Source: Candidatus Shapirobacteria bacterium
GTDB taxonomy: Bacteria > Patescibacteriota > Microgenomatia > UBA12405
DNA: 64,000 nucleotides
Direction of reading: 5' to 3'
Assembly: GCA_016188545.1 (NCBI GenBank)
Contig: JACPHO010000001.1
Coordinates: forward strand, 175,336 to 239,335
Shown here: one piece after another, positions 1-64,000 of the stretch
Position numbering within the stretch: position 1 is the stretch's first letter
How the letters are laid out: each line of letters starts with the position of its first letter
Notes under the pieces: generated by a model
What the model was told of the DNA's origin: nothing
The model's database searches: none
What the model saw: the letters and a program-made list of their open reading frames with translations, nothing else
Program-made: the position numbers and the translations under genes

Positions 1-38
1 TGAAGTACTATAATTCTAGATTACTGATTACAAAACAA

Positions 39-509
39 ATGTCAAAGAAAATATTGTCAGTCTTTGTCCTTGGTCTACTAATTGGTGCTTTCGTTACCTC
101 AGGTCCACCCAATGTCGAGCCAGTCATCGCTGTCCGAAGAACTACCCCAACTCCAACCAGAGTTTCTACCCCTACTCCCTCTCCGGTTCAAAACCAAGTT
201 GGTGGTTTCTACAAAGACCTCACCGGTGCCAACTTGGATAGTGCATTTTTGGCCTACCACGATTTTTCCGGATTTACTTTTACCAATGCATCATTAAGGT
301 ATGTCAATTTACATTCAGCCTATCTGAACAATGCTTCCATGAATGGCGCAGACTTTACCGGAGCAAATCTTACTGGAGTTAATATCACCGGAACCAAGTT
401 AGATGGTGTTAAGTGGTATTCATGTCCACAAGGAGAAGGTCAGTGTGGAACCACCACTTGTCCCGACGGTATCACTTTTCTAAGCACCGATGGTGCTGTT
501 TGTTTCTAA
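39..509 (+). CDS. Secreted pentapeptide-repeat protein: N-terminal TM/signal, PT-rich linker, pentapeptide repeats
   Basis: N-terminal hydrophobic segment; TPTPTR/STPTPSP linker; consecutive A(D/N)LxG-type pentapeptide repeats (ANLDSAFLAY..ADFTGANLTGVNITGTKLDG). Confidence 0.6.
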   Translation: MSKKILSVFVLGLLIGAFVTSGPPNVEPVIAVRRTTPTPTRVSTPTPSPVQNQVGGFYKDLTGANLDSAFLAYHDFSGFTFTNASLRYVNLHSAYLNNASMNGADFTGANLTGVNITGTKLDGVKWYSCPQGEGQCGTTTCPDGITFLSTDGAVCF

Positions 510-548
510 AAAGACCGTAATTTGTTTCATCTCCTCCCCTAGGGGTTT

Positions 549-1781
549 TTACTCTTGGTCAAAAGAATAAACAATTTTTGTGAATTGTTTATTAAATTCT
601 CCAACTTCACTTTTTACATCTTCTCCTCTCATTGCCCGGTCCATCAGGGCTGCAATTACAGACATTTCTTGCTCTTTCATTCCCCGATGAGTTAGCTCTT
701 GAGTCCCGATACGAATGAATATGCGACCATCGGCCAATTCGGAACTTTCAAAATTTGTTGAAATATTGTTGTCAACCAACCTTTTGTACAGCTTTAACCT
801 ATCGCCTTTGTCATCAATAAAAACATGAGCTTGGTGGTTTTCTGAATATCGACCGGTATTTGCTCTTCTGACATCATATCCCAATCCTTCAAATGCTTCG
901 GCAATCACATTTGAATTTGAGATTATCTGTTTTGCATAATCCTGGCCAAATTCTTTCATCTCCAAAATTGCCGTAGATAAGGCGATAAGATGAGACACTT
1001 GGTTGGTAGAATACAAACATCCATCGATAACTTTATTTGCTTTTTCTGCCAAGTCTGTGTCTCGAAACGCAATCATTCCTTTGTGTGGTCCAGGTAAAGT
1101 TTTGTGAGTATTGGCACAAATCACATTGGCTCCTTCTTCCAAAGGTGACTGAAATTGTCCACCCATAATTAGACCAATGGTGTGACTGGCATCATAAATT
1201 ATGATGACATCACTCCCTACAGCCTCACGAATTTCTTTTAAGTTATGAGCATTTAAGTAATATGAAACATCAAGATATATAGCCTTGACATTATTTTCTT
1301 TAACTACTTGACCAATTTTATTTGAGTCAAATTTTAAATTCGGAAAATTATAATCTGCAAAAACATGTTTTCTACCAATCCTGTCTAATATTCCCTTGGT
1401 TGCAAAATGTCCCCCATATTCTAGTGGTACTGTCATAACCACATCTCCTGGCTCTGTCGTTGCCAAAATTGTTGACATCATAGCGTGAACGCCAGACAAA
1501 ACATTAAGGTTAATGCCATTTGCATGTAACATTTCTTTGGCTGCGTTATTTGCTAGTTCAACCAATTCTTCGACGCCACTTATTCCCAAAGCGGTAAAAT
1601 GCCCAAAATCTACAATATTGTTTTGATCTCCACCACCCATAAAATATCGTTCATTAATTTTTGAATCCAAAAACATCCTTGTTGTTTTAGACATTTGATT
1701 CTCATTCGCAGTCAAATGAAGAATGCTATTATTTCTGACCTCATTAAGTTTAATTTTGTCTAAAACATTATTTATATTCAT
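549..1781 (-). CDS. glyA: Serine hydroxymethyltransferase-like PLP enzyme (divergent). Start probably the internal Met near 1781, not the ORF start at 1874
   Basis: THKTLPGPHKG matches the SHMT PLP-lysine motif THKTLxGPRGG; C-terminal RIGTQELTHRGMKEQE matches SHMT RVGTPAxTRRG; LTANEN matches IASENF. Confidence 0.55.
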   Translation of the reverse strand: MNINNVLDKIKLNEVRNNSILHLTANENQMSKTTRMFLDSKINERYFMGGGDQNNIVDFGHFTALGISGVEELVELANNAAKEMLHANGINLNVLSGVHAMMSTILATTEPGDVVMTVPLEYGGHFATKGILDRIGRKHVFADYNFPNLKFDSNKIGQVVKENNVKAIYLDVSYYLNAHNLKEIREAVGSDVIIIYDASHTIGLIMGGQFQSPLEEGANVICANTHKTLPGPHKGMIAFRDTDLAEKANKVIDGCLYSTNQVSHLIALSTAILEMKEFGQDYAKQIISNSNVIAEAFEGLGYDVRRANTGRYSENHQAHVFIDDKGDRLKLYKRLVDNNISTNFESSELADGRIFIRIGTQELTHRGMKEQEMSVIAALMDRAMRGEDVKSEVGEFNKQFTKIVYSFDQE

Positions 1782-1860
1782 GTAAGGATTATATCTTACA
1801 GATATTACTTGTGACAGCCTACGCCATAAATCGAAAACGATGGTGTAAAATAGATATCTT

Positions 1861-2319
1861 ATGACACCTATCACCTCGTTGGGTCTTTCCCGACTCCGCG
1901 AACATCTTCAGGAACTAAAAACTGAGCTAGTCCGGACCTTTGATGAGCGTAGTGCTGCTGCTGCCGAAGGGGACTTAAAAGAAAACTCAGCCTACATCTT
2001 TATGACCGAACGTGCTCATGTCCTCCAGTCCCAAATCGACAAAGCCTCCGCCGATATTAAGGATGCCTCGATTATCATTCCCCCAAAAGATACTCACAAA
2101 GTCGCTCTAGGTCACCGGGTCAAAGTCCTTTTTAAAAACGAAAATCGTGAGTTAACCTTAACTTTGGTTGGTAAAAACGACAACGCGCTTAAGCCCGGCT
2201 GGATTTCTGCCGATAGCCCATTAGGCATTGCCATTCTTGGTCGACCCGCCGGTACTTCAGTTATCGTCAACGATCAACCAGTTGCTATTCTGGAGATTAC
2301 GCACGGTGATATCGAATGA
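1861..2319 (+). CDS. greA: Transcription elongation factor GreA
   Basis: GDLKENSAY motif; C-terminal ISADSPLGIAILGRPAGTSV is FKBP-like. Confidence 0.7.
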   Translation: MTPITSLGLSRLREHLQELKTELVRTFDERSAAAAEGDLKENSAYIFMTERAHVLQSQIDKASADIKDASIIIPPKDTHKVALGHRVKVLFKNENRELTLTLVGKNDNALKPGWISADSPLGIAILGRPAGTSVIVNDQPVAILEITHGDIE

Positions 2320-2380
2320 CATGTTCCCAGATAAAAAGTGATATATTTCGTCTTTTCTTCGGGTATGATAAATTGTATTT

Positions 2381-3264
2381 ATGAATACAATATCGCCAGT
2401 CGTTTTTGAAAATATTCAAATCCGTCGCGAGTATGATAGCCGAAAAGAAACCTGGTATTTTTCAATTGTTGATATTATATCAGTCTTGATTTCTCAACCT
2501 GACCATAAAAAGGCTCAAAGTTATTGGACAACTTTAAAAAATCGTCTCAAAGACGAAGGTAGTCAGGTCGTCACAAGATGTGACCAACTGAAATTACTAG
2601 CATCTGATGGCAAAAAGTATCTCACCGACGTTGCCGATACAGAAACTCTATTTCGTTTAATCCAATCAATTCCCTCCCCAAAAGCCGAGCCAATCAAGCT
2701 TTGGTTGGCCAAAGTCGGTCATGAACGAGTTCAAGAGATTGCCGACCCCGAGAAATCAATTAATCGTGCCAGATCAATCTGGCAGAAGTCAGGTAGAAGT
2801 CAAAAGTGGATCCAGCAGCGTACGGTTGGTCAAGAAACCCGTAACAAACTAACTGATTATTGGGCCGATCATGAGATAACCAAAGCCCAAGAGTTTGCCA
2901 TTCTCACCAATCTAATTCATCAAGAATGGTCTGGTGTTTCTGTAAAATCTCACAAAAATATTAAGGGTCTAAAACATCAAAATCTTCGCGACCACACCTG
3001 CCTGCCGGCAGGCAGGTGACCGATACCGAGCTATCCACTCGTCAAATCTCCGAAACAATCGAGGCAACTGGTCTAATGGAAAACAAAACTGCTGGACACG
3101 AAGGTGGTCAAATATCAAAAGAAGCCAGACTAAAACTAGAACAAAAAACCGGCAAAAAAATAGTTTCCAACGAGAACTATCTATCTGATGTGTCCACAGC
3201 TTTTTCCAACGCTAAAGATGCAATTAAATATCTTCGCAAATCAACCAAGTCAAAATCAAGATAA
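2381..3264 (+). pseudogene. dinD: DNA-damage-inducible protein D (DinD)-like gene split into two ORFs (2381-3019 and 3016-3264) by a 22-24 bp palindromic insertion
   Basis: N-terminal part ends HQNLRDH + TCLPAGR*; the second ORF starts VTDTELSTRQISETIEATG; together they align to E. coli DinD (...KILDHMGSTELAAN...). Removing ~23 nt restores the frame. Confidence 0.5.
2995..3018. repeat. Perfect GC-rich palindrome CACCTGCCTGCCGGCAGGCAGGTG; the core ACCTGCCTGCCGGCAGGCAGGT recurs at 57976-57997
   Basis: Read directly; perfect 24-bp inverted repeat in an AT-rich context. Confidence 0.9.
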
Positions 3265-3314
3265 TATTAACAGTCAACTCTACCGGTAACTAACATTCTG
3301 GCTTATAATCAGGT

Positions 3315-4289
3315 ATGAAAAATCGTGTCGGTCTTGGAACATTCCCACTAGCAGGTGTATTTAGTCCAATCACTACTGATGATGCTGAAAAGTTAGTCAA
3401 GAAGTTCATCGACTTAGGCGGTTATTACTTTGACACCGCCCCGCTTTATGGCAATGGAGAAATCGAGAAATTGCTCGGTAGAGTATTAAGGTCAGTTCCC
3501 AGAGAAAACTATTACATTGGTACCAAAACAATAAAGCATGTTGACGAAAACGGAAAACTATTTAAGAGCGGAAAATACGATGATGTGGTCAAACAGATTG
3601 ACAACTCACTCTTGCGATTAAATACCGACTATGTGGATCTATTGATGGTTCACCAGCCAGACGAAAGTGTCCCTATCGAAGAGACATTAAAGGCGATGGA
3701 GCACCTTCAAAAAGTTGGTAAAGTCAAAGAATTGGCAGTCTCCAATGTCGATTTAGACGAGCTAAAAGAATACAACCAAACGGGAAAAATAAAATATGTC
3801 CAAAATAGATTTAGTCTAATTAGTCGAAGTTTATCTCCAGAGTTCGAGAAATACTTACTGGATAACCAAATATATTTACTCCCATATCATTTGCTGGAAA
3901 TCGGTTTACTAACAGGAATCGCATTTGAAAAATATAAACTAAGAGAAGGGGACTTGAGAGAGAAGCTGTCATATTGGAGTAATGAAAATCAAAAGGTAAT
4001 TTTCGAATGGGTTAGAAATTCACTGGCTCCTATCTCAAAAAAATTAGGTATAACGATTGGGCAACTCAACCAAGCTTGGGCACTTCACCAGTCATTCATA
4101 GATTACATTGTTGTTGGTACTACCAATCCCGAATATCTTCAAATAAATCTTAATTCAAGTGACATAAAATTAAATAGAGAAACCTTGGCTGAAATCGAAA
4201 CTGTCTACAAAAAACTCGAAGAAAATATAAAACAAAAATACGGTCAGACAATGAGGGAGTTCAGAGGCCTAAATGAAAAGTTTTACTAA
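3315..4289 (+). CDS. Aldo/keto reductase family oxidoreductase
   Basis: AKR N-terminal signature GLGTFPLAG...YYFDTAPLYGNGE and later AKR family motifs. Confidence 0.75.
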   Translation: MKNRVGLGTFPLAGVFSPITTDDAEKLVKKFIDLGGYYFDTAPLYGNGEIEKLLGRVLRSVPRENYYIGTKTIKHVDENGKLFKSGKYDDVVKQIDNSLLRLNTDYVDLLMVHQPDESVPIEETLKAMEHLQKVGKVKELAVSNVDLDELKEYNQTGKIKYVQNRFSLISRSLSPEFEKYLLDNQIYLLPYHLLEIGLLTGIAFEKYKLREGDLREKLSYWSNENQKVIFEWVRNSLAPISKKLGITIGQLNQAWALHQSFIDYIVVGTTNPEYLQINLNSSDIKLNRETLAEIETVYKKLEENIKQKYGQTMREFRGLNEKFY

Positions 4290-4308
4290 GTAGACTGTCA
4301 CGGGTTCA

Positions 4309-5019
4309 CTATCTCATCACATATCCCGCACAAACATCCAAACATATTCCCGTAATATGAGCTGACTCGTCGGTGGCTAAAAAATAAACTGCATTGGCAA
4401 TGTCTTCCGGTTCTCCCATTCTTTTCAAAAGTGTCGCCTCAACTAGCTGGGCTACCCGCTCAGGGTTGTAATTTTTCATCATATCAGTGTTTGTCGCTCC
4501 AGGAGCAACTGCGTTTACCCTAATCTTTGGTGCTAGCTGCCTAGCCATACTTTTTGTAAACCCAAGTAATGCGGCTTTGGTACCTGCATAAATTGGGTCA
4601 GAACTGCCAACATGGGACACGGTCGAAGAAATATTAATTATCGTCCCTTCAGCCATTTTGTCCAAAACATTCTTGGTGCACAGGTAAACACCAACTTCAT
4701 TCACCATAACTACCTTGTTAATTGTCTCAATATCGTAGTTATTCAGTCCTTTTACGTAGGAAAACATTCCTGCATTGTTAACCAAACAGTCTATTTGTCC
4801 AAAGTCTTTAAATGCTCGATCAAATGACTCAGAAATACTTTTTGAATCAGACATATCCATCTGGTAGTATTTGCAGTTTTCAATTTCCGGACCTGGTTTT
4901 GTTCTATAAAAACCAGCAACCGACCAACCATTACCCGAGAATTTTTTTGCAGTCGCTAGACCAATTCCTCTGGAAGCACCAGTAATGAATACTACTTTTT
5001 TCATACCTGATTTTATCAT
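4309..5019 (-). CDS. Short-chain dehydrogenase/reductase (FabG-like)
   Basis: TGASRGIG Rossmann motif, NNAG, YxxxK (YAGTKAAL). Confidence 0.75.
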   Translation of the reverse strand: MIKSGMKKVVFITGASRGIGLATAKKFSGNGWSVAGFYRTKPGPEIENCKYYQMDMSDSKSISESFDRAFKDFGQIDCLVNNAGMFSYVKGLNNYDIETINKVVMVNEVGVYLCTKNVLDKMAEGTIINISSTVSHVGSSDPIYAGTKAALLGFTKSMARQLAPKIRVNAVAPGATNTDMMKNYNPERVAQLVEATLLKRMGEPEDIANAVYFLATDESAHITGICLDVCAGYVMR

Positions 5020-5043
5020 TCAACCAATCAACTCAGCCAGTGG

Positions 5044-5090
5044 CTATTCAATCAAACAAAAAAAATCCCCCCGATTTCTCGAGGGGATTT
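5044..5090 (-). terminator. Rho-independent terminator for the RRM-protein gene (minus strand)
   Basis: AAATCCCC-12 nt loop-GGGGATTT hairpin followed on the minus strand by a T8 run. Confidence 0.6.
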
Positions 5091-5108
5091 AAATTTAACT
5101 AAATAAAT

Positions 5109-5468
5109 TTAGTAGTTGTCACCACCGCCGTAGCTTCCGCCACCGCGATTGTTTCCACCACCATATCCACCACTTCTTTGTGGACCACGTGAGTAATTAT
5201 CACGTCGTGGGGGTCGATCTTCCATTGGGCGAGCTTCGTTGACCCGAAGTGTTCGACCTTCGAATTCTTTACCATCCCACATGGAGATAGCAGCATTCAT
5301 TACTTCCTCAGATTCGACTTCTACAAATCCGAAACCCTTGGATTGACCAGAGAATTTATCTTTAATAACAACTACTGAAACGATTGTTCCAGCTTGCGCA
5401 AAAGCTTCGCGCAGACTATCTTCGGTGGTTTGATAAGACAAGCCGCCTACGTACAATTTTTTTACCAT
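5109..5468 (-). CDS. RRM-type RNA-binding protein with Gly-rich C-terminal tail
   Basis: RNP-1/RNP-2 (LYVGGL, KGFGFVE); GGYGGG tail. Confidence 0.7.
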   Translation of the reverse strand: MVKKLYVGGLSYQTTEDSLREAFAQAGTIVSVVVIKDKFSGQSKGFGFVEVESEEVMNAAISMWDGKEFEGRTLRVNEARPMEDRPPRRDNYSRGPQRSGGYGGGNNRGGGSYGGGDNY

Positions 5469-5561
5469 TCTGTAAAAAACTATTAATAATGTAGTGGCCT
5501 CTCCCTCAAACTTTACTTCAAAGAATCATCCCTACAAGTAAGCATTATACCTTAATTCCTG

Positions 5562-6125
5562 TTATTCCACTACTTCTTCTTCCAAGACCACTTCATCTCC
5601 CGAATCTACCGGTGCAGTTTTAGCCGCTGGCATCGGTGTTGGGTAAGTCAGCGTAAAGCTATCGGTTATCTGTGTACTACTTTTACTGTCTGTCGAATAC
5701 TCCAAAGTAAACAGTATATTGTCGTCAATAATACCAATGGTGGTCATTCCCCCCTTAACTACTTTTTTACCTGGTTTACCGCTTAATTCACTATCTATAA
5801 TTACTCCATCTTTGAACTTGGCTTCGCCTTTTACCCAGGCACTTACATCTTTATACTTGCTATCTATGGCCATTATTTTTAGTCCATCAGTGGTTGTCAA
5901 GTTGGCATATGAAGTATTGTCATTCGAATCAGTCGTCACTTTAATCGTCCCCGGATAACTAAAAACAAATCCCGCTTCATCTGTCCAAGTTAGGGTATTT
6001 ATTGTTGGAATTGGTGTTTGTTCTGGTACCATTGTCGGTGTTTGCTGTTTTGGTGGTGTTATTTTTGTGCACGCTCCCAACACCATACTCACAAAAACCA
6101 CCATCAGCAATTTGTGTTTTGTCAT
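5562..6125 (-). CDS. Putative lipoprotein of unknown function
   Basis: Signal peptide with lipobox-like LGAC; no recognised domain. Confidence 0.4.
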   Translation of the reverse strand: MTKHKLLMVVFVSMVLGACTKITPPKQQTPTMVPEQTPIPTINTLTWTDEAGFVFSYPGTIKVTTDSNDNTSYANLTTTDGLKIMAIDSKYKDVSAWVKGEAKFKDGVIIDSELSGKPGKKVVKGGMTTIGIIDDNILFTLEYSTDSKSSTQITDSFTLTYPTPMPAAKTAPVDSGDEVVLEEEVVE

Positions 6126-6148
6126 AAGCTAAGATAACATAAACCATC

Positions 6149-6577
6149 ATGAAAAACTCTTTGTTTTCAGTTTTTATTTTTTACTTTTTATTTTTTACTT
6201 TTGTTTCTTCTGCCAATGCAGCTAAGAAACGAGTCTATGGTTCCACCGCTGTAGTTTCCACCACCTCCAAATCAGTTGTTGTTTCACCCCGTCTTCGCCG
6301 CGATAAAGGTGCCCTCCTTCTAAATGTCAGCGGCCTGTCTACAGTCAAGTCTCTTACCTACGAACTAACTTATACTGGTAGTGGGCAGGATCAGGGTGTT
6401 TTTGGGTCAATTGAACCTTCAACTTCCGGCAATAGTACTTCAAGATCTCTTTACTTTGGTACCTGTTCGCATAACGTTTGCAACCCTCACTCGGGTGTCA
6501 AAAACGCCCGTCTCACTGTCACCATCAAAACTTCCGCCGGTAAAAACATCATCCGCCGTTATCGCATCAAAACTTAA
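6149..6577 (+). CDS. Secreted hypothetical protein
   Basis: N-terminal signal peptide (FLFFTFVSSANA). Confidence 0.4.
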   Translation: MKNSLFSVFIFYFLFFTFVSSANAAKKRVYGSTAVVSTTSKSVVVSPRLRRDKGALLLNVSGLSTVKSLTYELTYTGSGQDQGVFGSIEPSTSGNSTSRSLYFGTCSHNVCNPHSGVKNARLTVTIKTSAGKNIIRRYRIKT

Positions 6578-7100
6578 ATGGATCTAAAAAAAATATATTC
6601 GTGAAGTTCACAATTGGACGATAGAAGGTGTTAATTTCAAGGACATTACTACGATTCTCCAAGATCATACAGTGTTCAAATATACCGTTGATGAGATGGT
6701 AAAACCTTATCGCGATCAAAAGATCGACAAAATTATTGCCATCGATGCCCGCGGATTTCTTCTGGCCACCCCCATGGCATATCTAATGAATGCCAGTGTT
6801 AGTCTCGTTCGCAAAAAAGGTAAGCTACCCTATCTCTCTATCGAAGAGGAGTATCAAAAATAATATAGTCCTGATATTTTAACAATGCACCAAGACGCCA
6901 TCACCCCTGGCGAAAAAGTAGTTGTAGTTGATGACATTTTAGCCACCGGAGGTACTATGAAAGCTTCCATTAAGATGATTGAAAAACTTGGCGGCGAAGT
7001 TGTCGGCTGTAGTTTCATTATTGACCTACCCTTTTTGGGTGGCAGTCAATTACTCAAAAAATACCCCCTCCACTTTCTTGTCTCCTACGATTCGGAATAG
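6578..7100 (+). pseudogene. apt: Adenine phosphoribosyltransferase, disrupted: frameshift in an A8 run (6586-6593) and an in-frame TAA (6861-6863)
   Basis: Three frames align colinearly to APRT: MDLKKI..(shift)..IEGVNFKDITTILQDHTVFKYTVD..IDARGFLL.., then VVVVDDILATGGT PRPP motif; ORFs 6672-6863 and 6885-7100 are separated by a TAA. Confidence 0.55.
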
Positions 7101-7128
7101 TTACTCTTTTGTGATACAATCAACACAT
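7059..7128 (+). repeat. Copy 1 of a ~70-bp direct repeat: apt 3'-end (..KKYPLHFLVSYDSE*) + extended -10 (TGATACAAT) + start of small ORF
   Basis: ~85% identical to 7455-7522. Confidence 0.8.
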
Positions 7129-7452
7129 ATGACACTTTCATCCACTTTTTTTGATATGTTTCCCACACCAGAATCCGTAGCTAAACAAACGGACGAAAAT
7201 GCAGATGCACTCAGACAGCAAAGGCTCCAAATAACATCCCTCGCTAGTAGTCGTCAGGTTCGCAAGGCTCGGTCTGCAATTCAGCATATCGCTCAGGCAG
7301 AGCCAGTCAGAGACAACTTTTTCTTTCAACCAGTAGGTAGACTGAAGCCTATTGTCTCGATAGAAGACATTCCGTCAGCCGTCTTAGCCAAAGACACCCT
7401 TACCCGTGTAATAGCCAGTGACGTTTTGTTGACAAGGCGAAGAAAAGCTTAA
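7129..7452 (+). CDS. Small hypothetical protein (cassette copy 1), probably leaderless
   Basis: ATG 8 nt after TGATACAAT extended -10; its C-terminal half resembles the N-terminus of the next ORF (F.FQP..V...P..L..RV..S..L..RRK). Confidence 0.35.
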   Translation: MTLSSTFFDMFPTPESVAKQTDENADALRQQRLQITSLASSRQVRKARSAIQHIAQAEPVRDNFFFQPVGRLKPIVSIEDIPSAVLAKDTLTRVIASDVLLTRRRKA

Positions 7453-7454
7453 TC

Positions 7455-7522
7455 AATACCCCTCCACTTTCTTGTCTCCTACGATTCAGAATAGTCACTA
7501 TCTTGTGCTACAATCCACACAT
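7455..7522 (+). repeat. Copy 2 of the ~70-bp direct repeat (pseudo-apt 3' end + TGCTACAAT extended -10)
   Basis: Read directly; aataccc(c)tccactttcttgtctcctacgattc(g/a)gaatag... Confidence 0.8.
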
Positions 7523-7813
7523 ATGAACAAATTCACGTTCCAGCCCCAAACTATATTTGTTGACGAAAGCCTTGTCCGCACTCCAGAAACTGCTCTAAAG
7601 ATGGCTACTGCCATAAGAGTTCTTGAGTCCCGACGTAAGCTATTAGATCATGATATTTTTGTCACTGGTGACGGATCGCCAGCCGTCACACCTCTCGATA
7701 AAAGCATGGTAGGTATTCAGTTAAGGTGCGACCTTTTGTTTGCACTAGCACACCAGTCAACTGTCGAATCATCACTAATGTTAAGGGAGACCAAACGTCG
7801 TCTTGACAAATAG
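7523..7813 (+). CDS. Small hypothetical protein (cassette copy 2), probably leaderless
   Basis: ATG 8 nt after TGCTACAAT; diverged paralog of the preceding ORF. Confidence 0.35.
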   Translation: MNKFTFQPQTIFVDESLVRTPETALKMATAIRVLESRRKLLDHDIFVTGDGSPAVTPLDKSMVGIQLRCDLLFALAHQSTVESSLMLRETKRRLDK

Positions 7814-7841
7814 GGTTTTATCTAGATTCTCTTTTTAGTCT

Positions 7842-7885
7842 CTTGACTTCGGGTTTTATTCAAATCATGAAATTTGTGTTATAAT
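7842..7885 (+). promoter_or_regulatory. Conserved 20-mer CTTGACTTCGGGTTTTATTC (also at 8218-8237) plus extended -10 TGTTATAAT at 7877-7885
   Basis: Read directly; ATG at 7892 lies 6 nt after the -10, implying a leaderless transcript. Confidence 0.45.
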
Positions 7886-7891
7886 ATTCAC

Positions 7892-8113
7892 ATGAACGCC
7901 AAGACCATCAATAATCTTGATAGAGGTTTAGCTGCCAGAGATGCAGCCATCGACATCCTGGAAGCCGGAGTTAGTTCGTTATCAGGCGATATGGCTAGAT
8001 TCATCAGAGGTCTAAAAGTTAATACTAACCTTGATGAAAATTTAGCTGCCAGAGATGCAGCCATCGACAGCCTAAGAGCCAGGTGGGATAAATTGAAACC
8101 TAAGCTTCCCTAA
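7892..8113 (+). CDS. Small protein with internal duplication (NLDxxLAARDAAIDxL twice)
   Basis: 28-bp exact DNA repeat ttagctgccagagatgcagccatcgaca at ~7927 and ~8044. Confidence 0.35.
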   Translation: MNAKTINNLDRGLAARDAAIDILEAGVSSLSGDMARFIRGLKVNTNLDENLAARDAAIDSLRARWDKLKPKLP

Positions 8114-8289
8114 CCAGACCAACACGTCCTATATTCTTTATCAAAATCGAGTTTAATAAAGTAACCAGTTTGTTCTGTTCCAAATTTATAAATCCCGTTT
8201 CGCATATTTTTTGCTACCTTGACTTCGGGTTTTATTCGGGTTAAATTTATCTAGTTTGTTTTTACTTTTTATTTTTTACTTTTGAATTT

Positions 8290-8538
8290 ATGCAATTAGA
8301 TGTTCCCGTTTCTGTCATCTCTTCTTTTAACCACCATCTCAAAATAGTTTCTCCCCGCAAAGTTCTCTTTGGTGGTCGGGAATATTACGTCACCAAAATT
8401 GGTCTTCATCACACTCATCGTATTGGTCGCACTCTCTATCATGTCTTTTCGGTTGCCGCCAACCACACTTTCCTTAAGTTGAGTCTCAACACCGATAACC
8501 TCTTTTGGAGTTTGGAAGATATTTCTGATGAAGTTTAA
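8290..8538 (+). CDS. Small hypothetical protein immediately upstream of dinB
   Basis: ORF preceded by the second copy of the CTTGACTTCGGGTTTTATTC motif; no homology recognised. Confidence 0.25.
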   Translation: MQLDVPVSVISSFNHHLKIVSPRKVLFGGREYYVTKIGLHHTHRIGRTLYHVFSVAANHTFLKLSLNTDNLFWSLEDISDEV

Positions 8539-8557
8539 TCCGGCCGCCTCATCGGTC

Positions 8558-9751
8558 ATGCATCTCGATCTCAACTCTTGCTTTGCTTCCATCGAGCAGC
8601 AAGCCGATCCTCATCTTCGCGGCAAGCCGGTAGCTGTGGCTGCTTATGTTTCTCCGCGCGGTTGTATCCTAGCTGCTTCTGTCGAGGCCAAAAAAATGGG
8701 AATCAAAACTGGATTTAGAGTCAAAGACGGTCGGGCTCTTTGCCCCGACCTAATCGTCATTCCGCCCGACACCGACAAATATCGTTTTGTCCACCATCGC
8801 CTCCACGAGCTGCTATCCTTCTATACCCCATTGCTTGTTCCCAAATCAATTGACGAGTTTGTCCTCGACTTCAAAGGTAGTCAATGTTCTGATTTACATG
8901 CTCTTAGTCGTGTTATCAAGACCAAAATAAAACAGGAAATAGGGGAGTGGCTAACTGTCTCGATCGGACTCGGTCCATCACGTTTCTTAGCCAAAGTTGC
9001 CTCAAATCTAAAAAAGCCCGATGGTCTCGAAGAAATCAATATTAATAACTATGAAGCGATCTATCCCCGTCTGACTCTTCCTGATCTTCATGGTATTAAT
9101 TCCCGTTTTGCCTCCCGTCTCAATGCTGGTGAAATCTACACCGTTACCGACTTTTACAACGCCAATATCGCCCATCTTCGCTCTGTCTTCCGTTCCATCT
9201 CCAGCTACTATTGGTATTTGCGTCTTCGGGGTTACGAGATTGACGATGTTGATTTTGGGCGTAAAAGCTTTGGCAATATGTATTCTCTTCCCGCCTCTAT
9301 TTCTGCTCCCACCAAACTTGGTCCCATTCTCCACAAGCTGGTGGCCAAAACTACTTTTCGTCTCCGTAGCTATGGTTATCATGCCAGAGGCTTTTACCTG
9401 GGGTTGCTTTTTAGCGATCATAGTTTTTGGCATCATCACTATTCCCTCCCTAGATATCTCTTCCACGAAAATGACGTCTACAAAATTTTTTACCGACTTC
9501 TTCTTCGCGCGCCTCTGTGCAAAAAAGTAATTAATCTTGCAGTCTCGTGTTTTGACCTCAGATCAGACAATATGGTTCAGTTAGACCTATTTAATACTGT
9601 CAAAAAACAACTAAGTATATCAAGTGCTATGGACAATATTAACCGAAAGTACGGGAGTTTTATTATCTCATCTGCCGGTATGTCTGGCACTGACTCACTT
9701 GTTCCAGATCGAATTGGATTTGGTAATGTTGATCACTTGACAGACATTTAG
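8558..9751 (+). CDS. dinB: DNA polymerase IV (Y-family translesion polymerase)
   Basis: MHLDLNSCFASIE (DinB start HxDxDxFFA), little-finger domain; ORF track starts at 8528, the internal Met is more likely. Confidence 0.8.
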   Translation: MHLDLNSCFASIEQQADPHLRGKPVAVAAYVSPRGCILAASVEAKKMGIKTGFRVKDGRALCPDLIVIPPDTDKYRFVHHRLHELLSFYTPLLVPKSIDEFVLDFKGSQCSDLHALSRVIKTKIKQEIGEWLTVSIGLGPSRFLAKVASNLKKPDGLEEININNYEAIYPRLTLPDLHGINSRFASRLNAGEIYTVTDFYNANIAHLRSVFRSISSYYWYLRLRGYEIDDVDFGRKSFGNMYSLPASISAPTKLGPILHKLVAKTTFRLRSYGYHARGFYLGLLFSDHSFWHHHYSLPRYLFHENDVYKIFYRLLLRAPLCKKVINLAVSCFDLRSDNMVQLDLFNTVKKQLSISSAMDNINRKYGSFIISSAGMSGTDSLVPDRIGFGNVDHLTDI

Positions 9752-9775
9752 ACTACCACTACACTAGTAGTAGTT

Positions 9776-10339
9776 ATGGATCAAAAAATATTAGACAACT
9801 TTAAGAATAATGGTATCGACGCTTCCTTTTATGAAACAGCTGAAGAACTAAAAGCTCAGCTTTATAAGTTAGTCCCGCAGGGCTCTGAAGTTATGACAAT
9901 GACTTCAGTTACACTGGATGCTTTGGGTATCTCCCAAGAGATAAATGAATCCGGTAAATATAATGCGGTCAGATCAAAGTTATTCGCTGGTGATTCTGAA
10001 GCCAGGTATCGAGCTTCAGTTCCGGAATATTCCATCGGTAGTGTTCATGCGGCGACCGAAGAAGGTCAACTGGTCATCGCCTCAGCCACCGGCAGTCAGT
10101 TACCAGCTTATGCTTATGGTGCCAAAATGGCCATTTTTGTAATCGGTATTCAAAAACTCGTCCCCAATCTGGATGCCGCCTTCAAACGCATCTATGACTA
10201 TGTCTTCCCATTGGAAAACGAACGGGCACTCAAGGCTTATGGTTCAGGCAGTGGTGTCAATAAATTATTAGTTATCAATCGTGAGGTAACCCCGTCACGT
10301 ATTAAAATATTATTTATTAATCAAAAATTAGGATTCTAA
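9776..10339 (+). CDS. LUD-domain (LutC/YkgG-like) protein
   Basis: Length and pattern typical of DUF162/LUD family (..GSVHAATEEGQLVIASATGSQLPAY..). Confidence 0.5.
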   Translation: MDQKILDNFKNNGIDASFYETAEELKAQLYKLVPQGSEVMTMTSVTLDALGISQEINESGKYNAVRSKLFAGDSEARYRASVPEYSIGSVHAATEEGQLVIASATGSQLPAYAYGAKMAIFVIGIQKLVPNLDAAFKRIYDYVFPLENERALKAYGSGSGVNKLLVINREVTPSRIKILFINQKLGF

Positions 10340-10341
10340 TT

Positions 10342-10752
10342 ATGAAAAATTTATTTCTAGTCGCACTCGTCGTCTTTATAGTCGGCAGTGGTTACTTCTA
10401 TATGAAACAATCACCTACTCCCGCTCCAGTAGGTACCAACACCTCAACTGAAGTTACTCAAGCTATGACTGAAGGAGCCACCCAAACTTTCAATATAAAA
10501 GGTTTAAATTTTGCCTTTGATGTTAAGGAAATACGAGTTAAAAAAGGCGATAAAGTCACCATCAACTTTACCAATACTGAAGGTTTCCACGATTTTAAAA
10601 TCGATGAGTTGAATGTTACCTCCAAGCAAATACAGGCTGGTGAAAGTGAAACTGTAACCTTTACTGCAGATAAAGCCGGTACCTTCGAATACTACTGTAG
10701 TGTCGGTCAGCACCGCCAAAACGGTATGTGGGGTAAACTTATCGTTGAGTAA
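10342..10752 (+). CDS. Secreted cupredoxin (plastocyanin/azurin-like blue copper protein)
   Basis: N-terminal TM/signal; type-1 Cu ligands H..C..H..M in FHDF...YYCSVGQHRQNGMWGKL. Confidence 0.65.
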   Translation: MKNLFLVALVVFIVGSGYFYMKQSPTPAPVGTNTSTEVTQAMTEGATQTFNIKGLNFAFDVKEIRVKKGDKVTINFTNTEGFHDFKIDELNVTSKQIQAGESETVTFTADKAGTFEYYCSVGQHRQNGMWGKLIVE

Positions 10753-10780
10753 GCTTCGGTTATAAATTTAATAGAAACAA

Positions 10781-10817
10781 AATGCCTGACCGGCGACCCC
10801 GAGTCCGGCATTTTTTG
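10781..10817 (+). terminator. Rho-independent terminator after the cupredoxin gene
   Basis: AATGCC...GGCATT GC-rich hairpin followed by TTTTTT. Confidence 0.6.
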
Positions 10818-10833
10818 TGATATCCTTATTTTC

Positions 10834-11442
10834 ATGCTGACCGAACTCTTTTTCGACATTGAAACCAAGAAAATTTTTGATGACATTATAGGCAACAACC
10901 CCGCAGATTTGGGGATATCTATTATCTCTGTATATAAACGTCAGCTCAACGACAGACTCAATGAAGTTAGTGGACAAATGTATAGCTTTTGGGAAGAGGA
11001 TTTCCCTAAAATGTGGCCATTATTTACTAACGCAGATCGCATAGTCGGTTTTAACACTGAGCACTTTGACATCCCCGCAGTAGCTCCTCTTGCGCCATAC
11101 GATTTTCGTAAACTAAATCATTTTGACATTATGACCCATGTCAAAGAATCTCTCGGATTTAGGTTAAGTCTCAACTCTATCGCTAGCGAGACTTTAAACG
11201 AGACCAAAATCGATCATGGCCTAAATGCTGTTCGCTATTGGGCGGAGCACTCTCCCGAGTCACTCGCCAAACTTAAAAAATACTGTGAAGCCGATGTTGA
11301 CGTCACCAAAAAAGTCTATGACTATGGACTCAAACATGGTTTTTTGAAATTCAAAGATAAATGGAATACAGTCAGGACACTGGAAGTTGACTTTAGTTAC
11401 CCCAAAGCACAGCAAGAAGATCTACAAGCTAGCCTTTTTTAG
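10834..11442 (+). CDS. DEDD-family 3'-5' exonuclease (RNase H-like fold)
   Basis: Exo I FDIET, Exo III YCEADVDVTKKVY motifs. Confidence 0.55.
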   Translation: MLTELFFDIETKKIFDDIIGNNPADLGISIISVYKRQLNDRLNEVSGQMYSFWEEDFPKMWPLFTNADRIVGFNTEHFDIPAVAPLAPYDFRKLNHFDIMTHVKESLGFRLSLNSIASETLNETKIDHGLNAVRYWAEHSPESLAKLKKYCEADVDVTKKVYDYGLKHGFLKFKDKWNTVRTLEVDFSYPKAQQEDLQASLF

Positions 11443-12007
11443 ACTCTTCACCGTATATTTCGTCCATCAAAAACTCCATTTTGTTCACTGGCTTTTGAGG
11501 TAACCCGCTTTTGACAAATAGTTGCCAGCAAGAATGTACCCATTGATATTTCTCCCCTCGACTACCATGGAACTTGTCCCAAAATTTTCCTCCAAACTCC
11601 CGCAATTCTTCTTTCATGGTTACCAGGTTATGAAGATGATTCATTAGTAGAATTAGTAAGACTTCTTTGTCGGCATTTTCTAATTTTTTAAGATAGTGTT
11701 TCTTTTTATCCAGCCATTTTGTACCCGGCTCAACATCGATATTGTTGGACATCATCGCCACCATTCTGGTTACCTCACTCCCGAAGTCATTTTCCATATC
11801 CTTTAGTTCGTATCCTTCAACATCTTCGATCAAATCATGAAATAGTGCTGCGATAATTGTATTTTCATTGTCAGTATATTCTGAGACCATCCAGGCGACT
11901 GTAATGGGGTGAACTATATAAGGGGTAACTCCGTTTCTTCTAAATTGGTTTCCGTGCATCCTTGCCGCCACTTCTATTGCCTTGTCTATTCGTGACGACC
12001 ATTTCAT
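11429..12007 (-). CDS. HD-domain (p)ppGpp hydrolase-like protein (small alarmone hydrolase / SpoT HD-domain homolog)
   Basis: RMHGNQFRRNGVTPYIVHPITVA ... ALFHDLIEDV ... LLMNHLHNL match the RelA/SpoT hydrolase motifs. Confidence 0.65.
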   Translation of the reverse strand: MKWSSRIDKAIEVAARMHGNQFRRNGVTPYIVHPITVAWMVSEYTDNENTIIAALFHDLIEDVEGYELKDMENDFGSEVTRMVAMMSNNIDVEPGTKWLDKKKHYLKKLENADKEVLLILLMNHLHNLVTMKEELREFGGKFWDKFHGSRGEKYQWVHSCWQLFVKSGLPQKPVNKMEFLMDEIYGEESKKG

Positions 12008-12070
12008 ATTAGTAAATAATATAACACTATTTTACTAATACTTCATTGATCAAAAATTTTAGGATTATAA

Positions 12071-12949
12071 TTATAAAATTTTAGAATCTTCCTCTTCACT
12101 CATTGTTGGTCTGGAGATGATGTATATATCAGCCTTGTATTCGTCTTGGCCGACTTTTTCAGCCTCTCCTTTGAGAACCATTTCATAAGGGCGACAATTA
12201 CGACATCCTTGTTCTCCACTGGGGCACAAAAATCGTTCGAGTTGTCTTGCTAACTTCATCTTTTTAGCAATTTTAAGAATCTTATCGGCAGATGATTCAA
12301 TATCGGTTAGTTCTTTTTTAACCATGGTATCGCTATTACTGAGATACCAGTACCATGCTCCATCTACTTTTCGCTTTTGGCAGTTGTGGACCAGTAGGCT
12401 ATAGATTGGTAGCTGTAATGACTCCACTCCTTCCTCGTTTTTACTGGTCTTAAAGTCAATAATCTCTACACTATCTGATTGACTGTTGTACTTCAGCCAG
12501 TCAATCTTGCCGCATAAAATAATGTTGTCCTCCTCTGATAACCAGTAGTAGGGTAATTCCATATTAATCTTCACGGCTAGTTCTGCCACGGGACCAGGAT
12601 GGTTGGTTACCCTTCGGATCATTTCTTCACCTCTAATTTTATATTTATACTCAGTATCCTCATCTAAGAAGCCTCCCATTTTTCCAGAGACTTTCTTCCA
12701 AGACCTATTAAATTTATCTAGCAGTGGTTCCTTAAACCTATCACTCGTCTTCAGTTCTGATAACGATTCCACTACCTCATGGACCGCTGAACCAAGTGCA
12801 AGCGGTGGGGATACTACTTTAATTTTATGTCCCGTTTCTGGGTCTTTATACACATTTCGTAAATAATAACCCCGAGGACATTCTAAAAAACTTCCAATTG
12901 AAGAATGTGATACCCAAATCGCGCTATACTTGTCCTTAGCCATTACCAA
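12071..12949 (-). CDS. Cas4-like PD-(D/E)XK nuclease with 4-Cys cluster
   Basis: N-terminal Cys (ECPRGYYL), IDFKTSK (D..E.K), C-terminal CPSGEQGCRNCRPY. Confidence 0.6.
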   Translation of the reverse strand: MVMAKDKYSAIWVSHSSIGSFLECPRGYYLRNVYKDPETGHKIKVVSPPLALGSAVHEVVESLSELKTSDRFKEPLLDKFNRSWKKVSGKMGGFLDEDTEYKYKIRGEEMIRRVTNHPGPVAELAVKINMELPYYWLSEEDNIILCGKIDWLKYNSQSDSVEIIDFKTSKNEEGVESLQLPIYSLLVHNCQKRKVDGAWYWYLSNSDTMVKKELTDIESSADKILKIAKKMKLARQLERFLCPSGEQGCRNCRPYEMVLKGEAEKVGQDEYKADIYIISRPTMSEEEDSKIL

Positions 12950-12987
12950 TCTTATCCTATTTAATTCTTAATTCCTAATTCCTAATT

Positions 12988-13671
12988 ATGCCCCTCATTC
13001 GTCTCAATAAATATCTCGCCAGTTTGGGAGTTGCCTCTCGGCGTAAAATTGATGAGTTTACTTCTCAAAGGCGAATAACTATTAATGGTCGGATTGCGAT
13101 TCTGGGCGACAAGGTTAACACCGAAATAGATAATGTCGTTGTCGACAAAAAAATAATTCCCCCTCACCCCCAAAAACTTGTCTATTATCTACTTAATAAA
13201 CCAAAATACGTTTTATGTACTTCTAGTGACGATCGGGGCCGAGATACGGTTTTGAACTATGTCCCCAAAGGCACCAGAGTTTATCCGGTGGGCAGATTGG
13301 ACTACGAATCAACCGGTCTAATTCTATTAACCAACGACGGTGATCTATCACTAAAACTTACCCACCCCCGTTACCACCTCCCCAAAGTATATTTAGTTAC
13401 CCTCTTGGGTAAGACACCCCAGTCAAAAATTGCCTCAATGGTTAGTCCGGGAGTAAAAGCCGAAATCGTCAGTCAAGAAAACAATCATACGATTATCAAA
13501 ATAACCCTGTTCGAAGGTAAAAAACGCCAGATCAGACTTCTTTGTGCCTCGCTCCATCTCTACGTGCTCGACCTCCAGCGGATTAGTATTGGCCCACTAC
13601 TTCTCAACAGGTTAGCCCCCGGAGAATACCGGGAGCTATCCTCATCAGAGTTAAAATCTATCCGACTTTGA
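12988..13671 (+). CDS. rsuA: RsuA/RluB-family rRNA pseudouridine synthase
   Basis: S4 domain (RLNKYLASLGVASRR) + catalytic YPVGRLDYESTGLILLTNDGDL. Confidence 0.7.
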   Translation: MPLIRLNKYLASLGVASRRKIDEFTSQRRITINGRIAILGDKVNTEIDNVVVDKKIIPPHPQKLVYYLLNKPKYVLCTSSDDRGRDTVLNYVPKGTRVYPVGRLDYESTGLILLTNDGDLSLKLTHPRYHLPKVYLVTLLGKTPQSKIASMVSPGVKAEIVSQENNHTIIKITLFEGKKRQIRLLCASLHLYVLDLQRISIGPLLLNRLAPGEYRELSSSELKSIRL

Positions 13672-14071
13672 CTTCAATTTCTTTTGGTTTGGCCTCTTCG
13701 GCGATCTTTGCCTTAATGGTTACCACGCCATCTTTTATTTTGGCGTCGATCGTCTTGGTATCAATCGGTCGGGGTAGGGACGTGACATAGTCTACAGAGC
13801 TGGCCATCTCCCATTTTTTAATAACCTTTCCCTTCTTCCTCTCTTCATCCTTTTCACTGGCGCTTCCATAAATATGAAGCATTCCGTCATGATAGGTGAC
13901 TTTTAAATTCTTTGGATCCATTCCTGGGACAGGTGCTTCTACTGTGACTTCAGTTTCATTGTCATCAATGTATACATTAAGGCCTGAATTTGATTGCATA
14001 TCTGGCCAATTATCTTCATCCCAAGTTAACGGATGCCAGTTAATAAGCGGGCTATATGGTAGATATCGCAT
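13658..14071 (-). CDS. Hsp20/alpha-crystallin small heat-shock protein
   Basis: Alpha-crystallin domain (EVTVEAPVPGMDPKNLKVTYHDGMLHI...GVVTIKA). Confidence 0.75.
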   Translation of the reverse strand: MRYLPYSPLINWHPLTWDEDNWPDMQSNSGLNVYIDDNETEVTVEAPVPGMDPKNLKVTYHDGMLHIYGSASEKDEERKKGKVIKKWEMASSVDYVTSLPRPIDTKTIDAKIKDGVVTIKAKIAEEAKPKEIEVKVG

Positions 14072-14167
14072 ATATCTTTCTCCTCAATTTAATTAATAAT
14101 ATTTAGTAATCCGTAGCTCTTAAGAGCGTAGGATACTTAGCAGTATAAGATAATCTGTGCCAGCATG

Positions 14168-15400
14168 TCAAGTACCAATATGCCAAGTTTCGCTGACCAA
14201 TTCTCGAAAAACAGACCTGGACACCAGTCTATACCCTTGTTCAGTCAATATCTTTTGATGGTCAACTCCATGGATAATCTCACCATAGGGGATCACTGTA
14301 ATAATGGATTCCGTCGGTTTCTTTCGAATATCAATTATTTCAATATTTGGTTTATAGTAGCGCAGCGGATCACCAAAACTTTCAATCATATAGACTTTGT
14401 TCGGCAAGTTTACAGATAATGTCTTCCAATCCTCTCGATGAAATGTGGGGAAGCTTATATATACCAAACTGAACAACAGTGATCCGGCCACTATCAGCTT
14501 GTTTTTGTTTATTGCTAGCCCCATAAGAGGAATAGTGTATAAAAAACGAAAATACTGCAACATCGGTGTAAATATCGAAAATATTGTCCCCAGAGCTATA
14601 CTTGCCCAAAATAAAAAAGAGTAAACATTCTTTTTAAACAGTTTGGAAAACACATACGCCGACCAAATACCCACAATCGCATAATAGACTACCTTTGGGT
14701 AAAAACTTATTCTCCCACCAGTAAATTTCATTGGTATAAGTAACAAATTTTTAATGTTTGCTTTCCCTAGTACTAGACTCCAGTTAGTGACTGTACCCAG
14801 AATTTCCTTTGAGTATTTCATTTGACCAAATAGTAGTGGGCTAATTACTAAAATACCCAATATTGGACCCAATGAAAATTGAAACAATGGTTTATATCTT
14901 TTGTTGACTAGTAGATATAGCCCTATTCCCATAGTCAAAAAAATCGATCCATAGAACACCCAAAAACTTAACCCGGCAGCAAGTCCAGAATATAAATACT
15001 CTTTTCTAATTAGAAAAAAAACGGACGTAGTTAGGAGCATGGTTACTAGTGCATACATCCGTGTTTCGTGAGAATAATATACGATAAGTGGGTTAAAACC
15101 GACTATCATTGCTGCCTCAATTCCACCCAATTTATACACGATAAAAACAGTTATTAATGTAAAAATTGTGGAAGGTATCCGTAGAGATACTTCAGAATAT
15201 CCAAAAATATCCGCCCAAGTTTTTAGAATTAAATAGTACCCTGGTGGGTGAAAATCATATTTAGAAAAGTTGCTGACAATTCCTAAATAACTATTATTTT
15301 TAGCTACATTCGCTGAGATAGCCTCATCAGGCCAAAGAGATTGGCTAGCCGCGGCCAGATATAAACCAACTAAAGCTGTCAACAGCCACCAAATTTTCAT
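14168..15400 (-). CDS. GT-C family membrane glycosyltransferase (PMT/ArnT-like)
   Basis: Multi-TM; N-terminal loop DE motif (LWPDEA). Confidence 0.55.
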   Translation of the reverse strand: MKIWWLLTALVGLYLAAASQSLWPDEAISANVAKNNSYLGIVSNFSKYDFHPPGYYLILKTWADIFGYSEVSLRIPSTIFTLITVFIVYKLGGIEAAMIVGFNPLIVYYSHETRMYALVTMLLTTSVFFLIRKEYLYSGLAAGLSFWVFYGSIFLTMGIGLYLLVNKRYKPLFQFSLGPILGILVISPLLFGQMKYSKEILGTVTNWSLVLGKANIKNLLLIPMKFTGGRISFYPKVVYYAIVGIWSAYVFSKLFKKNVYSFLFWASIALGTIFSIFTPMLQYFRFLYTIPLMGLAINKNKLIVAGSLLFSLVYISFPTFHREDWKTLSVNLPNKVYMIESFGDPLRYYKPNIEIIDIRKKPTESIITVIPYGEIIHGVDHQKILTEQGYRLVSRSVFRELVSETWHIGT

Positions 15401-15416
15401 GTTACACTAATTTAAC

Positions 15417-15617
15417 ATGAAAAAATCCACCCCCAAAAAGACAGTTAAGTCTGCCAAAAAATCAGTTAAAAAAGCTACCAGACCTGCAGTCAAACCAGCT
15501 GCCAAAAAGGTAGTTTCTGTCCAGTCACCAAAAAGCAGTTCTCTCAGCCCTTTCCAAATATTACTTTGGCTCTCAATTATCTTTTCCTCAATATTAATAA
15601 TTGTCAGCAAACTATGA
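15417..15617 (+). CDS. Small Lys/Ala-rich basic protein with C-terminal TM
   Basis: KKSVKKATRPAVKPAAKK histone-H1-like tail; may be fused or frameshifted with the next ORF. Confidence 0.3.
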   Translation: MKKSTPKKTVKSAKKSVKKATRPAVKPAAKKVVSVQSPKSSSLSPFQILLWLSIIFSSILIIVSKL

Positions 15618-16498
15618 TAACTTGGCTCAAACGTAACTGGGCGCTAGCCGTTCTTATTCTTTTTGTTGTTTTCTGGGGTAAAAGCAAATTTGTCTCTCAG
15701 AACGTAGGTTATAGATCAGGTACCTTACCTATATCGGGTGGTGGTTCTGCTGGAGTTATGATGCAGGACAGTAGCTCCATTTCTGCACCATCAGCCAAAA
15801 TGATGCCCTACGGTCGCGAGTCTGCTCCAACTGACAATGTTTCCCGAATGGTAATTCGTGACTCAAGCCTATCCCTCCAGGTCACCGATGTAGCCGCCGA
15901 GGTTAGTGCTATCGAAACCTTGGCCAAAGGTTTTGGTGGTTATTTGGTTAGCTCCAACCTTTCCCGTCCCGAATCAGCCACCAATGGCTCCATTACTGTC
16001 CGCGTTCCCGAAGAAAAAAGATCTGAAGCCATGGCTGCTTTTAAGAAACTAGCCGTCAAAGTAGTTTCTGAATCTGTTAATGGCAATGATGTCACCGACC
16101 AGTATGTCGATCTTAGCGCCCAGTTGGCCGTTCTCACCAAAACCAAAGCAAAATTTGAAGACATTTTAGATAAAGCCACTCGAGTCGAAGACCTAATGAA
16201 TGTCCAGCAGCAACTGGTAAATATCCAACAACAAATAGATTCAGTCATTGGTCAACAAAAATACTACGAACAGTCAGCCAAACTAAGTCTGGTTAGTGTC
16301 TACTTATCAACCGACGAGCTGGCTCTGCCTTATGCCCCCACCAACGAGTGGCGTCCAGCTGTTATCTTCAAGGAGGCCGTACGTTCACTTATTGCCAATA
16401 TCCGTGGATTGGGAAGTCTTATTATCTGGGGACTTGTTTATCTACCAATACTAATCCCTGTTGGATTGGTGCTGTGGTATCTGAAGCGACGTGTCTAA
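15614..16498 (+). CDS. DUF4349-like secreted/membrane-anchored protein
   Basis: N-terminal TM, coiled-coil Q-rich segment, C-terminal TM (ORF track start 15566). Confidence 0.45.
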   Translation: MITWLKRNWALAVLILFVVFWGKSKFVSQNVGYRSGTLPISGGGSAGVMMQDSSSISAPSAKMMPYGRESAPTDNVSRMVIRDSSLSLQVTDVAAEVSAIETLAKGFGGYLVSSNLSRPESATNGSITVRVPEEKRSEAMAAFKKLAVKVVSESVNGNDVTDQYVDLSAQLAVLTKTKAKFEDILDKATRVEDLMNVQQQLVNIQQQIDSVIGQQKYYEQSAKLSLVSVYLSTDELALPYAPTNEWRPAVIFKEAVRSLIANIRGLGSLIIWGLVYLPILIPVGLVLWYLKRRV

Positions 16499-16835
16499 TC
16501 CGCACTCCAATACTACCGTGCCAAATATCAGTTTCAATAACTCTTAGGCGTATTCCTTCGTACCTCCATCCGTGGTGGATGCGTTGCTTCTTGCCACTGT
16601 CATCCATATCAGACAAATCTGTTCGTCTATTCCAGTTATGGGTAAACAAAGATAAAAAAGTACCATGCTTGTGAACTAACAGCTTCCCGGGATGTCTACT
16701 TTCCGACCCTAGGTCCTTTAAAAAATATTGCAAACCTATTTCTATTCCATTAATCCCCTCAGGTTGAATTTTATTCATCTCTCCTTCAGTGATGGTTTTC
16801 CCCTCCTTAGATAGTTGAATTATTTCGGCTGACAT
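16422..16835 (-). CDS. Hypothetical protein
   Basis: ORF only; overlaps the 3' end of the previous gene by 77 nt. Confidence 0.25.
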   Translation of the reverse strand: MSAEIIQLSKEGKTITEGEMNKIQPEGINGIEIGLQYFLKDLGSESRHPGKLLVHKHGTFLSLFTHNWNRRTDLSDMDDSGKKQRIHHGWRYEGIRLRVIETDIWHGSIGVRIRHVASDTTAPIQQGLVLVDKQVPR

Positions 16836-16840
16836 ATGTT

Positions 16841-17725
16841 TTAAAAATCATATTCTTTAATCATCCCTACCGCAGAAGTATTAGCAATTTTTTTGGCTTT
16901 ATTTTCATCAATCCCATTCCACATTTGTGCCTCAATCGCCATTTCTTTAATATTTCCAATTAATTCATTGTGTACACCATATTTATTTTCACCATCTATC
17001 CAAAGAGCTGGAAAATTACGAATAATTATTCCTTCTAGTAAATAGTTATTGTAATATCTTTTTCTAAGCGCTGAAGGATTGTCAAAATAGGGGTTTATTA
17101 TGCTTTCCCCAGGACCAGCTAGCAAGTCCCGCACAATCATGCCTGTTAGTTTTAACATCGCAACTGACTTGATATTGTCAGCCATCATTGTGTCAATTTT
17201 TTGTTGCAACTCGGGATTAATATAGTCAAAATCCCCATAAAGTTGAAATAAAGCCATGGCGTTTGCCACTTCCCTGGCCATTTCCACCCTCTGCCCCATT
17301 TCATACCATTCATGCTGCGAGATATCCTTGGTAGTAAACACATCCCGGTTATAAAATATTCGCAAGTCGTGACACATACTCTCAATACAAGGTTGTTGTA
17401 TATACAAATTGTTTTCTTCAAGAGCAAAAGCCAGCTCACCAGTCAAAAAGTGTCTTTGAACTGCAATTCGTTCCTCATCCTCCCTGTCTTCCTTTATCAC
17501 TGTTGGACCAGAATTATCGGCAAACCTTGTCTGGCTCTCATCATAAGTTTTACCAAATTCAGGTTTTAGTTTGTGTTCGTAGTACCAAGTATGTCGGTTC
17601 CTTGCGTTTGCGCTTGTTTCATTATAAAGTTCTGCCAATTTAACAGGATCAATAGCAAATTGTAGTTGCCCACCTTCATTTCCGGGAATATTTTTTCTAT
17701 CAAAGTATTGACTTACATCTTTCAT
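16841..17725 (-). CDS. Hypothetical protein (294 aa, no recognised domain)
   Basis: Long clean ORF; divergent from the regulator gene. Confidence 0.4.
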   Translation of the reverse strand: MKDVSQYFDRKNIPGNEGGQLQFAIDPVKLAELYNETSANARNRHTWYYEHKLKPEFGKTYDESQTRFADNSGPTVIKEDREDEERIAVQRHFLTGELAFALEENNLYIQQPCIESMCHDLRIFYNRDVFTTKDISQHEWYEMGQRVEMAREVANAMALFQLYGDFDYINPELQQKIDTMMADNIKSVAMLKLTGMIVRDLLAGPGESIINPYFDNPSALRKRYYNNYLLEGIIIRNFPALWIDGENKYGVHNELIGNIKEMAIEAQMWNGIDENKAKKIANTSAVGMIKEYDF

Positions 17726-17779
17726 AAAATATTTAATTTCTAATTGATCATAATATAACTTATAGGATTATTAACTACA

Positions 17780-17819
17780 TGACATAACCTGACACAAAAC
17801 TGGACAAACCTGACACAAA
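17780..17819 (+). promoter_or_regulatory. Four phased TGACA(C/T)AA direct repeats (10-11 bp period), including a perfect 12-mer ACCTGACACAAA twice 21 bp apart
   Basis: tgacataacc tgacacaaaac tggacaaacc tgacacaaag, immediately upstream of the start of the wHTH regulator gene. Confidence 0.5.
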
Positions 17820-18908
17820 GTGTTAGAATACTATCATATTATGTACAACTACAGGCTTAAAGAAACTACAACTTGGGTTAACAAACTTATTTCCACTCAC
17901 GAATCCGGCACAATTATAGGTTTACCAATGTCTGGTAAACTCAAAACTATTGAGTCTATCTTCGAGTCAAAAAATCAAATAGACCAACTTTTGGTTATCG
18001 ATCTTTCAATTGCTCCAAAGAGAATTTCAGATTTCATTTCTACAATTCAGCCAAAAATTAACCAATTTCTTTCATCGGGTGGCAAAGTTGTCTGTTTAGA
18101 AAACTGTTCAATAAACTCAAAGAAGCGCCGTCATCAACTAAAGGCAACCACTTCAATTCGAACCGAAATGAACCGTTCTTTCATCTATATTTATAGTTTT
18201 TCCGAAGACATTCTTCTAAAAACAAAAACACTTGATAAATATAACTATCTAAGCGGCATTAGAAACAACATTAACTACTTTCCCTATGCCACCCTTAGTG
18301 AAGTACCTGAACTACTCCAGCAAAACAAAATAAGGTTTGACACCAAATTATTTAAGCTATCACCCGGCGAAGTACTTCAAAAAACGAGTGGTGTCCCTTA
18401 TCTAATTAAGACTCTCTTTCGTGACGAGAATCAACTTGGTGAAAGTATTAGACATCTTATCTCTGAGTTTTCCTCCTCTCAGATTAACCATCTTAAACAT
18501 TTAACCCCAGAGACTATCAAATCTTTCCACAAACTCGGCTTGCTAACCAGCAGCGGTGATTTTATTTCTACCTTAATTAAGCAGGAAGTGTCGAACTCAA
18601 AAATTAGTTTGGAACTAATAATTGACTCCGATAAACAAAAAATACTCGTCGGCGCCCAATCAATCATGTCTGACTTAACCAGCTATGAAAAAGAAATTCT
18701 CTTCAAACTAAAAAAAGACCATAAAATTTCCCGTGAAGAAATTGCCGCTACTTGTTATGGCTCCAAAAAATCAGCTGATTATTCTGACTATGCCATCGAC
18801 AAAATTATTTCTCGACTTCGCAATAATCTGACAAATTTAGGTGCTGATCCCTCGGTTATTAAAACCAATCGTGGGTTTGGTTATAGCTTAAATAACCATG
18901 ACCAATAA
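17820..18908 (+). CDS. Transcriptional regulator with C-terminal OmpR/PhoB-type winged-helix domain and N-terminal P-loop-like region
   Basis: C-terminal LTSYEKEILFKL...AIDKIISRLRNNL...KTNRGFGYSL (trans_reg_C); N-terminal GLPMSGK. Confidence 0.55.
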   Translation: MLEYYHIMYNYRLKETTTWVNKLISTHESGTIIGLPMSGKLKTIESIFESKNQIDQLLVIDLSIAPKRISDFISTIQPKINQFLSSGGKVVCLENCSINSKKRRHQLKATTSIRTEMNRSFIYIYSFSEDILLKTKTLDKYNYLSGIRNNINYFPYATLSEVPELLQQNKIRFDTKLFKLSPGEVLQKTSGVPYLIKTLFRDENQLGESIRHLISEFSSSQINHLKHLTPETIKSFHKLGLLTSSGDFISTLIKQEVSNSKISLELIIDSDKQKILVGAQSIMSDLTSYEKEILFKLKKDHKISREEIAATCYGSKKSADYSDYAIDKIISRLRNNLTNLGADPSVIKTNRGFGYSLNNHDQ

Positions 18909-19884
18909 GTTTGACACGACCCCAAGGTTAATGCTGCCACTACTTTACGATAATGTCGTACCTCAACCTGGTTTTTCCGAATCCAACCTCAACCAGTTAT
19001 CAGCAATTATGGTTGGCAGTCTACCTCACACCCGGTTTGTTCTTGTTGGTTACTTGGCCGAGTCTGATGCTTATCAAATAACATCGGCTCCATTAGAGCA
19101 AAAACTCGACAGTGACCTCTTCCTCCCTGTTGAAAAAACTGATCCAGAAAGATGGCAGGAAATTGTTCAAGAAAACCAACTTGGTAGCAATCCAAATATC
19201 ATCATCAGTGGAGGGTTTACTTACCTATCTCCTGAGTTATCCTCAAAAAGTGAAGCCGATATCAAAATTGAAGTCTCAGCTTCCTTGGCTCGACACCTGC
19301 CTCAAGACCACGTCTTTAGTCATATCGGTCGAACCCGAGAACCACTGACTGTCGTTGGAGAAAACGTCTCAACTTGGGGTCATACTCGGCGTAGTCAAAA
19401 AGTTGGTGATGAAAAGCCTTATTTAGAAATTGTCCCCTTAGTAACCGATGGAAATCAGTCATTTTTAGACGACGAGCTGGAATTGATTGGTATTTCAACT
19501 GATCTAGCACCACGATACTGCAGTTTTTATCAGGGTGATTATAGTCCACTTGATCTACATCTTCACCGGCCCCAAATTGCCCACCATTCTTTCTTTGGAT
19601 TACCTTCCCTCAATTGGGATTATATTGACTCAGCTCCGGATAGTGGACTACATTGGATCAGAAGAGAGATAAAAGCCCTTTCTCTCTATCAGCAAATTGA
19701 TCCAGAATTATTCTCACAACAAACAGATCTTTTTATGGAGCACGTCAGGAGCATAGTGGAAAGACACCCGCAAGTATTGGAAAACCACCTCTATCTTGAC
19801 AAAATTAACCAAGCCTTAAAATCCCTAGTCCCAGCAGTCCGTTCAATATCAGATATATTGCAACCAGAAGTGATAGTAGCTTAG
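18898..19884 (+). CDS. Hypothetical protein co-directional with, and overlapping, the regulator
   Basis: ORF only. Confidence 0.4.
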   Translation: MTNKFDTTPRLMLPLLYDNVVPQPGFSESNLNQLSAIMVGSLPHTRFVLVGYLAESDAYQITSAPLEQKLDSDLFLPVEKTDPERWQEIVQENQLGSNPNIIISGGFTYLSPELSSKSEADIKIEVSASLARHLPQDHVFSHIGRTREPLTVVGENVSTWGHTRRSQKVGDEKPYLEIVPLVTDGNQSFLDDELELIGISTDLAPRYCSFYQGDYSPLDLHLHRPQIAHHSFFGLPSLNWDYIDSAPDSGLHWIRREIKALSLYQQIDPELFSQQTDLFMEHVRSIVERHPQVLENHLYLDKINQALKSLVPAVRSISDILQPEVIVA

Positions 19885-20013
19885 GGTTTAGCAGAATTAA
19901 TATTCCAAAGATCAAGGACATTAGTGGCGAAAGGTTAGTTAATCTCATAACTAATTCTATCAATAATACTTTCGTTTTTACTTTTTTCTTTTGAATTTTT
20001 ACTTTTTTCTGGG

Positions 20014-20820
20014 TTATAACCCATACTTTGATAGTGGAGCATTCCCTACCCTAATTCTCGGAAGAGTGTATCTTTGTTTTACACATAGAATATTTCCTTG
20101 TTTAGTTGTGAATGCCATACTGTAGCCAGACTTTGCCAATATTGCCTCGGCATCATTACTTGGTTTTCCGTATGGATACGCAAATACCTTGGCACCATTC
20201 AGCCCTTTTTCTGCAAGCTGAGTATCGGCCAGTCCAATTTCCTTTTCCAGGACTTCCTTTTTATCAAGAGCACTATGGTGAGACCAAGTATGATTACCAA
20301 AATATATTAGTCCAGAATTTTTCATATCATTAATTTCACTCCAAGTCAGATAATCCATAACATCAACCAGACCCGTGGGAGTAAATAAAGTTGCTGGAAA
20401 GTTGTATTTTTTCAAAATAGGATAAGCAGAGAGATAGTTGTCTTCATAAGCATCGTCTAAAGTGATCACCACAGCTTTTTTTGGTAGTGCTCTTTTCCCG
20501 TTAATAAAATCTGCCAATTCATCCATTCGCAGCACGTTGTATTGTTTATCCTTCAGGTATTGCAGATGTTTTTCAAACCATTCTGGCGACACATTCAACC
20601 CAGTCCTTCCTAGTTTTTTAGCCAGTTTCTCTTCTTGAATATGATGGTACATCAGTACATTTACGGTGGCACAAGGTCCGTACTTCTGATTAATTTCAGC
20701 GAAAGTAACTTGGTGGACGGTTGGAGTTAGTGCAATTGTTGGAGTCGGCATGACCGGAGGCAAAAACTCTGTCCGACCAACCCCTAAAAACCAAAAGAAC
20801 GATAATAAAATATTTTTCAC
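20014..20820 (-). CDS. Secreted polysaccharide deacetylase (CE4/NodB)
   Basis: ITLDDAYEDNY, His motifs (HTWSHH). Confidence 0.7.
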   Translation of the reverse strand: MKNILLSFFWFLGVGRTEFLPPVMPTPTIALTPTVHQVTFAEINQKYGPCATVNVLMYHHIQEEKLAKKLGRTGLNVSPEWFEKHLQYLKDKQYNVLRMDELADFINGKRALPKKAVVITLDDAYEDNYLSAYPILKKYNFPATLFTPTGLVDVMDYLTWSEINDMKNSGLIYFGNHTWSHHSALDKKEVLEKEIGLADTQLAEKGLNGAKVFAYPYGKPSNDAEAILAKSGYSMAFTTKQGNILCVKQRYTLPRIRVGNAPLSKYGL

Positions 20821-20958
20821 GACTTGAGATTATAACTTTTCCGGATTGACAAAACCATCATCTTTTCTTATTCTTCTTATACCCGAATTAAACCCAAAGA
20901 CTATCCATAAACATTTTTCCTGTTTTATTCTTAAATCGTAATTCATAAATCGTACTTC

Positions 20959-22131
20959 ATGATTTCCACTCTACCTTTAGCCTCAGTACTACGCCCCAAA
21001 AACCTCGACGACTTCGTTGGCCAGTCTCATTTGGTGGGAGAAGGCAAGCCCTTGAGGTTGGCAATTCAAAACCATCAGATATTTTCAATGATTTTTTGGG
21101 GCCCACCTGGTGTTGGTAAGACTACTCTTGCCAAAATCATTGCTCAAGAATCAAACGCGGACCTCTATGAACTCTCGGCTGTCTCTGCTAGTAAAGATGA
21201 TATTAAGAAAATAATTGGTAATGGTGAACATGGACTTGTCAAAAAGATCCTGTTTCTAGACGAAATCCATCGATTTAACAAAGCTCAGCAAGACTTTCTC
21301 TTGCCTTATGTTGAGTCCGGTATTCTCACCCTAATTGGTGCAACCACCGAAAATCCCAGCTTTGAAGTCATTTCTCCACTTCTGTCTCGCTGTCGGGTCT
21401 TTACTCTTAACGAACTTTCTTCAGAGGAAGTCGGTGAGATTATCAATCGGGCCTGCAAAGTTCTTAAGATCAAAATAACTAAGGTCCCCAAAGATTGGTT
21501 GACAGGAATGGCCAACGGTGATGCCCGTCAGGCAATTACCATGATCGATAATGCAGTTACCCTCTACGGTAAGCTAACGATTGACACTCTCAAGCAGACT
21601 CTCCAAAACTCATTTCTTCGTTTTGATAAGAAGGGCGAGGAACATTACAATACCATTTCGGCTTTTATCAAATCAATGCGGGCTAGTAACCCCGACGCAG
21701 CTCTCTATTATCTTGCCCGAATGGTTGATGCCGGTGAAGACCCTGTTTTTATCGCCAGAAGAATGGTTGTCTTTGCCTCCGAAGATATTGGTATTGCCAA
21801 TTCTTCGGCTCTAATGTTGGCCAATCAAGTCTTCCAAGCAGTTACCCAAATTGGTTACCCTGAGTGTGCCATCAACCTAGCCCATGGAGTAGTTTATCTG
21901 GCCACTTCCCCCAAAAATCGCAGTGCTTACGACGGTCTCCGTGCCGCCCAAGCAGATGTAAAAATGTATGGTAATTTACCAATACCGCTTAATCTCCGCA
22001 ATGCCCCCACCAGTCTCATGAAAGAGTTAGGCTATGGCAAAGGTTATCAAAAATACACCACCGAAGACTTGTTACCAGACAAATTAAAAGGTAAAAAATA
22101 TTTTAAGCCGATAAAGAAAAATGAATCATAA
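20959..22131 (+). CDS. rarA: Replication-associated recombination protein A (AAA+)
   Basis: [15 protein letters not shown], Walker [10 protein letters not shown], MgsA C-terminal domains. Confidence 0.8.
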
Positions 22132-22666
22132 ATACATTATCTATATGAAAGCTGGACCTTATTGTGGCTATTCCCTCGAAGAAATTGAAAAAATAAAAAA
22201 CAATGAAGACAAACTGTACGGCAAATTCTATTGGGGGTATGGCGGGGTCTTTTGTCACCCCAAACGCGTTCTGCCATTTGTCGAAGAAAGTATGAAAAGT
22301 GGCCAAAAAATTTACGTTTACTTTTCCATCACCAACTCAAAATTTAATTCACCAATTCCACTTTGTCATTTCAAGTCAACAAATAAAGAAAATTGGCAAC
22401 CTCTTGAGCCAGAAGTTGTTTTGGTTGGCAATCAGTATTCACTAGTTTGCACCAATTTACAAAAAACAGATTTTAAAATAAATTCAAATGAATATATTTC
22501 AATGTTGGGAGACAAACCGGGTAAAAATCTAAATGAATATATTAGATATCGAGTTGACAAATCGTGCGCTATTTACAATCCGACCATTACCAATGTAAAA
22601 CCAAAAAACATAACCATTTCTTATGTCTCGGAGCTAGTCGAGCCATATTGTATATATGTAAAATAA
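22121..22666 (+). CDS. Hypothetical Cys-containing protein in the repair operon
   Basis: ORF overlaps rarA by 11 nt and precedes the radical SAM gene by 2 nt. Confidence 0.4.
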   Translation: MNHKYIIYMKAGPYCGYSLEEIEKIKNNEDKLYGKFYWGYGGVFCHPKRVLPFVEESMKSGQKIYVYFSITNSKFNSPIPLCHFKSTNKENWQPLEPEVVLVGNQYSLVCTNLQKTDFKINSNEYISMLGDKPGKNLNEYIRYRVDKSCAIYNPTITNVKPKNITISYVSELVEPYCIYVK

Positions 22667-22667
22667 C

Positions 22668-23540
22668 ATGCTCACCAAAATCAACGAATTACAAGCCAAA
22701 ACAATTCTCACCAAATCCGGTCTGCCAGGTGCTGATTGGGTAATTAATCCATATCGTGGCTGCCAAATGGGTTGCATGTATTGCTATGCTGCCCAAATCG
22801 CCAGATGGAAACACCCAAGCGAGGAGTGGGGGAGTTATCTAGACATCAAAATCAATGCCCCCGAATTACTCAAAAAAGAACTGACAAATCTCGAAACAAA
22901 AAACAAATCAAAAGATTTTGGATTTATATTCTTCAGCTCCGTTACTGATCCTTATACTCCACTCGAGGCCAAATATCACTTAACCCGCAGCTGTCTTCAA
23001 GTTTTATCCGATTTTGGGTATGAGGGTAAAATTGGAATTCAGACAAAATCACCCCTCGTTTTAAAAGACATCGACATTTTAAAACTTCTAAAAAATGTCC
23101 AAGTAGGCTTTACCGTAACAACTTTGGACGACAAGGTATCTAGGTTTTTGGAAGTATCAGCTCCACCAGTCAGCGAAAGAATCAGAGCATTAAAAGAGCT
23201 AAGCCGACGAGGTGTCCCCACCTACGCTTTTATTGGCCCGTTATTGCCACATTTTATGAATAGTAAGGCAGATATCAACCACTTACTGGACACACTCCAG
23301 GATGCCGGTGTTGCCGAAGTCTGGTTTGAGCACATTAACTTAAGTTCAAAGATCAAAGCCCGACTTTTCGAATATCTAGAGACCGAGTCTCCTAATTTAA
23401 TTCCCGAGTTTGAAAAGGCTGACAACCAAGAGTATCGGGACAAGTTCAATCAGGTTATCTATGAATGCCTTGAAGGCAGAAATCTCAAACTAGGACTTGG
23501 CAAGGTAATTTTCCATCACGATTTACCCCAGAAAAAATGA
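22668..23540 (+). CDS. Radical SAM protein, spore-photoproduct-lyase (SplB/COG1533) family
   Basis: CQMGCMYC = CxxxCxxC; NPYRGC context typical of the SPL family. Confidence 0.6.
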   Translation: MLTKINELQAKTILTKSGLPGADWVINPYRGCQMGCMYCYAAQIARWKHPSEEWGSYLDIKINAPELLKKELTNLETKNKSKDFGFIFFSSVTDPYTPLEAKYHLTRSCLQVLSDFGYEGKIGIQTKSPLVLKDIDILKLLKNVQVGFTVTTLDDKVSRFLEVSAPPVSERIRALKELSRRGVPTYAFIGPLLPHFMNSKADINHLLDTLQDAGVAEVWFEHINLSSKIKARLFEYLETESPNLIPEFEKADNQEYRDKFNQVIYECLEGRNLKLGLGKVIFHHDLPQKK

Positions 23541-23866
23541 AAAAAACTTCCCCAACTCCATTTATGAAAAAAGTTTGGGAACTAGCCCTCTCAATCCCTC
23601 CCGGACGAGTTACTACTTATGGTTTACTAACCATTAGTGCTGGCGGTCACCCGATGATGGCTCAGATGATTACTTCTATTCTGGGGCGCAGCCCGGACGT
23701 AGACCGCATCCCTTTTCATCGGATTGTCTATGCCGGCGGGAAAGTCTGGATGTCACCCAAATATCGCAAGGTAAGATTAAAACTATATAAAGAAGAGGGG
23801 ATCATCTTAGATAAAAAAGATAAAATAGCCAACTTTGAAAAGATAGTCTATGGTTTTGGTTTATAA
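23537..23866 (+). CDS. Alkyltransferase-like (ATL) protein: MGMT DNA-binding fold without the active-site Cys
   Basis: PFHRIV replaces PCHRV; compare the true Ogt at 27502. Confidence 0.55.
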   Translation: MKKTSPTPFMKKVWELALSIPPGRVTTYGLLTISAGGHPMMAQMITSILGRSPDVDRIPFHRIVYAGGKVWMSPKYRKVRLKLYKEEGIILDKKDKIANFEKIVYGFGL

Positions 23867-23875
23867 TATTTTTTA

Positions 23876-24313
23876 ATGAGGAAAGATATCCAGGAATATT
23901 TGACCGAAGCGACCGATCTTTCGGCCATCGGACATAGACTAGTTGAGTTTCTGAGATGTCTAAAAAGTCAGGGTAACCCAAAAATCGGGTATGTAGCAGG
24001 CATGATTACTTCTGAGGGGCCAGAGTTTGTCGAGCGTAACTTATTGCGACTGGAGAAATACACCCAACAAATATCTAAAAAGTATCATTTCCCAGTATTT
24101 TCCCAAAATGATATTTTTACACCCGAGGTTTACCAGCTAATCAAAGCATCAGGAGTGACTAGAGAGGAATTTGAGGAATTTTATCGACAGGTTCACGGAT
24201 CAGGTTTAATAACCCACCTGTTTATGACTCCTAGATGGGAGTTGTCACGTGGGGCCACCGACGAGTTGAACACGGCAGTAATGGCCAATCTAACCATAAT
24301 TTATATTGAGTGA
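23876..24313 (+). CDS. Hypothetical protein (possibly nucleoside-deoxyribosyltransferase-like/DUF4406-like fold)
   Basis: IGYVAGMITSEGPEF pattern; weak. Confidence 0.35.
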   Translation: MRKDIQEYLTEATDLSAIGHRLVEFLRCLKSQGNPKIGYVAGMITSEGPEFVERNLLRLEKYTQQISKKYHFPVFSQNDIFTPEVYQLIKASGVTREEFEEFYRQVHGSGLITHLFMTPRWELSRGATDELNTAVMANLTIIYIE

Positions 24314-24321
24314 CAGGTTAT

Positions 24322-24350
24322 TTGACACACTAAATGAGGGGTGCTACAAT
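24322..24350 (+). promoter_or_regulatory. Consensus sigma70 promoter TTGACA-17 nt-TACAAT (with TGC extended -10)
   Basis: Read directly: ttgaca cactaaatgaggggtgc tacaat. Confidence 0.7.
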
Positions 24351-24511
24351 CCGTACATAAATCGAAATTTCAATGATTGCATCGAAACTTTCGGTAGTTC
24401 TTTAAAATTTTGGTTTTGTTCCCGAGATCGACAAGCAGTAAACTAGTTTTACTATTTATCGATCCCGGGAATCTCTCCAAATTTGTTCGTGTCCGATTTT
24501 TACCCGTAGTT

Positions 24512-24606
24512 CGAGTTCCAAGGCAAGTGTAGTGTTCTACCGCAAGCGTACGAGTTCAGCAAGTGTAGTGTTCTACCGCAAGTGTTCGAGTTCCCTGCAA
24601 GTGGCC
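24512..24606 (+). repeat. ~2.6 tandem copies of a 36-39-nt unit (cgagttc..gcaagtgtagtgttctaccgcaag..)
   Basis: Exact 24-mer gcaagtgtagtgttctaccgcaag at 24523 and 24559; cgagttc at 24512, 24551 and 24587. Confidence 0.8.
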
Positions 24607-24918
24607 CCACCGCATCCTACCCCTGGGATGAAAGCTTATTAAAGACACGGCGAATGTTTTGGAGAGACGTCGTGTCGATGGTGAGGATGGCATATGCCCT
24701 CCTCTACCGCGGTCGCCCAAAAGGGCGACCACCACACACAAAAAACCAAAAACAAAAACAAAAAAACAGCAAGACCTTGGACTAAAAATCCTTTGTATAT
24801 ATATTTTTTATATATCCCCAAAGTGTTTTTATTCCGCTGTTTTTTTTCGTAATTCCGATGATATCGGAACTGATGAGTTCTGAGACTTATGTCTCTAAGA
24901 ACGAATACGACCACTTCA

Positions 24919-24941
24919 ATACCCCACATGGGGTATTTTTT
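24919..24941 (+). terminator. Rho-independent terminator
   Basis: ATACCCCA-cat-TGGGGTAT hairpin + TTTTTT. Confidence 0.65.
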
Positions 24942-24957
24942 ATGTCACAATAATCTT

Positions 24958-25107
24958 ATGTCTACCGACAAAACTGCTCTAGGCGACCTTAAAATCTTAT
25001 TGACCATCATCTTCTTTGCCAGTTTAATTTGGGGATTTTTTAAGTTCAAAAATAAAATATCTTCCACCGCTCGTCCTGTTCCTTCAACTCAAGTAAATCA
25101 AAAATAG
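24958..25107 (+). CDS. Possible small membrane protein (49 aa)
   Basis: MSTDKTALGDLKILLTIIFFASLIWGFF; weak. Confidence 0.2.
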   Translation: MSTDKTALGDLKILLTIIFFASLIWGFFKFKNKISSTARPVPSTQVNQK

Positions 25108-25802
25108 TGTCTATTCACACCGAGCTTCAAAAACTAAACTACTCCGTTGATACCAAGACCCGACAATGGGTTCAAAAATACCTCGGTTCAGATAAACCCA
25201 CACGTTGCATCAAGTCCGCTGTCATCCAGCAGATTGCAAAAGATAAATTAAAAGGAGTCACTAGCCCTAACAACCTTTTTGGTTTGATTGATGATATTTA
25301 TACTCACGCCACTACTTTTGAAGAAATGGCCATTGCCGCCAATATTTTCACCAAAGGCCGTCGCAATCACGACTCATCGGTAATAAAATACTTGGACAAG
25401 TGGCTAAATAAAACCGTAGGTTGGGCTGAAGTTGACAGTCTATGTCAGTCGAGTATCAGTGCGATTGATATGCTAAAAAACTGGTCAAAATGGCGTAAAC
25501 AGCTAAACACTTTTTCCCTCGATAAAAATGTCCATAAGCGTCGTGCATCTATGGTCTTGCTCTGTCGGTCACAACGCGAGTCGGATGACTCCCGCCTATC
25601 AGACTTAGCATTCGAGTTGGTGAATAGATTAAAAGGGGAGAAGGATATCTTGATTACCAAAGCCATCTCCTGGATCCTCAGATGCACCGTAAAGCACCAC
25701 CCAGACGAATTGGCAGTCTATTTAGAAGACCATGTAGACACTTTACCTCGAGTTGCCTATCGTGAAGCCAGTAAAAAATTGGCTACTGGTAAGAAAAACT
25801 AA
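25107..25802 (+). CDS. AlkD/AlkC-family DNA alkylation repair glycosylase (HEAT-like repeats)
   Basis: C-terminal KAISWILRCTVKHHPDELAVYLEDHVDTLPRVAYREASKKL matches PF08713. Confidence 0.65.
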   Translation: MSIHTELQKLNYSVDTKTRQWVQKYLGSDKPTRCIKSAVIQQIAKDKLKGVTSPNNLFGLIDDIYTHATTFEEMAIAANIFTKGRRNHDSSVIKYLDKWLNKTVGWAEVDSLCQSSISAIDMLKNWSKWRKQLNTFSLDKNVHKRRASMVLLCRSQRESDDSRLSDLAFELVNRLKGEKDILITKAISWILRCTVKHHPDELAVYLEDHVDTLPRVAYREASKKLATGKKN

Positions 25803-26029
25803 CCAAGCCTTCTCGCTTTTATAGTTCCACCACCATTAACAGTGTCAAGGTAAAAGCCGAGATCAGGTGACAACTCTGCAGCTGTCATGCGTCTAATCCT
25901 TTCTTGCATTTCCTGTTCTTTAACTTGAGCTCGTCGCCTGATTTCTGCTGCGGTCAAGTGTTGTTTTGGTGGCACGACAGGTACTGGAAGTGTATTATTG
26001 GGTCCTTCTTTTGGAGGAAGTTTGGTCAT
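25799..26029 (-). CDS. Small hypothetical protein
   Basis: ORF only. Confidence 0.2.
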   Translation of the reverse strand: MTKLPPKEGPNNTLPVPVVPPKQHLTAAEIRRRAQVKEQEMQERIRRMTAAELSPDLGFYLDTVNGGGTIKARRLG

Positions 26030-26086
26030 TATTTATATCAAACACACCGTGAACGTCCGCAATTATACCATTCCGTTAGTTTCAAC

Positions 26087-27352
26087 TTATCTATCTACAA
26101 AAGTCAGGGCGTATCCAGTTGCGTCACCGCGTCCGGTACGACCAATGCGATGACAATAATCATCGTAATTATTTGGTTTATCGAAGTTGATTACGTGGGT
26201 AATATCAGCAATATCAAGTCCTCGTGCAGCTACATCAGTAGCGACTAATATTCGGATAACATTTTCCTTGAACATTCTAACGACCGCTTGACGCTTGTGT
26301 TGAGGTTTACCGCCATGTAGTGAGGCCACCTTATGACCTTTTGTGGACAAACCAACAGATAGCCTCTCGACCATACTTTGAGTTGCTCCAAAAACCAATA
26401 CTTTTTTAAGATCCTGGTTCTCTAAAAGTTCATGTAGTTTTGCTTCTTTTTCATGACGAGCTACTTGGACGATGTTTTGTTCAACGTGTGAAGAACTGTC
26501 TTGGGTCTTTACTGATATTTTTACAGGACTAGTAAGTAAGGTGTCTATCAGAGCTTCAACCTTTTTATTGACTGTAGCTGAGAAAAATAGTGTTTGTCTT
26601 TCCTTGGGAATCTGGTTCATGATGTGACGGATGTCTTCAATGAAACCCATGTCCAACATTCGGTCAACCTCATCTAATACGACGGTATTCAATTTTGAAA
26701 AATTGATAACTCGACGTTCCCCAAGATCTTTGATTCTTCCTGGAGTTCCGATGATTACTTGTGGGTCACGTTTAATATCAATAATCTGCTCACGCATGTA
26801 AGCACCACCAATGGCTAGAGCTATATAGACACGAAGTCCTGGTGTGAAAGTGCGAAACTCTTGTTTAATCTGTTGAGCCAGCTCGCGAGTAGGAGCCAAA
26901 ATGATTATTCTTTTACCTGGGTTCTTTAATATTTCGTTAATAAGAGGTAGTGCAAAAGCGGCCGTTTTACCAGTTCCAGTATTGGCAATTCCCAATACAT
27001 CTTTACCTTGCATTACTTCAGTAATGACTTTGTCTTGAATTGGGGTTGGTTTTATATAACCCTTAGTAACTACGTTTGCCAAAAGTGTTTGATCAAAACC
27101 AAAATCAGCGAAACTATTGACAGTTACTGTCTCTTCGATAGTAACTACTGGAGTCGCTTTTCGAATAAACATGGCAGTATCAATATGCTCTCCAAAACCG
27201 CGCTTGGGCTTGGCCCACTTGGTAGTCGGTTTATTTTTAAACCAACCCCTGCGGGTACCGGAAGAACTCCCAGCCTGACGGCTGCGATAATTACCGGAAT
27301 TGTTTGAACCGAAATTTTTAAAACCAGATGAGGGCTTACTGTTGTTGTACAT
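26087..27352 (-). CDS. DEAD-box ATP-dependent RNA helicase with G/S/R-rich N-terminal extension
   Basis: Q motif, GTGKT, DEVD, SAT, HRIGRTGR. Confidence 0.8.
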   Translation of the reverse strand: MYNNSKPSSGFKNFGSNNSGNYRSRQAGSSSGTRRGWFKNKPTTKWAKPKRGFGEHIDTAMFIRKATPVVTIEETVTVNSFADFGFDQTLLANVVTKGYIKPTPIQDKVITEVMQGKDVLGIANTGTGKTAAFALPLINEILKNPGKRIIILAPTRELAQQIKQEFRTFTPGLRVYIALAIGGAYMREQIIDIKRDPQVIIGTPGRIKDLGERRVINFSKLNTVVLDEVDRMLDMGFIEDIRHIMNQIPKERQTLFFSATVNKKVEALIDTLLTSPVKISVKTQDSSSHVEQNIVQVARHEKEAKLHELLENQDLKKVLVFGATQSMVERLSVGLSTKGHKVASLHGGKPQHKRQAVVRMFKENVIRILVATDVAARGLDIADITHVINFDKPNNYDDYCHRIGRTGRGDATGYALTFVDR

Positions 27353-27501
27353 AAAAAAATTAAATTGTGGCTACCTCGGTGATACCGGGATTAATATTGC
27401 CCACAAATAATTATTTAAGTACAGCTACTGTACAAAGGGGGCAGTTATTATGATCGATGCCTTAACTAGATCAGCTGCTAGTCTATCATATATAATAAAT
27501 T

Positions 27502-27819
27502 ATGCAAATATTCCAAAAAATTAGGCACATTGTCTGTCAAATCCCATCAGGGAAAGTCAGCACTTATGGCGCCATAGCTAAGGCAGTTGGTACCGATCCT
27601 AGGGTTGTTGGTTGGGCACTTAAGGGTAACTCTGATATGGCTATACCTTGTCATAGAGTAGTTAAGGCAAACGGTAGTCTGGCAGCCCAGTTCTCACTGG
27701 GTAATTGGCCGGAACAGCGCCGCCGCCTGGTTCTGGAGGGCATTGAGTTCACTGGGAATAGAATTAAAAACTTTCCGAAGGTCCAGTTTACTCCGGGAGC
27801 GATAGATATAAATACCTGA
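27502..27819 (+). CDS. ogt: Methylated-DNA--protein-cysteine methyltransferase (catalytic domain only)
   Basis: IPCHRVV active-site motif. Confidence 0.65.
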   Translation: MQIFQKIRHIVCQIPSGKVSTYGAIAKAVGTDPRVVGWALKGNSDMAIPCHRVVKANGSLAAQFSLGNWPEQRRRLVLEGIEFTGNRIKNFPKVQFTPGAIDINT

Positions 27820-27893
27820 ATACAAGAAACAACCAAAAACAAAAATAAATACCAACATTTGACTGGTCGATCTCAAATATTTTCCAATTTTTT

Positions 27894-30548
27894 TCATTTT
27901 TTTAACTTTTGTAGCCAATAAACAGTTTGTTTTTGTAGCCAAAATCCAGATACTAAAAATAGTAGTAAGTAAGGAACAATGTTCTCCTCCGGTAGACAAA
28001 CGGCCTCTTTTGTACCCAATACTTCACCGCTAGACTTATCTACTGCCTGAATATCTGTTCTCTTCATGGTTGAAAACTGAACCCCAAACCCAGTTTGAAC
28101 TTCATTTGATGAGACCCGATTGCCGTAATCGTCATCTGCCTCCAGCCTCGATTTGGTATAAAACAATTTTCTAGCACCATTATTTCCATAAAGAGGCAAA
28201 TCGATAATTACCCCAAAGCTTAGTTTCCCCCCAGTACCTGCTTCCAAATCCCCCAAAAATATTTCATCTTTTTTCCATAGCTGGTTATTATCATCATAAA
28301 TCTCATGAACTAGTACATTATTTTTTGCAATTCCCTCACCTTTGTTATCGATGGTTATTTCAAAAGTAACGATATCACCAGGAAAAACGTATTTATTGAC
28401 GTTATTCGCAGCTGTAATTTCTAATTTTGGAAACCTTTTGGTGTCAGTTGATTTTGTACTAGTGTCAGAACTTTTTGTCTCCACTACTTCATTTTTTACA
28501 AATGTAATGGTTTTTATTGAGCTACTATTATTGTTAACATCCGATTCTAGGCTAGTAGTTTTGATGGTGACTACAGTTTCGACTTCTGATTTACTAATAT
28601 TCTCTGCAGCATAGGCAGTTTTTACTATCATTTTCCAAAAAGGCAGTTTGGCTGTTCTTATATCTGTCACTCTAACTCTCACCTCAAAATAATGCTGTAC
28701 CATCGCCCCCATCTTTTCAAATGTCCAAGTCAATTTATTCCCTATGCGAGTTAACGGCAACCCACTATCATCACTCAGATACTCAACCCCACTAGGCAGC
28801 TGGATTTCCATCACCGTTCTTCCCGCTTCCTCGTAACCCAAATTACTATATTTGACTAGATATTTTATTTCACTTCCGACCGGAACCTCTTTTGATTCGC
28901 TTGATATTTCCACAGCTACATCAGGATAGGCAAACACAGTATTTCCATTCCAATTACCGACAATATTAATTATTCCAAAAAACCAATTACTTCCAAAAAT
29001 GTTCATGTTCACCAAATTAGTTAAGTTAGCCACAGCGCTGGCTCGACCACTAATGATGTCCGAATATGTCGCTCCTTCGATCCTGTTTCCGCCGGTATTG
29101 GCCGTTACTTTTATATTATTATTTAGTGTCGCCAGATTATCGTTTTGCAAAAAATCTTGACCACTACTTACCTGACTTGTACTACTATATATGTAGGAGA
29201 AAAATTTTTGCCCATCTACCCACTCTTCACTTGATCCGGGAAATTGCCAATTATATATTTTCCCACCAGCCTGACCTAATACATTTACAGTCAGAAACAT
29301 TTGTCCACCGCCCACCAGGTCAAGATTTGCGGTCGTAAAGTTATTTGCATAAGAACTGGCATTTCCGGTCATTATCATTCCTCCGGCACCACCGCTAGTT
29401 TGGTTCGCCCCACTATTAGCTGTGCTATTTACATTTGAAGTTAGTGTTACTTGATTATTGTTTTGTGTCTGACCTGTGCAATTATCGCAGGAGGTGTTTT
29501 GGTTAGCCACCAAATCAGGGCGGGGGAGGACGAGATCCCCCAGACTATTTGCCGATAAGTTAATTACTCCGATAAAGAATTTTGACCCCACCAAATTAGC
29601 ATTTATTAAGTTGATAACATTAGCTAGTGCAGTAGCGTTTCCGGTAAGAATCAGGGCATTTTCACTGCTTCCACTTATCGAATTATCGCCGGTATTGGCC
29701 ACCACTGTCACTTGGTTATTAACCAAGGCCATATTTTTATTGCTTATCACCACTAGATTTGCATCCGCTCCAATCAATCCTTCCTGAATTTTAATTACCC
29801 CGCCACTCTCATTGGTCTGTATGTTTTTCCATACCTGATTTAGGTCGAGATTGCTTAAATCTCCACCAAAATTGTTATAGAAATATATCCCCAGTTGGCT
29901 TCCGGTCACATTTGTATTTATTAGGTTAACCACATTTGCAAAAGCCACCGCTTCTCCGGTGCTTATTTTTACTTCAGTATTATTTTCACCCCCACTACTG
30001 TTAGCGCCACTCACAGAATTTGCACTATTTGACGTCACTACTTCAGCGACGTTTTCCGTATTAGTTGTTGATTCCGGTGATGTCCCTGAAGGTAAGTTTT
30101 CATCAAGGGTAGTTAAACTGTTGTTAACTCGATTGGTGTTGTCTGTTATGGCCACAGCCGTCCCAGTTTCGATCGTCACAGCCGAACTATCGGCGATACT
30201 CAAGTTTTCCCCTGTACTCGCCGTCGAAGCGTTACTTGTCCCCAAGTCTGCCGTATTATTCCTATCGTTTGTCCCCTCGCAACCACCGGAAATAACGCAC
30301 CCACTAGCATTCCCAGGAGCAGTTGTCTCAGTACCGTTAACTATATTGGTACTTTCGGTAGTCGCCGTGGCATTACCAGTGCTTATCACCTCAGCGGGAG
30401 GCACGGTTTCACTTTGTTCATTCGTGGTGGTTCCTGTTGGTTCCAGTATTTCTTGCGCCAAAACTATCGAAGGGATCATTAGCTCTCTCCATAGAAGTAG
30501 CTGAACCAACAACACTGCAACAAATTTTCGAAACTTTTTTTTACTCAT
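27894..30548 (-). CDS. Large (884 aa) repeat-rich cell-surface protein with signal peptide and C-terminal TM + basic tail
   Basis: Signal peptide; repeated TG(D/N).A.A.AN..NL.N.N..GS motifs; DUF11/CARDB-like segment; C-terminal CLPEEN-[hydrophobic]-KQTVYWLQKLKK. Confidence 0.55.
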   Translation of the reverse strand: MSKKKFRKFVAVLLVQLLLWRELMIPSIVLAQEILEPTGTTTNEQSETVPPAEVISTGNATATTESTNIVNGTETTAPGNASGCVISGGCEGTNDRNNTADLGTSNASTASTGENLSIADSSAVTIETGTAVAITDNTNRVNNSLTTLDENLPSGTSPESTTNTENVAEVVTSNSANSVSGANSSGGENNTEVKISTGEAVAFANVVNLINTNVTGSQLGIYFYNNFGGDLSNLDLNQVWKNIQTNESGGVIKIQEGLIGADANLVVISNKNMALVNNQVTVVANTGDNSISGSSENALILTGNATALANVINLINANLVGSKFFIGVINLSANSLGDLVLPRPDLVANQNTSCDNCTGQTQNNNQVTLTSNVNSTANSGANQTSGGAGGMIMTGNASSYANNFTTANLDLVGGGQMFLTVNVLGQAGGKIYNWQFPGSSEEWVDGQKFFSYIYSSTSQVSSGQDFLQNDNLATLNNNIKVTANTGGNRIEGATYSDIISGRASAVANLTNLVNMNIFGSNWFFGIINIVGNWNGNTVFAYPDVAVEISSESKEVPVGSEIKYLVKYSNLGYEEAGRTVMEIQLPSGVEYLSDDSGLPLTRIGNKLTWTFEKMGAMVQHYFEVRVRVTDIRTAKLPFWKMIVKTAYAAENISKSEVETVVTIKTTSLESDVNNNSSSIKTITFVKNEVVETKSSDTSTKSTDTKRFPKLEITAANNVNKYVFPGDIVTFEITIDNKGEGIAKNNVLVHEIYDDNNQLWKKDEIFLGDLEAGTGGKLSFGVIIDLPLYGNNGARKLFYTKSRLEADDDYGNRVSSNEVQTGFGVQFSTMKRTDIQAVDKSSGEVLGTKEAVCLPEENIVPYLLLFLVSGFWLQKQTVYWLQKLKK

Positions 30549-30603
30549 TATTATTACAACCTCATATCCACCGGAGTTGCCTCCGATGGATATTTAGTTA
30601 GAA

Positions 30604-31146
30604 CTACCTGCTCCAACGTACATTCACTAGAGTTAAACCTCTGGCGTTTGCGGTTGAAGTACCAGAGTGGATGCTTGAAGATCCACCAATATTGCCGGCA
30701 CCTGCGATAACTTCGTGTGCACGATCAACGGTTGTTGAATCATCTTGTTGATTCAATCCGGTGTCAGCCATCGCGCCAGTTGTGGCACCTACGGTTGCCC
30801 GGTTGGTTTCACTACTGATAAGACAACTAGATCCGGTACAGCCACAAGGTTGCGCGTTGACCACGGTCAGTGATCTAGCATCTGCGTTTGCAGCGCCGGT
30901 TCCAATTGTTCTAGACCCGAATCCACTACCTGATACAGCTACAACCTCATGTGCTCGACTAACCGAAGTAGTGTAATTCTGAGAATTGCCACCGGTATAA
31001 GCCTCAGCGGTTGTATTTGTAGAAACGACAGCTTCGTTGGTTGATGTGCTCATAAAACAAGTTCGGCCAATACAACCAAAAGCGGGTATAGCTAGTACTA
31101 ATAGAGCCGTAGATGCGGCTCCAATTGCTACAATTTTTTTAAACAT
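30604..31146 (-). CDS. Secreted protein with two internal ~40-aa repeats
   Basis: Signal peptide MFKKIVAIGAASTALLVLAIPAFG; repeats ..VSRAHEVVAVSGSG..ANADARSLTVVNA / ..VDRAHEVIAGAGNI..ANARGLTLVNV. Confidence 0.45.
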   Translation of the reverse strand: MFKKIVAIGAASTALLVLAIPAFGCIGRTCFMSTSTNEAVVSTNTTAEAYTGGNSQNYTTSVSRAHEVVAVSGSGFGSRTIGTGAANADARSLTVVNAQPCGCTGSSCLISSETNRATVGATTGAMADTGLNQQDDSTTVDRAHEVIAGAGNIGGSSSIHSGTSTANARGLTLVNVRWSR

Positions 31147-31428
31147 AATAATATTCACCCCCCTTTTTTTTATATAAATTAATAAACGTATAGGCACGAA
31201 AATATCCGTCAAATTATTACACGGAAGTCCCTACAGTCTGCCCTTCTCGGTCGGAGCCGGTCACAATGCCAGTCAATACGAGCGGTTTTGCTCATTTTAA
31301 ATTTCCGGGACAGGAAATTTAGTATTATGTAAGGGATATCACAAACAAAATCGTCTGTCAATAAAAAAATACATAACCCATATATATTCTCCGAATAGAC
31401 GTTTACTAACCAAGTGCTAAAATAATCC

Positions 31429-33021
31429 ATGTCCTCGAATGTTTTTACTATCAAGATAGCTGGACCAGCCGGTGCGGGAATTAAAAGCTCGGGTTTGCTC
31501 CTGTCACATATCTTAGTCCGACATGGTTTTAACATTCGTGATTATGTCGAATATCCATCTTTGGTTAAGGGAGGCCACAACACTTATCAAGTTAGTTTCA
31601 GTAAAGATACTATCTTTACCGCCCGTTACCAGATTGACCTGTTTTTATCACTCCAGCCCAAACATTGGCAACAACATCAGCCCGAATTCACCGACAAAAC
31701 AATTGTCATTAGTGAAGACGCCACTACTACGGTTCCCTTAAAAGAACTATCAACCCCGCTAGGAAGCCGTATTTATGAAAACACCATTTGCTTAGCCATC
31801 GCCTGTTACCTTTTTTCTCTTGATCAGCAACTTTGTAAAAAAATAGTTTCCGACAATTTTGGTCAACAGTCACCCAACAACCAAGCCTTTCAAGTCGGCC
31901 TTGATTACTCCAAAGAACATTTTTCAACTCAAATAATTTCAAGTGTTGCTCAAACTTCCCAAGAAACTGGTCTAGCTATTCATGACGGTAACGAATCTTT
32001 TGGTTGGGGATTTCTGCAAACCGGTGGCAATTTCTATTGTGCCTACCCCATGTCACCCTCATCGGGTACTCTTCACTTTTTGGCGGGTAAACAGACAGAA
32101 TATGGTATTCAAGTTATCCATCCCGAAGACGAAATTGCTGCCGCTTCCTTGGCTGTCGGAGCTTCGTTTGCCGGAGCCCGCAGCGCCGTTGGCACCTCAG
32201 GTGGGGGATTTGCCTTGATGGTCGAGTCCATCAGCCTTTGCGGTGCTGCCGACCTAGGAGTTGTCTTCTATCTAGTTTCTCGACCTGGTCCAGCTACCGG
32301 TCTGCCAACTTGGACTGGCCAAGGCGACTTACTTTTTGCTGTCAATGCCGGACACGGTGAGTTCAATAAAATAGTTCTCGCCCCTGGTGATCAACAGGAG
32401 ACTTTTGATATGTCCGGAACCGCCCTCAATTTAGCCGCCCAATTTAATATCCCAGTAATTGTCCTTAGTGACAAATTCATTGCCGAGTCATCCGCCTCAC
32501 TTCCCGATTTGTCCCAACAAAAAATCGATCAGATAATTTCCACCAAACCACTACCAGGTACCCCAGGAAAAGAATACATGGCCAATAGCTATGAACATGA
32601 CATCGATGGTTTCGCCATTGAAGATGCTGCTCCTGTCAAAGTTTCTGTCGAGAAAAGACTAGCGCAGTTTGAGGAAATTAAAAAAGCTATTCCGTCTCCA
32701 CTTTTTTATGGGTCAAAAACTGCCCAGAATCTAATTGTGAGTTTTGGCTCCACCAAGTCAACAATTCTTGAAGCACTAAGTATGATGGACAACAAGGACG
32801 ACTTTGCCTTTCTCCAACTACGTTCCGTGTGGCCTCTAAATCCGGAACTTGAAGGTTTGCTAACTCCATTCACCAATATTATAGTCATCGAAAACAATGC
32901 CCACGCCCAGATGGTTTCTCTCATCAAATCACAATTTAATTTCAATCCTCAAAAAGTATTATTAAAATATGACGGCCGCCCCTTCTTCCCTGAAGAATTA
33001 GCCAAACTTTTAAATTCATAA
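31429..33021 (+). CDS. korA: 2-oxoacid:ferredoxin oxidoreductase, fused gamma-alpha subunit
   Basis: N-terminal gamma domain (IAGPAGAGIKS), alpha-domain motifs (AYPMSPSS, GGGFALM). Confidence 0.7.
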   Translation: MSSNVFTIKIAGPAGAGIKSSGLLLSHILVRHGFNIRDYVEYPSLVKGGHNTYQVSFSKDTIFTARYQIDLFLSLQPKHWQQHQPEFTDKTIVISEDATTTVPLKELSTPLGSRIYENTICLAIACYLFSLDQQLCKKIVSDNFGQQSPNNQAFQVGLDYSKEHFSTQIISSVAQTSQETGLAIHDGNESFGWGFLQTGGNFYCAYPMSPSSGTLHFLAGKQTEYGIQVIHPEDEIAAASLAVGASFAGARSAVGTSGGGFALMVESISLCGAADLGVVFYLVSRPGPATGLPTWTGQGDLLFAVNAGHGEFNKIVLAPGDQQETFDMSGTALNLAAQFNIPVIVLSDKFIAESSASLPDLSQQKIDQIISTKPLPGTPGKEYMANSYEHDIDGFAIEDAAPVKVSVEKRLAQFEEIKKAIPSPLFYGSKTAQNLIVSFGSTKSTILEALSMMDNKDDFAFLQLRSVWPLNPELEGLLTPFTNIIVIENNAHAQMVSLIKSQFNFNPQKVLLKYDGRPFFPEELAKLLNS

Positions 33022-33022
33022 T

Positions 33023-33649
33023 ATGACAATCGATAATATAAGGTCACAAATCGCTCCTACCTGGTGTCCTGGTTGTTATGACTTTATCATGTATCTAGGT
33101 ATCGAAAACGCGCTTAAGGCACTCGACATCCCCAAGGAAAAAGTAGTCATTGTCTACGACATCGGTTGTATTGGCAATATGGCCGACTTCTTCAAAACCT
33201 ATGCTGTTCACTCACTTCATGGACGCTCCATCCCCACCGCCATTGGCATTAAGTTAGCCAATCCCGAGTTGACTGTAATTGTCGTTGGTGGCGATGGTGG
33301 TATTTACGGTGAAGGTACTGGACATTTTATTGCCTGGGCACGTTCCTCAGTCGATATCAGCGTTTTTGTTTCAAACAATAATCTCTATAGCTTAACCACC
33401 GGCCAGACGAGTCCCACCACTCCTAAGGGTTCTAAAACCAAATCAACCCCACTTGGTACTCCAAATGAACCCATCGACCCAGTACCATTAGCCAAAGCTG
33501 TAAACCCTGAAATCGATGCCGTTAGCGTTGATGGTCATAACCCCATCGAAGTTATCGCCGCCTTCAAAAAAGCCATACTTCATCCAGGATTTTCCCTAGT
33601 AGATTGCCGCCAAATCTGTGTCACTTTCGGCAAACAACTCGATTCTTAA
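33023..33649 (+). CDS. korB: 2-oxoacid:ferredoxin oxidoreductase beta (TPP-binding) subunit
   Basis: WCPGCYDF, GDGG TPP motif. Confidence 0.7.
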   Translation: MTIDNIRSQIAPTWCPGCYDFIMYLGIENALKALDIPKEKVVIVYDIGCIGNMADFFKTYAVHSLHGRSIPTAIGIKLANPELTVIVVGGDGGIYGEGTGHFIAWARSSVDISVFVSNNNLYSLTTGQTSPTTPKGSKTKSTPLGTPNEPIDPVPLAKAVNPEIDAVSVDGHNPIEVIAAFKKAILHPGFSLVDCRQICVTFGKQLDS

Positions 33650-33757
33650 CAAGTGCGTCACTTTCTAGTTTTACGTTCAACGTTTTTACTTTTGACTTTT
33701 TATTTTTGAATTTGTTTTCCTGTCCCATTCTAGTTTCTAGAATCTCGTTTCCAGTTT

Positions 33758-34513
33758 CTAAGTTTTCCTCGCCACAATCGCCATAAACATTGGAAATTCT
33801 CGACGGGCTTTGTCTTCAATTTCGGCAAGACCCCCCTCCGATCTTTTTGGAGAGATCCATTCCTCGATCTTTTTAATCACCATTCCATTGTCTAGTAGCA
33901 TTTCACTATAAGACGATAATGGATAATGGTACGACCAGGTTTTTTGGTTATTCTTATGATCAAACGGACTGGAATCAATCCCAATTTCCAGTGGACTCAT
34001 GTAACTATCCACCTTTCTGTATTGCACTCGTCTGACTCTATCTACGCCCCAGTCGGCATGTTTGGGAATTCTAAAAACTGGGTGGTTTAGGACAATAATT
34101 AGCTCCCCATTCTTTTCCAAAAAGGTCGACACATTTTTGATGACCGCAAATTGATTCTTTATATTTTGTAAAGCCAATATAATCGCTGCCTTACTAAACC
34201 CACCAGTTCTGATAGGTAGAGTTTTACTGACATCCGCTACGGCAAATTTGTGACTGGGATTAGTATCCATTTTCCTAGCTTCTTCAATTAACTCAATTGA
34301 CAAATCGATACCCAAGTATTCCCTAACCGGTGGTATAGTTCGCGCCAGTACTCCCTGTCCGCAGCCCAGGTCAAGAATCCTATCATCCGGTCTCATATTC
34401 AGTAATCGAAGAGTGTGTGGCAGGATAACTTCCTGATGAAAAAAACTGCCTTTTTCGCCGACAGTTTTGTTATACCATTTACTGACCTTACTCCACGACG
34501 TGTTTTTTTGCAT
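33758..34513 (-). CDS. Class I SAM-dependent methyltransferase
   Basis: Motif I ILDLGCGQG. Confidence 0.65.
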   Translation of the reverse strand: MQKNTSWSKVSKWYNKTVGEKGSFFHQEVILPHTLRLLNMRPDDRILDLGCGQGVLARTIPPVREYLGIDLSIELIEEARKMDTNPSHKFAVADVSKTLPIRTGGFSKAAIILALQNIKNQFAVIKNVSTFLEKNGELIIVLNHPVFRIPKHADWGVDRVRRVQYRKVDSYMSPLEIGIDSSPFDHKNNQKTWSYHYPLSSYSEMLLDNGMVIKKIEEWISPKRSEGGLAEIEDKARREFPMFMAIVARKT

Positions 34514-34602
34514 GTACTATTATATCTAATTTAAAAATTACCGAATACTTGCGGTTATAAGATAGTTGTTGAAATTTTACACGATGTTATAATCAGCTAC
34601 TT

Positions 34603-36159
34603 ATGACAAAAACTCTAAAGTTATTCATCATTTCTTCTGTTTTATTATTCACTGCTTTTTATTCTCTTGGTGCGAAATCGGTCACTACAAATGTGTTAGC
34701 AAATGATCCTCCAGGACACTGTAGTAGTGGATGGATAGAAAAAATTGAAGAAGACGATGCCCCTTTTATTTCCAGCAACTCAAGTGGGTCAATATGCTCA
34801 GTGTGGATTAAGGCTGGTACTCCTTGTTATGAATTTTCTTCCAACACCAACAATGGTTGCTATGTAATTACCGGAGTAGGTGGAAGCGGAGTCCAAGTTA
34901 CTCGAACCGGTAGTGGTCCTGATTGTAAAGGAATTTCCCATGTCGAGTTTCACCGTTGCCCAGCGCCCACCAGTACGCCAATTCCAACCAATATTCCAAC
35001 TCCCACAGTAGTTCCACCCACACCCACCCAAGTCCGGCCTACTCCAACCTCCATTTTTTGTTCACCAACCACTACCAATACACCCTCGCCCACCAATACT
35101 CCAACAGATACTCCAACTCCTACTTCAACTCCTACTTCAACTCCAACTCCAACATTAGAACCCACACCTGTCTGTGACGATGAAGTTTGTCCCACTTCTA
35201 CCCCAACACCCACTGCCACACCTACCCAAATAATCTCCGGCACACCCCAACCAACCCCTAGCCCAATTCCCACTGCGACTCCCACAGGTACGTCAAACGT
35301 TGGCGGTGGTGACAATGGTGGTTCAAATCCTCCAGGTGCACCAGTCTGCACCGATCCCAAACCCGGCACTCCTTCAAATCTTCGGGTTACTCGCATTTCT
35401 TCCACCCAAGCCCGACTTGATTGGGATCATGCGTCTGATCCTCACACTTCTTACGTAGTCGCTTATGGCCCATCTTTAGGTAACTATCCCTGGGGTAGCC
35501 CAAATGTTGGCAATAATAATAGCTACACCGTCAATTCTCTGACTCCCGGCGCCCAGTACTGCTTCTATGTCCGAGCTCAGAATAACTGCATGCCTGGCGA
35601 CAAATCAAATGAAGTCTGTATAAATGTAGGATCAACTGTAAAGATCCTTGGGGTCACCGACAATTACAATCCCATAGTCGATGGTATCCGTGAAAGTTAT
35701 GGTGGTGACATTCTTGGTACTACTACCGAACTCATGACTACCGCCGAAGTTGTCTATGCTCAAAACAAACTACCCTCTGGCAATACTCTCGTCTCTGGAC
35801 AGTCAATCAGTATTCCCAAGATTGGAGTAAATCAGCCAATCTATGCTCCAGCTCGTATCGGGGACGACTACACTGTCGGTCACCAGGAAGTCCTCCACAC
35901 CACCATCGACGGTAGTTCTGTCTACTATGGTCACAATGGTTACGATGTTTTTGGTAGCCTCCACAGAACCAATATTGGCGATCAAGTGGTGACCAATAAT
36001 AATGGAGTCGATTCTGGCTACAATGTCACCGAAAAACTCTTTGTCCACAAAAGCCAGGTCGATAGTATTAAGACAACCGGTGACCAAATAGTTTTGGTCA
36101 CTTGTAGTTTCACCCAACCAGATTATCGTATCGTTGTTAAAGCTTCATTAACCAAATAA
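34603..36159 (+). CDS. Secreted FN3-domain protein with a C-terminal sortase-like catalytic domain
   Basis: Signal peptide; PT-rich linker; FN3 (PSNLRVTRISSTQARLDWD..YCFYVRAQN); sortase His (YYGHNGYDVFGSL), Cys (IVLVTCSF) and Arg (YRIVVKA). Confidence 0.5.
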   Translation: MTKTLKLFIISSVLLFTAFYSLGAKSVTTNVLANDPPGHCSSGWIEKIEEDDAPFISSNSSGSICSVWIKAGTPCYEFSSNTNNGCYVITGVGGSGVQVTRTGSGPDCKGISHVEFHRCPAPTSTPIPTNIPTPTVVPPTPTQVRPTPTSIFCSPTTTNTPSPTNTPTDTPTPTSTPTSTPTPTLEPTPVCDDEVCPTSTPTPTATPTQIISGTPQPTPSPIPTATPTGTSNVGGGDNGGSNPPGAPVCTDPKPGTPSNLRVTRISSTQARLDWDHASDPHTSYVVAYGPSLGNYPWGSPNVGNNNSYTVNSLTPGAQYCFYVRAQNNCMPGDKSNEVCINVGSTVKILGVTDNYNPIVDGIRESYGGDILGTTTELMTTAEVVYAQNKLPSGNTLVSGQSISIPKIGVNQPIYAPARIGDDYTVGHQEVLHTTIDGSSVYYGHNGYDVFGSLHRTNIGDQVVTNNNGVDSGYNVTEKLFVHKSQVDSIKTTGDQIVLVTCSFTQPDYRIVVKASLTK

Positions 36160-36161
36160 TT

Positions 36162-36680
36162 ATGAAAAGATATATTGCTCTAATAGTCGTCCTTGCTCTG
36201 GGAGTTGGCTACTTTGTCTCCCGCAAAACTTTTGCTCCCCAAACTGTAGTCAAGGAACCCATTAAAATTGAGGAGCTTTTAAAAATGCCCTCCGGTTGGT
36301 CTCAAGTCGACGACAAAGATGTTAACTTAAAATTCGAGAAAAAAGTCGACAAAGGTCTAAAACCCCAAATCGTTCTGAAAGTAACTCAGTCAGTTGAAGC
36401 TAGTGCTCCCGCCAAATACACCGATCGGTTACTCGCCGGTGCCAAAAGTGCCGTCCCTTCCCTTCGTCTAACCGGGGATATGAGAAATTCACTTGAAAAA
36501 TACTATTCTGCCTTTGTTACTGCGACTTATGTCAACAAAGGCCAGAAGATAAACCTTATCCAAAGGATTTATATTAAGGAAAACACCGTCAATACCTTAA
36601 CGGCTTCTTATACCGGAGACCTCGCAGTTGAAATAAACCAAATTCTCGACAATTTGGTTAAAGAAAAGATCTCACTTTAA
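36162..36680 (+). CDS. Membrane-anchored hypothetical protein
   Basis: N-terminal TM; ORF only. Confidence 0.4.
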   Translation: MKRYIALIVVLALGVGYFVSRKTFAPQTVVKEPIKIEELLKMPSGWSQVDDKDVNLKFEKKVDKGLKPQIVLKVTQSVEASAPAKYTDRLLAGAKSAVPSLRLTGDMRNSLEKYYSAFVTATYVNKGQKINLIQRIYIKENTVNTLTASYTGDLAVEINQILDNLVKEKISL

Positions 36681-36707
36681 CCTTTTTCTGAACCAACCAA
36701 TGGGGGA

Positions 36708-37853
36708 TTAGTAACCGTAAATTAGATCAATCTTATTTTTATACAAATCCTGGAGAAATCCGAGTAGTACTGATTTATTTTTTGAATTCTGGTTGTTTAC
36801 GGTTCCAAAATAATCCCAATCGGCGCCTTTGTATTCCACTAATGTCGGACTCCCCAAAACTATTGAGAGTTTTGCCTCACCCACTTTGTAAGTTTTTATA
36901 ATGTCCAATGTCTCGTCTAATATTGTTGCCCTAGTATCTGCTGGCATCAACACCACTTTCTCCTTATCATCAGCATTGAGAGCAGAAAATGTATTAGTAC
37001 TGACAATAACTTTTTTCGGCTCCGCTAACACTATTAGTTCTTCGATCAAAAACTTGGGAAGATACTCTGCTGGACTAATTACCATTGCCCCGGTCGTTCC
37101 TACAGATGGTATCGAGGGGTAGCCTTCAATTCCGACTATATTAATTTTCCCTTTTGGAACATCAACCACATACGGAGTTAGAGTCCGATAGTCCCGATTA
37201 CTCCAGTCAACCGGATGCTCTTGGTATGACGAAGAGTTAAACAATACCCCCACATCACTTTCCGGGAATATTTTAACTATGTTCTCATGAATTACCAGAT
37301 AATATTTTGTGAAATCGGTTGGAGCAATATACTTTCTAGTCCAATTTGGCAAATTTGCTTGGGGTATAACTACCCATCCGTAAACATCATCCGATTTGAC
37401 CCCGCTTTGGTTAAGTGTCGTTAAGAAGTCCAAAATATATGTGTTGTAACCACCTTTAGCCAGATTGGTGAAAAAGCTATCATCCCAAGTCGAACTTGCT
37501 TCAAGATATATCAATGGAATCAGTCCCTTGTCTCTAATTTCCAATATGGATTTAGACACTGTCGACGCCTGAATCATCGCTAATTCTTTGGTTGTCGGAA
37601 TGTTTACTCTGATAATGACTTTGTTCGAAATGCTGCTTCCACACATCCCCTCAAGTTCACCTAACTTCCTGACACTCTCTTTTTCCGATTCTAAGAACAA
37701 ATAATTTCTTGAAGCATCCTCTCCACACTTACCGATGCTGTCCTCTGTTGTCAGTGAAGCATAATTATTTTCCGCCTCTGTCTCGACCGATTTCCACACC
37801 AAAACCCCCATTCCTACTATAAGCACAAAAGTTAAAATCAACATTTTTTTCAT
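36708..37853 (-). CDS. Secreted hypothetical protein, last gene of the GT2 operon
   Basis: Signal peptide; 4-nt overlap with the upstream gene. Confidence 0.4.
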   Translation of the reverse strand: MKKMLILTFVLIVGMGVLVWKSVETEAENNYASLTTEDSIGKCGEDASRNYLFLESEKESVRKLGELEGMCGSSISNKVIIRVNIPTTKELAMIQASTVSKSILEIRDKGLIPLIYLEASSTWDDSFFTNLAKGGYNTYILDFLTTLNQSGVKSDDVYGWVVIPQANLPNWTRKYIAPTDFTKYYLVIHENIVKIFPESDVGVLFNSSSYQEHPVDWSNRDYRTLTPYVVDVPKGKINIVGIEGYPSIPSVGTTGAMVISPAEYLPKFLIEELIVLAEPKKVIVSTNTFSALNADDKEKVVLMPADTRATILDETLDIIKTYKVGEAKLSIVLGSPTLVEYKGADWDYFGTVNNQNSKNKSVLLGFLQDLYKNKIDLIYGY

Positions 37854-39145
37854 GCTACATTACCTCCATCCAGCACCCCTTTTCTTGCCCAACTTTGCCA
37901 GGTAATTTCTTGGTTGAGATACATCATTTCGATGCTTCTCAAAAGTGCCAAGAACTCCACCACGGCCAATATATAAAACATAAACCAAGTAAAAGGAAAT
38001 AGAATTATATTCAACTTATTTGTTTGGTGGTCACCGAACACAAAAGCCGATAAGTAGGTTATAAAAATGAATAACGAGCTCAGTCCAACCGACAAATAGT
38101 CACCGGAAACGATAGTATAAGTCCAAATTGCTGTGAAGAAAAAAGGTTCACCCAACATCTGAATCTCACCCACCATGGCGTAAGGTAGAACCAGCCAAGA
38201 CATAAACTTACTGTGTTTTTTATCTCTTGAGAAAAATAGAGTTCGGTATTTCAGAAAAGTATCGAGTCGGCCTTTCTTCCATCTTAACCTTTGTTTATAT
38301 AATCCGACAAAATCACTGGCTCCTTCCGTATAAGTATAAACATCTTCGGCATATACTGACTTGAGACCGGCCTGTTTAACTCTCATGCTGTATTCAATAT
38401 CTTCAGTTTTGTTTTCGGTGTCAAAATACCCCAGTTTGTCAAATGTGGTTTTTTTTCTAAAAGCAGCACAAGCACCACCAAAAATATATTCGGCATCAAA
38501 TACCGAATTGACTCGCTTAAAATAAAATCCAAATATATATTCAAACTGTTGTATTAACCCCACTAGGTTTCGGACATTTCTCACCTTCACATTTCCCACC
38601 ACTGCTTGAACAGTTCCGTCGTGGAAGTAGGTCACTAGATTTTTTATTGTCAGGGGATGATGAGCCGAGTCTGCATCCATGGTCAGGATAATTTCGCCCT
38701 TAGCTTTTTTAATCCCATAGTTTAAGGCAGCTCCTTTACCCCCATTTTTCTTGAAAAAATATCTTACGATACTCTTGCCCGGACCCTTATCGGTTTTGTC
38801 CTTTAAGAATCCCTTCACCAGTTCGTCTGTTTTATCTGTCGAACCATCATTAATTACCACAACTTCAAAGTTCTTATAAGTATTTGTTAGTACTGAACGG
38901 ATAGTCGTTAATATACCCACTTCCTCATTCCAAGCGGGAATTATTATCGATACCAAAGGCTCATAATTCTCGGGTAGCTCTCCTTTTTTAATCGCTCGTT
39001 TCAGTCGTAACAGATTTAATTGTTTCTGAATATCATATAAAGGAGCAATCACCAGATATACAAAATATTTCACCAATACCAGCAAGGCCAATAAGGTGAT
39101 AATTGACCTCATGTTACTAAAGATAACCAGATAGTTTACGTTCAT
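37850..39145 (-). CDS. Processive family-2 glycosyltransferase (PgaC/IcaA/NodC/cellulose-synthase-like)
   Basis: D, DxD (TMDADS) and QRLRW motifs; N- and C-terminal TM helices. Confidence 0.75.
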   Translation of the reverse strand: MNVNYLVIFSNMRSIITLLALLVLVKYFVYLVIAPLYDIQKQLNLLRLKRAIKKGELPENYEPLVSIIIPAWNEEVGILTTIRSVLTNTYKNFEVVVINDGSTDKTDELVKGFLKDKTDKGPGKSIVRYFFKKNGGKGAALNYGIKKAKGEIILTMDADSAHHPLTIKNLVTYFHDGTVQAVVGNVKVRNVRNLVGLIQQFEYIFGFYFKRVNSVFDAEYIFGGACAAFRKKTTFDKLGYFDTENKTEDIEYSMRVKQAGLKSVYAEDVYTYTEGASDFVGLYKQRLRWKKGRLDTFLKYRTLFFSRDKKHSKFMSWLVLPYAMVGEIQMLGEPFFFTAIWTYTIVSGDYLSVGLSSLFIFITYLSAFVFGDHQTNKLNIILFPFTWFMFYILAVVEFLALLRSIEMMYLNQEITWQSWARKGVLDGGNVA

Positions 39146-39747
39146 ATGACTTCCTCAACACTTTCATAAACAGCCGTAATCACCATGCCTTTTCCAGCTG
39201 ATTTTTTCAGAGACTCAACTATAAAGACTTTGGTTTTAACATCAGGTGTTTGCATAGTATATGGAGCATCTTCCACCATTTTTTGTCTAACTCTAAAGGA
39301 GTACAAATACCCCTTATCAGTTTCGATAGAAAACCTATCTCCCTCATTCAAAGTATTTACGATACCAAATAAAGAAAAATTAGGACTGGCAAAAATCAGG
39401 GAATCTCCAAACATACCGGATTTACTCTCATCCAGTGTTATTAGATATGCCTTGGAACTGGACAGCTTCCATCGATTACCTACGCTAATAGGTTCGTCGA
39501 GATTCAAATTTATTCCCAGTTTTGGTATTCGTAGATTAGTTGGTCTGCCCAGTATTCCATAGCGATTGATCTTGGCAGTCGAGTAACCATCATTTAAATT
39601 AATCGGTGTCTCGACAGTTTGTACAGAGTCAAAGTATGGCAAATCTACAAAAAAAGCTTTTTCCAATACATTGGCATATAGAAAAAATGACAGTAGAAAA
39701 TTGAGAGTTATAAAAGACATAACAGAAATATTGGCAATGTGTTTCAT
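39142..39747 (-). CDS. Hypothetical membrane-anchored protein in the GT2 operon
   Basis: ORF; 4-nt overlaps on both sides. Confidence 0.35.
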   Translation of the reverse strand: MKHIANISVMSFITLNFLLSFFLYANVLEKAFFVDLPYFDSVQTVETPINLNDGYSTAKINRYGILGRPTNLRIPKLGINLNLDEPISVGNRWKLSSSKAYLITLDESKSGMFGDSLIFASPNFSLFGIVNTLNEGDRFSIETDKGYLYSFRVRQKMVEDAPYTMQTPDVKTKVFIVESLKKSAGKGMVITAVYESVEEVI

Positions 39748-39968
39748 ACTAGAAATTTACGGGTTATTTTTAAGCAAAAAGTTATTATTCCGGACATAAA
39801 ATTAGATAAAAAAATAGCCACCAAAAATCCAAGGAAAATGATTGTCAAAAAGTAATAGCCCTCGCTTTTTAAATTAGCGACTACATGGTTGCGGTTTATA
39901 TAAGTTAAGGACTCTGTAAATATTTGGCTTATTGCATTAATCATATTATTCAAACCAAGGGTTTCCAC
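39744..39968 (-). CDS. Small membrane protein
   Basis: Two predicted TM helices; ORF only. Confidence 0.25.
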   Translation of the reverse strand: METLGLNNMINAISQIFTESLTYINRNHVVANLKSEGYYFLTIIFLGFLVAIFLSNFMSGIITFCLKITRKFLV

Positions 39969-40995
39969 CCAAGTGCCAAATTGATATGTTTTTCACACCC
40001 AGCGACTTTATAAAGTTAATTTTTTTAGAAAGACCTTCCTCCTTCTGAGTAACATAAAATTTACCCTTGTCTTGCCATGAATATTCAAAAGATTTTTTAG
40101 ATATGCTAGCCTTTTCGTATCCGGGATATTTCATTGATTGTTCTTGAGTGTCAAGAATAATCTGGCCTTTATCGTTGAAGTGATAACCATATGCTGGAAC
40201 ACCAACGACCAACTTTTTTGGATCAACTTGGCTCATTATGTATTTAACATTTTTCTCAACCCAATCATTTGGGGCTACATACGAATTCTTTTCCCCGTCG
40301 TATTGATAGTCGTAAGCCATAACCAGTAAAAAGTTAACCGGTAGTTTGTCAAAGTCAGCGTAGTTCCAAGGATAGTTAAGTTGAGTTTCCGCTGTTATCG
40401 GTGGTCCATCCAGCATCAACAATTTCCCCTTATCCCTTACAGTTGTGCCCAAATCCGTCACAAACTTTTTATAGTTTGCATAATCCACTTTTGTCCAACT
40501 ACTAAAATCTTCAAAATCCACCTCTATCCCAGACAATCCTTGTGTTTCTATAAATTCGACCAAAGTATCGATCACCTTTTTAACCTTTTTCTCATCAGCG
40601 AAAAGTACTCTCATATCTATATGGTTAGCCGAAATAACGACGTATTGTTGTTTAGAGTACTTCTTTATTAAGTTTATGTTTTCCTTCGAATATCCATTAC
40701 ATCCATGCTCATTTTCTGTCAAAAGCGTAACTTCTCCTGTTTCATTAATATCAAAATATTCTGATTTCAACACATCGATCTCTCGTCCATCGGCAATTTC
40801 TTTCATGGCATTGCACGATGGTGAACCGGGATAAATCCAAGCTTGAATTGTTACCTCGTTTTCTTTAGCTTCGTCAACTTCGTTACCTTTATTATTTAGC
40901 GCTGAAGTATCCTCCACTTTTACCGGCACCAGAAGTTTTCCTGTTACGACCACCAACACCGCCAAAAATAGATATAGCACCCATCTTAATTTCAT
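39946..40995 (-). CDS. Secreted GH18-like (chitinase-fold) protein, first gene of the GT2 operon
   Basis: Signal peptide; LSGIEVDFEDF resembles the GH18 DGxDxDWE motif. Confidence 0.4.
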   Translation of the reverse strand: MKLRWVLYLFLAVLVVVTGKLLVPVKVEDTSALNNKGNEVDEAKENEVTIQAWIYPGSPSCNAMKEIADGREIDVLKSEYFDINETGEVTLLTENEHGCNGYSKENINLIKKYSKQQYVVISANHIDMRVLFADEKKVKKVIDTLVEFIETQGLSGIEVDFEDFSSWTKVDYANYKKFVTDLGTTVRDKGKLLMLDGPPITAETQLNYPWNYADFDKLPVNFLLVMAYDYQYDGEKNSYVAPNDWVEKNVKYIMSQVDPKKLVVGVPAYGYHFNDKGQIILDTQEQSMKYPGYEKASISKKSFEYSWQDKGKFYVTQKEEGLSKKINFIKSLGVKNISIWHLGGNPWFE

Positions 40996-41117
40996 TTTTC
41001 GTTAAAGCAGTTATATTTTGAAGATAGATCACAGAAATATTGTATTATTGTATGATAACTCATACTATAAAGCTAGGAGTTTATTTTGAATTGGCTATGT
41101 ACCTTGTGCGTATCAGA

Positions 41118-41702
41118 TTAACCCAGTGCTTTTTCGAACTCGTTCCAATTAACTAGCTGCCACCACTGTTTCACATATTCAGCCCGATTGTTCAAGTATT
41201 GTAGATAGTAAGCATGCTCCCAGACGTCCAAAGCCAGAATCGGCAGGCAACCGTTAAGGGCTAATAGATTATGCTTTTCAAGTTGTCCGGTCATGAGACC
41301 ACCTGGGGTGTTGTAGACAACAGCCCATCCCGAACCTTCAACCTGAGACGCAGCTGCACTAAACTCTTTTTGAAATGCATCAAAACTGCCGTAGTCTCGG
41401 TTAATTACTACAAGTGCCTTCTCTGTCGGTAGGTTATTATCAGTTGGGGCACGCATTACTTTCCAAAATATATCGTGCATCATTGCCCCATTGGCGTTGA
41501 AACTCAGATCTCTCATAACCTCGCGGGTGTTTATCTCGATCTCGCCAGCTCTGGCTTTCTCGAGCTTTTCTAAAGCCGCATTGGCACCAGCAACATAGGC
41601 GGCATGGTGTTTGTCATGATGCAGCTCCATGATTTGCTTGCTGATTACTGGCTCAAGTGCTTCGTAAGCGTAGGGGAGTGGGTTTAGGGTGAATTTACTC
41701 AT
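41118..41702 (-). CDS. sodA: Fe/Mn superoxide dismutase
   Basis: HHDKHH, DVWEHAYY motifs. Confidence 0.85.
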   Translation of the reverse strand: MSKFTLNPLPYAYEALEPVISKQIMELHHDKHHAAYVAGANAALEKLEKARAGEIEINTREVMRDLSFNANGAMMHDIFWKVMRAPTDNNLPTEKALVVINRDYGSFDAFQKEFSAAASQVEGSGWAVVYNTPGGLMTGQLEKHNLLALNGCLPILALDVWEHAYYLQYLNNRAEYVKQWWQLVNWNEFEKALG

Positions 41703-41784
41703 ATTTAAATAATTATATATCAATAACTAATACTGTTATAGTAGGAGTTTCGTCCAATGTCAATGGTGATAAAATATACTAAAT

Positions 41785-42474
41785 ATGAAAAGAGCAATTG
41801 TTGTTTTGTTTTTTTGTTTCATTGTTTTACTTTTACTTCCACTATCAGCATATCTATTCATATTTGCCAGTCCTCCCCGTGACCTAGGAGTTAGATATAG
41901 TGAGTCAGATAGAATTTCTGCATATACTAACAACGGTGTCGAATCGGAAGCAATTTCCCCAACTGCTAAAAATAAATCAGGCATAAGCTATGAGGGCAAA
42001 AAGGAAACAAAAACTTCGTTTACCTCCCAGGAAATTACAGCATTAAACAACTCGGTAAAATGGATCAATTATCCAATTTCCAATCTTCAGATAAAAATTA
42101 ATCAGGACGGAACGGGGGAGGTGTCAGGTTCTTTAGATATCCGTAAAATTTTGACTTGGGTTTCTTTCACTCACCCAATTGAAGAAATAGAATCAAAAAT
42201 TAAGCAATACAATATTGGTTTTACCCCTGCTATCTACCTAAAAGGTGGAGTAAAGGTTATTAATAACAAAGTAAGTCTTACTCCTCAAACCATCGAAGTT
42301 GGTAGAATCACTATTCCAAAAAACATCGTTAGTGAAAACATCCCTGCAGTCGAAAAATTTGTCCAAGAACGAATATTATCGGTACCAAACCTTAGTATTC
42401 GCTCACTCAACCTCGATGGTGGAAAAGTAAATTTTGATGCCACTGTCCCAGAAAAAGAATTAACAGTACAATAG
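41785..42474 (+). CDS. Membrane-anchored hypothetical protein
   Basis: N-terminal TM; ORF only. Confidence 0.4.
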   Translation: MKRAIVVLFFCFIVLLLLPLSAYLFIFASPPRDLGVRYSESDRISAYTNNGVESEAISPTAKNKSGISYEGKKETKTSFTSQEITALNNSVKWINYPISNLQIKINQDGTGEVSGSLDIRKILTWVSFTHPIEEIESKIKQYNIGFTPAIYLKGGVKVINNKVSLTPQTIEVGRITIPKNIVSENIPAVEKFVQERILSVPNLSIRSLNLDGGKVNFDATVPEKELTVQ

Positions 42475-42478
42475 TAAA

Positions 42479-43051
42479 ATGGTCAGACGTATCGAAAAAA
42501 ACGAGGGTGGTTTAAAGCTTGACGGTATATTTTTTCAAATTAAACCAGTTGAAGATGTTACTACAAGCCCTGAATATACTATTCATGTTTTTAAGTTCAC
42601 TGATACTGCAAAAGCAGTTGAATCAGATGGTTGTGAGTTCGAAATTCAACCTCATTGCTCCACCACACCCATGACAACTACAAGTAAAGACTATAGTTGT
42701 GACCGCATAGCCGTGGGAGAAAAAGGATACTTCCTCGGACTAAGTCCGGAGGGGGATGTCGTCTGCTATGAAATCGGCTCTCATTTAGGTGACAAAAACC
42801 CACTCATACCATTAGAGCTTGGTTGGACCGACTGCTTCATAGCTGGAGATAAAGTCAATAACGTTGTTGATGTTAGTACGCCTCCATTTGACCCTAAAAA
42901 TGAAACTGAAGTGAAAGTAAATGCAGCCGTTGACGCTCTTGGGAAACCGATTCCGGAAAAGTTTTGGCATTATTATCACACGCTTAGAAGTGGTAATAAA
43001 GCAGAAGTAGCCCAATTAGAAATTACCTATCCAAACGAGACAATCAAGTGA
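42479..43051 (+). CDS. Hypothetical protein
   Basis: ORF only. Confidence 0.4.
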   Translation: MVRRIEKNEGGLKLDGIFFQIKPVEDVTTSPEYTIHVFKFTDTAKAVESDGCEFEIQPHCSTTPMTTTSKDYSCDRIAVGEKGYFLGLSPEGDVVCYEIGSHLGDKNPLIPLELGWTDCFIAGDKVNNVVDVSTPPFDPKNETEVKVNAAVDALGKPIPEKFWHYYHTLRSGNKAEVAQLEITYPNETIK

Positions 43052-43695
43052 AAAAAATAATTCCACTCTTTATTTTAGTACTTAGCTTTGTGTTGGCAAT
43101 CATTGCTATTCCCTATATGCCGTTATTGATGGCTTCTCATTGGGGGATTGGCGGCGAAGTTGATGGCTATATGCCCAGAATGACCGCCTTATTTTTGATG
43201 CCATTCATATCTCTTGCTATGTATATTCTATTTCTTTTTCTACCCAAACTTGAACCATATCAAGAAAATTTCAAGCAGTTTGAGGGACATTACGATAACT
43301 TTATGATCGTTATTTTTTCGTTCATGTTTTATATGTACCTCCTGACGTTAGCTTGGAACTATGGACTTGTTTTTAACTTAATCCAATTGATGTCTCCTGG
43401 TTTATCAGTATTGTTTTTTTATACCGCCAGTCTTCTTGAAAACACTAAAATGAATTGGTTTGTCGGAATCAGAACACCCTGGACTATGTCTGATCCGACA
43501 GTTTGGAAAAAGACCCACAAACTAGGGGCATCGCTTTTCAAAATAGTTTCGTTACTAACTCTTACTGGGATGATTTTCCCCTCAGTCACTTTTTATACCT
43601 TTTTTATCCCTTTAATCTTCTCTGTGGTCATCATTTACTTCTATTCCTATTGGCAATATCGCAAAATTAACCGAGGACTACATTCACATCATTGA
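43048..43695 (+). CDS. DUF1648/SdpI-like integral membrane protein
   Basis: NWFVGIRTPWTMSDPTVW motif, multi-TM. Confidence 0.45.
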   Translation: MKKIIPLFILVLSFVLAIIAIPYMPLLMASHWGIGGEVDGYMPRMTALFLMPFISLAMYILFLFLPKLEPYQENFKQFEGHYDNFMIVIFSFMFYMYLLTLAWNYGLVFNLIQLMSPGLSVLFFYTASLLENTKMNWFVGIRTPWTMSDPTVWKKTHKLGASLFKIVSLLTLTGMIFPSVTFYTFFIPLIFSVVIIYFYSYWQYRKINRGLHSHH

Positions 43696-43708
43696 GGTAT
43701 AATATCTC

Positions 43709-44467
43709 GTGGTAATCATCAAATCTCCCCCACAAATCGAGGGAATCAAAAAATCATCCGTTCTTGCCGCCCAAACCTTAGAGTATGTCGCCTCTTTCGT
43801 GAAAGAGGGTGTTTCTACTGCATTTTTAGACCAAAAGGCAGTTGAGTTTATCTCCAAAAACGGCGCTATCGCGGCCCCACTTAACTACAACGGATTTCCC
43901 AAAAGTATCTGCACTTCCGTTAATAACGTCGTTTGCCATGGAATCCCCTCCGAGAAGGACGTCCTAAAAGCAGGTGATATTATCAACATCGATGTAACCA
44001 CCATCCTCAATGGTTATTACGGTGACACCTCAGCCACTTATCCAGTCGGTGAAATAAGTCCTCATGCCAAACAACTTATTAAAGCCACCAGAGACTCCAT
44101 GTATTTGGCAATTGATGCCCTAAAACCAGGTAAGTCTCTGAATGCCTCAGTTGGGCAAGTCATCGAAAAGTATGTCAATCAGTTTGGCTTCATTCCCGTA
44201 CGCGAACTCGGCGGTCATGGCGTAGGCATTCATTTTCATGAGGATCCATTTGTTTTCCACTTCACCACTCCATCTCACGATACCATCCTTAAACCAGGAA
44301 TGATTTTTACAGTCGAACCCATGATTAATGCCAGCAAAAATTGGCAGGTGACTCTAGATGAATCAGACGGCTGGACTATTCGAACTGCTGACGGTTCACT
44401 CTCCGCTCAATTTGAACATACCATTCTTATCACCGAAATCGGGTCGGAAATATTAACTCAAATATAA
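43709..44467 (+). CDS. map: Methionine aminopeptidase type I
   Basis: Metal-ligand residues in the pita-bread-fold motifs. Confidence 0.85.
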   Translation: MVIIKSPPQIEGIKKSSVLAAQTLEYVASFVKEGVSTAFLDQKAVEFISKNGAIAAPLNYNGFPKSICTSVNNVVCHGIPSEKDVLKAGDIINIDVTTILNGYYGDTSATYPVGEISPHAKQLIKATRDSMYLAIDALKPGKSLNASVGQVIEKYVNQFGFIPVRELGGHGVGIHFHEDPFVFHFTTPSHDTILKPGMIFTVEPMINASKNWQVTLDESDGWTIRTADGSLSAQFEHTILITEIGSEILTQI

Positions 44468-45039
44468 TGACAATCATTGTTGCCACATTTGTTTTTATTG
44501 CCTGGACGGTTTATCGACTGATTTCTAAAGAAAACATCTTACTAGAAGATATTTTCTTAAAACCATTTATCTGGCTTTTACCAATTTACATAGTCAATGG
44601 CCACCGTGATTTAGGACTTGGTAAAAAACATTTGACAAGACACATATTGATCGGACTTGCAGCAGGACTAATACTCTCTCTCGAACGCCTTTTCGTTAAC
44701 CATCCAACCTTAAATTTTTCATACCTTGCTATTGTTTCTGCATTCTTTACTGCCATTACTGAAGAAATATTTTTTAGAGGGTATCTTCTTAATCGTTGGC
44801 TAAAAAATTTTCAAAAACCAATTTTTCCTCTCGTTCTTAACGGATTATTTTTCACACTGACTCATATTCCAGTGGCTATTTTTGTTTATCACTATAGTGG
44901 TAATGGGTTGGCAGTCTATCTACTAACCAACTTTATTAGCGGCTTCGTTGATGTTTACTTATTTTATTTAACCAGATCTGCTTACACTTCTATGGCAAAT
45001 CACTTTGTTTGGAACTTATTCTCTGGAATCTTTAGATAA
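44467..45039 (+). CDS. CPBP-family (CAAX/Abi) intramembrane metalloprotease
   Basis: EEIFFRG and HxxxN/D-type motifs, multi-TM. Confidence 0.6.
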   Translation: MTIIVATFVFIAWTVYRLISKENILLEDIFLKPFIWLLPIYIVNGHRDLGLGKKHLTRHILIGLAAGLILSLERLFVNHPTLNFSYLAIVSAFFTAITEEIFFRGYLLNRWLKNFQKPIFPLVLNGLFFTLTHIPVAIFVYHYSGNGLAVYLLTNFISGFVDVYLFYLTRSAYTSMANHFVWNLFSGIFR

Positions 45040-45041
45040 TT

Positions 45042-45800
45042 ATGACAATCTTAGACGGTCGAACACTTGCGCAAGAAATAATCAATTCTCTAAAAACTAA
45101 AGATCTGTCAGCACTTTCACTCCATATCATTTTGGTGGGTGACGACTCAAACAGTCAAAAATATATTGATCTCAAACAAAAGAGGTGTCATGAAATAGGC
45201 TTAAGTTGTGTGATTCACCGGTTTCCGTCAGATATCAAAGAGAACATAATCACCAGCCTAACCCAAGAATTAAATACCGACAGTACTGTCTCGGGCTACT
45301 TCATACAGTTACCAATGCCAGCTTCTATAAACAAAAATCAGGTTATCTCAACTATTAGTCCTAAAAAAGATGTTGATGGTTTGACTCCCAACTCCAAATT
45401 CATTCCAGCAGTCGTCAGGGGAGTAATGTCCCTAATCTCAGCCTATCCAATCGTCCTTGCGGGAAAAAACGCGGTAATAATTAATGACTCAAAGTTGATC
45501 GGAATTCCGCTAAAAAATATTCTGGAAAAAGAAAATTGTCATGTGCAAATTTGCAACAAATTCACCGAAAATATTCAAAAAATCAGCAGGGGAGCCGACT
45601 TTCTTTTTTCAGCCACCGGGGTAAAAGGTTTGGTTACTCGTGACTATATCAAACCAGGTGCTATAGTCGTAGATATTGGTGGAGGTGATGTTGATTTTGC
45701 CAATGTGTCCGACATCTGCAGTTATATAACCCCAACAGTTGGTGGGGTTGGTCCTATGACTATTGCATCGCTTTTACAAAATTTGGTAGACAAAACCTAG
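45042..45800 (+). CDS. folD: Bifunctional methylene-THF dehydrogenase/methenyl-THF cyclohydrolase
   Basis: FolD motifs (YFIQLPMP, KDVDGL). Confidence 0.8.
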   Translation: MTILDGRTLAQEIINSLKTKDLSALSLHIILVGDDSNSQKYIDLKQKRCHEIGLSCVIHRFPSDIKENIITSLTQELNTDSTVSGYFIQLPMPASINKNQVISTISPKKDVDGLTPNSKFIPAVVRGVMSLISAYPIVLAGKNAVIINDSKLIGIPLKNILEKENCHVQICNKFTENIQKISRGADFLFSATGVKGLVTRDYIKPGAIVVDIGGGDVDFANVSDICSYITPTVGGVGPMTIASLLQNLVDKT

Positions 45801-46022
45801 ACTAGTTATATAATCAGTCAATAATGGCAGTTATAAGCAATCATCTAATCGAGACTGAAGAACATAATCGAGTGACTGGAAATTCAACTATCCAACTAGC
45901 TATTACTGACATCTTGGTACGGAATGGTCAAAGAGCCTCACTTCCCGAAACGGAGGCTAGAAAAGCATTAATTACAGATTTAAGGCAATTAGTTACAATT
46001 ACTGCAGAAATTAAAAAATAAT

Positions 46023-46265
46023 ATGCGAATTCAACTCTACGATCGTGGTTTGCCACAGGGCAAAAAACTTTTTAGTGATATCGAATCTGTCTGTAAGCGA
46101 CTCCAAATTGATTTTGACCCCGAATACATTAAGGATATGAATCGTGTTTATTCCATGGGTTATCAGGGAAATACTGTTCTTTTAATAAACGGTGAAGTGG
46201 CTTTTATCGATAAATATCCTTCAAGTAAAGAACTGGAGAATATTATTTCTGACTATTTAAAGTAA
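46023..46265 (+). CDS. Small thioredoxin-fold-like protein lacking the CxxC
   Basis: Pattern similar to small redox-active-disulfide proteins but with no Cys pair; weak. Confidence 0.3.
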   Translation: MRIQLYDRGLPQGKKLFSDIESVCKRLQIDFDPEYIKDMNRVYSMGYQGNTVLLINGEVAFIDKYPSSKELENIISDYLK

Positions 46266-46281
46266 AAAATATTAATATTTT

Positions 46282-47043
46282 ATGAACAAAGTGATCTTAA
46301 ATTCCTTCCTCGTCTCGTTAGTTATTGCAGTAATCAGTTATTTTTTTCGACAAAGTTTTCATACTGATCTATATCTGAGTGATGTGGGTGGATTAAGTAC
46401 TTTTATTGGTGCCTTTGCTACCTTATTTGGACTATTATCAGCCTTTGTTGTTTTTGAAGTTTGGGGTCAATATAATAAGACCGCTTTGTATGTCGACAAA
46501 GAAGCCTCCGGACTAGAGCAGCTTTATCGACTAACTCTCTACTTCAGAGACAAGAAACTCAATAGAGTTATGGCATCGGCTATCACCAAATACGCCAATA
46601 TGGTTATAAAAGGCCGTTTTCAAAAGTTGGGATCCGGTGAAAGAAACAATGAAAGTGGTTTGGCTTTTCGGGAGATATCTGGAGTTATCCAAGGTATCAA
46701 GTTTGACGACGACCATGATCAAATAATTTTTGACCATATCGTCAGCCATTATGGTGACCTCAGTGATATACGTACCGAAAGGATCAACCAGAGTTTAGCT
46801 AGATTGCCTTCCCTTCTTAAAACTTTTCTATATATTGCTTCATTTTTCGTTGTGACTTGTCTTGTTATTATGCCTTTTGCCAACGTTTTCTATTCACTCT
46901 TTGCGGTGTTCTGTATGACATTTGTCATAGTCATGATTTATTTTCTAATCGAAGATCTAGACAACCCATTTGTTGGTAACTGGAATATATCCCCAGAACC
47001 GTTTAAACGAGCTCTCAAGCACATTGCCCAAGACTATACTTGA
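46282..47043 (+). CDS. DUF4239-like membrane protein
   Basis: Two N-terminal TM helices + C-terminal TM pair. Confidence 0.4.
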   Translation: MNKVILNSFLVSLVIAVISYFFRQSFHTDLYLSDVGGLSTFIGAFATLFGLLSAFVVFEVWGQYNKTALYVDKEASGLEQLYRLTLYFRDKKLNRVMASAITKYANMVIKGRFQKLGSGERNNESGLAFREISGVIQGIKFDDDHDQIIFDHIVSHYGDLSDIRTERINQSLARLPSLLKTFLYIASFFVVTCLVIMPFANVFYSLFAVFCMTFVIVMIYFLIEDLDNPFVGNWNISPEPFKRALKHIAQDYT

Positions 47044-47759
47044 AACAATCTTCTGGCATTACTATCAATTTGGTTTTCTGTTTCTTCCAAGCTTACTTTC
47101 CACAATTTACTAACGGTCTCATATACGTATCTGACGTATTCCGGGTAATTAGTCTGACCCTTGAAGGGGATGGGTGCCAACTCCGGTGAGTCGGTTTCCA
47201 AAACCAGTCTGTCTTTGGGTATATTTAGCACTACTTCTTGTAGACCTGGCTCATATGTTAGATTACCGTCAATTCCAAAATACCACTCCCCTTCCATATT
47301 CATTATCCGACTTATTCTCTTTTTACCTCCGCTATAACAGTGGACAACCCCTTTCAGGTTTTTGTAAGAGGTGAGTGTCTCGATTGTTTCGTCCATCGCC
47401 TTCCGGCTATGGATAATTAGTGGTTTGTCGTATTTTATTGCCAATTCAATTTGTCCTCGGAACAATTCTGTTTGTTTATCCAAATCATAGTCTCTCGAAA
47501 AATCCATCCCACATTCCCCCACCGCCACTATCTGCTTGTTTTTTATTAACATTTCCTCCAGTTCAAAAATGGCTGTGTCTATCTCAATAGGCACATCTTG
47601 GGGGTGGATGCCTACAGCTGGGTAGAGTCTATCATTTTCTCGAGATAGATTTAAGTTTACCCCCGAATCTTCTATGTTGCTAGCCGATAAAATTACCAGT
47701 TCTAAACCGTCAATTTTTAGTTCGTCATCCATTCTAATATGGGCGTGTGTGTCAATCAT
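47034..47759 (-). CDS. tatD: TatD-family metal-dependent hydrolase/DNase
   Basis: IDTHAHI, HCYSG motifs. Confidence 0.8.
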   Translation of the reverse strand: MIDTHAHIRMDDELKIDGLELVILSASNIEDSGVNLNLSRENDRLYPAVGIHPQDVPIEIDTAIFELEEMLIKNKQIVAVGECGMDFSRDYDLDKQTELFRGQIELAIKYDKPLIIHSRKAMDETIETLTSYKNLKGVVHCYSGGKKRISRIMNMEGEWYFGIDGNLTYEPGLQEVVLNIPKDRLVLETDSPELAPIPFKGQTNYPEYVRYVYETVSKLWKVSLEETENQIDSNARRLFQV

Positions 47760-47782
47760 TCTACTATTTTACTCCATGCTAA

Positions 47783-48114
47783 TATACGGTATGGGGTTGA
47801 ATAGGTTAGTCGACACTAGTGGAAAAGTTATTAAAATTAAACTTGACGACGAGGCACTTCCTCTGTTCACGTTTTCAGACCCAACGCCACGTTTTGCCCA
47901 TGACAACTGTGAAGATGTATACCTTTATGATGTCTGTGGCATTAGACTCCGAACTCTAAACGGACTAAAAGCCTCACCACATTTTTTGGCCCACCGGTTT
48001 AATGGTGGTCAAAGCGGAGATTTTGTAGCTATAGAGCTTCGCAAAGCCAAGATAATGACTTTTATTTCTGAACCACATGAGATAGTCGCTGCGCTAAGAG
48101 AGCTGGGTTACTAG
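47783..48114 (+). CDS. Hypothetical protein
   Basis: Internal ATG of ORF 47674-48114; no domain recognised. Confidence 0.3.
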
Positions 48115-48347
48115 TATATAATATTGCATGTCGCTCCAAGACACGCTTGACAAAATTCACTCTGAGCTTGTCACTGAAGAAAAAGCTCTCCCGCCAGGAG
48201 TCAGGAATGCTATCGAAACAATTGACCTGATGAATGCAAGTGATGTAATACTAGGACGAACTTTGCCAAGTCCTTCCTCGAGTGGAGTCAGGAGAGTCGT
48301 TGTTGGCGGTACGATCAACCATCAAGATTTTTTAAATGCCGATGGGA

Positions 48348-50099
48348 TCAAGTGACCTCTACACCAATCTTCCCTTCAATCTTGAAAATCTTTGACTCAT
48401 TTTCTCCTCGTCCTAGTTCTCGTGCAGAGCAGAGCATCCCCTCAGAAATCACTCCATGGACTTTCCCCTTTTTAATTTTTACCTCTCCCCCGTTTTTATC
48501 TTTTACCTTCGCCCCAGGAAGTGCCACGGGGACAATCTGGCCGACCTCAAGGCTGTTATCACCACAAACTATTTTTAGTTCTTTTGATCCGACATTGACG
48601 GTAATAAGTTGAATTGATTGGTCAGCTAATTTCTCGATACCTACAACTTTCCCAACAATAATTTTTCCAGTTAGTACTTCCACTGGAGTTTCTTTAATTT
48701 CCACTCGTGGAAATAGTGGTTTCTCTAGTGCATTTATTTCTCCGGTCAATACCTCCTCAATAGTTTTGCAGGTATTTGGCATGATGCACGAAAGGTAGTT
48801 GGCCGCAGTTCTTAGGTTTTTTATACATTCAGTTAGAATATTTATTCGTAATGGGTCACTACTCTCTAGTTTCCATGGCGCCACTTCGTTCAGCCTGTTA
48901 TTTGATTTATCAATATATTCTTCAAACACCCAGCTTATCGCCTCATCAAAGCTTAATTCATCGATCAATTTAGAAAAATTACTACTTACTATTAACTCTT
49001 CACTATTAACTGTTAACTTCTCTCCCAGTTTGCACAGTCTACTTACAAGATTTCCAAAATTGTTCGCTAGATCTGCATTATATCTTTCGGCAAACCTACT
49101 TATTCCTACATCAGAATCATTTTCCGATGGAAAAGAGCGGGCAATCAAGTATCTAGTCCCATCAACCCCAAATTGGTCGACAAGTTGCTGTGGACTTATT
49201 ACATTACCAAGTGATTTGGACATCTTTTGTCCATCTACCATATAAAAGCTATGGGTGAAAGTTCTCCTGGGTAATCCAATATCAGCGGACAGTAGCATGG
49301 CTTGCCATATCACAGTATGAAACCACAGTATTTCTTTTCCCAGTAGATGTAAATCAGCTGGCCAAAAATCAGTTTTACCTTCTACAAACTGGGTAGCACT
49401 GTAGTAGTTGATTAAAGCGTCAAACCAGACATAGACTGTCTGACTTTTATCCCAAGGTAGGGGAATCCCCCACGACACATTCTCTCGAGAAAGTGAGATA
49501 TCAGTCACTCCCCCTTTCAGTTTTGCCAATACTTCTGCCTTTTTTCCTGCAGGAAATATATAGTTATCGTTTTCAATTTTTTCTATAATCTGAGGAACAT
49601 ATTTTGATAGTTTAAAAAACCAATTCTCCTCTGACTTTTTGACGGTTTTTTCGGGTGGGTGAAGAGGACAATGACCGTCGACTAGGTCTGTCTCAGTTAG
49701 GAATTTTTCACAACCAACACAATACCAGCCTTCGTACTTTGATTTATAAACATCACCTTTTTCATATATTTTGGTCAATAAGTCAGAAACCACCGTTTCG
49801 TGTTTTGGATCTGTTGTTCTAATAAAAAAATCATTCGATATATTCAGCGACTTCCAGGCACCAATAAACTTTGGAACAATCTTGTCACAATATACTTGGG
49901 GTGCAAGACCCATCTTTTCTGCACATTCGGACACTTTTTGTCCATGCTCGTCTGTCCCGGTTAAGAAAAAAACATCTTCATTTTTTTGGCGGTGAAGTCG
50001 GGCTACGATATCGGCTGCAACTGTAGTGCAGGTATGACCAATGTGGGGAACATCATTGATGTAATAAATTGGGGTGGTAATGTAAAAACTCTTATTCAT
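48348..50099 (-). CDS. metG: Methionyl-tRNA synthetase with C-terminal tRNA-binding domain
   Basis: HIGH (PHIGH), KMSKS, Zn knuckle CPLHP. Confidence 0.85.
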   Translation of the reverse strand: MNKSFYITTPIYYINDVPHIGHTCTTVAADIVARLHRQKNEDVFFLTGTDEHGQKVSECAEKMGLAPQVYCDKIVPKFIGAWKSLNISNDFFIRTTDPKHETVVSDLLTKIYEKGDVYKSKYEGWYCVGCEKFLTETDLVDGHCPLHPPEKTVKKSEENWFFKLSKYVPQIIEKIENDNYIFPAGKKAEVLAKLKGGVTDISLSRENVSWGIPLPWDKSQTVYVWFDALINYYSATQFVEGKTDFWPADLHLLGKEILWFHTVIWQAMLLSADIGLPRRTFTHSFYMVDGQKMSKSLGNVISPQQLVDQFGVDGTRYLIARSFPSENDSDVGISRFAERYNADLANNFGNLVSRLCKLGEKLTVNSEELIVSSNFSKLIDELSFDEAISWVFEEYIDKSNNRLNEVAPWKLESSDPLRINILTECIKNLRTAANYLSCIMPNTCKTIEEVLTGEINALEKPLFPRVEIKETPVEVLTGKIIVGKVVGIEKLADQSIQLITVNVGSKELKIVCGDNSLEVGQIVPVALPGAKVKDKNGGEVKIKKGKVHGVISEGMLCSARELGRGENESKIFKIEGKIGVEVT

Positions 50100-50170
50100 A
50101 AGAAAATGCTAAATATATAAAAAATATATCCTATTCTCGCCACGTTTGCCAATTTATTGGCATTACGTGG

Positions 50171-50491
50171 CTATTGCATTTTCTCAGCGACTTTTTTGGT
50201 TACAATTTTTCGGGACACTTTCTTGGCAGTTTTTTTAGTTATTTTTTTGACACCTTCCCCACCAATCTTTTTACTAAGCTGGGATTTCATTCGGGACACT
50301 TTGTTTTTGTGAAGTATGCCTTTTTTCTGTGCCTTATCCAAAATAGATTGAGCTTCCTTCATATTCTCGGCATTGGGCTGACCTAAAAACTTTTTGACAA
50401 GTTCTTTAAACCTGTTCTTAATTATAAGGTTAGCTTTGCGATTTTTAATCGATTTTCGCAGTGATTTTTTAGATGAGGCGCTGATTGGCAT
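50171..50491 (-). CDS. rpsT: 30S ribosomal protein S20 with Lys-rich C-terminal extension
   Basis: KSLRKSIKNRKANL..KGILHKNKVSRMKSQLSKKI aligns to S20 (..KGLIHKNKAARHKANL..). Confidence 0.6.
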   Translation of the reverse strand: MPISASSKKSLRKSIKNRKANLIIKNRFKELVKKFLGQPNAENMKEAQSILDKAQKKGILHKNKVSRMKSQLSKKIGGEGVKKITKKTAKKVSRKIVTKKVAEKMQ

Positions 50492-50552
50492 GAGTAGTAT
50501 TCTAACTGATGGACATTCTAAATACAAGAATTTATCACCCGCTCATAATATA

Positions 50553-52172
50553 ATGCTTCATATGGGCTTCCACGATCAAATTAAATCACTCAGTACCAAA
50601 AAACAACACAGCATTTTATCTGCAAGCTTGGTTTTGGCCATTACTTTCGGCTTGTCTGCTGTTTTGGGGTTTTTGCGAAGCCGGTTTCTTTACGCTCAAT
50701 TTTTCAATTGTTGTGTCCTAGAGCTAGACGCATACAACGCTGCTTTTAGACTCCCAGACTTAATTTTTAAGCTTTTGGTTACTGGCGCTTTGTCAGCATC
50801 ATTTATCCCTGTTTTCAGTTCTTATCTGCATAAAGACGAAAAAAAAGCATATGAGGTAGCCTCAACTGTTATCAATTTGCTTTTAATTTTCTTTACCATT
50901 GCCTCTGTCACGGTTTTGATATTTGCTAAACCACTTTCAGGAATTATCGCCCATGGTTTTACACCTGATCAGATTGATCTAATGACCAACCTCACCCGAA
51001 TACTCTTAGTCGCTCAGATCTTCTTTCTAATCAGCAATTTCCTAACCGGAATGCTTCAAGTTCATCAAGTATTCGTCGTCCCGGCTCTTTCGCCCATCGT
51101 TTATAACATATTCATTATCCTTTCCATCTTCTTCCTGGTACCTTCCTTTGGCATATATGGAGTAGCCATCGGTTGTGTCATTGGCGCATTTTTTCATCTC
51201 TTAATTCAAATTCCCGTTGCGAGAGCTTTAAAGGTCAAGTACTCATTCACCATCCAGCCAAAATTAGCCGGTGTTGGGGAAGTGGTTAGATTGATGATCC
51301 CCCGTAGTCTGTCGCTCGGCCTGGGCGAAATTGAAAATACTGTCACCCTCTTTTTTGCTAGTTCACTAACTGCGGGCTCAATCTCTCTTTTAAACCTTGC
51401 CCTACAGTTAATGTATCTACCTAGTCGCATATTTGGTACCACTGTTGGTCAGGCCTCTCTCCCGATGTTGTCTAAGAACATTGCCAGAAATGAAATGGAT
51501 ATTTTTAGAAACACCGTCAGAAAAACAATTTCCCAGAGCTTATTCATAGCCGTACCGATCACCGTCCTTGTTCTAGTTCACCGTTTAGCTATCATTCGTA
51601 TCGCCTTTGGTGCCAAACAATTTCCTTGGGGTGCCACACTTTTGACTGCCAAAACCTTGGCTTACTTGACTCCAGCAATTGTTAGTCAGGCTGTCATCCA
51701 GATTCTGGTACGTGCTTTTTATGCCATCCATGACACTAAAACTCCTTTAAAAATTTCTTTCTTTTCACTTTTAGTCAATGTAGTTTCCAGCTTTCTATTT
51801 GTTAATTACACTGATATGGGGATTTTAGGTTTAGCAATCAGTGCTTCACTCGGAAACCTTACCCAGTGTTTTGGTCTCTTTTATTCTTTTATAAAAATAG
51901 TTGATGGAGCTGGTTGGGAAAAGACAATCATGCACTATTTTAAGATTATTGTCGCTTCAGCTGTACTTGGGTTTACTTCCTGGTCATGCATGCGCTTTTT
52001 TGATATGTTTGTCCTCGATACCTCTAGAACTTTAAACCTAATAATCCTATCTTCTATTTCTGTTGTGATCAGCTTGGTTTTTTACTATTACACAGCGAAA
52101 GTCCTTAATATCTCCGAAGTTGATGACTATCGACACTACTTTCGTAAGTCCACTGCATTTTTCAGGAAATAG
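50553..52172 (+). CDS. murJ: Lipid II flippase MurJ/MviN
   Basis: 14-TM profile; DAYNAAFRLPDLIFKLLVTGALSASFIPVFS is the MurJ signature; the ORF start at 50394 overlaps rpsT, so an internal Met is used. Confidence 0.7.
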   Translation: MLHMGFHDQIKSLSTKKQHSILSASLVLAITFGLSAVLGFLRSRFLYAQFFNCCVLELDAYNAAFRLPDLIFKLLVTGALSASFIPVFSSYLHKDEKKAYEVASTVINLLLIFFTIASVTVLIFAKPLSGIIAHGFTPDQIDLMTNLTRILLVAQIFFLISNFLTGMLQVHQVFVVPALSPIVYNIFIILSIFFLVPSFGIYGVAIGCVIGAFFHLLIQIPVARALKVKYSFTIQPKLAGVGEVVRLMIPRSLSLGLGEIENTVTLFFASSLTAGSISLLNLALQLMYLPSRIFGTTVGQASLPMLSKNIARNEMDIFRNTVRKTISQSLFIAVPITVLVLVHRLAIIRIAFGAKQFPWGATLLTAKTLAYLTPAIVSQAVIQILVRAFYAIHDTKTPLKISFFSLLVNVVSSFLFVNYTDMGILGLAISASLGNLTQCFGLFYSFIKIVDGAGWEKTIMHYFKIIVASAVLGFTSWSCMRFFDMFVLDTSRTLNLIILSSISVVISLVFYYYTAKVLNISEVDDYRHYFRKSTAFFRK

Positions 52173-52223
52173 TTTGTTTTACCCTGTATTTTAATTTGTC
52201 AGAAATGTATATATACTGTTTAT

Positions 52224-52787
52224 ATGCCCGTCAAAAAGGATATATCCTTTTTACCAGATCAGGAGAATATAAATTCATTTTCCGCGAGGACAATACGTTG
52301 GTTAACCTCGGTTGGACGCTTCGTTATTGTCTTTACAGAATTGATCGTTATTTGCGCCTTTTTATCGCGGTTTTGGTTGGATCGGACGAACTCTGATCTT
52401 TCTGAGATAGTTCGTCAACAGAAAGCCATTCTTGACAGTACTTCTGATTTTGAGGTCGAGTATGCACAGCTTCAAAAGAAACTTGCTGTTATCAAAAAGT
52501 TTTATGCCAACCAACCTGAGTATGAATCAAAAGTCGCCACATTAGTTGAAAGCACTCCAGAAGATGTAAATTTCAACAGTTTATTAATTAATCATAGTGC
52601 TCAGAGTAATGAGGTGACTGCCTTAATTACCTTATCGGCGTACCAAGAATCTGCTATCATCAATTTCATCACCAATCTTATTGCGAATCCTAAGATCACC
52701 TCAGTAGATATCAGAACTATCGAGAAAAAACCAAACGACACTAAATATAACGTCAATTTGTCATTAGTATTTTCCAAAAAGTCATGA
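52224..52787 (+). CDS. PilN-like type IV pilus assembly protein
   Basis: Short cytoplasmic N-terminus (ISFLP ~ INLLP), single TM, coiled coil, periplasmic domain. Confidence 0.4.
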   Translation: MPVKKDISFLPDQENINSFSARTIRWLTSVGRFVIVFTELIVICAFLSRFWLDRTNSDLSEIVRQQKAILDSTSDFEVEYAQLQKKLAVIKKFYANQPEYESKVATLVESTPEDVNFNSLLINHSAQSNEVTALITLSAYQESAIINFITNLIANPKITSVDIRTIEKKPNDTKYNVNLSLVFSKKS

Positions 52788-53440
52788 GTTTGAATTTAAA
52801 CCCACAAGTCTCCCGGGTCAAGCCACTTTTTGACTACATAAAGAAACAACAAGAAAATCGTAAAATTATAAAGTCTGTGGAGATTGGTGCTACTTTTATT
52901 CTTATCACCTTTTTTCTTATGTTTGCTCTACGTCCTACAGTTATTACTATCTCTACTTTAAAAGGCGACATCGAATCAAAGAAAATTCTTAAAGAAGAAC
53001 TGCGAAACAAAATAAACAAAGTTATCATCGCTCAAGATTTGTTTTCACAGGTTCAGGAAAGATATCATGTTGTCAATTCTAGTTTGCCAGATAAACCAAA
53101 CTATTATGAATCGTCATCCATTATTCGACAGATAGGACAAAAGTATAGCATTCCTGCTGACTCAATGGCATTCAACTTAGAAGCTGGCGAGGTCAAAGAA
53201 GATCCTGGTATTCAAGCATATAATATCTCAGTTGGTGTCAATGGACCATTTACTAATGCCCTAAGCTTTGCCACTGAAATTCTCAAAAATCGCCGTACTA
53301 ATTATATTAGTGCCCTTAATTTTGTTAATTCTACTGAAACAAACAACAGCTCAGCCAGTCCTAGTGCTTCTACAAATGGGGTTAACACAAAATTTTCCAC
53401 AGTTTTTTATTATTGGCCACCTATCAATGAAAAAAAGTAA
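52784..53440 (+). CDS. PilO-like type IV pilus assembly protein
   Basis: Bitopic topology and coiled coil; 4-nt overlap with the pilN-like gene. Confidence 0.4.
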   Translation: MSLNLNPQVSRVKPLFDYIKKQQENRKIIKSVEIGATFILITFFLMFALRPTVITISTLKGDIESKKILKEELRNKINKVIIAQDLFSQVQERYHVVNSSLPDKPNYYESSSIIRQIGQKYSIPADSMAFNLEAGEVKEDPGIQAYNISVGVNGPFTNALSFATEILKNRRTNYISALNFVNSTETNNSSASPSASTNGVNTKFSTVFYYWPPINEKK

Positions 53441-53684
53441 GTTATCATCCTATTTTCTACTGTTAAGTATTTTTACTTTCGCTGCTACATTCTTTTATAT
53501 AGTCCAAAAGAGTTATGACAGTTTAATGAAACCTATTACAGAAGTTAAGCAAAGCGTTATTATAAAATCAATTGATCCAAATCTAGACATCTCAACTCTC
53601 GACGAAATCGAAAAAAGAAATGCAGTTAATTACATTATTACCGCCATCCCAACAACAGAACCTACATTTGTAGAATCACCATGA
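53427..53684 (+). CDS. Small membrane-anchored protein (possibly PilP-like)
   Basis: MKKSKLSSYFLLLSIFTFAATFFYIV; overlaps neighbours. Confidence 0.25.
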   Translation: MKKSKLSSYFLLLSIFTFAATFFYIVQKSYDSLMKPITEVKQSVIIKSIDPNLDISTLDEIEKRNAVNYIITAIPTTEPTFVESP

Positions 53685-54973
53685 AAAAAGAGCTAAGATT
53701 TCCCACCATCCTTGGACTGATACTACTCATCATTTCAATTGCAGCTGGAGTATATTTATCTGGATCAAAAGTAACTCTAGGATCAAAAGCGTCTGGAGGC
53801 TGTAGTCCCCAAAATGTTCAAGTTACTAACCTCACTCATGTTAGTGCCAATATATCTTTTGTAACCACTTCCACCTGTCAGGCAACCATTGACATCAATA
53901 ATCAAACTGTCTTTGACCTAAAACTTGAAACACTAAACAATCCAGACTTAGTGACACACGTTCACTACTTCGAAATCAAAAGACTTAAGGAAAAAACATC
54001 TTATGACTTCTCTATTATCTCCGGTGGAAACACGTTTAACGATAGTATTTATAAATTTACTACCGGCTCCCTACCATCATCGGCTACTCCGACATCTAAT
54101 TTGGCTTGGGGTAAAGTGTTTGCTCCGGACGGTAAAACCCCTGGTAATGCTATTGTCTATCTAAATATTCCCGGTGCCTACCCACTATCATCTATCGTGA
54201 CAACTAATGGCAACTGGTCGATTTCTCTAGCCAATACATTCAATGAAACCAAGAACAATTGGTTTACCCAGCCAGTTGATCCCACTAATGAAGATATTAT
54301 TGTGATCGCCGAAGATGGAGTTACGACTCAGGTCGTAAACAGCACATCAAGAAACAATCCAGTCCCAAATATTATTATTGGTACCAATTCTTTAGACGCA
54401 GCAGATCCACTTCCCACTGAAGCTCCTCAAACAGGTCAGCTCCAATCAGTCACTCCAGTAGTTAGTCAAAAGAACATCGACATTACCAATCCGAAAGACG
54501 GTGATATGATCAATATTAGCCGCCCTGATTTTTTTGGTAGTGCCCCTATAAATACCCGGGTGGTTATTGAAGTTCATTCTACCCAAGCCATTAATGGTGA
54601 AACCATCACCGATTCTACGGGAGCTTGGCACTGGTCACCACCTCAAAATCTAACTCCAGGAGAACACACTATAACTGTAAAATCACAAAACGGTACGACT
54701 GGTATTTGGGAAATGGTTACCAGAAAATTCACAGTTCTAGCAGCAGACAGTGGTGGTCCCGCTTTCGAAGCTTCAGGATCAGCTATCACCCCAACCCTAG
54801 TACCAACTACCATTCCCACCATTGCTCCCACAGAGACACCAGTCCCAACTGAGCGTGTTGCAAAACCAAGTACTACAGTCAAGCCACCAGTGACTGGAAA
54901 CTATATTCCAACCGTTGCAATCATTTTCTTCTCTAGCATTTTTATATTAATATCGTATAAACTACTTTTGTGA
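53681..54973 (+). CDS. Secreted surface protein with a PT-rich stalk and C-terminal hydrophobic anchor
   Basis: Signal/TM; Ig/FN3-like beta-rich body; C-terminal ..KPPVTGN-[19 hydrophobic]-KLLL. Confidence 0.5.
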
Positions 54974-56193
54974 AACAATCATTGTTTTATTATTGGCGAT
55001 ACCAAATTTTAACAGTGTTGTTTTTGTTGCTCTCTCTCGGAGGAACAATGTATCTAGTGAAACTCAACCAAGACAACCGCAACCGAGCTGCTGGTACCTG
55101 TTGGGCTAAGTGTACTTGTAGTTGCGGTAAATCTTTTTGTGCTGATCCAAAAGGTGGTGGTTGTGCCGCGGAATGTAAAGATGCTTGTCCCGTTAAACCT
55201 CTACCAACCAAACCCTCAGATGACGAAAAACTTCCAGCTAATACCAAGGATGCCTGTACTGCCAGTGGAGGTTTTTGGTGTGGTAAGTACGCTTCAGGTT
55301 GTGGCGGTTTTTGTACCAGCGGTAAAACCAAAACCTGCAACCAACTTCTTCAGGAAGCCTGTCCCAAAGATACTGTTGTTTTAGGAACTGTTAAATGTGT
55401 TCAAAATACTTCAGGTGCCTGGGTAGCCGACCCTGCCATGAACTATAATCCAAATACCACTGGTCCAAACGCTATCGGTGTTGTTAATGGTAAAAGTGTC
55501 CTTCAGCAAGTTAACGAGCAATGTGCCGCCCAAATGAAAAACGGTGGTTTTGCCACTGGTACCCAAGCTTATTTGTGTAAAATTGGAGTCAAGGGTTATA
55601 CTGGAGGCGCTTGTACAGCCAATAATGGAGTTTCTTTTACCGGAAAACTAGGATGTTTTTGTGGTATAGTTCAGGTTGACACCCCTACCGGTCACACCAG
55701 TTATTCCAGCAATTGTAGTTGCGTCAAGCCGACTACTCCAAAAGCTACCACAGTCCCCACCAAAAAGCCCACCCCCACCCCAACTAAAAAATCGACTCTA
55801 ACCCCTACCAAGACACCAACTCCCACTCGGACTCCAACTCCCACTCGGACTCCAACTCCCACTCGGACACCAACTCCCACTCGGACTCCAACTCCCACTC
55901 GGACTCCCACTCCCACCATTACTCCAACAGGTACCCAATCCCCCACAATGACGCCATCCCCAACAAATATCCCAACCGAAACACCAACTTCAACCATGAC
56001 TCCAACTGGTACTCAAGTCCCAACAAATTCCCCAACTGACACTCCAGCACCCACCAACACTCCTGTATATATTGCCGAAGGTCCATCTCCCACCAGAATT
56101 GTTTTACCAAACTCTGGTTTCGAGTTCCCAATTCAGGTATTAACAGTTGTTGGAATAATTACTACATTACTTGGCTTCTTTATTTTGCTCTAA
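54970..56193 (+). CDS. Cys-rich secreted protein with (TPTPTR)n stalk and LPNSG-hydrophobic C-terminus
   Basis: ~28 Cys in the N-terminal 250 aa; tandem TPTPTR repeats; C-terminal [30 protein letters not shown]. Confidence 0.5.
55812..55910 (+). repeat. Tandem repeat: 18-bp unit ACTCCAACTCCCACTCGG x5 plus partial copies
   Basis: Read directly; encodes the (TPTPTR)5 linker. Confidence 0.9.
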
Positions 56194-56196
56194 TAA

Positions 56197-57120
56197 ATGA
56201 CAACCAGGTTTCCAGTAATATCCGCAATCGAAGCACTTCGTCCAGCTCAATGGATAAAAAACCTCAGCGTTTTTGCTGCCGTTATTTTAAACGGCCAGTT
56301 ATTCAACCCTATTAGTATCATCCCTTCAATTCTCGCTTTTTTTTCCTACTCCGCTCTTTCATCATCTTCTTACTTAGTTAATGATATTTTAGATGCCCCT
56401 AAAGATAGACAACACCCATATAAAAAACACCGACCAATTGCTAGAGGTGATGTCCCAATTCCATTAGCTGTTTTCATGGCATTTTTTCTATTATTTGTCG
56501 GACTAGGTATCTCAATGATAATCAGTCCAGGATTCTTTCTAGTAGCTTTAGTTTTTATTATTCTTCAATACTCCTATTCATTTTTCTTCAAGAAAAAAGC
56601 CGTCGTCGACATTGCTGGAATTTCATTATTTTTTATTATCCGAGCCTATGCTGGAGAAATTGCTTCGGGATATCATTTACCTATATGGATCATGCTGACA
56701 GTAATTTTCCTTTCATTGTTTATTGCTAGTGGAAAACGACGTAGTGAATTAGTTAATACTGGTGTTAAAACCAGATCTTCCTTAGGTGGATATGGTCGAA
56801 CGTTATTAAATTTCTATACTACTATGTTTGCTGTTTGCACTTTAATAGCTTATTCCATGTTTGCCTTTTTCGAAGACAAAATTCAGTTTCAAGGAATCAT
56901 CCATAAGTTTTTATTACAAAATTTTCCAGTAGCTCTGGATAGAAAATGGTATATGCTATCCATAGCTCCAGTTATTTACGGTATTATGCGCTATGGACAA
57001 ATAATTTTTGAAATGCAAGAAGGTGAACGTCCTGAAAGAGTTATTGCCACCGACATCCCCTTACTGTTTTCTGTAGTATCATGGGGACTTATGATAGTCA
57101 CCATTATCTATGTCCTTTAG
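56197..57120 (+). CDS. UbiA-family decaprenyl-phosphate phosphoribosyltransferase (DPPR synthase, Rv3806c-like)
   Basis: NDILDAPKDRQHPYKKHRPIARGDV closely parallels the Rv3806c-type NDxxDxxxDRxHPxKxxRPIAxG motif; 8-9 TM helices. Confidence 0.65.
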   Translation: MTTRFPVISAIEALRPAQWIKNLSVFAAVILNGQLFNPISIIPSILAFFSYSALSSSSYLVNDILDAPKDRQHPYKKHRPIARGDVPIPLAVFMAFFLLFVGLGISMIISPGFFLVALVFIILQYSYSFFFKKKAVVDIAGISLFFIIRAYAGEIASGYHLPIWIMLTVIFLSLFIASGKRRSELVNTGVKTRSSLGGYGRTLLNFYTTMFAVCTLIAYSMFAFFEDKIQFQGIIHKFLLQNFPVALDRKWYMLSIAPVIYGIMRYGQIIFEMQEGERPERVIATDIPLLFSVVSWGLMIVTIIYVL

Positions 57121-58699
57121 TTCAGTAGTTCTTATCTTACTAACACTGTTTACCCGTTTTTTTGGACTTAATTGGGGAGGTGGTTTTTTTTTCAATCCTG
57201 ACGAAAACAATATGGTTCAGGCTATCATGAGAATGTCCCCGGGAAATTTAAATCCGCATTTTTTTGCTTATGGTCAATTCCCACTATATTTATCTTATTT
57301 CACTCGAAATTTGCTGGGTTTTGATCATAGTTATGAGGCAACAACTTATGTACTACGTTTTTGGTCAGCTATGTTTTCTTCAATTTCAGTTCTCTTTTTT
57401 TACATAATTGTCAAGAAAATATTCAACTCAAAGGTTGCTCTGTACGCCACGTTGCTCTATATTTTTACTCCTGGACTAATTCAACTTTCACATTTTGGTA
57501 CCACCGAAAGTTTATTGATTTTAGTTTTTTTAGCCAATATTTACCTCAGCTTACATCTAGTTGAAAGACCGCTGGATTTCAAAACATATTTGCTTTCATC
57601 AGTCACAATTGGTATTGGAATGGCCAGCAAACTAAGTTCTCTTATTTTTACTTTCCCTGTACTACTTGTCTCGTTGTTTAATTTATTAAAACAACCTCAA
57701 AAGCTTCGTATTTTATTTTTAGTTTTTTACTTTTTACTTTTTACTTTAATATTTTTTATCATCTTTTCTCCATATAACCTGGTCGAAAACAAAGATTTTC
57801 TCTCTGCCCTTCGTTATGAAACTGAAGTTGCCACCGGAAAAATGCATGTTTTTTATACCAATCAATTTACAAACACTCTTCCCTACATCTTTCAGTTAAC
57901 CCATATTTTCCCCCACGTTTTAGGTTTGCCAATCTTCATATTTTCAGTTATCGGGATGTTAAACATTATTCATAAACCTGCCTGCCGGCAGGCAGGTCAT
58001 AATTTCATAAATCATAAATCAAAAGTATTTTTTATTATCGTTCTCTCTTCTTGTCTAATTTATTTTCTCTACTTTGGACAATTGTATGTCAAGTGGACCA
58101 GGTTTATGTCACCAATATTCTTTATATTTCCCTTCCTTGCTTCAATCTGTATTGCCAAAATTGACTCTAAACTTATCAGGACACTTATAATTTTTGCCTC
58201 TATCGTACCCGCACTTTATTTCTTAAGACTCTATACCAACCCAGATATCAGAGTAACAGCATCTGAATGGATGAATGCAAACATTCCCATCAATAGTAAG
58301 GTATTTTCTGAAGGTGGAAATGTAATAGATATACCACTGGATGGCGGAAAACTTGATATCACCAATTTCGACTTTTACTCACTTGAAAACAACCCCCAAT
58401 CTAAAAAGGAACTTATTAACAAAATTTCTGAAGCTGAGTATATTCTCATACCGAGTCGAAGGGTATTTATGAATCAAGTCGGACCATCTTTCTCATCCTC
58501 GCATTCTTATTACCAAGCGCTTTTCAACGGTTCGCTCGGATTTGAACAGCTTCAATCTTTTCAGCTAAAAACAGACTTATTTCTTAACCAAGAAATGGCC
58601 GAAGAGACCTGGACTGTGTTTGACCGTCCCACTATCAGAGTTTATAAAAAGGTTAATAATTTATCATTAGAAGATTATGAAAAATTACTTAACCACTAA
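57110..58699 (+). CDS. GT-C family glycosyltransferase (paralog 1) carrying an in-frame 21-nt palindrome insertion
   Basis: N-terminal loop FFNPDENN (DE motif), many TM helices, C-terminal soluble domain; paralogous to 58677-60371. Confidence 0.6.
   Translation: MSFSSVVLILLTLFTRFFGLNWGGGFFFNPDENNMVQAIMRMSPGNLNPHFFAYGQFPLYLSYFTRNLLGFDHSYEATTYVLRFWSAMFSSISVLFFYIIVKKIFNSKVALYATLLYIFTPGLIQLSHFGTTESLLILVFLANIYLSLHLVERPLDFKTYLLSSVTIGIGMASKLSSLIFTFPVLLVSLFNLLKQPQKLRILFLVFYFLLFTLIFFIIFSPYNLVENKDFLSALRYETEVATGKMHVFYTNQFTNTLPYIFQLTHIFPHVLGLPIFIFSVIGMLNIIHKPACRQAGHNFINHKSKVFFIIVLSSCLIYFLYFGQLYVKWTRFMSPIFFIFPFLASICIAKIDSKLIRTLIIFASIVPALYFLRLYTNPDIRVTASEWMNANIPINSKVFSEGGNVIDIPLDGGKLDITNFDFYSLENNPQSKKELINKISEAEYILIPSRRVFMNQVGPSFSSSHSYYQALFNGSLGFEQLQSFQLKTDLFLNQEMAEETWTVFDRPTIRVYKKVNNLSLEDYEKLLNH
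57976..57997. repeat. Second copy of the palindrome ACCTGCCTGCCGGCAGGCAGGT, encoding PACRQAG in frame
   Basis: Read directly; the paralog lacks these 7 residues. Confidence 0.9.
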
Positions 58700-60371
58700 G
58701 ATACTTTTGGTACTTTTATTTTTATTCGCCCTAAGTCTTAGACTGTATGGCTTAAATTGGGATCAAGGAACTCATCTCCACCCTGATGAAAGGTTCTTGA
58801 CAATGGTTACCAATGACATACGTCTCCCAACGTCGCTACCTCAATACTTTGACAATTCCCAATCACCCCTAAATCCCTATAACTATCCTCAATATCAATT
58901 TTTTGTCTATGGCACCCTTCCTGTATTTTTAACTAAAGCAATTACAGTTTTAATTGGTTTTGACAACTACGACAAGGTCCACTTGGTAGGAAGGTCACTA
59001 TCTGCGTTTTTTGATTCATCAAATATATTTTTGTTATATCTAATTTCGCTTAAGATATTCAAGCAAAAGTCCAAACTGATTTTATTACCAAGCCTACTTT
59101 ATGCTTTTTGTATCCTACCAATCCAACTATCACATTTTTATGCTGTCGACACCTTTTTAACTACGTTTTTACTATCCACTTTTACATTTATCACCTACTC
59201 TAGGTTTCGGTTGGCAGGGGTGGCTTTTGGACTTGCCCTCGCCTGTAAAATTTCCGCAATATATTTTTCCCCAATTATTGGACTATTCTTTATAATCTTT
59301 TTAATAAAATCAAAAAATATTTTTAGGTTTTTACTTTGTACTTTTTACTTTGTACTTTTTACTTTTATATTTTTTAGGATCTTCCAACCATACATTTTCG
59401 ATGGAATTTTCAAAATCAACCTCCATTTTATCGACAATATAAAGCAACTTCAGTCAATGACTCGGCCAGATGGAAATTTCCCCCCGTCTATTCAGTGGTT
59501 TAGCAAAATACCTCTCCTGTTTTCTCTACAAAACATTATCCTCTGGGGTGTGGGAATTCCCCTAACCCTGATCACTATTCTTGGTATTTTTAAATTGAAC
59601 CTAAAAAAAACTAATTATCTAATTCTCATCTCTATTCTCTGGACTCTAATACTCTACTTCTACCAAGGGTCACAGTTTGCCCACACTATGCGCTACCTGC
59701 TTATTATTTATCCCTTTGTCTGTTTGGTGGCCAGCTATCTTGGTGGTTTATTAAATTCTGTTAAGTTATTAAATTTTCTAGTTATATGTCACCTTATTTT
59801 GGGGTTTCTCTTTTTATCAATCTATACCAGGCCTCATTCCCGTGTTCAAGCCTCAGCTTGGATCTATGATCACCTCCCTCCTGGTTCCAAAATAACCAAC
59901 GAATATTGGGATGATCCATTGCCTTTGTACCTACAGGGAAATGACCCAAATATTTACAATGACACTATGTTGCCTCTCTACGATCCTGACTCACCAGAAA
60001 AGTGGGATAAACTCAATCAGGTTATCGACGCAACCGACTATATAATCATGTCCAGTAATCGGTTGTGGGGGTCAATTCCCCTTGTTCCAGACAAATTCCC
60101 CCAAACCTCCAAGTTTTACCAAGAACTTTTTTCACAAAATTTAGGTTTTACTAAACTAGTTGAAATCAATTCTTATCCGGGGGTTCGACTCCCAATTAAT
60201 AGCTGTTACTATTTTGGCCCCAGCAACTTCCCGGGTGTAAAAAATAGCTGGTTTTCCATCGACACTCAGTGTCTCTACCCAGGAATTTACATTCGTGATG
60301 ATATTGCCGAAGAAGCCTTTTCCGTCTATGACCATCCCAAAGTCCTAATCTTTTCTCGCACAGATCATTAA
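58677..60371 (+). CDS. GT-C family glycosyltransferase (paralog 2)
   Basis: HLHPDERF DE motif; same architecture as paralog 1. Confidence 0.6.
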   Translation: MKNYLTTKILLVLLFLFALSLRLYGLNWDQGTHLHPDERFLTMVTNDIRLPTSLPQYFDNSQSPLNPYNYPQYQFFVYGTLPVFLTKAITVLIGFDNYDKVHLVGRSLSAFFDSSNIFLLYLISLKIFKQKSKLILLPSLLYAFCILPIQLSHFYAVDTFLTTFLLSTFTFITYSRFRLAGVAFGLALACKISAIYFSPIIGLFFIIFLIKSKNIFRFLLCTFYFVLFTFIFFRIFQPYIFDGIFKINLHFIDNIKQLQSMTRPDGNFPPSIQWFSKIPLLFSLQNIILWGVGIPLTLITILGIFKLNLKKTNYLILISILWTLILYFYQGSQFAHTMRYLLIIYPFVCLVASYLGGLLNSVKLLNFLVICHLILGFLFLSIYTRPHSRVQASAWIYDHLPPGSKITNEYWDDPLPLYLQGNDPNIYNDTMLPLYDPDSPEKWDKLNQVIDATDYIIMSSNRLWGSIPLVPDKFPQTSKFYQELFSQNLGFTKLVEINSYPGVRLPINSCYYFGPSNFPGVKNSWFSIDTQCLYPGIYIRDDIAEEAFSVYDHPKVLIFSRTDH

Positions 60372-60900
60372 TCTGTATGCAAAGTTTCGAAGTAGAGGTA
60401 GATTCCCTAGCAAATTATTGAGCTTAATCAGATATCTATTCTCAAAACATAGTATTCCCGGAATCAGACCAAACCCAGCAATCTTGATATTTGTAAATCC
60501 AGCTGCCTTTAAGTGTTTCCTTACGTTTATCCTTGTTATTTCTCTAATGCCTTTTTCTTCATACCAATCTAATTTTAGCCATACCAAAAAATACCAAAAT
60601 ATATTCCAGCCGTTGGGTTCGGAAAAAGCTATTGGATATCTCCAGCTTCTTTAAATCAAGGTTATTGGCAAGAGTTTTTAGTTTATCCAAAGACTTTTGA
60701 CTAACATCAACGGCAGTTACTGCGAATCCACTTTTTAACAAGGGGATCGTCAACCTTCCGGTCCCCGCCCCAAAGTCTGAAACTTTCAAAATATTTTTAC
60801 CTAGCTTTTCAATGAGTGTTTCTATCTCCAGCTGAGTATATCTTGGAGGTCTGAGTATCTGGTTTTGTGAATACTGTTTATCGTCTGAGTCAAAGTACAT
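60345..60900 (-). pseudogene. Class I SAM methyltransferase split into two overlapping ORFs (frameshift near 60559-60587)
   Basis: N-terminal ORF carries motif I VSDFGAGTGRLT; the C-terminal ORF continues the MTase fold; a homopolymer run lies at the junction. Confidence 0.45.
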
Positions 60901-61558
60901 AGATTGAATTGTATCTTGTTTGCTGTTTAAACTTGTAGCCTTGATTTGTTAACAATTCTTTCACGTCTGGGTTTTCGACACAAATAACCTTTGGCTTAAA
61001 TGTCCAATTCCATCTGTTTAAAATTTTCTCATCCCAACCTTCGACATCCAACGATAACAAATCAATACTTCTGTCAATGTTTTGTTTTAGAAACAACTCG
61101 ATATCAACAATTTCAATATTTTTTGTCTCCGAATATACAAACCCATTTTTTCTATTAATTTCTGTTTGTTTTTTGGAAAATGTATTTAGAGCAGGAATGT
61201 CATACATATAATATTTTATTTGACCGTTTTTTGTTCCAACTCCAATATTCACAAACCTATCTCTCGATCGAATTTTTTCAAATAAACTTTTAATATTCGG
61301 GTTTGGCTCAACTACTATTCCTTTCCACCCTTTTTTATAAAATCGATAAGTATTGCTAATTCTCGTCGGGTGATACGCCCCGATTTCTACATAATACCCT
61401 ATCTTTTTTCCCATATTTTTTTCAATTTCCAAATCTTCATAATCCTGAGCATAAGATCCATTTATATATTCTCTGACAATTTTCCTGTGAAGCTCATTGA
61501 TTCCCGCCTTTATAAAATTAATTATTCCTACTTGTTTAATAATTGAAAACATTTTCAT
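60890..61558 (-). CDS. FkbM-family methyltransferase
   Basis: EIGAYHP..., LLSLDVEGWDEKIL (FkbM signature). Confidence 0.65.
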   Translation of the reverse strand: MKMFSIIKQVGIINFIKAGINELHRKIVREYINGSYAQDYEDLEIEKNMGKKIGYYVEIGAYHPTRISNTYRFYKKGWKGIVVEPNPNIKSLFEKIRSRDRFVNIGVGTKNGQIKYYMYDIPALNTFSKKQTEINRKNGFVYSETKNIEIVDIELFLKQNIDRSIDLLSLDVEGWDEKILNRWNWTFKPKVICVENPDVKELLTNQGYKFKQQTRYNSIYVL

Positions 61559-61559
61559 T

Positions 61560-62465
61560 TTAAATACTTTTTATTTTACTAATTAAAGAAATCGCACTTT
61601 CATCAATTTTAGAAACAGCAAACCATTTTTTACCCAAATCTTTTAAAGATGCTCCAAAGTGAAATATCTTCTGTTTATCAATTATCAAAAATCTATCATG
61701 TGACAGTTTAAACTCCTTGATTTCGATAGGTTCATATTGTAAGTTGTACTTTTGAATATCATTTGATATTTGCGAAGTAATATTATTACAATAAATCCTT
61801 GCTTTGACATTCTTACGTCTCTTAATAAACAACGTCAGAACGGTATCATCAATGTAATTATCTATTAGAATAATTTCCTTTTTTGCACTTCTGATAATAT
61901 CGGAAACAAGTATGTGGGCGTCAAACACTTGACCATCATAAAATATTTTTTGTTTTGGGATGGAATCACTTGCAGTTAGGGCGTTAAAAACTTGATCAAA
62001 TCTTTTGTCAGTTGAAATGGCAAACTGTATTTGTTCTTTTTCGACATCATTCACTTTTTGATAAAGCAAAGCGTAATTGTTTATATGTTTGCGCATGTTT
62101 ACAAACGCATTCATAATTTGAATACTCACCTTAATTGCCGTTTCACTTTTAAGAACAGCAGACAGCATTGCCACACCTTGTTCAGTAAATGCGTTGGGAA
62201 AATACCTTCGCCCACCCCTGTTTGAGGTCACAATTTGTGACCTCAAATCAAGATATTCTGATTTCGTCAATCTAAAGCAAAATTCTTTGGGAAAACGGGA
62301 CACATTTCTCTTTAATGACTGATTCAACACCTTGGTCTCAACCTTATATAGAATAGCCAAATCTTCATCTAAGATTACTTGAACATTCCTTACCGTCCAA
62401 ATTTTATCAAACAAATAAGTATTCTGATTCAGATTATTTTGCATCAAATATTTTTTCATACTCAT
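61560..62465 (-). CDS. ORF6N-domain protein with C-terminal PLD-like (HxK/R..D) domain
   Basis: N-terminal ORF6N/KilA-N-like: VQVILDEDLAILYKVETKVLNQSLKRNVSRFPKEFCFRLTKSEY..GGRRYFPNAFTEQGVAMLSAVL; C-terminal SHDRFLIIDKQ...GASLKDLG. Confidence 0.55.
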   Translation of the reverse strand: MSMKKYLMQNNLNQNTYLFDKIWTVRNVQVILDEDLAILYKVETKVLNQSLKRNVSRFPKEFCFRLTKSEYLDLRSQIVTSNRGGRRYFPNAFTEQGVAMLSAVLKSETAIKVSIQIMNAFVNMRKHINNYALLYQKVNDVEKEQIQFAISTDKRFDQVFNALTASDSIPKQKIFYDGQVFDAHILVSDIIRSAKKEIILIDNYIDDTVLTLFIKRRKNVKARIYCNNITSQISNDIQKYNLQYEPIEIKEFKLSHDRFLIIDKQKIFHFGASLKDLGKKWFAVSKIDESAISLISKIKSI

Positions 62466-63501
62466 TCACAGTTTTTTTATAATCAAATTTATCTAAATTT
62501 TTAGCAATTTTTTGATAATACTTTTTTCCATTTTTTAATACAATGTTTATTTTTTCTGCCAGGTCAACACTGTCGGCTACTTTTGCTATTTCACCCATAC
62601 CGGTCATTTTTACCGGGACTCTGACCCCCGGGAGATCGGAGGCAACCACGGGACATCCGCAACGCATTGCCTCTGCTTGAACAATCCCAAATGTCTCCAG
62701 ATTGTTGGTACTTGGCAGTACCAAACAATCAAATAATTCATAATATTTATTTAATTTATCGTGTTCAACAGGTCCTATCAATTCCACATTTGTCAACTTT
62801 TTATATGTCTCATCTCCGGCTACACTTTTATATGGCCCAACCAACATTAATTTGGCATCAATTTGTTTCATTGCCTCTGCCAAATAGTTTAGCCCCTTTT
62901 CCCAGGCTATTCTTCCTACAAACCCAACAATTTTGTTTTTACTTTTTACTTTTGAATTTTGATTTTTTATCCCATCTATCTTAATCGGTGGCAATATAAA
63001 AACTGTTTTTTTTAAAAAATGTTTTACAAAAATAGAAGTTTGACCATAATCCATTGTGTATGACACAACTTCGTCTGCCAATATATAAACCACCAAATGA
63101 ATCGGGTAGGTGACTAGTGAGATAAACTTATTGCTTACTGTGCCAGTAAAATTAAACTCACAATGATGTGTCACCACTATTTTTTTATTAAATAACTTTC
63201 CCCACAAGGCTAACCAAAAAGATTCCAACGAAGGTAAATGACAATTTATAATGTCATATCTTTGAACTAATTTAAAACTCTCCCAAAAATATAAAGGCAT
63301 AATATAACCTTTACCAAAACAGAACCCATCGACGCCGAAGATGTTTATCTTATTCCAAATCCGATTTTTTCCACTGCATATAACCCCTACTTCATAATTT
63401 CTTTTTACAAGTTCTTCCGATAGAATTACAGCATATTGGGTGACTCCCGAGATATTAGGCAAATAGTAAGTTAATCCCAAAAGTATTTTTTTATTAGCCA
63501 T
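62434..63501 (-). CDS. GT4 (GT1-like) family glycosyltransferase
   Basis: C-terminal PSTNNLETFGIVQAEAMRCGCPVVAS (E-x7-E region); start taken at the internal Met MANKKILLG. Confidence 0.7.
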   Translation of the reverse strand: MANKKILLGLTYYLPNISGVTQYAVILSEELVKRNYEVGVICSGKNRIWNKINIFGVDGFCFGKGYIMPLYFWESFKLVQRYDIINCHLPSLESFWLALWGKLFNKKIVVTHHCEFNFTGTVSNKFISLVTYPIHLVVYILADEVVSYTMDYGQTSIFVKHFLKKTVFILPPIKIDGIKNQNSKVKSKNKIVGFVGRIAWEKGLNYLAEAMKQIDAKLMLVGPYKSVAGDETYKKLTNVELIGPVEHDKLNKYYELFDCLVLPSTNNLETFGIVQAEAMRCGCPVVASDLPGVRVPVKMTGMGEIAKVADSVDLAEKINIVLKNGKKYYQKIAKNLDKFDYKKTVNEYEKIFDAK

Positions 63502-63514
63502 AACTGACTTTATC

Positions 63515-64000
63515 ATGAATCTTAAAAAGCTTCTTTTTTGGCAACCAAGGTTCGACCTGTTGCGTTTTTTGAACCGTAGCCAAATTGGCAAAATTTTCAT
63601 CGTAATTTTTAACTACGCAATATGGTTTTTTCTCTTTTTTGTTTCATACCTATTAATAAAAAGTGATACAAATATTTTCTGGCAATTATTGATTGCCACC
63701 ATTGTTGGAGAGGTCATCGAAAAGTATGGCAAGAGTCATGCTCTTTGGCGACGTCCACTTTACCAGCGGAACGACGCAACCCCCACCGGACTAGTAGATC
63801 GTTGGTACAAGACCGGCTCATTTCCTTCTGGCCATACCATCAAGGCGATGTCTTTTTTATTGTTTTTGATTCAATATCCTGTTTTTCCAATTTCTAGTTA
63901 CTTACTTCTTGTTATTCCATTGATTTTTCTACGAGTTCTTATTGGGTTTCATTATCCTTTTGATTTATTAGGCGGTGCCTTCTTTGGTTTACTAACTTGG
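63515..64000 (+). CDS. PAP2-family phosphatase (partial, runs off the window)
   Basis: KTGSFPSGHT and HYPFD (PAP2 motifs 2/3) and TM helices; ATG at 63515. Confidence 0.55.
   Translation, partial: MNLKKLLFWQPRFDLLRFLNRSQIGKIFIVIFNYAIWFFLFFVSYLLIKSDTNIFWQLLIATIVGEVIEKYGKSHALWRRPLYQRNDATPTGLVDRWYKTGSFPSGHTIKAMSFLLFLIQYPVFPISSYLLLVIPLIFLRVLIGFHYPFDLLGGAFFGLLTW

Follow-up and report, generated by a model that had tools for sequence, protein, structure and literature searches.

The region between apt and the gene for a Y-family DNA polymerase is best explained as a strain-variable intergenic islet, extending from the 3' end of apt to the promoter of the operon formed by orf4 and the polymerase gene. 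According to this explanation, three mutually unrelated minigenes, ORF1, ORF2 and ORF3, were stacked by means of flanking sequences, a repeated 20-mer belongs to the operator of the polymerase operon, and ORF4 stands outside the array. We give the explanation, taken as a whole, a probability of about 0.6. By the window we mean the entire stretch of 64 kb that was analysed, and all features described below lie on its forward strand. Beside apt, the neighbouring genes in the window code for an RRM protein, a lipoprotein, a secreted protein, LUD, cupredoxin and others.

The left flank of the islet is a pseudogene of apt (adenine phosphoribosyltransferase; 6578-7100). Alignment to the intact 173-aa orthologue of the related locus L111 revealed two lesions, a +1 frameshift caused by an extra A in the A-run at 6586-6593 and a nonsense TAA codon at 6861-6863, which bears out the decay of apt proposed in the earlier note. 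The reading frame is split into ORFs at 6672-6863 and 6885-7100. Both lesions were also present in L081, an independent Logan assembly, which was 100% identical to the window across 6177-8287, and the array is therefore not an assembly artefact of the window. An Rfam scan of positions 5000-10000 gave sub-threshold chance matches only, none of them within 7100-8290.

The junction between apt and the operon promoter was occupied differently in related genomes. In L111 and L121 it was empty, i.e., the apt stop codon was followed after 10-12 nt by the promoter. L001, the flanks of which were 95-99% identical to those of L111, carried a cassette of 281 nt whose single, unrelated ORF encodes 77 aa, while L082 contained two unrelated ORFs and L117-119 a hairpin element at the same position. 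In the window, each cassette is bounded by copies of flanking sequence. Together with the empty, hairpin, one-ORF and two-ORF alleles of the relatives, this agrees well with the hotspot of duplication that the earlier note had offered as one of its options. As a model, we suggest that three unrelated minigenes were stacked at the site between apt and the promoter in the Shapirobacteria lineage, by recombination or duplication with the flanks as anchors. Such events would have left behind the second module of apt 3' end, promoter and ATG that precedes ORF2, and the truncated dinB promoter ahead of ORF3.

The first of these repeats consists of two module copies, at 7059-7132 and 7455-7526. Copy 1 comprises the 3' end of apt, a -35-like TTCGGA (7091-7096), an extended -10 element TGaTACAAT (7112-7120), a spacer of 8 nt and the ATG of ORF1 (7129). 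Copy 2 is a non-coding copy of the apt 3' end with TTCAGA (7485-7490), TGcTACAAT and the ATG of ORF2 (7523). As a direct repeat, the pair covers 68 nt (7065-7132 and 7459-7526) with 91% identity, or 73 nt if one gap is allowed, and it spans the last approximately 13 codons of apt, the -35-like hexamers lying inside the final codons, and continues through TGnTACAAT and 8 nt to the ATG. The earlier description of a duplicated segment of about 70 bp, each copy followed 8 nt past the extended -10 element by an ATG that opens an ORF of about 100 aa (here 107 and 96 aa), was accurate. In an alignment, copy 2 was found to carry the window-specific substitutions of copy 1. The similarity between the copies ends abruptly at the ATG. 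Since the apt tail is still 91% identical up to that point, either the copying was confined to the module or two distinct alleles became joined, and ORF1 and ORF2, whose bodies are dissimilar, did not arise from one gene by divergence. A tandem duplication of the whole unit with later divergence was rejected, as the functionless apt tail has kept its 91% identity while the ORF bodies show no similarity. A diversity-generating retroelement, with the 70-nt pair as template and variable repeat, was considered separately and discarded, because the six mismatches are not adenine-specific.

ORF1 (7129-7452) encodes a basic protein of 107 aa (pI 10.5) and ORF2 (7523-7813) one of 96 aa, annotated at NCBI as hypothetical protein HYV64_01160. 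The ORF3 minigene (7877-8113) is composed of an extended -10 element TGtTATAAT (7877-7885), 6 nt, an ATG at 7892 and a frame of 73 aa with its stop at 8113. The internal repeat noticed earlier in ORF3 is real and larger than thought, an in-frame duplication of 55 nt (7912-7966 and 8026-8080) at a spacing of 114 nt (38 codons), with an exact core of 29 nt. Searches of 5.8 billion clusters returned only the proteins themselves for ORF1 (P0001/L081) and ORF2, and a full HMMER scan of 1.84 billion cluster representatives returned only ORF3 itself. No match to any of the three was obtained by tblastn in the loci of relatives, nothing meaningful appeared in Pfam, NCBIfam, PHROGs, PADLOC and PDB sequence searches, and no relatives were found in scans of viral contigs. 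Nor did blastn and tblastx against the window and all fetched loci reveal a source for the three ORF bodies. The three ORFs are thus kept in no relative, an outcome which the earlier note had foreseen as speaking against its proposals.

The small ORFs are also unrelated to each other. Among the six ORFs from the window, L001 and L082, all 15 pairs gave Smith-Waterman p values of 0.05 or higher (400 shuffles), and BLASTP E-values were at least 0.08 for all pairs of small ORFs. The resemblance of ORF2 to the C-terminal half of ORF1, stated in the earlier note, dissolved on comparison (BLASTP E > 2; Smith-Waterman z = 0.12 against shuffles). Both marks of a paralogous family raised by tandem gene duplication, mutual similarity and homologues in related genomes, were missing. 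A recurring FQPxxIxV motif, seen in ORF1, ORF2, one ORF of L082 (L082a) and an 86-aa ORF of L118, was weak and found no statistical support.

It could be argued that ORF1-3 are not genes, but non-coding DNA expanded by duplication, in which the frames are accidental or very recent relics. Their lack of conservation in the databases searched and their presence or absence among closely related strains would fit such a view, and so would the codon score of ORF1 (0.021), which was matched or beaten by 18 of 112 stop-free shadow ORFs. Spurious stop-free ORFs reach such scores as well, and the coding evidence for ORF1 is weak. The structure of ORF2, modelled by AlphaFold2 from the single sequence, was likewise of low confidence (pLDDT 55), too low for a fold search. 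On the other hand, codon usage was gene-like for ORF3, whose score of 0.180 was above those of all 112 shadow ORFs, and for ORF2, with a score (0.070) close to that of the proven gene ORF4. The duplication within ORF3 preserves the frame over 114 nt. Three consecutive frames of 107, 96 and 73 codons, each with its ATG 6-8 nt past an extended -10 element, are also difficult to attribute to coincidence, the chance per such frame being approximately 0.001-0.01 at this base composition by our own estimate, and the same architecture occurs again in L001 and L082. Taken together, we consider it unlikely that the frames are meaningless. ORF1-3 are most likely young accessory genes, predicted to encode small basic proteins outside SOS control, which would have been stacked by recombination on the flanks.

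Each of the three ORFs is provided with a promoter of its own, and 70-180 nt separate one ORF from the next. The starts share one anatomy, TGnTAnAAT followed by 6-8 nt and ATG, with no Shine-Dalgarno sequence. Such starts are the norm in this genome, in which a -10 hexamer lies 4-10 nt ahead of the ATG in at least 16 of 64 window genes and a Shine-Dalgarno-like motif was seen for only 9 of the 64, and leaderless-type starts were also found at orf4 in relatives. The anatomy fits the earlier suggestion of leaderless transcripts, and judged by sequence the mRNAs of ORF1-3 would be leaderless or nearly so.

That the start codon is the exact end of the repeat, and that the ORF bodies have no relatives anywhere, gives room for a bolder thought, namely that the portable promoter and AUG module itself makes new genes and that the junction of apt and dinB is a nursery of de novo minigenes which turn over between strains. 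We regard it as speculative and improbable. If it was true, a 70-nt extended -10 promoter with an ATG, placed before arbitrary DNA, would suffice for a new expressed ORF. The islet of ORFans is in any case a compact and well-delimited instance of gain and loss of small orphan genes between near-identical CPR strains, and could be used to test how genes are born where translation is leaderless.

The right flank of the islet is formed by the promoter of the orf4-dinB operon. ORF4 (8290-8538) encodes a protein of 82 aa and overlaps by 11 nt the start of the dinB-like gene (8528-9751; 407 aa; Pfam IMS 4.7e-36, IMS_C 3.6e-10), for which an exact-sequence look-up matched no record. In many Patescibacteria, ORF4 is conserved as an all-beta protein of 82-86 aa, overlapping the start of a Y-family polymerase gene in the same way. 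By sequence it is a partner of the polymerase, conserved and translationally coupled, that lies outside the array, and the earlier grouping of four small ORFs into one array had to be given up, ORF4 being a separate and widely conserved gene of the dinB operon. Neither an S24 peptidase domain nor a YolD domain was found in ORF4, and no structural match to it was present in the libraries searched, so that it stands as a conserved polymerase partner with no counterpart in these libraries.

The promoter (8208-8247), which looks functional, consists of a -35 box TTGACT (8219-8224), a direct-repeat operator TTCGGGTTTTATTCGGG (8224-8240) and a -10 box TAAATT (8242-8247), and is conserved in more than 25 loci. 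Exact copies of the 20-mer stand at 7842-7861 and 8218-8237; the rest of the window contains none, not even when three mismatches are allowed (0.02 expected by chance). The 20-mer is the -35 box with the first half of the direct-repeat operator (TTCGGG-N5-TTCGG), located in the promoter spacer. The upstream occurrence belongs to a truncated copy of this promoter (7832-7861), which includes 10 upstream nucleotides, the -35 box TTGACT, the first operator repeat and TTC, the break falling between TTATTC and AAATCATG. It is 50 nt away from the ATG of ORF3 and 31 nt from the -10 hexamer, and therefore does not represent the -35 box of ORF3. Of the statement that the same 20-mer precedes both small ORFs, the two exact copies remain, but the upstream one is truncated and not a promoter element of ORF3. 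A more degenerate promoter remnant was seen at about 7803-7840. Downstream of the intact promoter, orf4 has a T-rich 5' leader (8248-8289), absent from L001, L111 and L121, which includes a 26-nt exact copy (8259-8284) of 6178-6203.

The frequency of the 20-mer was far from random, in answer to a check proposed in the earlier note, and reflected a conserved promoter and operator. Exact copies were found in 31 metagenome loci, approximately 20 of which were orf4-dinB promoters whose ORF4 proteins were only 36-60% identical, and more than 25 orf4-dinB promoters had the operator TTCGGGTTTTATTCGG(G) between their -35 and -10 boxes. In L086, the same promoter stands before recA-recX. The high-GC loci L100/L102 had the operator as an inverted pair ahead of an operon of radical-SAM and IMS-polymerase genes, and distant Patescibacteria have GAAC-N4-GTTC in the equivalent promoter slot. 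Besides low-GC Patescibacteria, some high-GC bacteria also have the promoter and operator. Within the window, a related operator, TTCGTCTTTTCTTCGGG (2347-2369), abuts the -10 hexamer TATGAT of a split dinD-like/Bro-N gene (2381-3019 and 3016-3264). The operator thus overlaps the core promoter of a DNA-damage gene and recurs, in part as a variant, before recA-recX, the radical-SAM and polymerase operon and the dinD-like gene; lexA was not among the genes so preceded.

Because the 20-mer also stands before recA-recX and the radical-SAM and Y-family polymerase operon, the operator is probably a LexA-type SOS box, putatively bound by a LexA-type repressor. A LexA or S24 homologue was detected neither in the 64-kb window nor in the Patescibacterial loci examined, and the LexA proteins of E. 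coli and B. subtilis, used as tblastn queries, gave no match in the window. No relevant paper turned up when the literature was searched for the operator string. In Alphaproteobacteria, LexA recognizes the direct-repeat box GTTC-N7-GTTC. A Patescibacteria SOS study is cited among the cases of direct-repeat recognition by LexA in PMC7739468, where recA-recX and the radical-SAM and polymerase operon also appear as typical SOS core genes. The direct-repeat motif of Patescibacteria is ascribed to Sanchez-Osuna et al. (2017) in passages of two citing papers (PMC8565304, PMC7739468). The 20-mer marks a very strongly conserved damage-type promoter and operator common to dinB, recA and the radical-SAM/polymerase operons, and should be useful for regulon prediction.

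Given this operon, ORF1-3 might be a damage-inducible small-protein family, as the earlier note offered among its options, for example SOS cell-division inhibitors or polymerase modulators that evolve fast and are co-regulated with dinB. The operon directly downstream of them has an SOS-type operator, no terminator-like site separates them from it, a part of the operator precedes ORF3, and small leaderless ORFs occupy the same position in three related genomes (the window, L001 and L082). SOS division inhibitors are small and poorly conserved. However, the six ORFs include no significantly similar pair, the sister strains L111 and L121 have no ORF at this place, the promoters of ORF1 and ORF2 contain no operator, and the copy before ORF3 is lacking the second repeat and lies at the distance from the -10 hexamer given above. 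We therefore find a damage-inducible family of mutually unrelated ORFans quite improbable.

It is very improbable that the cassettes are cargo or remnants of mobile elements (a phage moron, an integron-like cassette or a toxin-antitoxin module) targeting the apt 3' end, for although a copied target-gene 3' end beside inserted DNA is typical of integrative elements, a hairpin (MITE-like) element sits at the same junction in relatives and the array is made of unrelated small ORFs, there is no integrase, transposase or attC-like site within several kb, no PHROG or PADLOC match and no relative in viral contigs, GC content and codon usage are those of the host, and the repeats are local flank copies with lineage-specific substitutions. 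The addiction or toxin module of the earlier note was not supported, as ORF1-3 showed no homology to known families in Pfam, NCBIfam, PHROGs or PADLOC, each has its own promoter, and no two of them form a coupled pair.

Several known systems resemble parts of the strain-variable islet and its flanking operon. The position of the operator between the -35 and -10 boxes of a dinB-type operon is that of LexA-controlled SOS promoters of Y-family polymerase operons, and its direct-repeat structure, with a period of 11 nt, is shared with direct-repeat LexA boxes, whereas the consensus here is TTCGGG-N5-TTCGG and the repressor gene was not found in the window. ORF4 resembles accessory genes of the UmuD, YolD and ImuA type in its small size, in its place directly before the polymerase gene, which it overlaps, and in the damage-type promoter that both genes share. 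Like SOS-induced cell-division inhibitors of the SulA, YneA and SidA type, ORF1-3 are small, lineage-specific and adjoin SOS genes, but they lack an intact operator as well as a membrane or LysM-type segment, and the sister strains do not have them. Integron gene-cassette arrays likewise line up unrelated small ORFs at a single site; the present locus differs in having no integrase gene and no attC sites (an inverted-repeat scan gave no attC-like pairs), in the ORFs' own promoters and in the flank-derived repeats. A further likeness is to flexible genomic islets, or ORFan hot spots, which are built between core genes by homologous and illegitimate recombination and tandem duplication. As in these, the flanks (apt and orf4-dinB) are fixed, strains whose flanks are 95-99% identical differ in content, and the cassettes are bordered by duplicated flanking sequence, while the islet described here is very small (1.1 kb), is made of self-contained cassettes of promoter and leaderless ORF, and has a module that ends exactly at the start codon. 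The islet, the 20-mer and ORF4, which had looked like a single array, are thus three separate matters, none of which upsets current views, and the array of cassettes as such is a case of ordinary genome plasticity.

The three small ORFs between apt and the polymerase operon, ORF1 (7129-7452), ORF2 (7523-7813) and ORF3 (7892-8113), are accompanied by three sets of repeats, all of which were recovered as the earlier note had described them, with minor changes in extent. The module carrying the 3' end of apt is present at 7065-7132 and 7459-7526 (68 nt at 91% identity, or 73 nt if one gap is allowed), and consists of the last apt codons, the extended -10 element TGnTACAAT, 8 nt and ATG; its -35-like TTCGGA/TTCAGA falls within the final apt codons. 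The 20-mer CTTGACTTCGGGTTTTATTC starts at 7842 and 8218, and no third copy was found in the window with three mismatches tolerated (0.02 expected by chance). The internal repeat of ORF3 comprises 55 nt, in frame at a spacing of 114 nt (38 codons), with an exact core of 29 nt. The proposed decay of apt was also confirmed: compared to the intact 173-aa orthologue on L111, it is a pseudogene, in which the run 6586-6593 is longer by one A and a TAA interrupts the frame at 6861-6863. The GC content is about 0.40 throughout the region with no compositional break. The arrangement of repeats and ORFs is reproducible, since Logan contig L081 (run SRR12113422) was 100% identical to 6177-8287. An identical 26-nt T-rich, (TTTTTAC)n-like stretch was observed at 6178-6203 and 8259-8284, one copy in the signal-peptide coding part of a gene for a 142-aa secreted protein and the other in the orf4 leader. 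L081 ends at both copies, and five looser copies are found elsewhere in the window, always on the + strand.

The suggested likeness between ORF2 and the C-terminal half of ORF1 was not borne out (BLASTP E >2, Smith-Waterman z 0.12), and neither was the suggestion of a damage-inducible small-protein family, as ORF1-3 are orphans and no significant pairwise similarity was found among them and the small ORFs at the same place in relatives. ORF1 and ORF2 gave only self-matches among 5.8 billion protein clusters, as did ORF3 when 1.84 billion cluster representatives were scanned in full with HMMER. Nothing matching the three was found in Pfam, NCBIfam, PHROGs, PADLOC, PDB sequences or viral contigs, and no second copy of their bodies in the window or any fetched locus. 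Leaderless-type starts are common: in at least 16 of the 64 long ORFs in the window the first ATG comes 4-10 nt after a -10 hexamer, and Shine-Dalgarno-like motifs were found for only 9; in most relatives orf4 starts 5-8 nt after its own -10 hexamer. Codon usage, renormalised over sense codons, was scored against 112 stop-free shadow ORFs inside real genes. By these scores the coding status of ORF3 is well supported (0.180, above all shadow ORFs), that of ORF2 plausible (0.070, attained by 6) and that of ORF1 uncertain (0.021, attained by 18); the proven gene ORF4 scored 0.060. The single-sequence structure model of ORF2 was of low confidence. Since no terminator-like site was found on the + strand between 7100 and 8290, transcription from the cassette promoters may read through into the operon.

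The same junction is polymorphic in relatives. Between L111 and L001, identity is 95% in orf4-dinB and 99% in the apt tail. In L111 the promoter comes 12 nt after the apt stop; L001 has 281 nt in place of 16 nt, an insert carrying TGCTATAAT, then 6 nt and the ATG of an unrelated 77-aa ORF. The junction is empty in L121 as well. L117-119 carry an element of about 150 nt with terminal inverted repeats, and in L082, which is syntenic with the window and lacks apt, a pair of unrelated leaderless ORFs (103 and 88 aa) precedes the same promoter, compared with three ORFs in the window. The element of L117-119 (583-770 in L117), whose terminal inverted repeats are ACGTCATTGCGAGGA ... TCCTCGCAATGACGT, sits precisely at the junction of the apt stop with the orf4 promoter and looks like a MITE. 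A further 86-aa orphan ORF was observed in L118 (402-662) between the secreted-protein gene and apt, so this junction is not the only one in the neighbourhood where small orphan genes accumulate.

That ORF1 and ORF2 are diverged duplicates is excluded, because the functionless apt tail of module copy 2 is still 91% identical to the original whereas similarity ends at the ATG. Copy 2 has the same window-specific substitutions as copy 1 and was therefore made within this lineage. We infer that either the module was copied alone, or unequal or illegitimate recombination brought together two alleles that differed in their bodies; on the right-hand flank, a partial promoter copy (7832-7861) would mark a similar event, as would a second, more degenerate remnant at roughly 7803-7840 (repeat D7). 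The region can be called a duplication hot spot, as the earlier note had proposed, and the array itself amounts to ordinary plasticity between strains. The reading of most interest, a promoter-plus-AUG module generating new leaderless genes, we regard as unlikely (probability roughly 0.15).

ORF4 (8290-8538) had been counted as a member of the array, but is a conserved first gene of the polymerase operon, located directly upstream of the polymerase in all Patescibacterial loci fetched (tblastn). At least 235 homologues of 82-86 aa were found, none with a Pfam domain; an alignment of 110 of them contains nine invariant residues and gave an AlphaFold2 model of a six-stranded all-beta protein (pLDDT 95.8). 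The overlap of ORF4 with the start of the polymerase gene, 11 nt in the window and 11-14 nt in L082, L084 and L085, suggests translational coupling. The closest relatives of the Y-family polymerase (8528-9751) are from Candidatus Shapirobacteria and other Microgenomates/Patescibacteria MAGs. The NCBI entries for ORF2 and ORF4 are HYV64_01160 and HYV64_01170, both hypothetical proteins of a Candidatus Shapirobacteria bacterium.

The 20-mer is a conserved promoter/operator and serves a probable SOS operon with ORF4 as its first gene. The promoter scan placed the orf4 promoter at 8219-8247 (TTGACT, 17-nt spacer, TAAATT), the spacer being the direct repeat TTCGGGTTTTATTCGGG, and the same layout precedes orf4 in L001-L006, L011, L082, L084 and L085. 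The 20-mer does not occur at random frequency: an exact-match scan of metagenome contigs gave 31 loci, though five of these, within an IS21-like transposase gene, were set aside as unrelated. About 20 of the 31 are orf4-polymerase promoters from diverse lineages, whose ORF4 proteins are only 36-60% identical, so conservation is stronger in the promoter than in the protein. An operon with recA and recX lies behind the same promoter in L086, and in six high-GC (63-71%) contigs (L090, L093, L100, L102, L108 and L116) the 20-mer forms an inverted pair ahead of a radical-SAM gene and the IMS-family polymerase that follows it. An identical AT-rich operator in genomes so different points to a shared regulator or to horizontal transfer of the cassette. 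The copy at 7842-7861 ends after the first operator repeat and TTC; it is a truncated duplicate and not the promoter of ORF3, since it lies 31 nt from the -10 hexamer of that ORF.

Within the window, the dinD-like Bro-N gene has an operator variant, TTCGTCTTTTCTTCGGG, immediately next to its -10 hexamer TATGAT. This gene (2347-3264 including the operator) is split into ORFs 2381-3019 and 3016-3264, both matching one 274-position PHROG profile, and is therefore probably frameshifted. Upstream of a polysaccharide deacetylase gene an operator-like TTTGGGTTTAATTCGGG followed by TATAAG was observed at 20882-20898 (- strand), and a similar site accompanies the orthologous gene of L011 around 2495 (- strand); the deacetylase gene may be a further regulon member. 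No LexA homologue was found in the 64-kb window.

Our reading of the 20-mer, as the -35 box joined to the first half of a putative LexA-type operator, rests on its orf4-polymerase, recA-recX and radical-SAM/IMS contexts, the LexA box in the same slot of L007-L010, and published comparisons. Gram-positive SOS core genes include recA, error-prone polymerases and a radical-SAM protein (PMC7739468), and the same paper cites a 2017 study of Patescibacteria among cases of LexA recognising a direct repeat. In L007-L010, from more distantly related Patescibacteria, AGTGAAC-N4-GTTCACT, the classical Gram-positive LexA box, occupies the slot in the promoter 30 nt upstream of orf4, whereas in Shapirobacteria that slot holds the direct repeat. 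The operator, direct repeat or GAAC-N4-GTTC palindrome, has been exchanged inside one conserved operon.

Follow-up and report, generated by a model that had tools for sequence, protein, structure and literature searches.

The genes between rarA and a DEAD-box helicase gene in a contig of Candidatus Shapirobacteria are, on balance, best explained as a lineage-specific array for the handling of DNA lesions and for nucleotide hygiene, and not as a photoproduct-repair island. The original prediction had described a compact island combining alkylation and photoproduct repair. Its concentration of alkylation-repair functions adjoining rarA (an ATL, an AlkD-type protein with its catalytic residues and a Cys-bearing MGMT domain) was confirmed, such that a role in alkylation repair is supported, while one in photoproduct repair is not.

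Organization of the region

All of the predicted genes were found as open reading frames at their original positions within the window, i.e. the whole 64,000-nucleotide stretch that was analysed (Table 1). The successive junctions between rarA, the gene for a 181-aa protein (unk181), the radical-SAM gene, the ATL gene and the gene for a 145-aa DUF4406 protein are -11, +1, -4 and +9 nt, so that the gap before the radical-SAM gene measures 1 nt rather than the 2 nt first reported. On the basis of gene spacing and consensus scans, these five genes are read as a single putative transcript with rarA first. The candidate promoter 5' of rarA is a consensus match, and sigma-70-like sites of this kind were no more numerous in the region than the shuffle expectation. 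G+C content is uniform with the remainder of the window, giving no compositional hint of a foreign island.

Table 1. Features of the region, numbered from the first nucleotide of the window
Feature	Positions	Strand	Basis or remarks
Candidate sigma-70-like promoter, 5' of rarA	20846..20874	+	TTGACA-17-TATTCT, consensus match only
rarA/mgsA, AAA+ recombination-associated ATPase	20959..22131	+	MgsA_C 176 bits, AAA_assoc_2, RuvB_N (Pfam)
unk181, 181-aa protein, undescribed family	22121..22666	+	11-nt overlap with rarA
COG1533-type ('SplB-like') radical-SAM enzyme	22668..23540	+	Radical_SAM 52 bits (Pfam)
ATL gene	23537..23866	+	PF01035 51 bits; 4-nt ATGA overlap with radical-SAM gene
145-aa DUF4406 protein, NDT-like fold	23876..24313	+	9-nt gap after ATL
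Structured ncRNA gene	24322..24945	+	own promoter and terminator hairpin; ncRNA itself ~24357-24945
Near-consensus ncRNA promoter	24322..24350	+	TTGACA-17-TACAAT with TG, 11/12 matches
ncRNA terminator hairpin	24918..24937	+
AlkD-type HEAT-repeat alkylpurine DNA glycosylase (predicted)	25107..25802	+	PF08713 111 bits
DEAD-box helicase	26087..27352	-	DEAD 171 bits, Helicase_C 114 bits
Single-domain MGMT protein, 105 aa	27502..27819	+	PF01035 73 bits; divergent from helicase gene

A 793-nt intergenic stretch (24314-25106) separates the DUF4406 gene from AlkD. As the ncRNA gene within it has its own promoter and terminator, AlkD is not co-operonic with ATL as had been proposed; both AlkD and the MGMT gene are transcription units of their own, and in related genomes AlkD is found on either flank of the helicase gene. 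The ncRNA (MFE z-score -7.4) matched no Rfam family. A counterpart following the DUF4406 gene in locus L025 (MFE z -10.1) shares the promoter, the 5' hairpin and a CA-rich tail, with one compensatory G-C to A-U change between the two.

The radical-SAM enzyme and spore photoproduct lyase

The radical-SAM protein had been assigned to the SplB family, and this assignment failed when compared against spore photoproduct lyase (SPL; B. subtilis SplB and G. thermodenitrificans SPL, PDB 4FHC). The likeness lies in the radical-SAM TIM-barrel core, where hhalign (94.7% probability) aligned the CxxxCxYCY motif with its cluster cysteines (C32, C36 and C39) and both tyrosines (Y38 and Y40) retained. Of the SPL-specific residues that the original prediction singled out for checking, the tyrosines are thus present, but the H-atom donor Cys141 is replaced by Val92. 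The protein is also shorter than SPL (290 versus 342 aa), having no counterpart of the N-terminal ~70 residues (SPL residues 1-73), and it falls under every SPL family threshold, with 24 bits for PF20903 (cut-off 27), a score of 31 against 400 for TIGR04070, and a sub-threshold score for TIGR03886. A phmmer search of the PDB returned zero SPL chains even at an E of 1. On the strength of the valine, the absent N-terminus and the sub-threshold scores, SPL was ruled out as the identity of the protein.

Spore photoproduct arises in dehydrated, SASP-bound spore DNA, and no CPR bacterium, the host here included, is known to sporulate. Despite the detectable homology, the retained cysteines and tyrosines and the 'DNA repair photolyase' label that JGI gives to the orthologues, an island of combined alkylation and photoproduct repair built on a spore photoproduct lyase is therefore highly improbable.

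Judged by its sequence, the protein is instead a member of the COG1533 'SplB-like' group and only a distant relative of SPL. The top NCBIfam models were those for the PA0069 family, rSAM mobile pair B and Rv2578c, at 120-154 bits over ~240 residues. These scores lie far below the respective cut-offs of 360-430 bits, which marks the protein as one of a separate Patescibacteria subfamily, and orthologues across Patescibacteria share 63-80% identity. The 'pair A' partner of mobile pair protein B is absent from the window locus. These best-scoring curated families are damage-linked: LexA controls COG1533 splB-like genes in Verrucomicrobia, Bacteroidetes and Actinobacteria as well as in several Proteobacteria, and Rv2578c is a RecA-dependent LexA target (PMC4951493, PMC8565304, PMC3381160). 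The window gene resembles these SOS-regulated relatives in that it also sits among repair genes.

Alkylation-repair proteins and the two uncharacterized families

The ATL shares with known ATLs (S. pombe Atl1, V. parahaemolyticus vpAtl 2KIF, E. coli YbaZ and T. thermophilus TTHA1564) a lone MGMT C-terminal domain of ~110 aa and an aromatic residue in place of the acceptor Cys. Within its motif IPFHRIV, Phe60 occupies the catalytic-Cys column, and P-F-H-R corresponds to P-W-F-R in 2KIF, the closest PDB match; M. tuberculosis Ogt has P-C-H-R there. Known ATLs usually carry Trp at this position, and the orthologues carry F, W or Y; the Arg-finger column holds Gln43 in the window protein and Arg in 5/12 orthologues. 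A further difference from known ATLs is genomic: the gene shares a putative operon with one for a radical-SAM enzyme, and its counterparts in relatives are translationally coupled to unk181. Neither of these arrangements was found described in the literature.

The 105-aa MGMT protein had been called a true Ogt. This was upheld as regards the acceptor (IPCHRV with Cys50) and its passing of TIGR00589 (49.0 against 46.4), but the protein has no N-terminal Ogt domain. Loci L057, L068 and L070 have comparable copies that also bear the Cys. The predicted AlkD glycosylase matches PF08713 over its full length and, aligned to B. cereus AlkD, retains the catalytic Trp-x3-Asp and second Trp (W109, D113 and W187 as W106, D110 and W189), although its match to AlkD chains is weak (34 bits, residues 68-224 only). 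The closeness of direct reversal by an MGMT domain to a glycosylase function recalls the E. coli adaptive-response genes (ada-alkB, alkA and aidB). However, the window has neither an Ada-type regulator nor AlkB, and the array is built on ATL, the radical-SAM enzyme and nucleotide-pool enzymes, with cargo that differs by genome.

Two further proteins had been put forward as candidates for new repair factors, and neither matched an unrelated housekeeping family. The 145-aa protein belongs to a known fold family: it is a DUF4406 protein with a nucleoside-2-deoxyribosyltransferase (NDT)-like fold, though the window copy by itself lies below Pfam detection. Compared with the rest of the NDT superfamily (NDT, Rcl/DNPH1, MilB, the PA1492-like 1T1J and Pfam DUF4406), it adds an N-terminal helical segment, H2-31. 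A search of solved structures gave zero matches at the sequence level.

The 181-aa protein is a member of an undescribed family that is not represented by any model in Pfam, PADLOC or PHROG. Its genomic contexts are repair-flavoured but mixed. Its start at 22121 is favoured over the 173-aa NCBI call because residues 5-8 lie in a confident beta-strand and the motif xIIxMKAGPY is conserved among homologues. The protein is small, of alpha/beta type, and its invariant surface is rich in aromatics and Cys; no convincing structural neighbour was found. Across eight Shapirobacteria lineages (pairwise identity <=83%), unk181 lies directly 5' of ATL in five, four of which show an overlap between the two genes, and at most one gene away in two others. 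ATL is present without unk181 in seven related loci, indicating that it does not require unk181.

Variation across related genomes and proposed function

Conservation of the array is confined to Shapirobacteria-like genomes. These share a frame of a polysaccharide deacetylase gene (-) and rarA on one side and the DEAD-box helicase gene (-) and POR on the other, with the helicase position kept in L008, L015, L016, L020, L027, L048, L057 and L068-L078. The intervening slot is co-directional and tightly packed, with contents reshuffled from genome to genome (Table 2). Its commonest occupants are the COG1533 enzyme and ATL, at most about 70 nt apart in L020, L044 and the window and separated by an MGMT gene in L057. 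The remaining cargo comes from a small set: Cys-bearing MGMT, AlkD, a glycosylase of HhH-GPD-like type, pyrophosphatases resembling MazG, a PNPOx-like flavoprotein and the DUF4406, HMUDK_hel and unk181 proteins.

Table 2. Gene order in related loci
Locus	Gene order
L069	RarA, rSAM, unk181, ATL (overlaps of 4 and 11 nt), DEAD(-), AlkD, POR
L070	RarA, rSAM, DUF5680, unk181, ATL, PNPOx, MGMT
L068	RarA, MazG-like, AlkD, rSAM, HAD, PNPOx, unk181, MazG, ATL, DEAD(-), MGMT, POR
L008	rSAM, HhH-GPD-like, PNPOx, HMUDK_hel, unk181, DEAD(-), AlkD, POR
L016	rSAM, HhH-GPD-like, Fic, PNPOx, MazG-like, DEAD(-), POR
L015	RarA, rSAM, ABC transporter, ATL, DUF4406, DEAD(-), POR

The predicted conservation of the neighbourhood therefore held within this clade, in shuffled form, but not beyond it: rarA lies 5' of the radical-SAM gene in 14/52 loci, all Shapirobacteria-like, and the other 38, outside these genomes, have none of these neighbours. 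Much of the conservation could consequently be inherited synteny, whereby a variable region between the housekeeping anchors rarA and the helicase gathered small useful genes, their proximity reflecting descent and tolerance of insertions rather than a pathway. The separate transcription of AlkD and MGMT is consistent with this, as are the unrelated genes also housed in the arrays (membrane proteins, Fic, a Bro-N protein, ABC and MFS transporters, a P-type ATPase and an IS200-like transposase). However, the same functional classes recur despite the shuffling, in co-directional order with overlapping junctions, and repair neighbours occur independently in unrelated lineages outside the clade: in L043 and L052 a 750-aa UvrA-like gene (PF17755) precedes the radical-SAM gene by 13-79 nt, and unk181 lies downstream of a UvrD/PD-(D/E)XK helicase-nuclease in L001, L092, L111, L112 and L114. 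Synteny without a shared pathway is a serious but distinctly weaker candidate.

A less probable possibility, in place of repair, is base modification or the salvage of modified bases. The radical-SAM enzyme would then install or remodel a modified base in DNA or RNA, unk181 would read it, and the modified nucleotide would be made or recycled by the NDT-like, HMUDK_hel, PNPOx and MazG-like proteins. All of the folds that unk181 weakly matches belong to readers of modified bases (YTH, EVE, ASCH and McrB-N); unk181 occurs elsewhere in phosphoribosyl-handling operons with PRTase-CE, CARF-like, PRAI and HAD genes and no repair gene; and in L008, L072-L075 and L082 it directly follows a protein with HMUDK_hel (PF18723), which is the helical domain of 5-hmdU DNA kinase. 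NDT-fold enzymes also exchange bases, and in L018 the radical-SAM gene lies near CPDase, HIT and Dus genes. Against this, the HMUDK_hel proteins have no kinase domain; a hydroxylase, glycosyltransferase, dedicated polymerase and restriction partner are all absent; the steady companions are the lesion binders ATL, MGMT, AlkD and HhH-GPD; and the wider radical-SAM family is under SOS control.

The lesion-handling array that we favour is itself weakened by the unk181 operons that contain no repair gene, by the unrelated genes within the arrays and by Gln43 in the Arg-finger column of the window ATL. Binding and flipping of O6-alkylguanine-type adducts, marking them for excision, is established for Atl1, vpAtl and TTHA1564, and the window ATL would by analogy do the same, with unk181, usually translationally coupled to ATL, possibly binding or processing altered bases or nucleotides of the same type. 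The radical-SAM enzyme may direct its 5'-deoxyadenosyl radical at a DNA lesion other than spore photoproduct, as suggested by its homology to SPL, by the wider family's regulation by LexA and by the proximity of rarA, ATL and UvrA-like genes. From their own transcription units, AlkD would remove N3/N7-alkylpurines and MGMT would reverse O6-methylguanine. The DUF4406 protein may cleave or exchange N-glycosidic bonds in damaged (deoxy)nucleotides, filling the niche that MazG-like genes would occupy in sister genomes; such nucleotide cleaning, if true, would matter to a CPR cell living on salvaged nucleotides.

Gene order and predicted transcription units

All open reading frames of the original prediction were recovered in their predicted positions, and the family assignments hold by ORF calls and profile scores (see table). 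The two genes that had been left uncharacterised carry the locus tags HYV64_01260 (the 181-aa protein, here unk181) and HYV64_01275 (the 145-aa protein), both identical matches on a contig of a Candidatus Shapirobacteria bacterium (CPR/Patescibacteria). Successive junctions from rarA to the 145-aa gene measure -11, +1, -4 and +9 nt, a sigma-70-like site was found upstream of rarA by consensus scan, and no convincing terminator was detected from rarA to the end of the 145-aa gene. Since a promoter, a terminator hairpin and strong folding lie after this gene, the units were split there. Spacing and consensus scans are read as indicating at least three transcription units, the first comprising the rarA, unk181, radical-SAM, ATL (alkyltransferase-like) and DUF4406 genes, with the ncRNA and AlkD-like genes as predicted units of their own and the helicase and MGMT genes mutually divergent. 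The co-operonic packing proposed earlier would therefore extend from rarA to the DUF4406 gene but not to the AlkD-like gene, which is separated from them by the ncRNA gene. A horizontally acquired island was rejected because G+C content is uniform over the window. Further upstream lies a gene for a 362-aa protein whose C-terminal domain is an OmpR-type winged helix (Trans_reg_C) and which lacks a receiver domain. This gene is also kept upstream of the conserved gene frame in loci L025 and L044.

The ncRNA promoter, directly 3' of the 145-aa gene, reads TTGACA-17-TACAAT with a TG element, the intrinsic terminator consists of a hairpin and U-run, and the intervening stretch of approximately 590 nt is much more stably folded than its shuffled versions (MFE z -7.4). 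Only sub-threshold chance matches were obtained from Rfam in gathering and E-value modes, and ARAGORN found neither a tRNA nor a tmRNA in the intergenic RNA. A homologue of this RNA, about 430 nt long (z -10.1), directly follows a DUF4406 gene in a Shapirobacteria relative (L025). Both RNAs have -35 and -10 boxes, a hairpin at the 5' end, the long-range UUUUGGUUU/AAACCAAAA helix, another hairpin in which G-C has changed to A-U in a compensatory manner, a CA-rich tail and the terminator. As the genes downstream of this relative's RNA lie on the opposite strand, an AlkD leader was rejected. Two tandem copies of a 36-nt segment, 94% identical to each other, are present in the window RNA but not in that of L025. 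A 72-aa ORF with a hydrophobic segment runs up to the start codon of AlkD (TAGTG). It is unlikely to be a gene, because it contains the ncRNA terminator, matches no family and has no homologue by tblastn in 67 loci.

Coordinates and gene orders in the window and in loci collected around homologues in other genomes (L handles); rSAM, radical-SAM gene
Feature	Sequence	Coordinates	Strand	Remarks
362-aa Trans_reg_C protein	window	17820-18908	+	
rarA	window	20959-22131	+	MgsA_C, 176 bits
unk181 gene	window	22121-22666	+	
Start region outside public annotation	window	22121-22145		8 codons
Radical-SAM gene	window	22668-23540	+	
ATL gene	window	23537-23866	+	
DUF4406 gene (145 aa)	window	23876-24313	+	
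ncRNA gene	window	24322-24945	+	near-consensus promoter, terminator, folding
ncRNA promoter	window	24322-24350		
Tandem duplication	window	24523-24593		
ncRNA terminator	window	24918-24937		
72-aa ORF	window	24889-25107	+	rejected as gene
AlkD-like gene	window	25107-25802	+	
DEAD-box helicase gene	window	26087-27352	minus	
MGMT gene (105 aa)	window	27502-27819	+	
Homologous RNA	L025	11531-12010		
UvrA-like gene	L043	5663-7921		short ABC ATPase with UvrA DNA-binding domain; Patescibacteria
UvrA-like gene	L052	1065-3317		as L043; second Patescibacteria genome
UvrD/PD-(D/E)XK + unk181	L001; L092; L111; L112; L114	L001 2039-6573		
PRTase-CE operon	L005; L010; L012; L083; L107; L119	L005 1455-7456; L010 1309-4645; L012 1906-6549; L119 1-7508		
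Gene order	L069			RarA, rSAM, unk181, ATL
Gene order	L070			RarA, rSAM, DUF5680, unk181, ATL, PNPOx, MGMT
Gene order	L068			RarA, MazG-like, AlkD, membrane protein, rSAM, membrane protein, HAD, PNPOx, DUF5680-like, unk181, MazG, ATL
Gene order	L008	4665-7008 (slot cargo)		rSAM, HhH-GPD-like, PNPOx, HMUDK_hel, unk181
Gene order	L016	7879-10670 (slot cargo)		rSAM, HhH-GPD-like, Fic, PNPOx, MazG-like
Gene order	L015			RarA, rSAM, ABC transporter, ATL, DUF4406
Gene order	L072-L075			RarA, DUF5680-like, Fic, PNPOx, HMUDK_hel, unk181, ATL

Proteins of the array

The photoproduct-repair component of the original prediction, which took the radical-SAM enzyme for a spore photoproduct lyase (SPL), was not borne out. 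The protein falls below the thresholds of the SPL models (PF20903, 24.0 bits where 27 is the gathering score; TIGR04070, 30.8 against 400; TIGR03886, 19 against 437), and a phmmer search of the PDB with it gave chance matches alone, none of them to an SPL chain up to an E of 1. An alignment of 46 relatives of the window protein was compared by hhalign with two SPL sequences, that of B. subtilis SplB having been checked against the 4FHC chain. The match has 94.7% probability and covers SPL residues 74-272 only; the window protein has 290 aa against 342 aa, and the SPL N-terminal region of about 70 residues is without counterpart. The [4Fe-4S] motif is kept (C32-QMG-C36-M-Y38-C39-Y40 opposite C91-MGH-C95-H-Y97-C98-Y99, B. 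subtilis numbering), so that of the SPL-specific residues Tyr97 and Tyr99 are retained as Y38 and Y40, but Val92 (FFSSVTD), also the family consensus, stands opposite the SPL H-atom donor Cys141 (FEASCTS). This cysteine, Cys141 in B. subtilis, is Cys140 in G. thermodenitrificans. Judged by the hhalign probability and kept Cys/Tyr motif, yet with valine at Cys141, the protein is an SPL homologue and not an SPL; with both the cysteine and the family-threshold tests failed, SPL identity was rejected and a photoproduct-lyase function is regarded as extremely improbable.

The three best curated models were all far under their cut-offs (PA0069, NF033668, 154.1 against 360; Rv2578c, NF038135, 153.6 against 410; 'radical SAM mobile pair protein B', TIGR04470, 120.3 against 430 bits), and kinship to these families is, by profile score, at the superfamily level only. 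Orthologues 63-80% identical occur across Shapirobacteria, Roizmanbacteria, Gottesmanbacteria, WWE3 and others, and 3114 proteins match the query at E below 1e-10. The COG1533 'splB' group is documented to recur in LexA regulons of several other phyla, and Rv2578c is a RecA-dependent LexA target (PMC4951493, PMC8565304, PMC3381160).

The 109-aa ATL consists of the MGMT C-terminal DNA-binding domain alone (PF01035, 51.1 bits against 27, residues 8-88), within the size range of ATLs (about 100-130 aa), its closest solved relative being the Vibrio ATL vpAtl (2KIF). Known ATLs carry Trp or Ala in place of the acceptor Cys of PCHR; in the window protein this column is Phe60 (P59-F60-H61-R62 opposite PWFR in vpAtl and PCHR in M. 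tuberculosis Ogt), while F, W and Y all occur among its orthologues. Characterised ATLs and alkyltransferases have an Arg finger, which occupies the space vacated by the flipped base; here Gln43 aligns with this Arg of vpAtl and Ogt, and across Shapirobacteria orthologues the column is Arg in five of twelve and Gln in seven. The 105-aa MGMT protein had been called a true Ogt, a description supported by the active-site motif I48-P-C50-H-R-V, Arg34 in the finger column and scores passing TIGR00589 (49.0 against 46.4; PF01035, 73 bits), but not by its architecture, which lacks the N-terminal Ogt/Ada-C domain, models being covered C-terminally only (e.g. positions 101-152 of 175). The AlkD-like protein has the HEAT-like repeat domain over its full length (PF08713, 111.1 bits for a threshold of 21, with residues 8-225 covering model positions 3-213) and keeps the catalytic B. 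cereus AlkD residues Trp109, Asp113 and Trp187 (GW106AEVD110 opposite WWDSVD, ISW189ILR opposite IGWVLR).

Of the two proteins proposed as candidate new repair factors, only the 181-aa protein represents an undescribed family. The 145-aa protein belongs to a known fold family, not a new one: 35 homologues were found, DUF4406 (PF14359) was matched by 29 of the 31 aligned (best E 8.8e-6; the window copy is without match at E up to 0.01), and the protein has the Rossmann-like fold of the nucleoside 2-deoxyribosyltransferase (NDT) type. Its family has an invariant C-terminal motif, W-E-x-S-x-G-A-x-D-E, which includes Glu130, a candidate counterpart of the catalytic Glu nucleophile of NDTs; a profile search of PDB sequences gave no match, and a literature search turned up no more than incidental mentions of DUF4406. 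For unk181, 55 close homologues were found, and the family falls into 387 clusters at the 50% identity level. Almost all members are standalone proteins of 170-200 aa, and none of the ten longest homologues has a fused Pfam domain. Thirty members gave no Pfam match up to an E of 10, and the family was also without match in NCBIfam, PADLOC and PHROGs and, by profile search, in PDB sequences. Comparison with the PUA-like modified-base readers (YTH, EVE and ASCH) yielded weak fold matches only. It has 24 invariant columns, including K10, G12, P13, W38, G39, C45, P47, T71, S73, W92, R144 and K147. Public annotation gives a 173-aa protein, 8 codons shorter at its start, which appears too late, as residues 5-8 lie within a confident beta-strand conserved in homologues; with strand and conservation upstream of Met9, the 181-aa start and its 11-nt rarA overlap were preferred.

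Neighbourhoods in related and distant genomes

Neighbourhoods were compared across 52 non-redundant loci around radical-SAM homologues and about 35 around unk181 homologues. Shapirobacteria-like genomes share a frame of polysaccharide deacetylase (minus strand), rarA, DEAD helicase (minus strand) and POR, with co-directional genes of variable content between rarA and the helicase gene. Slot cargo of relatives at L008, L016 and L072-L075 comprises HhH-GPD-like, PNPOx-like, HMUDK_hel, MazG-like, Fic and DUF5680 proteins; the HhH-GPD-like protein (322 aa) scores 23.5 bits against PF00730, below threshold, and the HMUDK_hel-only protein corresponds to the 5-hmdU DNA kinase helical domain but has no kinase domain. 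Among eight unk181 lineages, mutually at most 83% identical, ATL is next after unk181 in five (overlapping by 11-17 nt as called in four, abutting in the fifth), one gene intervenes in two, the window among them, and ATL is absent in one; seven related loci have ATL without unk181.

The predicted neighbourhood recurs, shuffled, only in Shapirobacteria-like genomes; 38 of the 52 radical-SAM loci, all outside this clade, have none of the array neighbours. Two loci form an exception in having a UvrA-like gene of 750 aa (PF17755), which precedes the radical-SAM gene by 13-79 nt. Outside CPR, unk181 directly follows a 1100-1150-aa UvrD/PD-(D/E)XK helicase-nuclease in five loci, with a small ORF between them in L001 (a GNAT acetyltransferase) and L112, BipA upstream, and Fpg and AP endonuclease a few kb away. 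A possible, if doubtful, explanation is that the neighbourhood is pure inherited gene order, with which its limitation to one clade and the unrelated cargo agree; however, the same functional classes return in shuffled order, junctions overlap, and unrelated lineages have repair neighbours of independent kinds, all of which argues for selection on co-location rather than inherited synteny alone.

In six further loci outside CPR, including a Chloroflexota contig, unk181 closes an operon whose other genes encode PRTase-CE (PF24390), a protein of 340-370 aa that matches CARF6 weakly, PRAI (in some cases as a fusion with a ribulose-phosphate-epimerase-like domain) and HAD phosphatase(s). Surroundings are mobile- or defence-like (TIR, TraG, a Cas1 fragment, IS66, DNA methylase, HerA-like), and a literature search found no papers on PRTase-CE. 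The operon looks like an undescribed nucleotide-centred system. A base-modification or salvage role for the array appears unlikely, and is retained at that level because of these phosphoribosyl operons and the HMUDK_hel neighbours.

Possible roles of the array

The cluster itself is confirmed, and its original reading as a repair island is partly supported, the photoproduct lyase being excepted. An array for DNA lesions and nucleotide hygiene is favoured, at slightly better than even confidence. ATL and the SOS-type radical-SAM enzyme are its most frequent occupants, NDT-like and MazG-like proteins would serve as interchangeable nucleotide sanitisers, and unk181, which is usually linked to ATL, may be an accessory that binds a ligand or a base. 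At present this amounts to an annotated repair neighbourhood, specific to one clade, with one undescribed protein family and an SOS-type radical-SAM subfamily.

ATLs bind O6-alkylguanine DNA without transferring the alkyl group and are thought to pass lesions to nucleotide excision repair, and we know of no dedicated ATL partner; a literature search found no papers joining alkyltransferase-like proteins with radical SAM. A speculative reading, considered improbable, is that ATL, unk181 and the COG1533 radical-SAM enzyme form a new pathway, in which the catalytically dead alkyltransferase flips a base that carries an alkyl group or other adduct, and the lesion is then directly reversed or processed, either by the radical-SAM enzyme or by unk181 with its Cys. 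ATL would thereby gain its first dedicated partner, and the widespread 'SplB-like' enzymes under SOS regulation a first substrate; to our knowledge, none is known for non-SPL COG1533 proteins. The radical-SAM gene being predicted to share an operon with ATL, beside rarA and elsewhere next to UvrA-like genes, the search for a substrate would be narrowed to DNA lesions, and this version offers small, tractable proteins. Among possible ATL partners, unk181 (about 180 aa) is a concrete candidate, its gene being, as judged from overlaps, apparently coupled in translation to that of ATL in several lineages. For CPR biology, the array suggests how salvage-dependent cells may guard their DNA from damaged precursors.

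What the first reader, a model, noticed from the sequence alone, without database searches (positions are those of the whole stretch)
24322..24947. Promoter-to-terminator ~620-nt GC-rich non-coding locus inside a DNA-repair operon
A textbook sigma70 promoter (TTGACA-17-TACAAT with TGC extended -10) fires into ~600 nt that contain no credible ORF. The region is conspicuously GC-rich for this AT-rich genome (ggccccaccgcatcctacccctggg; gcggtcgcccaaaagggcgacc). It contains a 12-bp-stem hairpin (24421-24471), ~2.6 tandem copies of a 36-39-nt unit (24512-24606) and a hammerhead-like core, and it ends in a clean intrinsic terminator (24919-24941). I could not match RNase P, tmRNA, SRP or 6S signature sequences. 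It sits between the ATL/DUF gene and the AlkD-like gene, so it could be a novel regulatory or catalytic RNA tied to the DNA-damage response.
Basis: seen in the sequence. Interest (0 to 1): 0.72.

Follow-up and report, generated by a model that had tools for sequence, protein, structure and literature searches.

The report
New structured RNA with hammerhead tail
A roughly 590-base stretch with no gene in a Candidatus Shapirobacteria (CPR) genome encodes a conserved, heavily folded RNA that matches no known family, and its 3' end carries a hammerhead self-cleaving ribozyme motif; the RNA is real and new, but what its main body does is unknown.

Summary
Window 24322-24943 is a transcription unit with its own promoter and terminator. 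The promoter is TTGACA-17-TGC-TACAAT; the intrinsic terminator is at 24918-24937. No credible ORF lies in it, and there is no Rfam, tRNA or tmRNA match. Homologous loci exist in four other Shapirobacteria contigs (L003, L051, L052, L053). A sixth contig has the same gene layout, but its DNA could not be read. All five readable loci keep the promoter, terminator and helices P1, P2, P3, P7 and P8. Covariation is strong: in the 5' domain 13 pairs changed on both sides, matched by 0 of 500 shuffles. It is present in four loci, with all three stems paired in every copy and 11 of 22 pairs changed on both sides. It is canonical in L053. The window copy has U15.1-A16.1, a variant reported to cleave slowly. 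I read this as a new stand-alone structured RNA family whose hammerhead trims its 3' end and separates it from a downstream small-ORF-alkD unit. The body's function and any DNA-damage link are untested.

The parts
24322..24350 (+). Sigma-70-type promoter: -35 TTGACA, 17-nt spacer, extended -10 TGC-TACAAT. Predicted transcription start near 24357.
   Evidence: 11 of 12 consensus positions, TG present. The same TTGACA-17-TAYAAT is found in L003, L051, L052 and L053.
24361..24395 (+). P1, the 5' hairpin: outer stem 24361-67 with 24389-95, inner stem 24370-75 with 24380-85.
   Evidence: RNAalifold on 5 sequences. Pair counts: 97% of cells paired, one pair changed on both sides, several one-sided G-U changes.
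24396..24407 (+). Conserved unpaired linker AGUUCUUUAAAA.
   Evidence: Nearly invariant in all 5 loci.
24408..24417 (+). P2 5' strand, UUUUGGUUUU. It pairs with 24742-24751.
   Evidence: Inverted repeat I6. Pair probability is 0.80-0.96 in independent folds of all 5 homologues. Low sequence complexity and little covariation.
24419..24471 (+). P3, a long hairpin. The lower and upper stems covary. The internal motif ACAAGY / (A/U)UUUAU, with two C-A mismatches, is conserved in sequence.
   Evidence: 12 of 22 pairs changed on both sides. L003 has an entirely different stem sequence but the same internal motif.
24472..24493 (+). P4 5' strand (UCUCUCCAAA) continued by UCGUGUC. It pairs with 24644-24667 and closes the variable domain.
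   Evidence: Inverted repeat I7. Probability 0.88-0.98 in four homologues. One compensatory C-G to U-A change in L052. The exact register of the extension is tentative.
24494..24643 (+). Hypervariable central domain. It holds the 36-nt tandem repeat (24523-24593) and five GCAAGY motifs.
   Evidence: Only 51-59% identity between homologues, which is about the level of unrelated sequence. The repeat is window-specific.
24644..24667 (+). 3' strands of the P4 helix set: GACACGG ... UUUGGAGAGA.
24680..24708 (+). P6, an irregular hairpin: GGU-GAGGA-GGC / GCC-UCCUC-ACC.
   Evidence: pairing is kept through A-U to G-C and G-C to A-U changes in L051 and L053. L003 has no P6.
24711..24730 (+). P7 hairpin: GGUCGCCC-AAAA-GGGCGACC.
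   Evidence: Present in all 5 loci, with a G-C to A-U compensatory change in L003.
24731..24762 (+). G-free C/A-rich tract. It contains the P2 3' strand at 24742-24751.
   Evidence: Conserved in composition in all 5 loci.
24760..24846 (+). P8: AAAAAAACAGC (24760-70) pairs with GCUGUUUUUUU (24836-46) and encloses a conserved AU-rich hairpin domain.
   Evidence: Inverted repeat I5. Two compensatory changes in L003.
24847..24910 (+). Type III hammerhead motif. Stem III is 24847-51 with 24906-10. Position 17 is A24852, so cleavage is predicted between 24852 and 24853. Stem I is 24853-59 with 24863-69. Core CUGAUGA is 24870-76. Stem II is 24877-24902. GAA is 24903-05. The 15.1-16.1 pair is U-A instead of A-U.
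   Evidence: A descriptor scan finds one hit in the 64-kb window against a mean of 0.01 in 200 shuffles. Hand alignment. Model R2 finds the L053 and L052 copies. 80 of 80 cells are paired and 11 of 22 pairs changed on both sides. A natural U15.1-A16.1 variant is reported to self-cleave inefficiently (PMC3088659).
24918..24943 (+). Intrinsic terminator: 8-bp stem, 4-nt loop, U-tract.
   Evidence: Nearly identical in L051-L053. L003 has a different terminator hairpin at the equivalent place.
24958..25107 (+). Downstream 49-aa small ORF with one predicted membrane helix. Its TAG stop overlaps the GTG start of the AlkD-like gene (25107-25802).
   Evidence: The terminator plus the first 90 nt of the ORF are 90-98% identical between loci whose alkD genes are 73-84% identical.

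Best explanation
Window 24357-24943 is the gene for a stand-alone, highly structured non-coding RNA of a family not yet described. So far it has been seen only in a small clade of Candidatus Shapirobacteria.

It is transcribed from a near-consensus sigma-70 promoter and ends at an intrinsic terminator. The body (about 496 nt) folds into a multi-helix structure. A long-range U-tract/A-tract helix (P2) encloses three things: a covarying hairpin with a conserved internal motif (P3), a closed hypervariable expansion domain, and two conserved hairpins (P6, P7). A further domain (P8) follows.

Directly after P8 lies a type III hammerhead. Its self-cleavage after A24852 would give the mature RNA a 2',3'-cyclic-phosphate end just past P8. 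It would also detach the RNA from the terminator and from any read-through into the downstream small-ORF-alkD unit, which would then begin with a 5'-OH.

Shown here: the locus, its conservation, the helices and their covariation, and the hammerhead architecture.

Inferred: transcription, actual cleavage (probably slow in the window copy because 15.1-16.1 is U-A), and action in trans. The function of the body is unknown. My best guess is that it binds a protein or scaffolds an RNA-protein complex, with the conserved P3 internal motif and the unpaired linker as candidate contact sites.
For: Transcription signals:
- The promoter and terminator are the best sites in the region and are conserved in all five loci.

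Not a known RNA:
- No Rfam family reaches its gathering score anywhere in the 64-kb window, and there is no tRNA or tmRNA. The L053 homologue has no match at E<=1 either.

Not coding:
- No Pfam match to any ORF over the region.
- No protein homologues of the 138-aa ORF called over the L053 copy.

Conservation:
- Homologues in L003, L051, L052 and L053 come from distinct species; their alkD genes are 73-84% identical at the DNA level.
- The 5' domain (76-90%) and the P5-P8 core (79-94%) are conserved as well as or better than alkD. The centre is not (51-59%).

Structure:
- 5' domain: 97% of cells paired, 13 pairs changed on both sides, 0 of 500 shuffles as high, and the signal collapses when partners are slid.
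- P7 and P8 have compensatory changes in L003.
- Independent partition-function folds of all five RNAs recover P2, and the four long ones recover P4.

Hammerhead:
- One descriptor hit in the window against 0.01 expected, and one at the homologous place in L051, L052 and L053.
- Core CUGAUGA and GAA and the G10.1-C11.1 pair are invariant, and all three stems are fully paired in all four copies.
- A model built only from the window and L051 copies finds L053 (42 bits) and L052 (36 bits) in the same register.
- 11 of 22 pairs changed on both sides.

Stand-alone rather than a leader:
- L003 has the RNA body with its own terminator but no hammerhead and no co-oriented downstream gene. The four loci with a hammerhead all have the small-ORF-alkD unit downstream.
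Against: - Only five sequences from one narrow clade are available. The window and L051 are 90-98% identical over the 3' half, so the effective sample is about four.
- There are no expression data.
- Folding energy is even better on the - strand. The strand call rests on the promoter, the terminator and the hammerhead.
- Rfam's Hammerhead_3 model does not report the window or L053 copies. It gives L052 only 18.9 bits against a gathering score of 48.5, and in a different register.
- Three of the four hammerhead copies depart from the catalytic consensus: U15.1-A16.1 in the window and L051, and G17 in L052. Cleavage may therefore be weak or lost.
- The central junction (P4/P5) has competing pairings that I could not resolve.
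- The hammerhead pair counts were made on a model-fitted alignment, which leans towards the structure.
- Nothing tested here indicates what the body does.
Confidence: 0.62

Rival explanations
1. The RNA is a cis-acting leader of the small-ORF-alkD unit. In this reading the long structured RNA plus the terminator is an attenuator or riboswitch-like sensor that sets read-through into alkD. The hammerhead then cuts the leader off and tunes mRNA stability.
For: - No separate promoter-like site lies between the terminator and the small ORF.
- The small ORF starts 14 nt after the U-tract.
- The terminator and the start of the small ORF form the most conserved segment of the locus, at 90-98%.
- Four sequenced loci, and by gene layout a fifth contig without DNA, have RNA, then small ORF, then alkD in that order.
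Against: - L003 keeps the promoter, RNA body and a terminator, but the next gene is convergent and alkD lies elsewhere on that contig.
- I found no conserved antiterminator pairing. The only CCCCA-type candidate is absent from L052 and L053 (sequences).
- A 500-nt leader with a hypervariable centre would be unusual.
Confidence: 0.2
2. The locus is a relic or domesticated copy of a hammerhead-bearing selfish RNA element, such as a viroid-like, satellite or retroelement-derived sequence, that inserted next to the repair genes.
For: - Bacterial hammerheads are often found in prophage or mobile contexts (PMC3088659).
- The RNA is missing from the syntenic site in L001, L005 and L006.
- Identity is mosaic: L051's 5' domain resembles L053 (90%) while its hammerhead resembles the window (97%). 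This suggests recombination.
- The centre is hypervariable.
Against: - Each locus has only one hammerhead, so a unit cannot be excised or circularised.
- No reverse transcriptase, integrase or flanking repeats are nearby.
- The position after the ATL gene or ATL-plus-145-aa gene is constant in all loci.
- No match in IMG/VR beyond chance.
- L003 has the body without any hammerhead.
Confidence: 0.08
3. It is a highly diverged housekeeping RNA (RNase P RNA, tmRNA, 6S or SRP RNA) that Rfam models fail to recognise in CPR bacteria.
For: - It has a strong constitutive-looking promoter and a size in the range of RNase P RNA or tmRNA.
- CPR RNAs are often divergent (my own knowledge).
Against: - No hit to any of these families even at E<=10 on a 951-nt slice.
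- ARAGORN finds no tmRNA.
- I saw no tRNA-like end and no RNase P P4 or CR-I/CR-V signatures on reading the sequence.
- It contains a hammerhead, which none of these RNAs has.
- A 21-nt conserved pattern found it in only one of 185,579 GTDB species representatives. That pattern is strict, so this is weak evidence.
Confidence: 0.04
4. It is a decayed or unrecognised protein-coding gene, or a DNA-level element such as a protein-binding palindrome or an origin, and not an RNA.
For: - A gene caller placed 138-aa and 75-aa ORFs over the L053 copy.
- A 10-codon micro-ORF in P1 is in frame in four loci (sequences).
- The - strand also folds well.
Against: - The ORFs are not conserved between loci, have no Pfam match and have no homologues.
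- The micro-ORF frame is broken in L003, and its substitutions follow the P1 pairing rather than codon positions.
- Helices keep complementarity while changing sequence, which a DNA site bound by protein would not do.
- The promoter, terminator and hammerhead core are all oriented on the + strand.
Confidence: 0.03

Closest known systems
Hammerhead ribozyme, type III (Rfam RF00008, clan CL00010)
   Same: The 3' module has the defining layout: stem III open, N17, a closed stem I hairpin, C3-U4-G5-A6-U7-G8-A9, a closed stem II hairpin beginning G10.1-C11.1, G12-A13-A14, then stem III. All stems covary across four loci. The L053 copy is fully canonical, with UUA at the cleavage site.
   Different: The window and L051 copies carry U15.1-A16.1, and L052 carries G17. 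The Rfam model scores them below its gathering score or not at all. Activity is untested. The motif sits at the 3' end of a large non-coding RNA rather than in a viroid, satellite, repeat or prophage.
Hammerheads that flank genes in bacterial prophage transcripts (Perreault et al. 2011, PMC3088659)
   Same: A self-cleaving motif sits between two transcription units, where cleavage would separate an upstream RNA from a downstream mRNA. [quoted passage not shown]
   Different: There is no prophage context here and only one hammerhead per locus. The upstream unit is a structured non-coding RNA rather than an mRNA.
Large structured bacterial non-coding RNAs of unknown function (OLE, GOLLD, ROOL, HEARO, raiA)
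   Same: It is several hundred nucleotides long, has many conserved helices, is restricted to one lineage, is intergenic with its own transcription signals, and has no assigned function.
   Different: No match to any of these Rfam models. The known distribution is much narrower, at 5-6 loci. It has an embedded hammerhead and a hypervariable expansion domain.
ToxI-type antitoxin RNA of type III toxin-antitoxin systems (36-nt tandem repeats)
   Same: The window has a 36-nt tandem repeat inside a promoter-to-terminator non-coding unit upstream of a gene.
   Different: There are only 2 copies. The repeat is absent from all homologues. The downstream genes are a 49-aa membrane peptide and AlkD, not a ToxN-like endoribonuclease.
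Protein-sponge RNAs with repeated short motifs (CsrB/RsmZ, CrcZ)
   Same: The window and L052 carry 5-7 copies of GCAAGY in the central domain, and the same motif (ACAAGY) sits in the conserved P3 internal loop. An A-rich tract follows P7.
   Different: The motif array is absent from L051 and L003 and sparse in L053. No candidate binding protein is identified. The only Rfam CrcZ match is a 9-bit partial hit on the wrong strand.

Membership tests
Hammerhead ribozyme type III | Core C3-U4-G5-A6-N7-G8-A9 between stems I and II | tested here: met
   CUGAUGA at window 24870-24876, and invariant in L051, L052 and L053.
Hammerhead ribozyme type III | Core G12-A13-A14 between stems II and III | tested here: met
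   GAA at window 24903-24905, and present in all four copies.
Hammerhead ribozyme type III | Three helices around the core, with stems I and II closed by loops and stem III open | tested here: met
   Descriptor scan: 1 hit per locus against 0.01 expected per 64 kb. 80 of 80 cells paired and 11 of 22 pairs changed on both sides.
Hammerhead ribozyme type III | A15.1-U16.1 base pair | tested here: not met
   The window and L051 have U15.1-A16.1; L053 and L052 have A-U. PMC3088659 reports that a natural U-A variant self-cleaves, but inefficiently.
Hammerhead ribozyme type III | Position 17 is not G (the NUH rule) | tested here: met
   A in the window (24852), L051 and L053. L052 has G17 and so fails this feature.
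Hammerhead ribozyme type III | G10.1-C11.1 pair closing stem II | tested here: met
   G-C in all four copies.
Hammerhead ribozyme type III | Score at or above the Rfam RF00008 gathering score | tested here: not met
   No hit for the window or L053. L052 scores 18.9 bits against a gathering score of 48.5, in a different register.
Hammerhead ribozyme type III | Site-specific self-cleavage | not testable with these tools
   Needs in vitro transcription and a cleavage assay.
RNase P RNA, tmRNA, SRP RNA, 6S RNA | Match to the family covariance model or to ARAGORN | tested here: not met
   No such hit at the gathering score in 64 kb or at E<=10 in 24200-25150. ARAGORN finds nothing.
Known large non-coding RNAs (OLE, GOLLD, ROOL, HEARO, raiA) | Match to the Rfam covariance model | tested here: not met
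Type III toxin-antitoxin (ToxI-like RNA) | A conserved array of tandem repeats followed by a ToxN-type endoribonuclease gene | tested here: not met
   Two copies only, in the window only. The downstream genes are a 49-aa peptide and PF08713 AlkD.
Cis-regulatory leader or riboswitch | Always lies upstream of, and on the same strand as, the regulated gene | tested here: not met
   In L003 the next gene is convergent. In the other four loci the feature is met.
Independent non-coding RNA gene | Own promoter and terminator, no conserved ORF, and helices kept by compensatory change in several species | tested here: met
Independent non-coding RNA gene | A discrete transcript is detected | not testable with these tools
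   No RNA-seq data are available here.

The most novel reading that the evidence does not exclude
This is a previously unrecognised class of large structured RNA in CPR (Patescibacteria) bacteria that matures itself with a built-in hammerhead. Its conserved core (P1 and linker, the P3 internal motif, P7, the C/A tract, P8) would perform a trans-acting job of its own, such as scaffolding or sequestering a protein, possibly one tied to the alkylation-repair genes it always sits beside. The hammerhead fold is kept even where the catalytic consensus is broken (U15.1-A16.1, G17). That would mean either unusually tolerant natural hammerheads or a second, structural use of the fold.
Probability: 0.4. 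Interest if true: 0.8.

Novelty: new variant of a known kind. Interest (0 to 1): 0.64.

Why it matters
CPR bacteria have very small, gene-dense genomes. A 0.6-kb non-coding locus with a near-perfect promoter, conserved as well as or better than the neighbouring protein gene, is therefore likely to matter to the cell. New large structured RNAs are rare, and they have repeatedly led to new biology.

In the literature I could search, I found no report of a hammerhead in Patescibacteria.

The four copies form a natural series: canonical, U15.1-A16.1, and G17. All three stems are paired in every copy. This makes a simple bench test possible: is catalysis or only the fold under selection?

There is also a practical point. 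Gene callers have annotated false proteins over this RNA in at least one public assembly (L053).

Tried and rejected
- **Known RNA families.** Rfam at the gathering score over the whole window, Rfam at E<=10 on the locus and ARAGORN gave only chance-level sub-threshold hits: an S6-S18 leader on the - strand at 26 bits against a gathering score of 47, Phe_leader driven by the terminator, and some miRNA or snoRNA models.
- **Upstream-gene search in GTDB genomes.** A search with the upstream 145-aa protein found no relatives.
- **Conserved-pattern scans.** A 21-nt pattern in GTDB genomes found only the L003 contig again. A 20-nt version of the same pattern gave 39 matches in JGI metagenomes, all of them chance, with no flanking similarity.
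- **IMG/VR scans.** Two patterns gave only chance matches, checked with model R1 and by reading the sequence.
- **Second copies.** Models R1 and R2 found no further copy in the window or in L001, L005, L006, L007 or L055.
- **Coding hypothesis.** No Pfam match. No homologues of the L053 ORF. The 10-codon micro-ORF in P1 was rejected because L003 breaks its frame.
- **Antiterminator.** The only candidate complementary to the terminator (the CCCCA in P8) is not conserved in L052 or L053.
- **P5 as a pseudoknot with P4.** Rejected as drawn, because the connecting loop would be 0 nt. A nested alternative (YGUGU with ACACGG) is favoured in four independent folds.
- **RNAduplex between the RNA body and the small-ORF start.** The result was uninformative.
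- **ToxI-like reading of the 36-nt repeat.** Rejected, because the repeat is window-specific.
- **Two look-ups of the window's own upstream protein.** The collection held no record for it.
Full report
**What is in the window.** The interval reads as the first-stage reader described it.
- A TTGACA hexamer (24322-24327) is followed by a 17-nt spacer ending in TGC and then by TACAAT (24345-24350). The consensus scan rates this 11 of 12 with the TG, the best site in 23500-25800.
- The only terminator-like site in that stretch is the 8-bp stem at 24918-24937, followed by a T-run.
- Between them the longest ORFs are 74 aa (+) and 96 aa (-). None has a Pfam match.
- TRF finds 2.0 copies of a 36-nt unit at 24523-24593, and an 11-nt piece of it recurs three times.
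- GC-richness is overstated. The whole unit is 41.9% GC against 39.4% for the window, and only 24500-24740 reaches 53.9%.
- The RNA folds much better than shuffles on the + strand (z = -7.4) and even better on the - strand (z = -10.5). Energy alone does not give the strand.
- Rfam reports no family at its gathering score anywhere in the 64 kb, and only chance-level matches at E<=10 on the locus. ARAGORN finds no tRNA or tmRNA.

**Organism and context.** The upstream 145-aa protein is identical to a hypothetical protein of Candidatus Shapirobacteria, a CPR lineage. Pfam confirms the neighbourhood:
- an MgsA-type ATPase;
- a radical-SAM, SPL-like protein;
- an alkyltransferase-like PF01035 protein (23537-23866);
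- the 145-aa protein without a Pfam match (23876-24313);
- the RNA locus;
- a 49-aa ORF (24958-25107) whose stop codon overlaps the start of an AlkD-like PF08713 gene (25107-25802);
- a convergent DEAD-box helicase and a second PF01035 gene.

**Homologues.** Contigs carrying relatives of the 145-aa protein and of AlkD were fetched. BLASTN and reading of the sequences show a homologous non-coding locus in four of them:
- L003, from GCA_018062705.1 (L004 and L011 are the same sequence);
- L051;
- L052;
- L053.

A JGI contig whose DNA could not be fetched has the same layout: the 145-aa gene, a 592-nt gap, a 48-aa ORF and AlkD.

All five readable loci keep TTGACA-17-TAYAAT at the same place, and all end in an intrinsic terminator. 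In L001, L005 and L006, which are other Shapirobacteria, the 145-aa gene is followed directly by the helicase gene. A covariance model of the 5' domain finds nothing in them, nor in L007 or L055.

Public-collection scans added nothing:
- A strict 21-nt pattern found only the L003 contig among GTDB species representatives.
- A 20-nt version of the same pattern found only chance matches in JGI metagenomes.
- Two patterns found only chance matches in IMG/VR.

**Conservation pattern.** Between the four long loci:

| Segment | DNA identity |
|---|---|
| alkD gene | 73-84% |
| RNA 5' domain | 76-90% |
| P5-P8 core | 79-94% |
| Central ~150 nt | 51-59% (about the level of unrelated sequence) |
| Hammerhead | 57-68% (97% between window and L051) |
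| Terminator plus first 90 nt of the small ORF | 90-98% |

Identity is mosaic. L051 resembles L053 in the 5' domain but resembles the window in the hammerhead. This suggests recombination between lineages.

**Structure of the body.**
- *P1 and P3.* RNAalifold on the 5' domain of all five sequences gives P1 and the long hairpin P3. On that alignment 97% of cells pair and 13 pairs changed on both sides. No shuffle out of 500 reaches this, and the signal collapses when partners are slid by one to three columns.
- *P3 detail.* Both P3 stems are replaced almost completely in L003. The internal motif ACAAGY opposite (A/U)UUUAU, with two C-A mismatches and a G-U pair, is invariant. This pattern is what a recognition site held in a helix would show.
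- *P7 and P8.* P7 (GGUCRCCC-loop-GGGYGACC) and P8 (AAAAAACAGY with RCUGUUUUUU) have compensatory changes in L003.
- *P6.* P6 keeps its pairing through A-U to G-C and G-C to A-U changes in L051 and L053.
- *Long-range helices.* Independent partition-function folds of the five RNAs all recover P2 (UUUUGGUUU with AAACCAAAA, p = 0.80-0.96). The four long RNAs also recover P4 (UCUCUCC with GGAGAGA, p = 0.88-0.98; one C-G to U-A change in L052). P4 is continued by a nested YGUGU/ACACGG helix that closes the variable domain.
- *Rejected alternative.* A hairpin ACACGG/CCGUGU (my first P5) cannot coexist with P4, because the connecting loop would be 0 nt. I treat the junction as unresolved.

**The hammerhead.** Directly after P8 the window reads UCGUA-A-UUCCGAU-GAU-AUCGGAA-CUGAUGA-GUUCU...AGAAC-GAA-UACGA (24847-24910). 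This is the type III hammerhead layout, with cleavage predicted after A24852.

*More than chance.* A descriptor (CUGANGA, GAA, three stems of at least 4 bp) finds exactly this one site in 64 kb on both strands, against a mean of 0.01 in 200 dinucleotide shuffles. It also finds one site at the homologous place in L051, L052 and L053, and none in L003 or the other loci.

*Covariation.* The three stems differ in sequence between copies and are fully paired in all of them. A covariance model built only from the window and L051 copies finds the L053 copy (42.1 bits, E about 2e-7) and the L052 copy (35.6 bits, E about 7e-6) in the same register, and nothing else significant in 165 kb. On that alignment 80 of 80 cells pair and 11 of 22 pairs changed on both sides, with no shuffle out of 500 as high. 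The alignment is fitted to the model, which favours the structure.

*Core.*
- L053 is canonical: A15.1-U16.1 and UUA at the cleavage site.
- The window and L051 have the 15.1-16.1 pair flipped to U-A.
- L052 has G at position 17.

Perreault et al. 2011 report that a natural U15.1-A16.1 hammerhead self-cleaves, less efficiently than a typical one (PMC3088659). By the established NUH rule, G17 is expected to be inactive.

*Rfam.* The Hammerhead_3 model does not report the window or L053 copies even on short slices. It gives L052 18.9 bits against a gathering score of 48.5, in a register that ignores stem I. Family membership is therefore met by architecture, core and covariation. It is not met by the curated model, and catalysis is untested.

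**How it most likely works.**
- *Shown:* a conserved transcription unit with its own promoter and terminator, a set of covarying helices, and a hammerhead fold.
- *Inferred:* the unit is transcribed on the + strand from about 24357.
- *Inferred:* hammerhead cleavage leaves a mature RNA of about 496 nt that ends six bases past P8 with a cyclic phosphate.
- *Inferred:* cleavage releases a fragment of about 90 nt carrying the ribozyme and the terminator. On read-through, it releases the small-ORF-alkD mRNA with a 5'-OH.

The distribution fits a processing or insulating role. The four loci with a co-oriented small-ORF-alkD unit downstream have the hammerhead. L003's next gene is convergent, and it has the body and a terminator but no hammerhead.

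L003 also argues that the body has a function of its own rather than being only a leader. What that function is cannot be derived here. I favour protein binding or scaffolding, with the invariant P3 internal motif and the invariant linker AGUUCUUUAAAA as candidate contact sites.

**Rivals.**
- *Leader or attenuator of the small-ORF-alkD unit.* This is the main alternative, because there is no separate promoter for the small ORF and the terminator-to-ORF segment is extremely conserved. L003 and the lack of a conserved antiterminator count against it.
- *Selfish-element relic.* Suggested by the patchy presence and the mosaic identity. Weakened by the single hammerhead, the constant synteny, the lack of mobility genes and the lack of viral matches.
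- *Diverged housekeeping RNA, decayed gene or DNA-level element.* Each is contradicted by the tests listed in the rival section.

**Novelty.** The 3' module is a new member of a known ribozyme class, in a phylum where my literature search found no hammerhead report. The body matches nothing in Rfam 15. The composite, a large structured RNA that carries its own hammerhead at the 3' end, is to my knowledge not a described arrangement in bacteria.

The evidence base is small: five sequences from one clade, with no expression data.

Noticed in passing
window 24958-25107 (also L051 5852-6001, L052 5852-6001, L053 3794-3943): A 49-aa ORF (MSTDKTALGDLKILLTIIFFASLIWGFFKFK...) has one hydrophobic helix. 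Its TAG stop overlaps the GTG start of the AlkD-like gene, which suggests translational coupling. The terminator plus its first 90 nt are 90-98% identical between loci whose alkD genes are 73-84% identical. There is no Pfam match, and gene callers missed it in L051 and L052.
   Followed up: partly
window 24523-24602; L052 5440-5495: The hypervariable centre carries arrays of GCAAGY (5 in the window, 7 related motifs in L052, 2 in L053, none in L051 or L003). The same motif appears as the conserved ACAAGY in the P3 internal loop. This could be a repeated binding motif or just repeat slippage.
   Followed up: partly
L051 vs L053 vs window (segments): Identity is mosaic. L051's 5' domain is 90% identical to L053 but 76% to the window, while its hammerhead is 97% identical to the window but 67% to L053. 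This suggests recombination within the RNA gene between lineages.
   Followed up: no
L053 3300-3943: The public gene calls for this contig place a 138-aa and a 75-aa 'protein' over the RNA, the hammerhead and the terminator. The 138-aa product has no homologue in 5.8 billion proteins, so it is very likely a false gene call.
   Followed up: yes
window 24374-24406: A 10-codon micro-ORF inside P1 and the linker (M-I/F-A-S/L-x-L/F-S-V-V-L-stop) is in frame in four loci but frame-shifted in L003. I judged it a by-product of RNA conservation.
   Followed up: partly
window 24964-24935, - strand: A weak promoter-like site (TAGACA-18-AAAAAT, 9 of 12) points antisense from the first codons of the small ORF through the terminator. 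It could give an antisense transcript and might add to the extreme conservation of this segment.
   Followed up: no
window 24488-24493, 24644-24649, 24671-24676: GACACG can pair with either of two identical CGUGUC copies, one upstream and one downstream. The upstream pairing is nested with P4 and the downstream one is not compatible with it. This is a possible structural switch that I could not resolve with five sequences.
   Followed up: partly
window 1-64000: There is no tRNA or tmRNA gene (ARAGORN) and no Rfam family at its gathering score in the whole 64 kb.
   Followed up: no
window 23537-23866 and 27502-27819: Two paralogous short proteins consist only of the PF01035 DNA-binding domain (109 and 105 aa, alkyltransferase-like). 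They flank the RNA-alkD-helicase block. Together with the radical-SAM, SPL-like gene and MgsA, they make this a repair-gene cluster.
   Followed up: no
L005 3105-3677: In one related contig a Y1-transposase-like gene (faint PF01797 hit) is inserted between the MgsA and radical-SAM genes. This shows that the neighbourhood is a site of rearrangement.
   Followed up: no
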